DNA of 62,497 bases, counting the filler, from Sphacelaria rigidula (Eukaryota), in assembly GCA_964200075.2 (NCBI GenBank). It is 11 parts of 11 records of this genome, joined end to end, with 100 filler letters (N's around TTAATTAATTAA, not from the genome) between each part and the next. Parts side by side here need not be neighbours in the genome. Positions count along the whole stretch, not along the records: positions 51,218 to 56,807 come from CAXNAA020026051.1; 10 more parts are not named here. One strand, given 5' to 3'. Every line of letters begins with the position of its first letter. The stretch's first letter is position 1. Below, one piece after another: positions 1-62,497 of this stretch. Below the pieces are notes generated by a model. It saw nothing but the letters and a program-made list of their open reading frames with translations, had not been told where the DNA came from and ran no database searches. The position numbers were made by a program, and so were the translations under genes.

Positions 1-281
1 GCCTTAGTCATTTGACCATTGACCACGCATCCCTTTCGAGACGGAGCAGAGGCTGGGAGGGGGGGGGGGGTTATCGCCACCACTATTACTACTACTGTTG
101 TATTAACATCCAACAAAATCAAATTTGGCGCTAGGAGCGCTGTCAGTCCTATAAACTATCAAAGAACAAGCGTCAACTCTTCGAATATCGCGAGCCTCAA
201 CTCTGTAAAATCACAGGCCAACTCTTGAACATAACGTAACATGGCATCACATCACAAAACTGCGTGAGGATATATCGTATA

Positions 282-1336
282 CTATCTGACACCAATTTCC
301 ACATCATCGACAACGTCCACGTCACCGGTAGTGCACACACCACATGCAGACGTCAACAACGAGCTACTGTCATCGAGATCGTCATCGCCCACATCATCCC
401 CCTCAAAATCATCGCCATCGTCGTAGTACTCGCCGTCTCCGTAGAACCACTCCAGAGACCTCACGTACGGCATGGATACCTTGTACAACCTAGCCACGTG
501 CGTACCCAGCAAAGCCCAGCGAATGCTCTCGGGGGCGTGAATCGTCTTCGAGAGATGCCAAGCGACGAAAAAGAACAGCTGGCCAGCGGCAAAGAACACG
601 CACCTCCGGGTGGACACACTGGAGGCCGGTAACGGCCCCGACAGCCTGTTGTTGCCACTGCCCTTGTGGCTGTTGATTGTGATGGCGCTGGAAATAGCGG
701 TGGTGTTCACCATCGCGGTGGTCTTATTCGTGATCGTCCCGGAGGCGGTGCTGGCGAAGCGACGAGAAGCACACCGCACCACGGAACTCCTCGCGATGCG
801 CATGCCCAGCACGCCTAGCACCATCAACGCAACAGGCAACACGAAACCTATCATGGCCGTCGTGTGCAGGAAAACGTCGGACCAGAACATTTCGATGGGA
901 AGCAAAGCGCGCACGATGACAATCGCGATAACCGCGTTGCCCCAAGCGCCCCACGATATCGCCGAAATCACCAGCATATCGGCGAGCTCATTGGTATCGC
1001 TGGGACCCCCATTGTTCTGTTGAACGTGCTGATGGTGCTCTTCTTCTTTCTTCAAGAACGGGGCAAGCTCGTGTCCGAGCTTGCTGTACACCGCTCCCCT
1101 CAGCACTATGCCGTCCAAAATGTTGAACAACAGGGCAAGGCCCGGCGATCCCACCGCCACGGGAATCATGATGAAGATCAAACGCCCCGCTTCGGAGAAG
1201 TACACGGTTTCTCCGAAGGAGTGTGTGACCGCGTTAGAATTGGCGGACTGGATCGTGATGACGATACAGCAAGCGGCGAACATCAGCGAGAGCGAGCCTT
1301 CGATTATGCAAGCCGCCTTGCTAGACGAGCTTCGAC
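282..1336 (-). CDS. Large exon of an unidentified multi-pass membrane protein with an acidic C-terminal tail (5' partial)
   Basis: 333-aa ORF with several hydrophobic segments and a D/E-rich end. The frame stays open upstream to a pyrimidine/aacag acceptor near 1337. No family recognised. Confidence 0.55.
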
Positions 1337-4300
1337 CTGTTCCGTTTTGATTTCCCCAAGAGCAGGGGGGGGGGGGGGGGGTCCGTGTTTTCGCAAATCC
1401 ACATACACACCATTTTTTCGCACAAACTCCAGCGTGACTTCACCAACCCCTCCCTCACAAGACTGTGATTTGAAGCCTGGTGCGTTGCCGTGTCTGCATA
1501 CTTCACCCTCATCCTGTGGAGGACGGGAGTATTCAGGAGGGGTACCTCAGGGTGGCCGCCAGCAACCATGACAGTCTTCGCGAGGAGTATTGTGTTGGTC
1601 AGGCTCATCTGTCATTCCCATCGTCGTGCCCTCAGGTTAACGCATGCCCTCATGCCGATTGTTCTCTGTGTGTGGGTTATGTGCCCGGCAGACTTTGCAA
1701 CATGTCTACAGTACAGCTGTCTCAGTCACCCGTCGCTTCACTTGGTATTTGTTTCACCAGACAACCACCTACTCAGTCGTCGCAACTAATTTCGCACGTC
1801 ATGATAGCAGGACGCGCGATAGCTCGACATATCGCCCGTGACTTTATCCACAGCCCCAGCATTTAGAGAACGAAAAATGGTGCAAAGGCGCCCCCAAAAA
1901 TACCAATGAACCCCTTTGCGCCTCATCCTGTTCTATTAGTAGTACATCAATGCAGGGTTGAGTTTTTTTTCTTCATTTTCCGGTGGTGCTAATAAACCGA
2001 CTACTTGAGCGAGGGGGGAACGATCAAGGGCACAGCGGTAAAAACGGGCAATTGTTTCTCGTCAACATTTTACAGAAAAAGAATGCCGCCAGGATAACAA
2101 GCCACTACACAACAAATAAAGTAATTATAGAGTGACGGGTAAACGAGATGCGGATGTAAAGTAGTGTTTGATCGATCATCTGGTTCTGTTCAAGGTCAAC
2201 ATTACTTCATTATTCTTCCCACGTGTCTTCAATTTCTGGGCTGCGAGACATGGTCATAGACTGAAGAAAATTATGGTTGGTTCATGTGTTGAAAGTAAAT
2301 TCATGACCTCAGAGTAAAGAGATGCCCTGTTCTGCAGATATGTGGTGCGAGTTAACCGTGTGCCAGAAACGTTAAGCTGATGTCATCATTCCAAATACCA
2401 TCGGTTAGGCGTCCGCGTTTCGAGTTCCGTGGAGACCGCGCCGCATCCGAAATGGGAGGGGGGGAGGGGGCTACTCATGACCTTGCATGCTGTAGTCATA
2501 TTGCCATTAACCTCGCATCCCTACCAAGCCAGGACGGAGCACGCCAGATTTTCGCTGGACCAGGATCGCAATCGCCAAGCGCGAAGCGCCGTGATGTCTT
2601 TAGCGTGTGACATGAAGGGTGAGCTGCATCCTGTGAGCCTACGATGAGTTACTTCATTTTCTGGTATCGACACTGCCTCATGGGTCGTCTCACCATATAA
2701 CCACTACGTGGTACGATAACTCCCTTTGCGCGGAATTGACGTATTCCCACCCACCCCGCACAATATAATCTAGCTTGACCACCATTATGGTCGGGGTAGA
2801 ATAAGATCATTTCATCGAACCAGCTGTCCAACTCTTTTGCACCACTCCTACAGCTGATTGATTCGGCGGCTTGCAGAGATCTCCGCATTGCTTTTTTGTA
2901 CTTCTCAGCCAATGCGTGGAATTTTCCCGTAGGGGCAACTGGGGATATGGGTGGGTGGGGTGGGGAGCCTGTGGTGCCTACTCTGAAAGATATGAAAGGT
3001 GTAGAATATTGTTCACGACAATACAGTGAGATCGAGATATAGTATCGCCAGTCGCAACCTGTACTCGTACGATATGCATACCAGAGCCACGGGATGCCCC
3101 CGAAGAACCAGGATATTCCTTTTTTGATCTGGTTGTTACGGTACAGTGTCAGTCCGACCACAGTGCGGTTAATGCCGAGTACAGTCGGTAGTCCAACATG
3201 AAAAAAACTGAAATGCGCTAGTACAGTGAGGATTCCCAGCATAATGCTGGTCATGCCGAATCGGGTGACCCGCCCCCATTATGCTGGGACTTCCACTGCA
3301 CCTGGTTCGAGTGGAAAGGGTGAATATACTCGCCTACGGTCCAAAACAGAGTTGTGGATACGGCTCAGGTGTTATCACAGTGGAGTGAGTACATGCTTAC
3401 GCGTCAGAATATATATATATATATTATTTTTTCATTCTGGGGGTTGCGAACAGTATATACGCGACGACTTCAAGCAATGTACATGTCTACATAGGTTCAA
3501 GAATCAATTTCATCGCAGACTCGACGGGCCAATTTACGTTGCTTCGTTTCCACGGGCTGGCCTCCTCGAAAGGATAGCCGCACGCACAGCTACACAGGAA
3601 AGCTGTTGCGTCACTATTTGAGTGTTAGTTGGTGTTGTGAATGCAGGTGAAAGAGCACCCTATTGCGTGCAGGCGAATTCTCTCTTGTCCCTGTGTTCAG
3701 AACCAACAACCATGAAGATCGTCTTGACAGTAACATTGGAGGCACCTCGAACTCAAACCCAAGATTCCCGATATATTTGACTGTAAACCACCGCGAAAGA
3801 TACCGTGAACCTCGAGTTTGAGATATTTCCACTGTATAAGTATGATAGCGCAATCATTCTGTCAATACACCAGGGATATGCTAGATATATGATCAAAACG
3901 GTTGTTCCCAAGGTACGCTCTTTGGCCGCCAGCGTGGGCGACCTGGGTCCCAGTTACTCTTCGAGTGGACACTGCGCCTACTCCGCCGTGACTAGAATCC
4001 ACCCTGATGAGCAAAGGGGTAACCCTTCGATCGTCACCCTTGAGTCGAACGATCCACTTGCACGCAAAAGCTTCAACTGAAGATGATACCGATCCGATAG
4101 ATGATGACCCACCCCGGCACTCGATGGGTTCAACTCATTGACACCCAATGCGGGTTGCCTGGGTCTGATCAACGGAACCTACGCACTGCAGGCAACGACC
4201 CATCCCCTCAATATTGGGTACCCCTCTGACGCCATAGAAGATAGCGATAGTAGGTTCTGTACAAGAACAAGTATGTAGTGGGGGGTTCCACCAAAGTGCC

Positions 4301-5007
4301 GGGTCCCACAACTGTGGAGCAGTTCAGTGTACAATACACTACACTTGGAGGGTACCTGTCGTACATTGGGGCAAATGATCTAAACAGTTTTGGGTGCACC
4401 TGTACGGGAATTCACACGTACAGCAAGCGGGTTTATTGACCCACCACACTACTAGAAAATCATGATCCAGCGGTGACATAATCTACCGCCGCCGACCCCA
4501 GAGACCGGGGTCGCAAAAGCTTCTTGGTTTTGAGCTGCTCCCTCACAGGCTACCCCTGGGCGGTGAAGTTGTTGTTTATTCACATCTTTATTCACATGAC
4601 CTAACGGGAGAGACAGGGCGGAGAAGGCTTCTGTGATTCTTTTTCGGCTTCTTCTCTTTTGTCACAGTTCTTCAGCTTAATTTCAACACTTTGAGATTTG
4701 AAACTTATCATGGAGGATTGCAAAGGCATGCCGAAGAAAACAAAATGGGACCTTTTTTTTGCTAGAGAGAGAGGTACGGGCCGTCTCGTGAAAATATGGT
4801 CTTCACTATGATAAAGCGTCCTAAGCAAGTGAATATATGTATGTATGTATATATATATATATATATACCAACCTCTCCCTCTTTTTGGTCGCTCATGGCC
4901 TAGCGAGGTCCCACACAAAGATTCAAGTCACAAGTACCAAACCTGGGCCGGTAAACGGTCTGGAAAATATTTTGCTGAATTTCGCCCGGTCCCATTTCTA
5001 AATCGCC

Positions 5008-5271
5008 CCGTCTCACCTCAACTTTGCGAGTTAGACTTGGAAATTTTGGTACGGAGGAAGAATACAGTAGGGTATACTTGAACGCTGTCGTGCGGGACGC
5101 AAAGTTTTTTTTTCGTGAGTTAGCGATGTTTTGTGATATTTAGATACTGATCATTGCCCTTAACTCACGACAAAAAAAAACTTTGCGTCCCAAACGACAG
5201 CGTTTTAGCATGCCTTATTCTTCTTCCCTACCGAATTTCGAAGTCTACCTCGCAAAATTGAGGTGAGACGA
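5008..5271. mobile_element. Foldback/MITE-like long inverted repeat
   Basis: cgtctcacctcaactttgcgag...gggacgcaaagtttttttttcgtgagtta (about 5009-5122) is the imperfect reverse complement of taactcacgacaaaaaaaaactttgcgtccc...cgcaaaattgaggtgagacg (about 5161-5270). Confidence 0.75.
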
Positions 5272-5591
5272 GGTTTGCAAACCACATATTCGCGTCTTGG
5301 CCGGCCCAGCATGTATGGAGTTTCGTATGGAGAACCGCTAGTGCATAATACGATAAATTAAAACAGCTTTTCCCATCAAGAGAAAAAATCTCTTGTTTTT
5401 AGGGGAGTTTTGAGGAGAAATGAACATTGCTCTCAGGCCTGACCTCAAGTTTTAGAATTGTGATTCAAGACTTAGCATGGAGAACCACAGAGGTATGCTG
5501 AATTAGGAAAAAAATGGGCCTTCATTTTTTTCCTGGGGGGGGGGGGGGGGCGTACCCATTTGTTGTTTTCTTTGTTATTTGGCCTTTGCCC

Positions 5592-5691
5592 NNNNNNNNN
5601 NNNNNNNNNNNNNNNNNNNNNNNNNNNNNNNNNNNTTAATTAATTAANNNNNNNNNNNNNNNNNNNNNNNNNNNNNNNNNNNNNNNNNNNN
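5592..5691. other. Artificial 100-bp contig linker (N44-TTAATTAATTAA-N44). Repeated at 11283, 16974, 22665, 28356, 34047, 39738, 45428, 51118 and 56808.
   Basis: Identical N-flanked six-frame-stop cassette recurring every 5691/5690 bp. Confidence 0.98.
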
Positions 5692-5717
5692 GCCCCCCCC
5701 CCCTCCCCACCACAAAA

Positions 5718-5955
5718 AACGTTTTCGTGAGATTGAGAGTAGAGCGCGGATTCAGATCGGCTTTGATCATTCGCTTCAACTCAGCCGATATTTCATTCCG
5801 TGTGTGCTTTTCTTTGCCTCCATCACTGCCGTGTGCTTACAGCTGTACGTCGATACCCTACCCAGAGATATCAAGCGCCTCAGTGGCAAGCTACTGCTTG
5901 ACCGCTTTTCACTCTAATCATGTTCTCTACTCTCAATCTCACGAGAACATTGTTC
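5718..5955 (+). repeat. Dispersed repeat, second copy at about 29916-30210
   Basis: acgttttcgtgagattgag...tgatcattcgctt...cagtggcaagctac...tctctactctca...cacgagaacat is shared between two different contigs. Confidence 0.8.
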
Positions 5956-8900
5956 ACAGTGGTGTGCATCGACTGCACATAACATGAGGCGCACTGCAGC
6001 TCGCAGATTACAGTTTGCCAGCCTCTATGTGGACGGCGCCAGCAGCAGCCAAGTCACCGCCAGAGGTGTCTTGATTCACTCTGCATGCCGCAAACGTTTT
6101 CATTGTCGGGGATTATCTACTACACTCCCCCGACCCGAATGTGTACGACTGTCTTTGTATCAAGCGATAGGCCAAAATTAGCGAGAACACCCCCACACGC
6201 GATTGGATCTTCGCGGAAGGGCCATTGCTCGCACATGTGTACGCGACAACGGGATAGCGGTGCCAGGAATGTCGCCCTGTTTTTCGACGACGTGTTCTGT
6301 AGCCCACGGAGGCACGCCCTGTCCAAGAAGAGCGGCAGAAAGGAATCGATCTTTGCACTGGTCAGTGCGACAGACCAGACATGAATACATCAGTCAAGAT
6401 GCGGCAACCCGACCTTTTTTTGCACTGTTCAACTAACCGCTTGACGTTCTTGTGCCGACAGAAGGGCTGGCAAAACGGGTATGTGCGGTGGTAACCTGGA
6501 ACCAATTTCTACAGCGATTTGGAATCACCGAACGAAGACACACCAGGAACATGGGCCAGGAGTTCCCTCTCTGCCATTGCTTCTCCGGTGGCATCGTCAA
6601 CACACATGTACACCGCATTGTTTGGGTCGACCTAGCTACACCTGCTTAGCTTTAAAAAAAAAACAGCCGCAATATCGTTTGTTGTTTTGGTTGTCTATAC
6701 AAAAATGTGGAAATCCCACATGCAGCATGTCCAACCTCACCGCGATGTTGAACCCCATTTTCGAGGATACATTCCTTTGTATCGACACTTAGTCTTTGTG
6801 TCTGCTGTACAGTTTGACTCAAGCTCGCTTTCGAAAGGACGACGTGAAGCAAGAGTGGAGAGCAAGAACATGTTCACATAACTGTCGCAGTTCGTGCAAT
6901 GCTCCCGCGATTTTCCTCAGCAAACGGATTTCACCCTTCATCTATTTTCCAAGATGAGACGATTATTTCAAGCACTGTGGTGGCAGAGAAACCAGGAATT
7001 ACACTAGTCGAGAAGACGTTTGGTTGATCTGAGATGTGAACAGTTTGAAGGATCCACCTTTCAGTCCTCACGCAGGAACTCAGAACTGCTCAAGCCACGG
7101 TGCCGTTGATCCGGGGTAACGCATCGCATTATTCACCACCCAAACAGTAGAAGAGTGAATTCTCCTCTCACATCTCGGCGAGTTTATCTTGATCGTGAAT
7201 AGTCACTGAAGCGGATCCAACATCCTCCCTAATCGAACGATACGGACAGACGAAGCATGGACGTGCTGTTAGACAAAGTTGTGCTGTGGAGGGTGCGTTG
7301 TACTGCTACCGCTGTGAGTGTGGGTGATCCTGCCCTTGTGTCTGTATTTCATGGGAACAGCCATCAAATCGTAATCATTTGCCGTTACACCGTTGGATGA
7401 CCACGAATTACGTACCAGCTGCTGCTGCTTGCTCGTGTTTTTTAAAGAGCATCCGCCATCCTAGAGAAGATCATTTTCATCGTCCTGTACACTTTTCACG
7501 GATGCGATGCGGTTGAGTCTGCTTTGGTCCGTCAAATCCTCAGTGTTGTGTGTGACTGCGAACGCGTACGGATCGTTTTGGGGTCGTTGTGGTTAGACCT
7601 CGATCTGGGTGCAAATACAGTTGCGTACACCAATTCAATCTCTCGTGAAAGGCCGGCCCATTCCCTCTTAATTGAGGGCACATTAGGAGCGATTTTTCAG
7701 GACGGGGGGTATGTAGACGAACGTAAACTGTGGCACATGATCACGTTTGCGGGAGGGGGGGAGGGGGACGAGCGTGAAACCAAGCGGTACGACGACAGTC
7801 GGCGTATGGCGAATGGAATGACAGTATTTTTATCGCGAGAGAGGCTTCACGCATTCACCGCGTAAGGATTTGAGGACAGATGACAAGAGTGCCGTTTGGT
7901 CTTCGATAATTTTGTTTGCAACCAATCGCGCGCGAAGGGGGGGACTACGCCCGCACCACCTGCATCACGGTAGTACTACCGAAAGCCCGCCATGACCACC
8001 CTACAACACCACGAACTACCAGCACCGCTAACGCAAATCACCACATCAATAAAAAACTAGTATACAGTAACAGAAGCAAAGCAATCGGCAACGCGTTCAC
8101 CGCTCGCTGCCGGGAGCGAATTGAAAATCACGAACATGATGAGAAAGGGAGGGGGGAGATGTCAGCCGTGTACTAATATAACACGATAATTGCCAACGAT
8201 ATCAAGCCGCCAGAAGATGGGGGGAAATCAAGCTTACTCACGAAGCGCGCCAAAAAAAAAAACACGACAAAAACAAAGGCCATGGAAGTAGCAAGCTGGA
8301 AGGAGGTGATGAGTAATATACACACGATCGCTGCCATGTACAAGAAAGCCAAGTCAGGCATACACATACAGCATCTCGAGAAACCACAAAACAAATGTTT
8401 CCTTGCTGGTGATGCCCTCTAACCCGGCCGCGTTCGTGTCGCGATGAACACAGCAACAATCGTCAAGGATATGATCATCAACACCCAATTCGGGACCAAC
8501 AAATGCTTCCAATCTGTGGACACGGAGCAACGCATAGATCTCCATCCATCATGCCATGATCATTCTCATCAGACGGTCCACTTCTTTCCCGTCGTAAGCA
8601 AGGGCAGCTGCGCAAGGGTAGTAGCGCGTGTCCATTCCTAGCACGGAACAGGAGCTAGTCTGTTTGAGGTTTTGTACAGGCGAGTGATGCACTCGCCTCT
8701 GCTTTACGTCCCGCACGACAGAAAAAGTTGGAAAATGTCACCCCAACTGCAAAAAAGTGAAGTGGCACACGGCTTACACCATACACACTTCGCTCATCTC
8801 TGCGGGAGCGGGGGGATGGGGAGTGGGACACAACACACACACAAACTATTTTATGCCTCGCGTCGTAGGTGTACTTCGCATCGCTACAGTAGTCCTTCGC

Positions 8901-11382
8901 CAACACACAAGCGGCTACATTTTTGGCGACACCAATCCTTCATCTCACACACCAGCGTAACATCGTAGTTTCCCCCGCTCCTCTTCACCGTTTCCGTCGG
9001 CGGTACCACTGGGAAAGTAAAAACAAGGGCGAAAAAAAGACACTACGGTACCTCTCGCTCAACATAGGGGAGGCCCACGCTAGCCACTCGTACCGAAGCA
9101 CCCAAAAAATCGTCTCCTTTAGCCCCTGAATCGGTGTGAAGTGGTTTTGAGTAGGCGTTGGAAGCGTTGGCCTGCTTCCTTCACCGGAATTCAATATTGA
9201 CGCGTAACGCACACGATAAATCACCAAAGCGCACTCGCATGTAACAGCGAATATATGCGACAACAATGCCGACCGAAACCACACCTGCACAACCCGTAGC
9301 ACAAGCGCGATTACATACCCGAACCTTCGAGGACGCTACCGCCGTTGCCCGAACAAACCCAAGACAACAAAAATACCATCCTCGTTGTTGACATCACCTA
9401 GAAGCGGGGCGGTACCTCCAGACCTATACCTTCGCTCCTCTATCTAGGCGTGTCCTATATGGCCACCAGTGCACTGACACACACCACCCAGATAATCCTT
9501 CGCAAAATAAAATGGGACAGATGAGTGCTTCAGCGACCAGCCCCAATACTGTTGCGCGCGGACGATCGTGCTTGGTAACTTGTACGGGTGCGGCTCGGCC
9601 TACAAAATACCAATAAAACAAAAACAAAAAACAAGACCTGGAGGAATCGTAAAACCCGCCCCGCCCCATATGTTCCTTATTCGCCTATACGCCCTACCTG
9701 CCACATCAGGGTATACCACGACTGTGCACCCTATTCCCCCTCCCCCCCAAAGCACAAATTCTCACTTCCACCAACGACGATCACAAATCCCCTCCGCCAA
9801 ACATCTTCAGGCGAGCGTCTCCTTCCAGCGCAACTGGTGGAGGAAGGCTATGCATCCGCACAAGAGTGACACCTGCATTTCATTCCATCCCCATCAAATC
9901 ATGCTTATTTTGTGAGTGATTCGTGTGGGTCAAGCGTGCAAGTTGTGTGCGAGTAACCTTTTGCACCGGGCGAGCCGATACTGCCTTGTGCAAAATACCT
10001 TTGCACGTAAGGTTAACACATCAATTTCGCACATATATCACGGTACTAGCCCGCCTCCCCCACTCCATCAAGGAAGACTCTACATGCAACGACCGGGAAG
10101 AGGGTGCCGCGGGTTCTGTTCCTCACAGACTGTCGTTTTTCTTCATGACTTGGACATCTGGGCGAGGCGCTTCTTGATGAGCTTGTACTTTTGATATTCG
10201 CCCTCCACAGGGGCGATATCTTCCGGGCAGTTTACCTGCAGCATTTTTAGGGGAAAATCGGTCACGAAGACACGTTATGAAAACAAATTCAAGATCAACA
10301 TGAAACACAACATGCGGCACCACACAAGACACCAGCGAAGTACACGGAACCAACCCCACGACTCCGTCAGCGTCCGCGTCGCTAGTGAGACGTCAGTTAC
10401 GCGGAACTTTGGGGAAGAGCGGGCGGGGGGTTGAGCTGGTAGCTAGTTGACCCCATAGGGTGGAATTCATTCGACTTCATGATACTTCTGTAAGCGCCCA
10501 TCTAACTGGCACCGTATTCATTCTTATGCATTTGATGTTGCACCAGGCATTCAGATTTTGGGACGCGGAACGGTCAACATCCAACACCCGGAACAACAGT
10601 ACCGGCGCGCAACATGGCTCATCATCCATGTACCGACATGTTCGACAAAAGTCTGTTTTAAGGTTAAACTACATCAAACTTGCGCGCGATAAGACCCCTG
10701 CCCTGAAACACCGACACGAACGGAATACACCTGCACACATGAAGCAGCAGATTATACATGCGAATTTACGTACACGTTCACGCTACACTGTCACCGAACC
10801 CACGGTTAGTAACAGTTCGCAAGTGGGTCAAACCCCAACAACAACAAATAAACGTGATCGACGATGACTGGCAAAGCCTGCCAGAAAACTCGAAACAATG
10901 GCCGTGTCTCATCAGTTGTTTTCGACTTGAAAACTTGCTTTGGAATCGAATTCGCTCGTACCTGATGCCTCCACGGCCTTCATGTTCTCACCCATCTGAA
11001 AAAATGAAGGATGTGAACGGATCACATACAAGCGAATTCGATTCCACCGCACGTTTCCGACACGAAAACAATTCGGTATGACGGCCCAACACACACGCAA
11101 CATGACACCAAAAACCACAAGTCACCATACCCCTGGCGCCCACCCGCCCCCTCCCCGGCGCCCTCGCCATCTAACAGCTCAGGCATGCAAGTCAACGATG
11201 ACGCCCCCCACCCCCTCCGACGGTGCTCCGTCTCGAAAGGGATGCGTGGTCAATGGTCAAATGACTAAGGCAAGCAACAAATNNNNNNNNNNNNNNNNNN
11301 NNNNNNNNNNNNNNNNNNNNNNNNNNTTAATTAATTAANNNNNNNNNNNNNNNNNNNNNNNNNNNNNNNNNNNNNNNNNNNN

Positions 11383-11451
11383 GGAATCGAACCCCCCTAC
11401 TCAACCATCAGAAGGTTACGAGGTTATCAACTGAGCCACCGGGGCAACCGG
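11383..11451 (-). mobile_element. 5' head of the tRNA-derived SINE, truncated by the contig end
   Basis: caaccatcagaaggttacgaggttatcaactgagccaccggggc matches 60160-60208. Confidence 0.75.
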
Positions 11452-11539
11452 CATATATATGGTGCCCAAAATCGGGCCCCATTCACCCCCATAGCAGTAT
11501 TGCAACGCACACACGCGGTCATTTCGCTACCTCCGAACT

Positions 11540-11820
11540 TCCTCCAGGTGGGTATACTTTTCGAGCCTCTGGAGGAATTAAACGCCTCTGGAGGGGTTGC
11601 GGCCCTCCAAAGGAAATTTTTTGGTTCCCTCCTGAGGGGTTGAACGCCCCCGCCCCCGGAGGCTTATTCTTGCCTACGGAGGGCCGCGTATACCCCCAAA
11701 TTCCTCTGGAGGGGTGCGCGGCCCTCCGGGTCGATATATTTTGGTCTCCTTTAGAGGGATGGAAGGCCTCTGGGGGCTTTTTTTCCCCCTGGAGGGCCGC
11801 GCATCCCTCCGGAGGCATTT
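11540..11820. repeat. Cluster of imperfect direct and inverted CCTCTGGAGGG/GGCCCTCC motifs
   Basis: Two roughly 120-bp units, each with cctctggagggg..gcggccctcc and ggagggccgcg..ccc. Confidence 0.55.
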
Positions 11821-12527
11821 TGGGGTGTAGTCAAATGGCCGCGTGTGCAGTTCAGGTCTGTGCATGTAGCGTGTTGCCAACATCGGTCATAATGCGGTTA
11901 CGGACTACCCACGCATCCAAGCCTTGCAAAGACAGGACCGTACTGACCGTACACACATCGCTATACCTAGTGCTAATACTACTGTATTACTACAGCCAAT
12001 GCATACAATACGCACCCTCTGTACTGTTATCCGTGCTGTCCGTAAATTCAAGTACTACGGTGCAGCGAAAAAGCACAACCGTCAGTCCTACAGTCAGTGA
12101 GTACAGCAAGGCGATGTTCTCATCAATCGTCTTGCAGCCAACCATGAAATGCTGTCAAAATATTTCAGTAGAACACGCAGAGAGTACTGACCGTACACGA
12201 CGACACAACAAAGTAGAGTGCCGTGTCTTTGTCTCGCGCCCCAGAATTTGACATTATGCCCACACGCCTTGAAGAAAACGATGAACACTGCTTTTCCTAT
12301 CTTGATAGCGTCGATCATATGTAAAAGGCAGCTTCAGCAAATTCTGTCGAGAAATGTGTTGTTGAAGAAACAAAATTGTCTTTTTGATGGTGGATTTTGC
12401 GATACATGAGGAGTGGCCTTATAGGGAGGGGCACGCCCTAGACCGCTTTCTACGGCAAGCAAAAATCAAACCCAGTACTAACACTCTTTGGTGCCTCTTC
12501 GTCGTTTCACGACCTAAAAGAGAGCTA

Positions 12528-13074
12528 CAGTAGTGGGCGGTCTAACTATTCAGCGGGGTTTCGGAGTTTTCTTCGCGTTCTACTCTTCGATAGAACTCGA
12601 AACTGCTAGCGTCGGTAGATTTTGGTACCATGAACAGATGATCCTCAACACAGTGCCCAAGTCAGTGCTAGTTGGTGTTCTCGGCCGAAACGAGTAAATA
12701 CCCGGTTCATCAGGAGGGTGTTATTGACCGTGAAACACAGTTTTTCGGCTCTATTGCAATAAGTAGACAGAACTTCAAAAAAATAAAACTGTACATGTTT
12801 TTAGAAATATAAGCAGGACAGGCTCGATCAACCGGAAATACAGAAGAGTAAGAATCTGGGCTGAAACGTCGCAGGACCCGCGATGGTCGGTCAGCCCGTT
12901 AGTCACTCAATATTGAGTACAAATGATTTCTGTTCTTGGAATGTGGAGCGGATACAAATATCTTCGGATCTTCAATGGGATAAGCGGTGGCAAGCGAAAA
13001 GAGCCCGAGAAAATCGCCAATCACGAAGAAATAACAAAATGCCTCAAAATGAATAGTTAGACCGCCCACTACTG
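12528..13074. mobile_element. Tc1/mariner-type non-autonomous element (MITE), 547 bp
   Basis: Perfect 25-bp TIR CAGTAGTGGGCGGTCTAACTATTCA at 12528-12552 and 13050-13074, with TA on both flanks. Confidence 0.9.
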
Positions 13075-16000
13075 TAAACGGAGTCTGACACCTTGGAGTG
13101 ACGTGCGCTACTCGTTTAAGCGGTTTTCAGGACATCTTCGCGTTTTCCGGTGGCCGCCGTTTTTTTTGGCCGAACAAACACTTTTGCCCAGAGACGGTCA
13201 ACTTCAGAGCAAAATGTCAGTTTTCCTACATTCGACCGTTCTTGACCGTTCTCGGACAGCAATCAAATGGGCCGAAATAAAAATTGCGGCCACTGGAAAA
13301 AGCGAACATGTCGCGGAACCGTGTATTGAACGAGTAGAGCAAGTCATCTCATGGTGTCAAATTTTACCTAGCTCACTTTTGAGCCGTGAAACGACGACGA
13401 AGGACCAAAAAAACGTTTTTGCAGGACTTCATTTTCAGTTGCTATATATAGAGGTATCTTGAACTCGGGGATCCTGCTTTATTGGACGAATAGGTCAGGA
13501 AGTCTTGGATTACGAGTTTAAGATAACTTAACAGATCCTGAGATGACATTGGGGATTCTTCAAATAAATCTTCAAGGAAGTTCCCTCCCGGTTCATGATC
13601 TGAAGAAGGGGAACCGAGAACGGCAAAGAAGAGCTTCCAGTTGATGGTTTCACCAACTATTGGTGCAATGCGGGTGGCCACGTCACATTGAACAGCATGG
13701 ATCCGATTTTGAGGTTCAACATCTGGGAGAGGTTGAAGTGGTATACCGAATTTCATCTATTTTGTCCAATAGTCTCGTGATACGCAAGCAGTTTCGGCTA
13801 TGGCACTTGTGCCAGAAGCCTTGATACGGCAGCCCAAGCATGATGAACAGTTCGAAAGAAAACCACCGTCAGGGTGCGACGTTTTCTTAAGAGGACGTGC
13901 CTCCAAGCGCTACATAACACGTGACAGGGCGATGTCCGCGTCGCGCAACTGACGCTGACGTCGGTACGGCGCTAGCCGTTTGTCTACATGCATTTTTTCG
14001 ATGTGAAGTGCATACATGTTGACTGCACACTTCAAGGCAACGGCAGAGGAATAGGCAAAATTCATGACGATAGCAGTTCCTTTGTTTTTCCACGGCCTAC
14101 CTGGGTTAAGTACCTCGTAAAGATGACCACATGGCAGCATGTACACTCCTTCCCGATTTTCCCCACTCCTCGGGATTGGTCATTTATGTTCGTTCCGCGT
14201 AATATAGACGTCGAAAATGAATGTATTCAGTTTTGTAACTCAGGTTCGCAACTAATGGCTGGAAGAGGTGACACTGGCGGAGGGTTTGGTGTGATCTGAT
14301 CCGGGGTGATACTCAATCAATAGACGGAGGGAACGAACACAACGAGGGGGAAATAGATGATAACGCCGTATTGCACTTTACAGCACATGACTTCTGTACT
14401 GTGCGTTTTAGATCAGATTTGTCCCGGCCTATACGTTCACCCGCAGGGCCATCCATGTTGCACCGTCACACTGTCACACTTTTTACGTGAAAATGAGTGA
14501 TGAACAGACCGTGGGGGCGATGCGATGCGACAGGGATGTGCATGTCATGAGTGCAGAGCTTGTGCGACGGGATGGTGTGGCTCACACTTTGAAAATGATG
14601 CAGGAACTCAGTTGGAGATAACTGTGTTTATATACCTGCAGAAGGTGTGCTTCATCACTTACTTGCAGTATTGTTCGGCATTTCGTGATTTGCGGGAGAG
14701 AGAGGAACAGTTACACCGTTTTTTTCAGCGCCCACGTAAAGTCGTCAAGGCACGGATGATTTTCGAGGAAACAAATCGTCCATTGTAACGGGTATAAACC
14801 GTTCAAGCAAGGAAATTGCGATTCTGAACAGGGGAATAGATGCTGCAGTACCCCTGACTACTGTTCTATATGTTGCATTTCCAGCCATTTTCCGCAAAAT
14901 ACGGTGTGATTGTTTCTCGTGATAATCAAGGAAGACCGTACCAACGCTTTCCCTGACTGGTTCAGAATCCCTTTGTACGAGAGAGAATTGATATGCTTCG
15001 AAAACCTACACGATGACAGGCAGCATACTGTTGTATTTGCACTATAAATAATAGGAGTTATGGAGTTTCCAGGCAAGAGGCTTACCTACCTGATGGAAGC
15101 TGCTACATAGAGCGTACACTAGACGGAACCGCGTCTCTCCTGCACACGTTCTCCTACGAAATACTGAGCACTACTGCAAGTAAGTGATGGAGCACATCTT
15201 CTGCATATATATACATAGTTGTGCCAAGGTACGAAAATGACGGGGGGTGGCTGTATGTGCTGGGTTTTTTGGTACCTCATCTGAAAAAACGGGTCGTAAT
15301 CACCTTGCACAATGCAGCGATGCAGCCCACCCCAAATCCAATTCCCAACTCCGCCAGGAAAAAAGTGATACAAGGCGTGATAGCTGGTTCAGACAGGATG
15401 AAGCGCCTCTCATGGGCGCTGTTGGCAAAATAACCCTGAGCGTGTGTAGTTTCCACGATGTCGTTGTGTGTGTCTCCAGTTTTGTTTTCGTTTGTTTCAT
15501 CCAACTGACTGTATTTCACCCCGGGGCTGCCAGCAGCTTAGTAAACGTTACAGAGGTGCGGTAGCTCACGCTCTTGTCTGCGCCGCAGGTGAGTATCTCG
15601 CTGCTACATTTTTCCTGCTCTTCACTTCGAAAATACGCAGGCACGCAAACAGCCAGCACCGTACTTGCGTCAGCAGCGGCAGTTGCGCGACGGGGACACC
15701 GCCCTGTTACCTGTTCTGTGGCGCTTGGAGGCACATCCTGTCGAAATAATTCCGCACCATGACGGTGGTTTCTCTTTGACTCTGCTCATCATGCTTGGGC
15801 TGCCGTACAGAAAATTCTGGGCTAGGGTTACGTCGCCAAAACTGCCCGCATATCCCGAGCCTATTGGAAGTAACAAACGAAATTTCGATGGCGAGTTCAA
15901 CCTCTCCCAAATGATGAACCTCGAATTCGATTCCACGCTGTTCTTACATCACACCGTTTGCGTAGGATTCGAACGCACTACAGTACGTTCGATGACAACA

Positions 16001-18129
16001 ACAGCGTGGACATGATGCATGTGGGCAAGAAATACGTTGTTCATTTTACAAACGACACAACGCATCCAACACACCATGATATGGTGATGCTTTCGGTAGT
16101 GTCTAGACCTGTGTTCTGATCTTGACATAACAACAGCGGTACTGCAGCAGTTCAGGCAGTCCTCGGCGCAGATCAAACCGTATCTGCAGGGCGCCGCACT
16201 ACCTGTCAGCTACGGAACAGGAATGCTAGCTCTGCGCACCAAGGACCTTGTTCGTTGTGAAACATAAAACAAACACACACTGAAAAGCATTTCAAACTTC
16301 GACAAGACAGCACGTGTGTGCCGACAGCAGTTGTTCGTAAGACAAGAGCAATACAGCAGCTCAGATGATCCCAGCAGAGACCAGACAGTTTTGGCGTGGT
16401 CTGAACACACGAGTATACGGTGACAGGTGCAGCAAGCCTTCAGACCGCATGTTTTCGATCGAAAAGGCTTACCTGTCATGTTTTTTACAATTTCGCTGTT
16501 GCTTTTCCCATGATGAGAATGTGCTCAAGATGTAAGGATGTCCCCGCGCCCGACCTCGGTCTGATGACTGTCACACAGCCCTTTGGGTGCAAAGTCAGAG
16601 ATTCGACGGCCGATAAATACTGTCGTTGAGCAGGGACTGATTTCTGTCCTTGTGGTGCGGGGACGTGAGTACTAAAGAACATTTGAGAATGTTGACGCGG
16701 CACGAAAGTGCTAGCCCCATGTTTGGTACCCCAAGCTGTTGAGTATGTACCGGGAGGGGGGTGGTTCAATTGTTTGAGAAAACGGCCTCGTCCCTACGAC
16801 TGATAGGGATCCGTTTCGGCCGAAATAAATACATGAACAAGTACATAGCATCAAGTGAAGGAGAAGAGCGTGTCTGCAACATGGTCGCCGCGCAAGCCCC
16901 CGTTGTCAATAACCAACCCGCATCGCCATCCCTGCTTTCTTGCTGGATCAACCCGCGCTGACAACGGCAATGANNNNNNNNNNNNNNNNNNNNNNNNNNN
17001 NNNNNNNNNNNNNNNNNTTAATTAATTAANNNNNNNNNNNNNNNNNNNNNNNNNNNNNNNNNNNNNNNNNNNNGTGCCTCCTAAAACGCACTCGAAAACG
17101 TGCAGCTTTAGCTATTCATGTATTGACCCTCAGCATAGTACAGGAGAACATGACCATAGCCTCTCTCCATCAGAGGTCTATAGTACACGGGACAACGAAC
17201 CGCATCCGATTTGTCTTCGGGGCTGTGATGATCAGCCTTTCAGCTCCACGTTTTCGAGTGCGTTTTAGGAGGCACACTCGTTTTAATCATTTAAATACAC
17301 GTACGGGGCAGTTTCGATAACACCCACATGTGCGGAAGGACTCTAAAACAAGAAATGAAGCTGCCCGAAGTACAACATTGACGGGCCAGCCTTACGTGAA
17401 ACGCTATTTTCTCGGCTCGTGAATCAAGGCGTGAAGGACGGCTGAGACCATCCATCCACGTCGAGTATGCATTCTGTGACAGGGGTGGTGGAGATGGATG
17501 TGTCTTGATTTCGTTCGGTATTCTAGAAGTGATCAGGTTCCTGTTGGCTTTCCTTCCGGCTTTCGTGATGCCTGGCCACCTGCGGGCGGCGTTTGTTTGT
17601 GGGCTTCATCTACTGCCGACAGGGGTGCTTGCATGTGTGGAATCGAGTAAAATTAAAATGAAAGTGGATGAGGTAAAATCGAAAAGCAAAGCATATCGAC
17701 GAGCAAAACGCGAAAGTCAGGCAAAATCAATCGAACCCACGACCGAACCAAGTCGAAAAGCGAAACGAAATCAAACCATACCAAAGAGCACAACGCATCG
17801 AATCAAGCTTGACTCTCCGTTCGGCTGCTCCTTCCCGGCAGTTCTCCGGTGGCGCTGTGGAAAATCGGGGTGTGATGTATTTCAACGATGGTAGCCTCTT
17901 CGCTGACAACGCCGCCGGCTGCAACTGTGAGTTTGCCTCGGGTGGCGCGATCTACAACGAGAGGGGCGGGCAAATCACGTGAGTCCAGTATTTACTCCGA
18001 GTCAAAAAGCGTTTACGGCCATGCTTCATCCGCAACCACCCCTTTTGCGGATAAGAGCCCAATCATTGCTTTAAATCGAGTCTCCCTTGACCGCTGACGC
18101 ACTGGTGGCTGTAGTCACAACAGTGTGAC

Positions 18130-21100
18130 GTCATTCTTCTTCTTCTGATACGCATTCTAGTGATTTCAAGTCGTAGATGATTTTCCCGCATTTTTCACGT
18201 GGACGGTTCTCGTCCCCGTGGTGAAACACATCCTGAAGGGGTGTGAGTACAGCAAAATTCGTTTACTATTTCCTCTTTCTTGTATACTGAGATGGTGGTT
18301 CAGGTGAGGGGTGAGTTGTTCACGTTGTGCTGGATTTCGGTTACCCGTCTATGAGGTGCTGATATCGAGGTCCCTCTTCCGCCCTCTACACAAAGCCTGC
18401 AGGGAAGCCGCAGCCTCTGAGTCCGTGGACGGTGTTCTAGCTGCGGTTGTTTCTTTCTGCGTCGACCAGACGTACTGACAACTCCTTTGTCAACGTAGCG
18501 TTCGACTTCGGCTTGCGGAGCATTGGACGGTTATCCCCGGTCAAGTTGAGGTTTTGCTCCAATATGAAAATAACAAGTAAGAATACCAAAATCCGATTCC
18601 GGTTGTTCATCTCGTGGAAAGTACCGTTTCAAGCGAGCGAGGCGCACCGACGCTTCGATGGCGTCGGTGCCCAGCTTAACTCGGTATACCACGAGTGATG
18701 GCTGATGATGACTTATGTATGGCCTTGGCTACGGCAACGACAATTTGGGATTCGGTCGGTCGGAATCCTGATATGGCCCGTCGAGTAGTGCTTTCAGGCC
18801 GGGTGTAAAGAGAGGGATCAATATTTCTGTTTTGTCATTACTCGCTTTCTGCTTGGTCGCACGTCCTTTAATGCTGCGTCTTGCACAAAAACTAAACACG
18901 AGCGGTCGTGTTTTGAGTATATCCTTCGGCATGTGCTGCGTGTGTTCGTTGAGAATGCGTTAGGATCATACCATCAACCTAAAATTTTGGCTGACGTCTG
19001 AACACAAGAAAGCACTGTATCTGGCACGGCGTGTGGAACGAAGTGTGTTATACGCCATTTGCCCAACGGGTGATATGTTCGCCTAGTCTTGGGGACTGGC
19101 GCGTGAATTGCTGATATGACGTTTACATTCGAGTGTACTCGCTCTGAGACTGAGTCGACTTAAGGGCGATACGGAGTCGAGCACGTTTCCTCCAAGAGGG
19201 AGCAGCATCTACAACTGGTAGTCCACTCGAGTTTCAAAGGCTTTCGCTTGATCTGAATGCAACTTTTATGGTACACCGAACGTTGTAAAAATTCGATCAA
19301 CCAGCATTTGCCCTCCCAGAATGAGTGGTTTGTTCGGAAACGTGCATAGGACGGTGGATAATCTATGACGGACATGGCATACTTGTACGGCGCTCAAGCT
19401 GATGACCTTGAAAATTGTTTTGCTCCAAATTTATCGATGGTTGTTGGAACGGTAATTGCGGAGCTATGTGGCCTGTGAGCAGTTGTGGACGATTATGAAC
19501 CGTTTTGCAGGGTTGGCGTGCTTGGTATTTATTGCAACCTTGGCCATGCCGACTGATGTTTGGCTAGCCGTATGTTGGGCTTTGTTGCCGTATGTCGGTG
19601 AAAGTGCGAGTCAACCTCAGGATAACGCATGATCGTGGTACTAGTACAGTACAAACCTTACTTCAGTTTTTGGTATCGCAAATTGATCACGAAATGTGCC
19701 TCTTTTCTGAGGGTATCCCGGCATGTATGACTTGAATAAAATACAATCTGGGGCTGGATAGCATGACATAGATGTCAACGTCTCCGTTTTCAGCTGGTGG
19801 TGCATTCTCACGATTTAAATACTGGATGTGATCCACCTTCTTCCTGCCTGCTCTGTTTCACTTGATTTTTGCCAGCAGACGCGAACATATTTTTCGCCCT
19901 CGCGTAAGCTGATTCGACGGTAGACAGCTTTGCGTCAATCTGTACTAGTTTATAAGTCATCGACTTCATCCGCCGAAATTTGAGACGGCTATTGCGATTC
20001 TGCTGTGTGCAAAGTGCCATCCGCTGACAAGGTACGACAAGTTGGGGCAAGCAGTGGCTTGACTTCTTTAATCTGATGTCGCGAAGTGGGGTCCACTGGA
20101 ACCTTGACAAGTCTGGGCGGGCAAGGGTTCCGTGTTGTTGGTCGATTTTTCAAGTGTCGTGATGGCGTGTCTGGGATGACGTGTATTCTACTCGGCTTCT
20201 GCTGTACGATACGACGACGTCGAACGATCTCAAGGCGATTGCGCATCTCGTCAGCATGCCGTTTGTATCCTACATCGTGAACAGACGTCTCACTGCGGCA
20301 TGGTCGGTATCTCACGTGACATGCCAACCACACAGAAAGGGGCGCTAACGCTGTATTGCTGGTGCAACCGCGGAACACTGTAGGAGCCTTGCATAGTAGC
20401 ATTTTGAGTAAAGTTGAAACGTTGGCTAAGTAGTTGCTTGATCGCTAGGTCGCCATCTTTCTCGTCACACAGAAACGAACCCCAGCCCTCTAGTGAGGCG
20501 TCTCTAGTGAGGCGTCCACTCGTACCATGAGGTAGACGGACGAATTATAAGAGTGCGGCACGGGAGCTCGTGTCAAAAGTCTCTTCACCTTTGAGAAGGC
20601 TTATTTATGTTCTGATTTGTAACGTCTCACCTCCCTCCTCGGAATTCTCCTTCCTCGTCAGATCTACAAAAGGTGTGATGACTTCCGCCAAAATTGCGAT
20701 GGAACCTATCATCAAGATTGATCACACCAAGAACTGAATGTATCTGTTTGATGCTAGTTAGTTGGAGTTTGTCATTTATAGCCTTTATGCGGTTTTTGCT
20801 TACTTTGATTCCCTACTTTGATTCCCTGAGTTGACGGCGTGTATCCCAGGTAGTTGACCTCACGTGGTCCGCAACTGTACTTTTGATGGTTTCAGGGTAA
20901 GACCAGCTACTTGCCACGCTTTAAACATGTCTTCAAGCAACATGAAGTGGCTTCCCTACGTGACACAACTGGCGATGAAGTCGTTCATGTACAGTAGGAG
21001 ACGGCGTGTCAGTCCGAGTTATAATTCTCGGAAAACGAAATTGCGAAGGCGTCTGACTGACCGTTGGGAAATTGAATACATTTTTCCATCCCTCACGACG

Positions 21101-22390
21101 AAGACGTTTCTATATTCTCTCTTCTTACACTTGAGGATTCGGTCCAACGCACTGTGCACATCGAAAACGAAGTTCACGCCCACCTTGTGTCTGCGTGAGA
21201 TTTCATATCCGGCATGGATACTGTAGAGCTTCTCCGTCCATCTGGACTGTGCATACTTTTTCCGAGTTGAATTGATTCCGATTCAGCAGATGACGTACTC
21301 TCGTCGTCCAAGGGTTTTCCTCTTGAGCTTGCGTGTTACTTATTTCATTACTCAAAAGGGCACTGCTTGTTTTTATGGCGCTACTCTTGCAGGTGGAGGA
21401 TACTCGTACCCTAATAGCGTGTTTTACCCGAGGTGAGCATTCCTGCTGGATGGATGAGCTACTGGTATCATCGCTGCTTTGTCCACTCCAGACAAAACAC
21501 AAACGATTCGCGCGGCAATCGGGCGGGGGAGAGCTTATGGTACATCGGTAGGCAGAACATCCTGTGTGATGATGCATGCCTCAATTACTACGGCCGTTGT
21601 CCGTTGTCGCAGATGGAGGTTTATATGACTCCACATGTCGTACCATCTCATCTTGCGGACGGGCACATGATTTCTCTCCTCAAGTGCATTGAAACGTCAG
21701 GGAAGGCTATCATAGGTTCCTGGTCTCCGATTCGTGGCTTTGAGGCCAAGTGTTGAATTCTGAAGCGATGATTTCTTTGCTTCCTGATTCGAACTGCCGT
21801 ACCAAGCGCTCATGATGGCGCTTTCAACGGGTAAGGTTCGATCTCCAAAGATCGGGTCAAAACGATGGAATCCGAACATCTTGGTTGTTTCTCGCCACAC
21901 GTCTCAGACCCAAAGATCTGGATGATGCAGTTTTTATATCCCTGCGTCCAGGATTAGTCGTTAACGGATAAGCTTAAGCTGACTGTAGACAGATCGGATG
22001 CAAGATTGATTATTTGTACAGCGCGATCGATGACTCCGGCGGGCACTTGAACACCTGTCCGCGAAGGATGCAACATGACCCGTCCATGAGGTACCATTCT
22101 AACCCAGACACGTCGTTCTTTTCTTGCTCAAGATGAATCTTCTTTCTGAGCACAGACATAGACACATGATCACGCCGTGGAGGCGTGGAGGATGCCGCCG
22201 CATTCCCATCCTGTATGATTTGGTTTGCGCTTCTTTCGTACGTTCTAACCTTGACCTACCGACATCCAAGAGACCAGGACTATTATTCTCGTGAGATTTT
22301 CGAAAACTAGGCATGCTTTTCACCTACTGCTCGTGCAAGGGTTGAACGGTCATTGCTTTTGGTCTTCTCGTCCGTGTTGAAGCGCTTACC
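18130..22390 (-). mobile_element. Heavily decayed Ty3/Gypsy pol (RT-RNaseH-integrase). Boundaries approximate.
   Basis: Minus-strand remnants in Gypsy order. RT: FDVHSA, FVVRDGK, LLYMNDF, AGLTLKPSK, PFVDLTRK (about 20650-21200). RNase H: VRVDAS (about 20520). Integrase: LVDRIFTTFGVP, TCSTPYRP, SVSERVH (about 19130-19310). GPY motif at about 18775. Many stops and frameshifts. Confidence 0.75.
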
Positions 22391-22764
22391 CATGTTTCTA
22401 CGTCAGGCGCTCGTGCGTGTCTGGAGAGGTGATACTTTTTTGTCCAGCGCCCCCCCCCCTCCCCTCTCCCCTAGCCTGGTCCGGTGAGAACCCGGCGTGC
22501 TCCGTCCCGGCCTTGTAGGGGCGGACCCCCGATGTGGTTGGCGTCGGTTGGCGGTGGCGCTATAAAACACGCCACTCACTGTGTAAGCTAGGCTATCAGG
22601 TTACCGTTGTTTTTTGCGCGCTTGCGTTTGTTTTGTGTAACCATGATGGTAGTCGAGCTAGATCNNNNNNNNNNNNNNNNNNNNNNNNNNNNNNNNNNNN
22701 NNNNNNNNTTAATTAATTAANNNNNNNNNNNNNNNNNNNNNNNNNNNNNNNNNNNNNNNNNNNN

Positions 22765-23870
22765 CGCCGTTCCTTTGCCGTTGCTGCTTCATGCAGTCGG
22801 CGTTGTCGTGGAGATGCGTTTTGTGGTAGCTGCACCACCAGTTGCTTCTCCGGCCAGATGTGGATGACGAGCCAGCGTCGCGATCGCGTTGCAGGATGAA
22901 ACAGGACGATTTGTTGTGTCCAGGCTTGTTGCAGTAATCGCACGTGCCCCGAAACGATGGAGTCGCAGTCATAGCGGACTCGCGCCCTTTTGTGCGCGAT
23001 GGCGCCGACAATTCGCCGCGCGCCACACGATTGGTGAACATGTTCCGAGCAGTGGTCTCGATCTCTTCGAGCGTCATCTCGGGGTCCCTCTCCGACGTAA
23101 AGCAAAGTGTCTCGTATTCACCAGTCAGGCCCTCGAGAATGAGGTCCTGCATGCGGACGTCCGATACGGGCTCGTTGATCTGTTCGAGCTCGTCGATCTG
23201 TTCGAGCTCGTCCCGCTTTTGATGCATGGCCAGGATGTACTCGTCCGGGTTTTGATTGGGCGCCACAAGATGCTGCTGGAGACCCCGCATCAAAATGCGC
23301 CGTCTTTGTGACGAAGAATTGAGGTATTTCTTGTTCAGAGCAATCCACGCAGCTTGGCCATTCGGCTTTTGGCCCTCGCGCGCGGCAAGGCTACTGACGA
23401 AGCTGTTGGCCTCTCCCTTGGTGGACAGCAGGAGGACGCTGAAGAGCTGCCTGTTGTAGCCATCCCAAGCGTCCAGATCTGTTTGGTTGCTGATCGTCGT
23501 ATCGGCGAACAGATCGTCGGTAGGGACCGTTGACGCGGGAATTTCCGCGGAGCGCCCGCTGGAGAGGCCACCCTCAGCTCCGCTGGCCTCGGTACCCCCG
23601 GTCCTCCCGGAGTCAGCGCTGGCGCCGGTGTCGCCCCCTGAGCCTCTCGTCCTGCGGATTGAAACGGCTGGGGTGGTCGCAGTCCTCTGCAGAGTCCTGT
23701 GCTCGCATGTGACGGCGGCTCGAGGCTTGCCGCCCAAATCCGAGAGATTTCGGGATGAAGAAGGTCAGCCGTTGCGCGGAGTGTCCTCCGCCACGGCACG
23801 AAGTGGTGACCATCGAACTTGCTGATACTCCTGATGATTGACTAGCCGCCGAAGTGGACTCTCCCATGAT
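22765..23870 (-). CDS. gag: Ty1/Copia gag (3' truncated by the contig end, 5' end apparently frameshifted)
   Basis: UBN2-type gag motifs (NRQLFSVLLLST, NGQAAWIALNKKY, PDEYI, LILEGLTGEY), CCHC knuckle CDYCNKPGHNKSSC and WCSYHKTHLHDNADC. Lies directly downstream of the LTR and PBS. Confidence 0.88.
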
Positions 23871-24044
23871 AGGCACTGGCGGTTGAACTAGAAGTGGTCG
23901 AAGATGGAGATGATATCTCGTCGAAATTATTCTAGACGAAAATCTCCGGAGAATTGCGGTGGTCCTCGGAGGTGCTCCCTCGGAGGATGCGGCTTGAAGT
24001 GACGGACCTAGAAGAACGTCGATGCGGTGTGCTGATCACGATCG

Positions 24045-24056
24045 AGGCTCATAACC
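24045..24056 (-). promoter_or_regulatory. Copia primer-binding site GGTTATGAGCC
   Basis: GGTTATGAGCC abuts the LTR-terminal CA and resembles the Copia internal tRNAiMet PBS. Confidence 0.75.
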
Positions 24057-24410
24057 TGAAAGAACGAGGTAGTTCTTGATGTGGCGTGATATCCCAAGGA
24101 GATGCAAAGAGCCAGCACGAAGTGGCGGTAAAGCACACTTGCTTGTCGAAAAGACTGATGTTGGAAATTGGCGCTATTGTGGCCGAGAATCTCAGTGAAG
24201 AGAGTGAAGAAGAAAAAGAGAGTGAGAGGGTGTGGGGGCAACCCACAAGTACCCTCTGATCAGTGCGCTACGCTTAAGTTCTTACTTATGAGAATATTCT
24301 TACTCATGATAATCCTACGACTGTACATTAACCCGCCAGAACTCTAGAACAAAGTAATGAGAGTCCTAGAACTTTACATTAACCCGACAGAGACGGAAGC
24401 TCCGCTAACA
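24057..24410 (-). mobile_element. Copia 5' LTR (about 354 bp)
   Basis: On the minus strand it begins TGTTAGCG and ends TTTCA, immediately followed by the PBS and gag. Confidence 0.75.
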
Positions 24411-25627
24411 ATCTTAGAACGGTTGCAATCTTCTGAGGATGCGGAAGTTGTACTGCTATTTACCCGATATGAGCAACTATCGAAATAAGAGACCAATGAA
24501 AAATCTGTTGTTCTAACACGGAGAGCATTTCGCCTACCTTCGTTCCCCCCTTAACTGTGCGGAATGACCAGCACTCACACCTGTTGCGGAACCTTGATCG
24601 GTGCTGTTCGGGCGGTCTCGGGTCTACCACTTGGGGAGCAACGTGACGCTACTCGACAAAACAAAAGTGGCGTTGATTTACGGCGAATGGAGAACAGTAC
24701 TCTCCAACAAGGGGTATTCGTAGCTTACCGTTGATGGTGGCCAGAACCTGGTTCGGGTCCGTGGAGAACAGCCCAGTGCCCAGAGAGCCCAGCAGAACGC
24801 CTACCAGCTCCCGTTTCTCCGATTCACCCGCCTGTTAACCCTACGCTACAACCTCCCCGATATATGGTTACACGCTCTTCTCAGATGTCTAGCCAACCGC
24901 CATTGGCTACGATTGGTGGAGCCGCTGTCGATGCCTGATCTCACCCGTGAGCCCGAGTTGGTTTTCGTTGCGCTTAGTGGTCGTCCCTGGAGTTTGCCAT
25001 CGCGGGTTTCTCAAGACAAATGTACCTGGGGTATACTTTCGTGCGTCAGGAAATGACTCTAGCAAAATATTTGCCAAAAAAAACACCATGGATGGGCGGG
25101 GCTGTAGCTTGCAAGATGAAAGTAGCAAAAACAAATAGCGAAGATGGCTGTAGAGCAAAATTTCCACGGGGAGTAGAGAGAATATAGCTGAAATGTAGAA
25201 AGAGAGGAGAAAAACGACAGAAAATCAAGGGGTACCATACGGCAGACAGGGGGGCAAAAGGGAAAAAAAAATCGAGTCGGAGAAAGGAGAGGATGACGCA
25301 AACAGTGCATCATGGGCTACGACTGCTAAATGCAGACGATGAAGGAAAGGGATCACTAGTATAAAACCGTGTGATCGCGAAAGAGGAAAAATTCAACATC
25401 AAGAAAAATACCAGCGGGAAAGGAAATAAACATGGGATGATGCGATACCAACGACCATGGTATGACTCGCGGCATTACGCAGGCACGTTCGGGGCGACAG
25501 GAGCGAGCAAAACTGAACAGCAAAAGAGGCAGGGGCGGACGGGGGGGGCGTAGTATTAGTGCTTGCTCTTCCGGTGTTCGTGTGCAATTTCGAAACCTCA
25601 AAATAAATCAAGACGTGAATAGTAGAT

Positions 25628-25663
25628 GAAAATAAAATAAAATAAAATAAAATAAAATAAAAT
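25628..25663. repeat. (AAAAT)n microsatellite
   Basis: Read directly. Confidence 0.9.
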
Positions 25664-25831
25664 GTGGGTCACTGTGAAGGGAAGAGTCGAACGCAACGCT
25701 ACAGTAGATAAAGGGTGGACAAAACAATATGATCAAGGCGTGAGCCCTGCACGTAATATCTTATACAATCTATGTGTCTACTGCTGCCGAGCAACGGCAC
25801 TGGTTGCCCCAAGTTTCCCGGCGTGAAGAAA

Positions 25832-25929
25832 CCCATGTAGTGACGGTCCTCTGGAGTGTAGTGACGGTCCCATGTAGTGTAGTGACGGTCCCATGTAGTG
25901 TAGTGACGGTCCCATGTAGTGAAGTGACG
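25832..25929. repeat. 21-bp minisatellite GTAGTGTAGTGACGGTCCCAT, about 4.5 copies
   Basis: Read directly. Translates as (HYTTWDR)n on the minus strand. Confidence 0.85.
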
Positions 25930-39904: not shown

Positions 39905-40095
39905 CGTATGCATATCTTATCCCCCTCCTGTTTCGCCGTCTGTGTCCACCGTTCATCTCCTAGTATAGCGATCGTTTTCTCCCTACTGTCTAGTGCATCG
40001 TACGATCTCATGTCATCTATTGTCTACTTTCCGCATTTCCCCCTCTAACACGTCCCGTCCCTCCTTGTATAGTTCACATTCTCGCACCTTATGAT
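39905..40095 (-). mobile_element. LINE ORF2 C-terminal fragment
   Basis: HKVRECELYKEGRDVLEG...YDALDSREKTIAILGDERWTQTAKQEGDKIC looks like the end of the C-terminal H-x4-C knuckle region of a non-LTR retrotransposon. Confidence 0.55.
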
Positions 40096-40137
40096 TTCTA
40101 CCCTCTATTTTTGTTTTGCCACGTGGACAATTCTGCG

Positions 40138-43100
40138 CATCTTGTTCTTGGGCGGACGTCGTCGAGGTGGAGGCGGTGAGCCAGAGTTAGAAGCAAGTTG
40201 AGTCTTCCGTCTATCTCGGCGGCATAATCAGCAGCATCGGCGATGTCACTCCTGAGATCCACAGCCGCATTGGCCAGGCCTAAACTTGCTTTTATAAGTA
40301 CAGCAGGGCGGTACATGAAAACCCGTACATCGCTCCGGCCACCGAGGTTCGTCTCCAGAACGTTGAAGAGATCCAGGTAATGCTATATAGCTTGTAGAGA
40401 AAGTACAGTAGCACCTCTAGCATGAGGAGTACAGTAGCAGGTGGATATCAGGTTGGGTCTTGTGACAATGGGTTGGAGGATGATTATTGAACGTGTGACA
40501 TATTGTGTTTGCAGGGAGAGCAAAACAGGGATCACTTCTGGTTTAAACGAAGACCAATGTATGTGTAACTGCCCGAGTCTTGAAGCCTCTGAATTCTCTG
40601 GAGCCTTTGACAGAGAGGAAGCCTCTGGAGCAACACTATGACCTTGTTCTGATTTTAGACAAGCCTACAATAAACGTTTATTCAGGAAACTTGTCGGTTT
40701 CTGGATTAGATTGATTTGAAGCCGCACCCCGCCCTACAATCTGTAGAAACCGAGGACGCTCGCGTTGAATAACAGGGGGGGAAAGAAAGCGGCGGAGAGA
40801 AGGCCCAGGCCACAAACATCCAAGGCGACTGCGGTGACAGGAGGGTTTTGGAAAGATGGCATCAGGCAAGGAGTCTACGAAGGACTTCAAAACGTGGTGA
40901 GAACTGTGTGAATAAGAGGTGCTGTGGTCGCCGTAGTGTGGTGACAAAGCTCGTCTTGGTGTACGGGCAGAGTTGTTGTTCCTGTAATGGGAGGCAGCTG
41001 AATTTGTTTGAAATGGCAAAGCTCAGGATCAAGCACATGGTTGTGCAAAAAACAAATAAACTGTCATCAGCGGCTGGCCGGCGCGCCGGGACTGCTGTAT
41101 CCGCTGATAAGCAAAGTAGCGTGCCCAACAAAAGTACAGTGCCCCGAGGCTGTTGGCACTGTTTGGGCCAATGATATCGTATGTGCGACGCTCATGTCGA
41201 TCCTACGGAGGGAGAAAGTACTGTTCCGCAGGAATCTCTGTTTCAACGGGAGGTGGATTCCGAGTTGACGAATTTAAATCCGCGCGATAGACTTGTATTC
41301 GTGGCCAGCGTGTAGCTGAGGACACGCCCCGCATGCTCGAAGCTGAAGGGGGGTCTCATTCGCGTCATGAGAATGAGCAGAGCAAGCTTGAGGCTCGCCA
41401 TGCTCATGGCGCATCTGTCTGCCCCAACGGTATGGCGGGAGATGGTTCAGATGATTCACAGGGGTGTCTGCTTGAAGGAGAGCTGTATGCCGAGTTGGCG
41501 GATTTGCCGCCGGGGCAGCGTGTAGCTGTGGGCACGCCGTGCATGCTCGGACCAGCAGGGGTGTATGACCCGCTTGAAGCGGGTAGGCAGAGCGAGCTTC
41601 AGAATTGTGATGCTATTAGCAATCACAATTCCTACAGCGAAATCGAGCGTTGCGCAGGGTTGGGGTGGCCGTATGCACTTCTGTTTGCATGGACACGCTT
41701 GTCGTGCTTGACGGCGTTGATTGACATGTCTTTGCCGCAGCATGGTCAGGTGCTTGAGGAGGATGGTATGATGTTATCGGAAGGTGTTGCTGTGCGGGAC
41801 TGTATGGCTGTGCCCGTTTTGCCTCTCCTTTCCTCTGGAGAAACGACTGAAGCACGAGCGTTCGTTAATGCTCAAGCATCTGTGGGGGCAAAGGACTTAT
41901 GGCATTGGTTTGGCGGTGCGACTATACCGTTTGGTGGCGTGCTGAGTGGCACTGTAGGGGGGCTACATGTAGTAGGACCGATGGTACGCGGAGCGAGTGC
42001 TCGAATGGAAACACTGGGCTATGGTATGCATGATTTTATGCTCCGACTGCTGCTGTTTCTCTGGAGTGGGCTGGAGGACTACACGGAAGGCATTACTTGA
42101 GGTGTTCGCTGGTTGTGAGCGCCGAGCTGGCTTATGCTTGGGAGGAAGTGCTGGTGTGGCTGAGTGCTTGTTGACATGGCGACAGTTAAAACACAAGAAG
42201 ACTACATCCTTAAATCGTTTGGATACGAGTGCAGTTTGTTGTGTTGTCTGTAGGCCTGTTTATACTGCTGTTTGCGCATGAGGCATGGCGGTCGAACGAG
42301 TATGATCGTATTGCGTATGCCAGGTGAAATGCCGGTGTGCACGTGCATGGTTTTGTATCTGTGCGTTGGATTGCTTTGGTCAGCGCATGATGCACGGTGT
42401 TTGAGACTGAGGTTTCAATACCTATGCTGGGTGAGACTCTGGCATGCATGTGTGGATTTTTGCTACATTATGTATTATTGTGTATGGTGTTAGGCGATGG
42501 TGTTGGGCGATCAGTCATGTCGTAGCAGTTTCCAAATACTGCTGAACGCTGGATGGAGTACATCAAATTAATTCCTGTTTGCAAAATGCGGCGAAATTGT
42601 CATTGTGCGGTTTGCGCTGCTGCCTGTAAGAGGGCATAGTTGCTGTTGCGGACGGGAGACGCTCCCGAAATGCATAGGTTCGTATGTGAGCATCTTGAGG
42701 CGACTACTCCAGTGGAATCTGTTGAAAATGGTTGGAATGCTTAAAATTCCAAGCTCCTTGACGTCTGAGACTATTTGCGGGGGTGCAGTCTGAATACTTT
42801 TTTCGGGCTGAGATTTGACGCCTGAAGGCAGGTTTGTCTGAGTATGCTGTAACTGGCAATTACCGTTGAATGATTAACTTCGCTGAGTTCGAGTCAGCCG
42901 TTGTCTTTGAGTGTCGATGTTCAGGGTTGTGTAAATTATCATTTCCTCTTGTGGAACATGACAGTGAGTGGTCGTGTGTTACCAACAGGCGGACAAAGGT
43001 AGCATGAGTGCTATTGTCGGTGTCTACTGATGATCAAGCTCGATTTTTTACCGTTTAATAGAACGTAGCTTGGGGGTGCTGTAGACAAAGTAGAGTAGCA

Positions 43101-44330
43101 CCTCTAGCATGAGGAGTACAGTAGCAGGTGCATATCAGGTTGGGTCTTGTGACAATGGGTTGGAGGATGATTATTGAACGCGTAACATATTGTGTTTGCA
43201 GGGAGAGCAAAACAGGGATCACTTCTGGTGTTAACGAAGACCACTGCATGTGTAACTGCTTGAGTCTTAGAGCCTCTGGAGCCTTTGACAGGGAGGAAGC
43301 CTCTGGAGCAGCACCGTGACCTTGTTCTGATTTCAGACAAGTCTACGAGCTGCGTGACCTGGACGATCGCGCACGACAATGTCGACGCGTTACGGGAGGC
43401 CCACCGGGAATTGCTGCTGAAGTGCCTCAGCAAGCATACCTCAAGCCGCAGCGCTCCCGATTAGCACATGCTGCCGTACCACGAGGTTCTCGAAAAAACT
43501 GGCTACGAGTGCATCGAGGCTACCGTGGTGAGACGAATCCTCCTACACATTGGCCACGTCGTGCGCATGCACGATGAAGCCTCCCCAACATCGTCATCCG
43601 TAGAGCAATGGTGGGAAGGAAGACGAAGGCAGACTGGCCAGCAAGACGCCTGCAACACACACGGTGCCACAGAATACTGCTCCGGCTTCGGAACAAACGC
43701 AACGTCATGGGTGGAGGTTGCCCAACATGTTTCCGAATGATACCGAATAGCAGAGGAGGGGGTTAAGATGTACATGGCAGCCTGGACCGAAGCACGCCAT
43801 GCTAAGGAGCTGCGTGCTGTATTACCGCTAGAGTTCCCTCGGCGCCTGTCGACGACCACCGCAACGTAACGAGTAGGGGCGTGGTACGCTCGCTCATTCG
43901 CTAGTGCATTTGGTGTTTTACCGAACCGCTTTGGTATTTGTCTACAAGGGTGCCTAGGGTTGGTTTGAATCTCGCTTGGTAGTCATTATAGTCCCTCTTG
44001 TTCTTGTCTTTACTTTCTCTTTTTCTTCTGTATACTTTATTAGCAGATCCGATGGGTTTGTTTCGTACCTCACCCCTGTTGACTCGAAGGAAAGCTACTT
44101 ACCTCTGTTTTCTTGGTCGTTCTCTCTTCTTGTTTTTATTTGGTGTTATTTTGTTTGTTTGTTTGGGGAGGGGTTGACACAGGAGAAACAACGAGAGCCT
44201 TATCCTTGTAACGAATAGCAAGGACGGTATCGGAAAGACGAGCCCATGTCTGTGACCACGGGTTCGAGAGATCAGGCGAAATTACGGAGATGCTACTACC
44301 ACTACTACTACTACTACTACTACTAAAATG
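40138..44330 (+). mobile_element. 5'-truncated RTE-clade LINE (40138-40392 plus 43348-about 44330), interrupted by an LTR element
   Basis: KQVESSVYLGGIISS..DVTPEIHSRIGQA...VMLYS resumes as SCVTWT...LREAHRELLLKCL...LEKTGYECIEATVVRRILLHIGHVVRMHDE. Followed by a UTR and a (CTA)n tract; the 3' boundary is uncertain. Confidence 0.82.
40393..43347 (+). mobile_element. Non-autonomous, decayed LTR retrotransposon (probably Copia-derived). LTRs at 40393-40669 and 43080-43347.
   Basis: Direct repeats of about 270 bp, TGTAGA...CTACA/CTACG. AGCT is duplicated on both sides. A purine tract GGGGGTGC precedes the 3' LTR. Faint Copia RNase H-like remnants (VDV...YHFL, VSTDDQ) near 42910-43040. Confidence 0.85.
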
Positions 44331-45283
44331 ACAACAATAAGTTTCAGGGGAAAAAATCACATTTCAGGATCACAACAGAAGGGGGGGAAACCGGTAGCGG
44401 TAAAAATTCCACACTGAAAAGAACTTCAGCATCAACTTTTCGGCGTCAGGGCCCTGTTTCGAGCACTCCACCCTGAAATCCGACGTGCCTCTCTTGCCTT
44501 CAGTACGGAACGAAAAAGAAGCACCACCACCCCAACCACCACTGCCATAGCCAGTTCATAATCGATATACCCTAACAAGCAAAGTGGGACACCAATCACA
44601 ACTTCCACGCCAATCACAATCGACCAGTCACGAAGTAGCAACGCTTGGCATCGCAATCAGAGGGCCTCCCTGCCTCCGTCATGGTATCAGCATTCGCTTG
44701 GTTCTGTAGTGCTGCACCTGGCTGCACTGTCATTCCGTTAGAGACCATGACGTCTTGCACCACCGATACGGATGGCATGTTGCGAAATCGTTGAAATGCG
44801 GCTTTTCGCTGTACTTTTTTCGCTGTACTTTACCGTACCGCAACGTACTGAAGGGTTCTGCATTGCATCGTACTGAACTGTCTGTACTGCATATTGCACA
44901 GCACTACAGTGCCCTGTAGTGCCCTGTAGTGCAGTAAAGTAGTGCAAGTGCAATGAAGCCTAGTGTATGGTATGGCACGGTGCTGCAGAGTACGGCATAA
45001 TACAGACTCGCTACTGTTATACAATGCTGTGCTGATCTATGCATTTTCGAACCGGACGCTGGTCGATCGCACATTTGGCGAAGCAACCTGCGGCCCATCA
45101 CTGCGACGACAAAAATTAACGCCAAGCCACGTCACATCAGCTTCCGCTCTGAACTTTCATATGCTTCCACTCTGCTTCTGAAATGAAACTTGAACTTTTC
45201 GCAAACTCTCTAATGAAATAATACGAGTAATAAAATAACCATGAAATAATAAATAAATAAAAATAGCTTCCTCCTCCACCCCT

Positions 45284-45351
45284 ATGTGTGTGTGTGTGTG
45301 TGCGTGTGTGTGTGTGTGTGTGTGTGCGTGTGCGTGTGTGCGTGTGTGCGT
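45284..45351. repeat. (TG)n microsatellite
   Basis: Read directly. Confidence 0.9.
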
Positions 45352-46843
45352 GGTGGCGGGCGGGGGGAGGGGGGGGGGGGGGGGGGTGGTTTTTGTTTGT
45401 GGTCTGGTTTTTTGGATGAGGGAACCCNNNNNNNNNNNNNNNNNNNNNNNNNNNNNNNNNNNNNNNNNNNNTTAATTAATTAANNNNNNNNNNNNNNNNN
45501 NNNNNNNNNNNNNNNNNNNNNNNNNNNGAGGTCAATGGTCTTGTGACTATGGCATGCATGATCATGAGTACACCCCCCTTCCCCGCCCCGACTCCGTGCG
45601 CGCGGACCAGCTCCGTGGTGTTCCGAGTGACCGCTACTCTCCGCACTACATCGCTCCCTACAACCCCGACGCAACATGCTTCACCTCAAGATCATCTGTA
45701 TCCTGTTACAAAATCTTGCAGGTTCATCCGAACATCATCAGCTTACCGTCTTTGTTCAAGTCCGATAAAGTGACGGAAATTACTAGTCCACTGACTTGAT
45801 GTCAGTGCTGATGACTGTGCCTAGATAGCTACGTGCTCAATACCGTTGTGCTGATATCAAATGGAGAAACCTCCATCGCTATTCAGCCGACTGGAACAAG
45901 AAATATATGCCCGTACTCTACAGCCATGATAGATCCACTGCAAACATTGTGACCGAAAATAGTCCATGCTGCGATTTACACAACGCACCGGTTCCCGCCC
46001 CTTCCGACCGAAAAATTGTCCCCGTTTTGCCCCCTTCGGAACGCTCTGAAAATCGGTCGAAGCGTCACTGAACAGCTCGAGTTCCAGTCCCGTCACTTTT
46101 GAAATGCTCGACCACCAATCATGGAGGTCGCACTCGGTAAAACCCATGTCATAACACATTGGAACGCGCACTCACACCAGTGATTTAAGTATGGGACAGC
46201 TAGCGTGTAATGGTACGCTAAAGCGCCCGGTACAGCCAGTGATAGAAGCATGGGACAGCTGGCGTGGAAAAATGCGCTGAAACGTGCGGCACAAGCAAAG
46301 ATCCGAGCTTGTCACACCCTAGGTCTGGGTGATACACTTTGCTGCTGCGTTGTCACCAAGCGGCCAGCGAGCAGACAGCCGTATCACCTCCTCTGCAGTA
46401 TGTCGAGGCAATCTACTTTGCAGAGCACCTCCTCGAATGCAAGTGCTTCCGCGCCTGCGTCGATCTGGATGAAGGGCACTGTCAAAGTTGAGACATTTTC
46501 CACTGCAGCTGATCTGAGAACACTATGTTCACCCAAATGCACTTCACGCAGTTTCCCTCACGTTCTGCTCGAAGTGGTCACCCACTCTGCTTCGAAGAAG
46601 GGCTTTTATACACATCTATTGTGACGGCGCACATGAGATCCGACCTGATGGTTACGAGGGCGTACTGAGGAATGCTTAACTTCTCTCGCGAAACAGTCGA
46701 AGGAAAACGATGCACAAATAAGGTGGGGGATCCCAGGGAGAGGGACCCCTCTGTTTATCTCGATTTTTCTGCCCCCCCCCCCCCCCCCCCGCCCACCATC
46801 CAATCCCCCGCTGACACCAAAAGAGTCCCGCAACAAGGCACAC

Positions 46844-46853
46844 NNNNNNNNNN
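46844..46853. other. Internal 10-N scaffold gap flanked by low-quality homopolymer sequence
   Basis: Read directly. Confidence 0.9.
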
Positions 46854-49800
46854 GAAACAACAAACAGACCACAAACAGGGGGGGGGGGCCCGGCGGGGGG
46901 CGGGCTCTCTTTTTTTTTTTTTTCCCCCCCCCCCCCCCCCCCCCCCGAATGTCAGAGGCAGTATAGAAGAGGAGCTAGACTAGGTATGCACTCCGCCGTC
47001 CGCGCTCACAAGACGTTTAAAAAATGCTCTGAGATATGCGGCAGTAGAAAATGTATCATCTTTGACAAAGCGCCTCACCCTTATCGACACAGGCGCGGAA
47101 GCACTTGCACTAGAGGAAGTGTTCTGCAGAGCAGATTGCCGTGGCATGGTGCAGCGAAGGTATTGATACGGCTACCTTGTCTCCTCGCCGGTCGCTTGTT
47201 GTCCAGGAAGCAGCAAAGTGTATCACCCACACCTAAGGCGTGTGATTTTTGGAATGTTGGCTATGCTGCCCGTTCCAGCGCATCTTTACACGCATGTTTT
47301 CCCTTTTTCGGATCACTGATTGTGCGGCGCGATTCGTCTCATCTTTACACGCCAGCTGTCCCTTCTTGGTATCTGTGGTTTTGCTGCGCGTTTCAATTCG
47401 TTGTGACATGGAGTGCGACCTCCATCGTTGGTGCTGGGGCTGCTTGAAAGTGGCGCTTCGACCGACTTTCGGGGCGTTCCGAAGTGGTCAAAGAGGGCAT
47501 ACTTTCGGCCAATAGGGGTGGAATTGATGGACAAAGGGGGTGTCCGTTGACACCCTTCAACGCTGCGGCACTGTTAGCTCCCACACTTAGCCCGATTGTA
47601 TACAAATGGTGTCCGTGCTGGACTGTGGCCGTAGTACCCGTGCGTCGGAATTTACTTTGAGGGGAGGTTGGGGCTCCCGAGGGCACGTCGCGCGGACCTG
47701 ATCTGCTTATACCCCCTTTTGGCTGAACAGGCAGTGGGTGTACCCCCTTTTGATATCTTCTGTGTCATGTTGTTATTATTCCTGTTACTATCATTACAGT
47801 ATCGATATCGTTATCGTTATCACCATTTTCATCATTATCTTCATTATTTTTGTTATGTTGTCGTCTTGTATTGTGCCGCTTCCTGTGTTTGGACGAAAGA
47901 AAAAAGAGTTCTGGCGTTGAGCTTTTTGGACAAAAAACCTTTTCGACGTAAACGGGTTCCGAAAAAACATGCTTGCTCCGCATCTCAAGCTCAAGCGCCC
48001 CCTCATCATGTCTCATCCACTCCACCTTCTAGTGACTGACGCCGCAGACGGGATGAGGTTACATGTGTTGAATGGCCAAAGAGAAAGGGGTTACACCAAA
48101 AGTTGACCAGGAAAATGCCCAGTCGGTCGGTACAGAGGCCCAACGCCACCCGCCATGTCCGACCGTACACACTACCAAGTAGGCGTATCACCACGGTAGT
48201 TGATTCCCCCCGATTAATCGTACCCGCACTTTGGACAGGAAGCTGCGGCAGCTCATACCAAGATATCCCACTGTGCAGCACACTCCGAGTAGCTAGCTCC
48301 TCTCGCCAAGTGAAGGTTCCGTCCGCAGTGCGCAGTGATCGTGTGCCGTGCAAGGAGGTAGTTGTCATTCCTGCATGCGGTTTATTCAGCAAAGTACACC
48401 ACACTAGAACAACAGGAGTACACATCACAATTTGGGCAGACAAGTTGCCCGTTTGGATCTCGATCGTCACAAGCGCAGCATCTTCATCACTTTCTCCTGT
48501 GTGGATTGCGGCTTGACGTTGACCATCACACGCGCATAATCTTGCTAGGAGTTGTTGTTGGCCTGCGGTATCCTTCGCGTGAAATCCCGGCAAACGTGCC
48601 CGGAATGCGGCAAAAGGGGGTACTACCAGTTGGAAACCTGCGGCGGCTAGCATGGTCGAAGTATCCCAGCATGAAGCACACGAGAAGAATGTAGCTCCTC
48701 CTATAAAAAAGAAAGAGCTTTCCATCGACAGGGCGAAGCAATTTGTGTGGTGTCCTCGGAAACTGCTACAGTATATGCCCTGCAAGCGATCTAACGAAAC
48801 ACTCTTCACTACTTCAGCAGCAGTATAGCTCTTGTCAGAACCAGTTTGTCAGACTACGAGCTGAGACAGCCTGAAAGCACACATTCCTATAGCACGCGAT
48901 GACTTTGAAGTTCAACAAATATGCTGCATATGAGCACATCATTGAAACGTGCAGCCCAGTCTGCTGCTAAAAGGCTTCACCCCTGTTCGATTGGCAACAT
49001 CTTGATCATGTCATCGAGTACAGCGTGCGTCCCAAATCACCTCTTTCTGGAACGTTTTTTTCTCTTCCAGTTTTTTTATATTCGTATAAACCCATCCTTC
49101 CGTACGAGACATGAAAATCGTTGCCGAATCCAAAGATTTGTGAGCCATTGTTTCACATGGACCTTCTGGACATGAGTTGCGAACCCTTGACTACACGTTC
49201 CATGAAGTTGATGGTTTTTGTCGTTCAGGTATAGTCATTTTGATATTTGTCAGATTTTCCCACCGCGTCTGAGTTGCTTCTTCCTTTCCTTTTTTTTCCT
49301 TGAAACGTACCGTTCTCGCCCACGTTTTTATGGTATAAATCTTGGGTCAGAATTGCATTTCCTGGCTCCTATAAATAAGCCGTGCAAAGCTGGTGAAGCA
49401 AACAGCGGCGCCCATGTCCGACCCATCAGTAAATCCCAGTGAATAACGCGGTCGATCGTACCTGCGATCTCAACAGGCGTTGAGGAACAAAAAATGGAAC
49501 GGAATGGGCCGGCAAAATTTGAGGAGTTTTGAGCTGAACTTGCACGCGCACACATTACACGTCAATACGCAATAGCGCATGCAAGTAATTGAAGGTTTGG
49601 ATATGTGTTCTTTGAGTTGGGACATTTTTCGTTTTTTTAAGAATGATGAACTGGCTCTAGTTCGCAGGGGTTTCCCATCCAGTGTTGAGTGTTGGCAGCA
49701 TAAATCTCGTGTCAAACTTGAAGCTTGTAATTGCTTTAAGCGGGCCACGCGAAACTGTTGAACCCCCGGGGGGGATTCTTGGCTGGCTCAGTTCGTAGTT

Positions 49801-51548
49801 GCCCGTTCAATTCTTGATCGTCGCAAGTGCGTTCTTTTCGGTGCGTAGTATTGTTGTTCTGCAGTTACTTGTGTGTTGGAACTTGCCCAATTTCCTCGGA
49901 AAAGCACAGGAAGGAGGCCCAGATGTAAAGGGCAGTTGACTACAGCGTGTAAAAAGCAATATAGATGTACAGCTGGCGCACAATGTATGGACATAATCAG
50001 TGGTGGGTTTGCTAGTAGACCATTCGAATGCTGTTCGAAGTATGGACGGGTAACCTCACAGACGGCGGGATCCCGTTAGGATCTCCATTGCGGCAAGCGT
50101 ATCATATTCGTTACTTTTGGCTGATCGGTTGTTGCTCGCGCGTGAAAGTCAGGGCTGAGGACAATCGCTGTGTCGCACTTGATCGATTGATTGTCGCGCC
50201 TTACCTCATTCCCCAGGGATCCACTCGTGGTCACGAGATGAAAGCACCCGAGAATGAAGACAAAACGGAAGTACTGCTGAAGAAAAGTGAACAGAACGGA
50301 AAGATATAAGAGACGAAAAGAGAAGTCCATGAGCAAAGAAAAACGAAAAGGAAGAACAAAACAGAAACGGAGGCAGCAAAAGAAATATGAGAAACTAGCA
50401 ATAACCGGCCTCTGCGACATGACTTCAGTGGAGAAGGTCTTGCGCAAATGCTCTCTCACACCCAACCGTGAAAAACAAGAGCCGCGGGAATAGATTGCGG
50501 TTCATCATTTTCGACGATCACTATTTGGAGGTACGCAGCTCTCATCCATAAAACCTACGGAAGCAAGGGACCGAAGTGCTACACTTGTACACACCGGGAG
50601 AAAAGAACACGCATATATATAGAGAGAGATGGGGAAAGAAAGAGAGAACGGAGAAGAAAAAAGAGACTGCAACAGTGATGAAACCTAAAGGACAGCACAG
50701 TAGCGCAAGTATAAACACACATATTATCCAGAAACAGATTAAATAGGGTCGTGACGTACAGGCGACGGACAAAGAGGAGGTCCTGTAGTAGACAAGGTAT
50801 GAAAGGGTATATCCTAGTAATAGTATAATCGAGGAGGTAAAGCCGCAACCTCAAGGAGGAGCATGCCTTCACCGCCAGTTTTGTCTTTAGCGCTTAACTG
50901 TTCGTACTGGAGCCGTTGTTCGGCAATCCAAGAAGGTCCAGGGGGGACGTGAAAAAACACGACCGGTGTATTCCCTTCTTCAACACACGTGCTGAGCCCT
51001 CTCGTTTAGTGTACCCCCTTTTGAGTGGAGGCCTGTTTCTTGGAGGGGGGGGGGGGGGGGGGGGGGTACCCCCATTTTGACAATTGCCTTTTTTCAATTG
51101 TATTTTACTGGATTTCGNNNNNNNNNNNNNNNNNNNNNNNNNNNNNNNNNNNNNNNNNNNNTTAATTAATTAANNNNNNNNNNNNNNNNNNNNNNNNNNN
51201 NNNNNNNNNNNNNNNNNCTGTGCAAACACATGTGCGGGGTCGGGGGGGGGGGGGGGCTATCGTAGAAAGTGTCGGAATTCCCACGCTTAGGTTTGATTAT
51301 ATGGAGCGCGTCATGCAGCCTAAACCCAGACATCAGGCGCTGTATGTCCATTTTTTTCGTGACACTTTTGGGCTGGTTTCAGGGGGGGGGCTATCGTAGG
51401 AGGTGTCCACTTATTTCTTCCGGTGACCCCAGTGATGATCACCGCTTTGAAGTTAGTCGGGGTTGAATGATCCTTCGTCACTGATTGTCAGAAGCATATG
51501 ACAGATGATTCCTATCTATTGGCAAACACATATACCGAACAACTCCTG

Positions 51549-51995
51549 AACACGGGATCTTACAACTTGGGGATGTATCTTGTATTGGGGGTGAGAAACC
51601 CGGAGAATAAAAATCTTTGTATCCACACCAAATCTTCGCAATATGGTTTCATTTTTTCACCCACTGGTAGCTACTCACAACTACTATAGGGCATATAAAT
51701 TTAGATTTCGATCACCGAAATCTTGCGGTCCTATGTGAAAAACCAGTTGCGGAACCATTTTGGCGTCCGTTCGGACACCCGAAATTCCCCAAAATCGTTT
51801 CTCACCTTCCCAAGGCCGCAAACGTTCGGTTATCGAGATCCAAGCTTGTATGCCGTGGAGCAGTTGTCAATAGCTGTCAGGATTTGAACAAATAGAACCA
51901 TATTCCCAAGACTTGGTGTGGATACGAAGATTTCAATTCTCCGGGTTTCTCATCTTCAATAAAAGATCCATCCCCAATTTGCAAGATCCCGTGTT
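51549..51995. mobile_element. Full-length foldback MITE (about 447 bp)
   Basis: AACACGGGATCTT.CAA.TTGGGGATG...CATCCCCAATTTGCAAGATCCCGTGTT. The arms are complementary over more than 150 bp. Confidence 0.88.
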
Positions 51996-53938
51996 ACCTG
52001 CTCCTCCTCATGGCGACTGGCTTCGAGTGCAATTCCATGCCCGCTGGACTGTGCATATGCATGTAGGTTGTACTAAACGGTGATGAGTGATTGCAAACTT
52101 CGTGAGGGTATATACTGGGGTAGGAGAACGCCCTCGTACTCGCCTAGACACACGGCCGGCGCCCCCGGAGGTTGAAACTAAAAACTCCGAAGCCCTTCAG
52201 AGCATAAAGCTGAGGGTTCAACACCCGACAAGTGTACTCTGTTTTGTTGATGTGTATATCCTATTTCCGCCGGTGACGACGTCGCAAGCCAAGAGTTCAT
52301 ATTTTCCGCCAAAGTCGACGTCGTGCAGGCGTGCTGATCCAGCCCCCAAAACGAAATGGAGGATGTGTCCCGGGGGAGAAATGGGTTGATCTCGTGAGGC
52401 GCAGGACTCGTTCGACCGCGGCCGATATAGCCCCCCCCGGAACCGACCAAAAACGTGCACGGAGGCGATGATCATAAATGCTGTTAGAGCTGGTTTCGTG
52501 CTGCACGACGCGCCTCATTTGGGCATTGTAGCTGATCTCGGACTGCTGCACGCCTCTTATGTGGGCGAAATTCCTGTAAACGAGCCCAATAGTGGGATCG
52601 TAGCCGGTTTGTCGGACGGTCTCCGGTGCACTTTTTGTGGGGGGGCTATCTCGGCATTAGTCGTTCCGAGATATGGAGGAGTTGTTAGTGTAACGGAGAC
52701 GAAACTACATGCACACACGTCCACATGACCATCACTCGAACCAACCCGACGTCGTAAATTATTTGTATGCTAAATTGGACTCAATGTTTGTAAGCTCGTG
52801 GCTCTCAACCGATACCTCGACTGTCATTTCCAGTGAATATAATGTGCTGTTGTCAACCTGGCCATGACCGCAGGTGTTGGACGCTTTTTCATCACCTCTG
52901 TCGATGTTCAGTCATGCGTTTTTCCGATTGCACACGCTGTCACTGTGCCTGTAACCAATCATGGCAACACCCCGCATTTTGCCAGGAGAAGCACACCGGC
53001 AGGGGGAGGGTACTTATGATCTTGCATACCGTAATTATATGATCATTGGCCTCGCATCCCGACAAAGCCGGGACGGAATGAGCCGGGGTTTCGCCGGACA
53101 GGCTCAGGACGGCGGTAGCAGGGGGGAATTCCAGTCTTCGAGTAGCGGAATACGACCTTGCCCATACGAAAAATGCAACTATATGGTGCGCAGTTGTGCA
53201 GATGTACAATCTTGCCTGGGCACAACAACCGAATCGTCTATGTCGCAGGGGAAAGGTGGTGGTACGAGCAGCGCATTCGATGTTCTGTTTCCGTTCCACT
53301 CTCAACCTCCGCCATTTCTCATGACGACTCTGTAGTTTCAAGGGGATCAATTCATCTCCGTCCTGCATGGTACATGCCTGACGTTTTGGTACTGCGGCTG
53401 GGACTGGCACTGCCGAACGTCGTCAACTCCAGTCAAACAGTTTTCGCTACTCACGCCCTCTCACTTGCAGAGCCGGAACTCAGATACGTGTGAAAAAACG
53501 AATCCACTCGCATTCAAACCCCTATCCTTCCACCTAGCCGGTTTAGAGGAACCAGTTGCATCACTTGGACACGGTAGTGAAGGGAAAGATACACCTGCAC
53601 CTTCCTGGGCTGCTAGTTGCCGAGTGCATTGAGGTCGCCAGAAATGGAGTGCCACTTGAGCTCCATCAAAAAGACGAAATGTCACCCCGCACATTACCAC
53701 AAGCTACGGGAAATATTACTCAAGATACCCGCAAGCACACAATAATCCACCATGACTATGTCGCCTCCCGACAGCTACGATTCAAACCCAGCGGCACTAT
53801 ACGACCCGGAAACAGCCAACTTGGTATCTGTCGCGGAAGATTGTACGGAATTACTACCTCCGTAATAAACATACTGTGGAGCAGCACCATGCCAAGTTAT
53901 CAGCCCGGAGAAGAGCGTGCACGGGCCCTCTCATCGAA

Positions 53939-56395
53939 CTACCTCTCGCGCGGGCGGGATGAGGTCGTGGACACGCAAGGAGAGGGAGCAGACACGTCTA
54001 ACTCTAGCTTCACGTCACCCCCCTCCTCCTTAGACGTTTCATCAATGCCCGCTGCTACATCAACTATCGACTCCACCTGCACCGTCCGGCGTAGCCTCTT
54101 TGTGTTCCTTCCGCTGGCGATGCTCCTATCGCAGCTCTCATGTGTCTCATGTGTAGTGGTGCCGCGGGAGCCGCCATCGCTTATGCTGTCGCGACTGCTA
54201 GGTTGTGCAGTGACCAGCTCGCCGCTCTTTTTTTCCCCGTCGAAACCTCGTGGGGGCGCAACGGTCATCTCTATTTCACTTTTCATGCGTGGCTGTGCCC
54301 CATCCGGAGAAACTCCATCTGGGGTCGCTGGATCGGCGGGTTGTCTCGAGGCGACAGGCAACGTGGTCGGAGAATTCGCACCCCATCTCGTGGAAAGCAT
54401 GGCACGCGAGCTACAACAAAAGCTAGCGTTACAACAACCATCGTTTGCGTTGGGACCAGCGTCCGATGAATTGGTGGGTCTTCCCTCACGTTCATCGATA
54501 GTGACACCACTTTCTCCCACGACTGAGTCGTCGTTCCAGCGGTTCTTTTCTTGGACATGTGGTACATCAGACGCCATGGTCAGACAGTGTGCAGCATCAC
54601 GGCACGTACGCCGGTGCTCCCCCACCCGATCGAAATAGGGTTGCGAGACACGTTCACGGTCGTTCATGGATGTCAGTCCTACGCGGGCGGGCGTGGTACA
54701 GAACTTCGCCTCTCTGCCACCGGCCGCACCAAATGACGGATGCTTAGAGCATTCCTTGCCACAACGCTTGCTTCTGACGTTGACCATGCCTGCTTGAGAG
54801 CGTGTGGCGCAGAACTCCGCCTCCCTGCCACCGGTTACACAGAACAGTGCTTGTGTGAAGTAGCCTTCCTTGCCGCACAAGTTGCTTACTACGTCGACTG
54901 TGTCTGGCCAGGCGTGTGCGGGGCAAACCTTTGCCTTTCTGCCGCCGGTTGCAACGGGAGATGGTCGTGTGAAGCAGCCCTCTTCGCCGCCACGATTGCT
55001 CATCACGCCGACCATGTACGCCCGAGCGTGCGCGGCGCAGAACTCTGCCTTTCTGTGACTGGCTGCAACAAAAGATGGTTGTTTGGAGCAGCCCTCCTTT
55101 TGGCACCGCTTGCGAACTACGTTTACCGTGCCCGCAGCGGCATGTGTGGCGCAGAACTCTGCCTTCCCGCCACCGGCTGCACCGAACGATGGTGGGGTCG
55201 AGCAGCCCTCCTTTTGGCACCGCTTGCTAATTACGCCAACCATTTCCGCTGGAGCGTGCGCGGCGCAGAACTCTCCCCCCCTCCCACCGCCTTCTCCCAG
55301 AGATGGATGTTTGAAGCATCCCTCCTTGCCGCATCGCTTGCTTCTTACGTTGATCATGCCCGCTGGGGCGTGTGTGGCGCAGAACTTTGCCTTGCTGCCT
55401 CCGGCTACACCGAAAGACGGTTGTTTGGAGCATCCCTCCTTGCCGCATCTCTTGCTTCGTACGTCAACCATTCCCGCTGGGGCGTGCACGGCGCAGAACT
55501 CTGTCTTTCTACTACCAGCTGCACCGAACGTTGCTTGTTTGGAGCATCCCTCCTCGCCGCACTGCTTGCTTCGTACGTCAACCATGCCCGCTGGGGCGTG
55601 TTTGGCACAGAACTCTGCCTTCCTACCACCGGCTGCACCGAACGATGGTAGTGTTGAGCAACCCTCATCACCGCAGAGGCTGCTCACTACGTTCACCATG
55701 CCCGATGGGGCGTGTGTGGCACAGAACTCTGCCTTCCTACCACCGGCTGCACCGAAAGATGATCGGGTGGAGCATCCCTCCTTGCCGCACCGCTTGCTTC
55801 GTACGTTCACCATGCCCGCTGGGGCGTGTGTGGCGCAGAACTCTGCCCTCCTGCGACCGGCTGCACCGAAATTTGGTTTTTTGGAACACCCCTGCTCGCC
55901 GCAATGCCTGCTTCGTACGTCAACCATGCCCGCTGGGGCATGTGTGGCGCAGAACTCTGCGTTCCTGCTACCGGCTGCACCGAAAGATGGTTGTTTGGAG
56001 CACCCCCCCCAACCGCACCGCTTGCTAACTACGTCCACCATGCTTGCTGCGGCATGTGTGGCACAGAACTTTGCTTTTCCGCCACCGGCTGCAGCAAACT
56101 TTGGTCGTTTAGAGCAGCCCTTCTTGTCGCACCGCTTGCTAACTACGTTCACCATGCTTGCTGTGGCATGTGTGGCGCAGAATTCTGCTTTCCTGCCACC
56201 GGCTGAACCGAAATATGGTCGTGTGGAGCAGCCCTCCTTACCGCAGTGGCTCCTCGATACATTAACCATGCCCGCTGGGGCGTGTGTGGCGCAAATCTCT
56301 GCCTTTCTGCCACCGGCTGCACCGAAAAATGGTCGTTTAAAGGAACCCCTCTTCCCACACAGCTCGCCAATCCAGCTCAAGCCTGCACCAATCAC
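53939..56395 (-). CDS. EsV-1-7 cysteine-rich repeat protein: 15 tandem 38-aa C-x4-C-x16-C-x2-H repeats plus a low-complexity tail
   Basis: 818-aa ORF with consensus CGKEGCSKQPSFGAAGGRKAEFCATHAPAGMVDVRSKR, matching the EsV-1-7 family of brown algae and their viruses. True start and stop may lie in other exons (possible tgcag acceptor near 56383, possible GT donor near 53942). Confidence 0.92.
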   Translation of the reverse strand: MIGAGLSWIGELCGKRGSFKRPFFGAAGGRKAEICATHAPAGMVNVSRSHCGKEGCSTRPYFGSAGGRKAEFCATHATASMVNVVSKRCDKKGCSKRPKFAAAGGGKAKFCATHAAASMVDVVSKRCGWGGCSKQPSFGAAGSRNAEFCATHAPAGMVDVRSRHCGEQGCSKKPNFGAAGRRRAEFCATHAPAGMVNVRSKRCGKEGCSTRSSFGAAGGRKAEFCATHAPSGMVNVVSSLCGDEGCSTLPSFGAAGGRKAEFCAKHAPAGMVDVRSKQCGEEGCSKQATFGAAGSRKTEFCAVHAPAGMVDVRSKRCGKEGCSKQPSFGVAGGSKAKFCATHAPAGMINVRSKRCGKEGCFKHPSLGEGGGRGGEFCAAHAPAEMVGVISKRCQKEGCSTPPSFGAAGGGKAEFCATHAAAGTVNVVRKRCQKEGCSKQPSFVAASHRKAEFCAAHARAYMVGVMSNRGGEEGCFTRPSPVATGGRKAKVCPAHAWPDTVDVVSNLCGKEGYFTQALFCVTGGREAEFCATRSQAGMVNVRSKRCGKECSKHPSFGAAGGREAKFCTTPARVGLTSMNDRERVSQPYFDRVGEHRRTCRDAAHCLTMASDVPHVQEKNRWNDDSVVGESGVTIDEREGRPTNSSDAGPNANDGCCNASFCCSSRAMLSTRWGANSPTTLPVASRQPADPATPDGVSPDGAQPRMKSEIEMTVAPPRGFDGEKKSGELVTAQPSSRDSISDGGSRGTTTHETHESCDRSIASGRNTKRLRRTVQVESIVDVAAGIDETSKEEGGDVKLELDVSAPSPCVSTTSSRPRER

Positions 56396-57008
56396 GCAGC
56401 AAAGACAACCGTATATTGTGACTGAAACACTGTATGTGAAGCGTCAATTTGGTATCCCGGTCAAAAACAGGTACGTTGACTAGAGTGGACTCACAAGTCC
56501 TATCGTGGAGTGCGCAGGCGACAACGATAGCAAACGGAGCACGGTCGCCACAGGGGGAATGACCTCTTCATGATGATAATCGTAGTCTCGAGATTGTTGC
56601 TGCCATGCCCGGGCGACTGAACAAAGGAAGTGATGTTGAACACCGAACATGCGTAAAAGTCCTTTGGGTCGACGGCGCTGGTATGGCTTCTCCACTTGTA
56701 ATATTTCAAGGTTTGGACGACTCATCGCAGCTAGAAAAATAGAGGAGTAAACAACAAATTGTGCGAATAGAGGTTTAACTCCGAGATGAGGTTCAAGCCT
56801 AAAACAGNNNNNNNNNNNNNNNNNNNNNNNNNNNNNNNNNNNNNNNNNNNNTTAATTAATTAANNNNNNNNNNNNNNNNNNNNNNNNNNNNNNNNNNNNN
56901 NNNNNNNGAGTTCGAAGCGGTTTGGGTTTTTTTTTTTGGGGGTGGTTGGGGGGGGGGGGGGGGGGGGGGGGGGTCAGTATGCTGGATGAAGCTGCACCTA
57001 TTGTGATG

Positions 57009-57266
57009 GAGTGATGCTGCGATAGGGTCAGTATTTTTGTGGCCAAAGCCGGTCTGATTCAGGGGTTCCTCGAATTAGGAACTACACAAGAATATGGGTG
57101 AGGATATCCCCGTTTGCAAATTCATTCGGGATATCCCTGGCAAATTGGAAGAAAAACCCTGGCGTACTCTCGCCTATTTCGAAAGTCGTGTTTTGGATGA
57201 AATAGAGGGTTCCAAACAATTCTTATCTCAGGCCGTAAAAGTGCTGACCCTATCGCAGCATCACTC
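57009..57266. mobile_element. 258-bp MITE with 36-bp TIR and 4-bp TSD (Sola2-like termini)
   Basis: TIR GAGTGATGCTGCGATAGGGTCAG (23 bp perfect, 32/36 overall). GATG on both flanks. Confidence 0.8.
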
Positions 57267-59029
57267 GATGTATCTCTTCAACCTCTGACAGCGATAGCAT
57301 GTATGCCCGATTTAGCTTGATGAAGTTGGCCGAGGGTAGACACAACTGTAAGTCGTCATCCTTTGTACTGTACATGCCCCTGTGTTGCTCATCGTACCAT
57401 GTCGTTGGATTGTTTCCGTGCTCACGTATTCGAAACATTGAGCATGCATACAACGTGAATCTTCCCCTAGCATGACATGGGCTAGAGAGCTGTATACGCC
57501 CAGTGTCGCGCCCACCGCTCTAAACTACTGATTGTCTCTCATACGTCTATGCTATTCTCTTCTTCGGGAAGAGCCTGCGGTCTTGAGGGACCAACCCCAC
57601 CCCTGATACGTGCTTGATATTTTGATATCGCGGGTTGGAAATACTCTCTCACACCTCGTCCACGTCCGTCACATTCTTTTTGGTTCTCACGTCATCACGT
57701 TTCCAGCGACGGAAACGAAGTTATGCTCAGACAACCACTTTTTTGCCGGGAGTCGAACTCCCAATCCGCCGAAACATGACGAAGAGGAACGTCTCATTTG
57801 GCTGTAATCTTCTCTCTCCAATCTCATACCATCTACTGCAACTTTGAGTATTCGTCTGCAGTCCAGGTGTTTCTCTCGCTTGCATCATCTCGCGGAACGT
57901 CCCTGTCGTAAGCCAGGTGACGAACACGTTTACATTTTTATACTTCTGGCGTAGATATCGTTTCCTCCTCATCGCGCCACTGACTGTTCTGCGATTTTCC
58001 GGGCATCTTGACACAGCCCTCACTCAACACAAGCGACGTTTTGGGTTGCAGGCCAGAAGCTCAGTACCTTGTGACCGCACAGTCATCTCTGGAGAGTACA
58101 GCATCGTAGATGGGTCTCCAGCGGTTGCTAGAGTTCTTCAGCAATCTCTCTCTGACACGAAGAGTAGTCTTCTACCGCGCTAGCCCTCCACGGGCTAACG
58201 CTTTGTGCACAAGCTGGAGAAGAGGGGAAAACGATTCCCAAGGGTCGATTCCGTGCAGGATTCATCTAGTGCATGCCTTGGTCCATAGTCGAGAGCAGCG
58301 CTACCATTCAGCAATAGGAAGCACAAGATTATTACGACCTCGTTGAGACCCAAATCAATAATTACTACAACAGTAGCGCGAAATGGTAACCCACGAGTAC
58401 TATTGCTACGGCAGGTGAAAAATACACGTTAACGTCCAAGGCTTTCCAACCGTTCCCGCAGTCCGTCTCCGTCATACTGAGGAGGCCCAGATCTTGACTA
58501 TCAAGTTGAACCAGCCGCCCACCCCTCCTCCTACCCCCCACCACCCCTGCTCCCCTCGCTAACCCTCCTGACAAGCCCCCCTCGCACCCCCTTGCCTTCC
58601 CCCCAGTTGTCTGCGGCCGCGGATTCCGCAAGAGCGGAATTAAATCCCACCTTCCACTTTAGCATATGATCGACTTACAGCCCGTTCCGGTGAGGACAGA
58701 CAAGTTCACCGTGCTCTCCACCAGCGCTACAATCGGCGTTTCGAAATATACTCGATGCCGGCGAAATTTCGTCGACTAGACCATGGGTACGACATTTTGT
58801 TCTACTCCGGCGAGGCTTTATCACTTTGAAGGTTTTTAATTTCGATTACGATTTCCTCCGTTATGGTAACCGGAAGAATGATGCACGAGCCGGATTTCGT
58901 TTTTTACTCACGGGTACTCAAGTGTACCAACAGACGCCATACCTACCATTTAGGCGAGTGAGCACATATACACACACACACACACACAAATACACCGCAC
59001 ATCATTATTCGAGGTAGGCTACTGACTGC

Positions 59030-61986
59030 TCAAGAAGCGTTCGTCAAAACGCTGCCGCCTTCCCTCCAGAATTCCAACAGGTCGCGGACATCCTGAATGT
59101 GTGTGCATGTATGTCATTCGACGTCGTGTCGGGGAGCACGCGGAAATGCGACACCAACGGGCGGGAGGATGCGGAGGAATGCTGAGCAGATGCAGGTTGA
59201 GCTTTGGTTGGGATGCTTTTTTAAACCGCGTTGTGTAACTACGATCAAGTTATTTTCCTTTTTTCCCGTCGGAAGAGTCTACTTGAGGCCATTGCATGCC
59301 ACAGGCCGCTTGGTGCCCCGATTGTTGATGTGCAACAGCTCTCTGTCGTGTCATAGTGTCGACTGCTCGGCGGCCAAAGGTACCCGACTCAATCAGCAAC
59401 CCTTGGTTGACAGCGGAAAATACTGACAGAACGACGAAATGGGGTCATGGGGTATCCCGGAGCAGAATAGGGGGAAGCACAGTTGACAACGAAGTCTCGC
59501 GACGGGAGATCAGAAAGCAACAATGAAGTCCTCGACTTGGGGAGCGACATGCACACAAGGATCTTTGATTCGTTCGTGTGAACGCGATCCGTCCTGTCGA
59601 ACGATGAGTTGATTGCTGACCGCTGACAAACGATTGCGGGCACTTACAGGCACGTCCACGATGGCATCCAAAAAGTCCGCTATGACCCACAGCTCCTTGT
59701 CATCCTCCTCGTTGATCCAGCTGTTCGGGTTCAGCAATACGAAAAAGCGGAGGTAAAGACAGCATTAACGAAGGACTGATTTGAACGATCGGCAGAAGAA
59801 ATCCCGACTCAGTTAAATTGCGCCGCCGCACGATTCAAACATGAGCTAATATGTGTTGCCATCCCATCTATCCAGAACACCAGTCTACATCTTTCGGTAT
59901 ATATAGGCGCACCAGCCGGGGTCATACAGGAGGGAAGTCAACACAAGTTTTTTTTTCGTTTTTATTTGGTTTAGTTCTCCACCTTCTTTCTGCGGTGCTC
60001 GCCTCATCTTTTTATCGAGAGAGGGGTTCAGCAGTCCCTTTCCCTCGTCGACCGTGAAGTCAAATTTTGTGTACCCACGACGTAGTCGCTCTCCACTGTT
60101 GGGCATTGTGTGAGAAACAATCCCAGATCGCGTGACTGCACCGAGATTCGAAGACACAACCCAACCATCAGAAGGTTTCGAGGTTACCAACTGAGCCACC
60201 GGGGCGACTATCTGCTGATGTCATGAAGGGAAGGGAAGGGGAAGGGAAGGGGATGGGGGGGGGGGGGTATTTTGTGTACTGCACTATTGGTACAAACGTA
60301 CATGCTTGTCCAAGATTTCTTGGATATCTCTACCGTCTATCGAACCATGCGACCTTCCTTTCGAAGACTTCGTGATTTCCGCGATCAAGTCTGCGTTTCA
60401 GTTGATTCGTTTTCAACACTTGGAGTACTCATGTTGCACATACCTCATGCAGTCGACGGCGTTTTCAGGCTGGAACATGTAGGCCATGGGGGAGTTGTCC
60501 ACTATGATGGTACTTTCCAAGCTCTGGAAACGTAGCCGCGTTAGATCCTGCCCAGGCACGTCGTTAAGAAGAGACGAAACGCCTCGTGTATGACCGGGAA
60601 CGCGGAAATACAAACTATGTCCCTCCTCGCTGTATTGGAAATATGGTCTCGTCTCGGCACTACTACAGAATATCAACAAATTCGGTGGGTAGCCGAGGTG
60701 GTTGGGGCGCCAGATTGACAACCTTGACATTACACATGGGAACAGTATCCTGTGTTGCACTCAATCAAGTCACGTCCAGTATAAAACGAAAGACAGTAGG
60801 GCAACACGGCGGGCATGGGTCCTTGTGCTTTTCCCGCGTGGAATGGGCACGCCGCCGAAACGAGCACTACTGGTTCATCACCAGCAACCCCACGCCAGGG
60901 CAAAGGATCGGACAAAAGCGAATATTCATTGATTCACTGGAACCCGACCCCCCTTGGCCGGCCGCTTGACACGGACGGATAATTCAGAGTAGAAATACAC
61001 GATTGCCGAACGGGTGATTGCGGACTGCTGTTTCAGGCGCAAGTGACTCACCTTAACGAAATATCCCTCGTGGAAGGTGCAGTGTTCTCGGAACAGCCTA
61101 CTCGTGATAGTCCCTGCTGGATCCAGCTGCCGGTGAGAGATAAAGAGACATGATATTCTGATGGTTACATATAATGTGTGGCAAGATACTTGAAGGTGGG
61201 TACATGCGAGAGATACAAGTAGATAACGCAACTTCCTCGATCGTTGAAAAAAATAAAACAAGCGGCGAAATGATCAAAACACGTTGCTCTGATGTGTGCA
61301 CATACAGCATGTATGCATGGTATGTATGCAGTTGAAATCACAATACAGAGACACAATAACACGATGGACTGACGCCTGACTTTGTGTAGTATTGCGAGCA
61401 GACTTCTCGGTATCGGTTTTGGCGGGTCATTCACTTCTTTTCAATATTCGTGGGTGCCTTTTGCGTTTTTTGTGTCTTGGGCCCGTGATGCAGTATCATT
61501 TTCGGCGTGATCCACTGATTGATTAGTTGACTGTTTGATTGACTGTCGCATGCTGACCGAGCGGGAAGGAATCCAGAGGAGGTCACAGGATAACACGCTA
61601 CGGATGGGGCAATCATAGTTTCGGCACCGCACGTACTTCGAGTATGAAGTGTTCGTACTTTGTACTGCATATATTCGAGTTAATATTTCAATATATTTCA
61701 GTTAGTAAGTGCACTATATATATATATATATATATACATATATACACACACACACACATACGGCGGTACTACTCCAGTACGATGCGGTGTAATCTAGGTC
61801 CCCTAAAACATTTGCACCATGCGAGGACGTTTTCGCCCGTACGCTGGGCGAGTTTTGAGGGTTGCCCACCAGATCCAGCAAGGGGTTGGCGTACTGAGGA
61901 AGGCTGGCGGTGAAGATGATCACTTCGTACCGGCGAGCTACTCGCTCAAGGAACTCGTCCACCCCGGGCCGTTTCAGAACAAAAAC
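59030..61986 (-). CDS. CTD small phosphatase / NLI-interacting factor (FCP1-SCP, HAD family). Exons 61986-61870, 61126-61052, 60547-60444, 59720-59648, 59092-59030 (5' partial).
   Basis: [38 protein letters not shown]....RLFREHC...FVK|DL.....IIVDNSP.AY.FQPENA...|SW..DDKEL...|DVRDLL. All junctions are AG/GT and in phase. The catalytic DLDET exon is not in this contig. Confidence 0.93.
59849..60208 (-). mobile_element. tRNA-derived SINE (about 360 bp) in a phosphatase intron
   Basis: Minus-strand head GTCGCCCCGGTGGCTCAGTTGG (Pol III A box), stem-loop AACC-TTCTGAT-GGTT and B-box-like TTCGAATC, followed by a non-tRNA body. Second copy at 11383. Confidence 0.78.
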
Positions 61987-62123
61987 CTGGGAGAGAAGGA
62001 AAGCGGGGAAGGGTATTGTGCCGTTTGGTTGACGGTGGGAGAGTTGTGTCTCAAAGTGGGGTTGCGGTTTACGCACCTGAAAGCCAGAGCACAATGCCGC
62101 CTTGCAGTTGACCCTGAGTCATG

Positions 62124-62183
62124 CTACGATAGGGGAGGGGGGGTGTACTCGTGATCATGCATGCCATAGCCATAAGACCATTG
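62124..62183 (+). repeat. High-copy repeat family G-run-TGTACTCATGATCATGCATGCCAT...GACCATTGACC.CGCATCCCT
   Basis: Copies or fragments at about 1-45, 2466-2540, 11215-11270, 28456-28480, 33972-34046, 35880-35942, 39720-39737, 45528-45580, 53000-53075 and 62450-62497. Confidence 0.8.
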
Positions 62184-62497
62184 AAGGAACAAAGGACCAT
62201 TGTAGGGCTGGGGTGGGGGTAGGGGGGTTGCGATTATACGAAACAATGGGCTCATAGGTGCATCAGACGACCCAACACACTCGCGGCGCGCTTGTATTTG
62301 GATAGAAGCGGTGTCAAACAATATGAATGACCGTTAAAAATCGGAAGCAAGCGCGTTCGAAGTACCGTAGCTGCTATTGACGAAGATTGCAAGTAGCATT
62401 TCATGGAAGAAAACGGCCCAACATACCCCCCCCACCCCCACCCACCCCCCACGGTGCTCCGTCTCGAAAGGGACGCGTGGTCAATGGTCACACGACT

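What the first reader, a model, noticed from the sequence alone, without database searches (positions are those of the whole stretch)
54655..56359. EsV-1-7 array looks like a modular, code-bearing recognition array
Seen: 15 head-to-tail units of 114 bp/38 aa (the last about 37 aa) in one uninterrupted frame. The scaffold (C..EGC, FG..G..KAEFCA.HA..GMV.V) is well conserved. Variation concentrates in the four residues after GC(S/F), in order: KRPF, TRPY, KRPK, KQPS, KKPN, TRSS, TLPS, KQAT, KQPS, KHPS, TPPS, KQPS, TRPS, TQAL, KHPS. A second variable patch is the linker before the next Cys (SRSH, VSKR, RSRH, VSSL, RSKQ, ISKR, VRKR, MSNR). Established: EsV-1-7 repeats occur in Ectocarpus virus EsV-1 and in an expanded brown-algal family that includes the developmental regulator IMMEDIATE UPRIGHT; I know of no defined ligand or code. 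Inference: each C3H unit binds zinc, and the variable R/K/Q/H/N/S positions specify bases. That would make it a programmable nucleic-acid reader analogous to C2H2 fingers, TALEs or PPRs.
Basis: partly seen in the sequence, partly recalled or inferred. Interest (0 to 1): 0.78.

Follow-up and report, generated by a model that had tools for sequence, protein, structure and literature searches.

The report
Brown-algal EsV-1-7 zinc-repeat array gene
This is an ordinary member of the large brown-algal EsV-1-7 cysteine-rich repeat family, with 15 tandem zinc-finger-like units and an acidic tail, and nothing here shows that its variable residues form a base-reading code.

Summary
A minus-strand ORF (53939-56395, 818 codons) carries 15 head-to-tail 38-aa units (TRF period 114; Pfam PF19114, 15 stretches, E 4.8e-181).

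It belongs to the known, greatly expanded brown-algal EsV-1-7 family. The closest named relatives are from Sphacelaria rigidula. Eleven of 15 units keep the C-x4-C-x16-C-x2-H ligand set. The array is very basic (net +50) and the 236-aa tail is acidic and lineage-specific.

The "code" reading is not supported:
- The two named patches hold 31% of the positional entropy, against 21% expected.
- Within the array they show no significant excess of non-synonymous change (Fisher p 0.12-0.36).
- Family-wide, variation spreads over about 14 surface positions.
- No small discrete residue alphabet exists.
- Units have no one-to-one counterparts in the nearest homologue, except the last unit.

Nucleic-acid or chromatin binding remains the likeliest function. 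The evidence is the charge, the conserved basic linker, the same ligand spacing as SBP zinc site 1, and fusions to a transposase, DOT1 and a USP. The zinc-finger transcription-factor idea is already in print. Interest is low to moderate.

The parts
53939..56395 (-). Open reading frame of 818 codons (P0001), holding the array and a C-terminal tail. The first codon is GTG. The first in-frame ATG is codon 43 (56267-56269), at Met31 of unit 1.
   Evidence: The next longest ORF in the window outside the repeat is 342 aa. None of 2000 shuffles of the tail stayed open in frame.
56246..56359 (-). Unit 1 of the array. It is degenerate, with Ser at the Cys6 position.
54992..56245 (-). Units 2-12: eleven 38-aa units with the full C-x4-C-x16-C-x2-H set.
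   Evidence: unit HMM scores 67-77 bits each; Pfam PF19114.
54653..54991 (-). Units 13-15, degenerate. Unit 13 lacks Cys1. Unit 14 lacks Cys6 and His26. Unit 15 has a one-codon deletion and Pro at His26.
   Evidence: 30-48 bits. Unit 15 is 81% identical to the last unit of the Sphacelaria rigidula protein P0008, with the same deletion and the same His-to-Pro change.
53942..54652 (-). Non-repeat C-terminal tail. The 236 residues analysed (583-818) are acidic (net -7, pI 5.3) and match no Pfam family.
   Evidence: The tail is 70% identical to the tail of P0008. 24 cluster representatives match it at E<=0.001.
53939..53941 (-). Stop codon of the ORF.
56480..56725 (-). Upstream ATG-started 81-codon ORF in the same frame as the array, separated from it by two stops. 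GTGAGT (donor-like) lies at 56489-56494. It is a candidate 5' exon, but I found no clean splice solution. No Pfam match.
   Evidence: This is inference only; there are no RNA data.
56808..56907 (.). Artificial spacer (N44 + TTAATTAATTAA + N44) marking the upstream end of the array's contig. The matching spacer at 51118-51217 marks the downstream end.

Best explanation

Shown:
- 15 tandem 38-aa units sit in one frame, 11 with the full C-x4-C-x16-C-x2-H set.
- The coding sequence is under purifying selection that is strongest at the ligand and core positions.
- The array is very basic, with an acidic non-repeat tail shared with Sphacelaria proteins.

Inferred:
- Each intact unit folds on its own around one metal ion, most likely zinc. 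The fold is a small knuckle plus beta-hairpin module, and the units are joined by a conserved basic linker (x-S-K-R).
- The chain of basic modules binds a polyanion, most likely DNA or chromatin (possibly RNA), and the acidic tail acts as the effector or partner-binding part. This is the behaviour of a zinc-finger transcription-type regulator, the role proposed in print for the family.
- Any specificity would come from many exposed positions (2-4, 7, 9, 11, 14, 25, 28, 29, 35, 36), not from a four-residue code.
- In this subfamily the array changes length quickly and loses ligands near the tail, so constraint on individual units looks weak.
For: Membership and anatomy:
- PF19114, 15 stretches, 586.7 bits; period 114, no indels.
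- Of 121 proteins (the query and its 120 listed homologues), 858 motif matches were found, with unit spacing mostly 38 aa (388 of the spacings) or 37 aa (184).
- The best named relatives are Sphacelaria rigidula and Ectocarpus.

Metal site:
- C1 is kept in 455/455 units, C6 in 454/457, C23 in 454/457.
- H26 is kept in 445/457, with 9 His-to-Cys swaps.

Selection:
- Pairwise dN/dS is 0.41 over all units.
- It is 0.03-0.07 at 11 ligand and core positions.

Real gene rather than noise:
- 818 open codons, and 0 of 2000 shuffled tails stayed open.
- The tail is 70% identical to a Sphacelaria protein.
- 24 representatives share the tail.

Autonomous modules:
- AlphaFold2 gives pLDDT 83.5 and pTM 0.58 for one unit.
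- For four units it gives pLDDT 83.8 but pTM 0.44.
- Only short beta bridges appear, at unit positions 12-13, 22 and 32-33.

Polyanion binding:
- The array has K46 + R43 against D9 + E30, net +50, pI 9.6. The tail is net -7, pI 5.3.
- Family units average +2.7 net charge, and 88% are positive.
- Positions 37 and 38 are basic in about 91-92% of family units.

DNA or chromatin link:
- The ligand spacing equals zinc site 1 of the DNA-binding SBP domain, CX4CX16CX2H (passage in bioRxiv 10.1101/2021.08.22.457055).
- 20 of 43 four-unit segments match PF03110 positions 1-36 at E<=1, best 4.4e-05, all below the gathering score.
- A Tc1/mariner transposase carries an N-terminal EsV-1-7 domain (passage in PMC12477816).
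- Predicted fusions exist to DOT1 and to a USP/DUSP/MYND deubiquitinase.

Unit-specific constraint elsewhere in the family:
- In four collinear homologue groups, corresponding units differ at 17-35% of positions. Different units of one protein differ at 53-62%.
- Positions 7-13 vary among units but are relatively conserved between homologues (ratio 0.15-0.47). The ratio is 0.54-0.82 at positions 2-4, 14, 25 and 29.
Against: - No binding of metal, DNA, RNA or protein was tested, and none is reported for any family member in the papers I saw.
- No RNA evidence exists for this locus. The runs found behave like DNA, so transcription is unknown.
- There is no in-frame ATG before unit 1, and the contig ends 412 bp upstream.
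- 4 of 15 units lack a ligand. Ligand loss next to the tail recurs in the other subfamily members, as expected for weak constraint or decay.
- The SBP similarity is below Pfam's threshold, and cysteine-rich sequences attract spurious profile hits. CxC6, Rieske and multi-haem families were also hit.
- The DOT1 and USP fusions are two gene models that may be mis-joined.
- In the homologue test I kept 4 of 8 groups. Between-homologue and among-unit variability are strongly correlated overall (Spearman 0.81), as a plain rate model also predicts.
Confidence: 0.5

Rival explanations
1. One reading: each unit reads a fixed number of bases through the residues at positions 8-11 (and the linker). The array would then be a programmable reader like C2H2 fingers, TALEs or PPRs.
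For: - The architecture is modular, with identical unit length and a conserved linker.
- Position 9 is mostly Arg or Gln family-wide: R 128, Q 110, H 34, K 24, N 24 of 457. Position 11 is mostly Ser, Thr or Asn. These side chains often read bases.
- Family-wide entropy alternates high-low along positions 7-12 (3.59, 2.59, 3.35, 1.07, 2.94, 1.33 bits). An extended strand with 7, 9 and 11 on one exposed face would give this pattern.
- Positions 7-13 are better conserved between collinear homologues than other variable positions.
- Pairwise dN/dS at positions 9+11 is 1.4-1.7.
Against: - There is no significant excess of non-synonymous change: 9+11 p 0.36, 8-11 p 0.20, 35-38 p 0.12.
- Positions 8 and 10 are among the less variable ones.
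- Positions 28, 25, 36, 3 and 14 vary as much as position 9 in brown-algal units.
- There are 118 distinct 9/11 pairs and 268 distinct 8-11 strings in 457 units, so no small alphabet. Neither position appears among the 20 strongest co-varying pairs.
- In this array, KQPS occurs three times and KHPS twice.
- Units other than the last have no one-to-one match in the nearest homologue.
- The subfamily's arrays range from 2 to 15 units.
- Inter-unit geometry is not confidently predicted (pTM 0.44).
Confidence: 0.08
2. The array is a protein-protein interaction scaffold, as many LIM, RING-like, MYM or B-box zinc modules are, or it binds another polyanion of brown algae such as sulfated or carboxylated polysaccharide. 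It would not bind nucleic acid.
For: - Variation spreads over many surface positions.
- Array turnover is rapid.
- One fusion partner is a ubiquitin-system enzyme.
Against: - The strong positive charge and the conserved Lys-Arg linker fit backbone contacts with nucleic acid better.
- The transposase and DOT1 fusions point to DNA or chromatin.
- No signal peptide or secretory feature was seen. I did not run a dedicated predictor.
Confidence: 0.22
3. This particular copy is a decaying or non-functional paralogue of a young, fast-turning-over subfamily. The array is a recent expansion with little or no function of its own.
For: - 4 of 15 units lack a ligand.
- There is no ATG ahead of unit 1.
- The stored gene call for this sequence (P0124, 358 aa) covers only units 13-15 and the tail.
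- Ligand loss is frequent in all subfamily members.
- Intact units are all close to one consensus, 53-79% identical to each other.
- Family members in Ectocarpus behave like young genes: high tissue specificity and a peripheral place in expression networks (passage in bioRxiv 10.64898/2026.04.27.720984).
Against: - The frame stays open for 818 codons, and 0 of 2000 shuffled tails stayed open.
- dN/dS is 0.41 overall and 0.03 at ligand and core positions of units 2-12.
- The degenerate last unit is conserved in the same degenerate form in a Sphacelaria protein (81%). That loss is therefore old and tolerated, not ongoing decay.
- The tail is conserved at 70% identity.
Confidence: 0.15
4. The units are metal-sensing, redox or metal-buffering modules (copper as well as zinc), not recognition modules.
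For: - Met31 is nearly invariant (437 of 457 units).
- C23-x2-H26-x4-M31 has the spacing of the copper loop of plastocyanins, to which the unit profile aligns locally (E 0.8-1.8).
- PF00127 was matched by 3 of 43 segments at E<=1.
- From my recall, not from a call: some SBP-domain regulators are copper sensors.
Against: - The plastocyanin matches are not significant and cover only a 23-residue loop.
- Four conserved Cys/His ligands already complete a zinc site.
- No data link the family to metal homeostasis. The one studied member (IMM) is a developmental regulator.
Confidence: 0.05

Closest known systems
EsV-1-7 domain family (Pfam PF19114), which includes Ectocarpus IMMEDIATE UPRIGHT and the EsV-1 virus gene EsV-1-7
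   Same: The repeat unit, ligand pattern and tandem arrangement are the same. The taxon is a brown alga. Like all Ectocarpus members, it has no other Pfam domain.
   Different: It has 15 units, against five in IMM according to the passage. Its non-repeat part is a C-terminal acidic tail, found here only in a Sphacelaria-type subfamily, whereas IMM is defined by a unique N-terminal domain. Four units have lost a ligand.
SBP (SQUAMOSA promoter-binding protein) DNA-binding domain, zinc site 1 (Pfam PF03110)
   Same: The ligand spacing is identical, C-x4-C-x16-C-x2-H, with an occasional Cys at the fourth place. There are local profile matches to SBP positions 1-36.
Tandem C2H2 zinc-finger arrays (for example KRAB zinc-finger proteins), as a functional analogue
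   Same: Many short metal-binding units sit head to tail with a conserved linker. The gene family is large and lineage-specific, and array length changes quickly.
   Different: The fold differs, with no recognition helix predicted. No defined specificity positions, no known ligand and no binding data exist.
Zinc-binding domain of nidovirus helicases (nsp13; Pfam PF20632) and RING domains
   Different: None of it is significant. Those domains bind two or three metal ions in interleaved sites, whereas the unit has four ligands for one ion.
WRKY19-type zinc finger (Pfam PF24906)
   Same: It shares the start of the motif. Whole-protein scores above the cut-off occur inside EsV-1-7 arrays of P0018 (35.3 bits) and P0122 (41.6 bits), and 16 of 43 segments match at E<=1.
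   Different: The model is only 24 positions long, and just its first 10-13 align. Its function is also unknown to me.

Membership tests
EsV-1-7 cysteine-rich repeat family (PF19114) | Match to the Pfam model above its gathering score | tested here: met
   586.7 bits against a cut-off of 25, with 15 stretches.
EsV-1-7 cysteine-rich repeat family (PF19114) | Conserved Cys-x4-Cys-x16-Cys-x2-His pattern in each repeat | tested here: met
   Present in 11 of 15 units; units 1, 13, 14 and 15 each lack one or two ligands.
EsV-1-7 cysteine-rich repeat family (PF19114) | Tandem repeats of about 37-39 residues | tested here: met
   Period 114 bp with no indels. Homologues have spacings of 38 (388), 37 (184) and 39 (59).
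EsV-1-7 cysteine-rich repeat family (PF19114) | Metal (zinc) binding by the repeat | not testable with these tools
   Supported only by ligand conservation. No coordinates or metal assay were available.
IMMEDIATE UPRIGHT orthologue | The unique N-terminal domain of IMM followed by five repeats (criterion quoted) | not tested
   I held no IMM sequence. The ORF has no N-terminal non-repeat part, and the contig ends 412 bp upstream. With 15 repeats and a C-terminal tail, orthology is unlikely.
Programmable modular nucleic-acid readers (C2H2, TALE, PPR, PUF type) | Tandem units of fixed length | tested here: met
Programmable modular nucleic-acid readers (C2H2, TALE, PPR, PUF type) | A few specificity positions that carry the variation, with an excess of non-synonymous change | tested here: not met
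   The two named patches hold 31% of the entropy against 21% expected (arithmetic). Fisher p is 0.36, 0.20 and 0.12. Family-wide the shares are 12.3% and 9.7%. The test has low power, with 15 units.
Programmable modular nucleic-acid readers (C2H2, TALE, PPR, PUF type) | A small recurrent alphabet of specificity residues | tested here: not met
   118 distinct pairs at positions 9/11 and 268 distinct strings at 8-11 in 457 units. The commonest pair, RS, occurs 56 times.
Programmable modular nucleic-acid readers (C2H2, TALE, PPR, PUF type) | Unit identities conserved between orthologues | tested here: inconclusive
   Seen in 4 collinear homologue groups from metagenomes. Not seen between this protein and P0008, except for the last unit. 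No true orthologue with DNA was available.
Programmable modular nucleic-acid readers (C2H2, TALE, PPR, PUF type) | Variable residues on one face, and sequence-specific binding with a fixed step per unit | not testable with these tools
No nucleic-acid co-folding or binding assay was possible.
SBP domain (PF03110) | Match above Pfam's gathering score | tested here: not met
   17.4 and 21.5 bits against a cut-off of 27.
SBP domain (PF03110) | First zinc site C-x4-C-x16-C-x2-H | tested here: met
   One search gives the spacing here; the passage gives the SBP spacing.
SBP domain (PF03110) | [quoted passage not shown] | tested here: not met
   The profile match stops at position 36 of 75. The unit sequence after His26 has no further Cys or His ligands.

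The most novel reading that the evidence does not exclude
EsV-1-7 arrays are a new class of modular, sequence-reading zinc-finger arrays. Each 38-aa unit would present an exposed ridge (positions 7, 9 and 11, perhaps with 28 and 35) to a fixed step of DNA or RNA. The huge, fast-turning-over brown-algal family, with copies fused to a transposase and to chromatin enzymes, would have expanded the way KRAB zinc-finger genes did in vertebrates, tracking transposons and integrated giant-virus DNA.
Probability: 0.08. Interest if true: 0.85.

Novelty: new member of a known kind. Interest (0 to 1): 0.3.

Why it matters
EsV-1-7 proteins form the largest gene family of brown algae and include a developmental regulator, yet no biochemical function is known for the domain.

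This locus is not special within that family. It does offer a long, regular array: 11 intact, near-consensus units in one exon, which would be a convenient substrate for the first metal-binding and nucleic-acid-binding tests of the domain.

The comparisons made here narrow what such tests should look for:
- a basic chain of autonomous Cys3His modules;
- a conserved Lys-Arg linker;
- the same ligand spacing as SBP zinc site 1;
- an unexplained invariant methionine.

They also show that sequence variation alone gives no evidence for a four-residue code.

Tried and rejected
- **Whole genome:** I used 120 homologous proteins instead.
- **RNA evidence:** no RNA holder was listed. The four runs laid are contigs with flat cover over the non-coding flank, so they look like DNA. 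They gave no usable splice joints, and the joints listed lie between repeat units.
- **PDB sequence searches:** the two profiles found only non-significant matches.
- **ESM Atlas:** no usable hit.
- **Viral contigs:** the alignment query was not searchable. The single-protein query found no relative.
- **Earlier findings of the scan:** none by words, sequence or place.
- **Macaisne et al. 2017:** not held under its DOI or PubMed id. What I say of it comes from other papers' passages.
- **First all-against-all BLAST:** it timed out and was repeated with faster settings.
- one regular expression had the wrong spacing. It was corrected. The charge figures are not affected.
- **Homologue-versus-unit test:** I made 8 groups and pooled 4. 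I dropped the P0033 group and P0063/P0084 because between-homologue difference was about equal to among-unit difference. I dropped the P0097 group because its members were nearly identical. P0001/P0008 was treated separately.
- **Block-permutation test:** a test of how amino-acid differences are shared among positions was not run. I replaced it with arithmetic and with the tree-based counts.
- **Splice model:** I found no solution joining the upstream ATG ORF to the array with a consensus donor in the right phase.
- **Rfam:** no match in the window.
- **Other ORFs on the contig:** none has a Pfam match.
Full report
**What is in the sequence**

Tandem Repeats Finder reports one array at 54685-56333: period 114, 14.5 copies, 75% matches, no indels, score 1385. 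It lies inside a minus-strand open frame, 53939..56395, of 818 codons. Cut in 38-residue register from residue 13, the protein gives 15 units. Unit 1 starts at 56359. Unit 15 starts at 54763 and is one residue short.

Pfam's EsV_1_7_cys model (PF19114) matches 15 stretches at 586.7 bits against a cut-off of 25. A unit HMM run over all six frames finds these 15 units and nothing else in the window.

The qualification is that only units 2-12 (11 of 15) keep all four putative ligands. Units 1, 13, 14 and 15 have lost one or two.

**The window is not one piece of chromosome**

Runs of N44 + TTAATTAATTAA + N44 recur every 5,691 bases. They begin at 5592, 11283, 16974, 22665, 28356, 34047, 39738, 45428, 51118 and 56808. 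The window is therefore 11 pieces of 5,590-5,591 bases placed end to end, as one would get from length-sorted short contigs.

The array's real contig is 51218-56807. The other ORFs of the window are not its neighbours. On that contig no other ORF has a Pfam match, and Rfam finds nothing in the window. No whole genome is held.

**Which organism and which family**

Of 206 proteins matched at E<=0.001, the best named ones are from Sphacelaria rigidula (up to 66% identity) and Ectocarpus. Green algae and many unnamed metagenome proteins follow. ORFs are sparse (19 of 150 aa or more in 62 kb, several of them antisense to the repeat), which suits a eukaryote. I take the source to be a brown alga close to Sphacelaria.

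From the literature passages I read:
- EsV-1-7 proteins number 31-54 in the sister taxa and up to 335 in a brown alga, often in tandem gene clusters. [quoted passage not shown]
- They form the largest orthogroup across brown algae and carry no other Pfam domain in Ectocarpus. They are tissue-specific, peripheral in expression networks and favoured in unicellular stages (bioRxiv 10.64898/2026.04.27.720984).
[quoted passage not shown] The term 'EsV-1-7' occurs in 11 held papers, and I read passages in 6 of them. None names a ligand. The founding paper (Macaisne et al. 2017) is not held.

**The gene**

The frame is open for 818 codons, and none of 2000 shuffles of the tail stayed open. After the array come 236 residues with no Pfam match. 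They are 70% identical to the C-terminal part of the S. rigidula protein P0008, which aligns with P0001 from residue 309 to the end at 65% identity.

A search of 1.84 billion cluster representatives with the tail alone finds 24 proteins at E<=0.001, 7 of them at E<=1e-30. One, P0124 (358 aa), is identical to residues 461-818, so a shorter gene call for this sequence is on record. The tail thus defines a subfamily. Its members have 2 to 7 detected units, against 15 here.

In 10 of the 11 library members with an array, the first unit starts at residue 9. For the two N-termini I printed (P0008 and P0124), the model begins at the conserved Met31 of a preceding unit. Here too there is no ATG ahead of unit 1. 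The first ATG is Met31 of unit 1 (codon 43).

An 81-codon ATG ORF lies upstream in the same frame, with a GTGAGT after codon 77. I found no acceptor in the right phase. The 5' end is unresolved, and the contig ends 412 bases upstream.

Public runs that hold the stretch behave like DNA and say nothing on expression. They do reproduce most of the sequence without differences.

**Selection**

Pairwise Nei-Gojobori estimates among the 15 units:

| Positions | dN/dS, all 15 units | dN/dS, units 2-12 |
|---|---|---|
| All 38 | 0.41 | 0.41 |
| 11 ligand and core positions | 0.07 | 0.03 |
| 9+11 | 1.44 | 1.70 |
| 8-11 | 0.98 | 1.29 |
| 35-38 (linker) | 0.59 | 0.43 |

The high values rest on two to four codons that were picked because they vary.

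Counting changes on a neighbour-joining tree of the units by parsimony gives N 14.8 / S 6.2 at positions 9+11, against 143.4 / 94.6 elsewhere (Fisher p 0.36). The p-values are 0.20 for positions 8-11 and 0.12 for the linker. There is thus clear purifying selection on the scaffold. There is no demonstrable positional excess of non-synonymous change, though the test has little power with 15 units.

**Where the variation lies**

In this array the entropy ranking is 9, 35, 28, 11, 38, 33, 37. Positions 8 and 10 are low.

In 54 units of 14 named brown-algal proteins, the most variable positions are 36, 28, 25, 9, 35, 3 and 14. The patches hold 13.0% and 13.6%.

I analysed 457 units of 114 homologues. 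These are the 470 of 875 HMM hits that had at most one gap, less the 13 from this protein. In them:
- C1, C6, C23, H26 and M31 are nearly invariant.
- G5, P10, F/Y12, G16, F/Y22, V32, D/N33, V34, K37 and R38 are conserved.
- Fourteen positions (2, 3, 4, 7, 9, 14, 15, 17, 18, 21, 24, 25, 28, 29) exceed 3 bits.
- The patches hold 12.3% and 9.7% of the entropy.

Position 9 is consistently variable and is mostly Arg, Gln, His, Lys or Asn. Position 11 is mostly Ser, Thr or Asn. Entropy alternates high-low along positions 7-12, which would put 7, 9 and 11 on one side of an extended strand. That is inference; I could not read model coordinates.

There is no small alphabet: 118 distinct 9/11 pairs and 268 distinct 8-11 strings in 457 units. 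Neither position is among the 20 most strongly co-varying pairs, which instead mark subfamilies.

**Are units individually conserved?**

I made eight groups of collinear homologues. In four groups of unnamed proteins (12 proteins), corresponding units differ at 17-35% of positions, while different units of the same protein differ at 53-62%. In those lineages units do keep identities.

Pooling these four groups, between-homologue and among-unit variability correlate across positions (Spearman 0.81). The ratio between them is lower at positions 7-13 (0.15-0.47) than at positions 2-4, 14, 25 and 29 (0.54-0.82). This is what unit-specific constraint on the segment after Cys6 would give.

I left out four groups. 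In two, the two measures were about equal. One was nearly identical throughout. The fourth was P0001/P0008, treated separately.

For this locus the picture is different. Against P0008, only the last unit has a clear partner: 81% identity against at most 59% for the other P0001 units, with the same deletion and the same His-to-Pro change. The intact units are all near one consensus and match P0008's first units about equally.

In every subfamily member examined, units near the tail have lost Cys or His residues. The array is therefore young or homogenised. It is variable in length, and individual units are loosely constrained.

**Structure**

AlphaFold2 on four units with a 43-row alignment gives mean pLDDT 83.8 and pTM 0.44. 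On one unit with flanks and a 58-row alignment it gives pLDDT 83.5 and pTM 0.58. Both show only short beta bridges at unit positions 12-13, 22 and 32-33, and no helix.

This fits autonomous small modules whose mutual arrangement is not fixed. Isolated C2H2 arrays commonly behave this way too, but that is my recall.

**What it most likely does**

- **Charge.** The array carries 46 Lys and 43 Arg against 9 Asp and 30 Glu (net +50, pI 9.6). The tail is acidic, net -7, pI 5.3. Family units average +2.7, and 88% are positive. The linker positions 37 and 38 are basic in about nine of ten units.
- **SBP spacing.** The ligand spacing is that of zinc site 1 of the plant SBP DNA-binding domain, CX4CX16CX2H, including the occasional Cys at the fourth place (passage in bioRxiv 10.1101/2021.08.22.457055). 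SBP profile positions 1-36 match 20 of 43 four-unit segments at E<=1, best 4.4e-05, all below Pfam's gathering score.
[quoted passage not shown] From general knowledge, the N-terminus is where such transposases carry their DNA-binding part.
- **Enzyme fusions.** Two long predicted proteins join the repeats to a DOT1 histone methyltransferase domain and to a USP/DUSP/MYND deubiquitinase. They may be mis-joined gene models.

Taken together, a chain of zinc modules that binds DNA or chromatin, with the acidic tail as effector, is the best-supported mechanism. I put it at about one half. A protein-binding scaffold, a decaying copy and a metal-sensing role are the rivals.

**An unexplained detail**

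Met31 is kept in 437 of 457 units and is almost never replaced by another hydrophobic residue. The stretch C23-x2-H26-x4-M31-V aligns locally, without significance (E 0.8-1.8), with the copper loop of plastocyanins. The Met also places an in-frame ATG in every unit.

**Verdict**

The zinc-finger reading is reasonable and already published as a hypothesis. The 'programmable code' is not supported by any test I could run here, and three tests go against it:
- no significant positional excess of non-synonymous change;
- no small alphabet;
- no unit-to-unit conservation at this locus.

One family-level result is compatible with it: the relative conservation of positions 7-13 between homologues. 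It remains an open idea, testable by experiment, and I give it a probability of about 0.08.

Noticed in passing
window 5592-5691, 11283-11382, 16974-17073, 22665-22764, 28356-28455, 34047-34146, 39738-39837, 45428-45527, 51118-51217, 56808-56907: There are ten identical spacers (N44 + TTAATTAATTAA + N44) at a step of about 5,691 bases. The window is 11 pieces of 5,590-5,591 bases joined artificially, so genes in different pieces are not physically linked. A separate run of 10 N lies at 46844-46853.
   Followed up: yes
window 23057-23356 (-), within ORF 22709..23737: A weak match to the copia-type gag model PF14223 (26 bits, just under the cut-off of 27). It is probably a retrotransposon fragment on another piece of the window.
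   Followed up: no
window 56719-56800 and 56948-56973: The last 80 bases of the array's contig have an enormous summed contig depth in the DNA runs (up to about 800,000 against 47-64 nearby), so the contig ends in a highly repeated sequence. The next piece of the window begins near a run of 26 G.
   Followed up: no
unit position 31, e.g. window 56267-56269 and every 114 bases downstream: A nearly invariant Met (437 of 457 family units) sits in a C-x2-H-x4-M arrangement that aligns locally, without significance, with the copper loop of plastocyanins. It also gives every unit an in-frame ATG.
   Followed up: partly
proteins P0008, P0022, P0124-P0144 (tail subfamily): In 10 of 11 library members with an array, the first unit starts at residue 9. 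The two N-termini I printed begin at Met31 of a unit. This suggests that gene models, or real starts, use the repeat's own Met. Units next to the tail often lack Cys or His ligands.
   Followed up: partly
proteins P0122 (2055 aa) and P0123 (1456 aa): These are predicted fusions of EsV-1-7 arrays. P0122 joins one to a USP/DUSP/MYND deubiquitinase, and P0123 joins one to a DOT1 histone methyltransferase domain. They may be mis-joined gene models.
   Followed up: partly
window 54740-56483 (+): Long antisense ORFs (466, 303, 218 and 126 aa) run through the repeat on the plus strand. They are expected from a stop-poor repeat, and I did not test them against family libraries or for conservation.
   Followed up: no
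window 54721-56385: Hundreds of short contigs at 95-99% identity from the DNA runs pile up on the repeat (247 to 1256 records laid per run). This suggests that many closely similar EsV-1-7 units exist elsewhere in the same genome. Summed depth is not a copy number.
   Followed up: no
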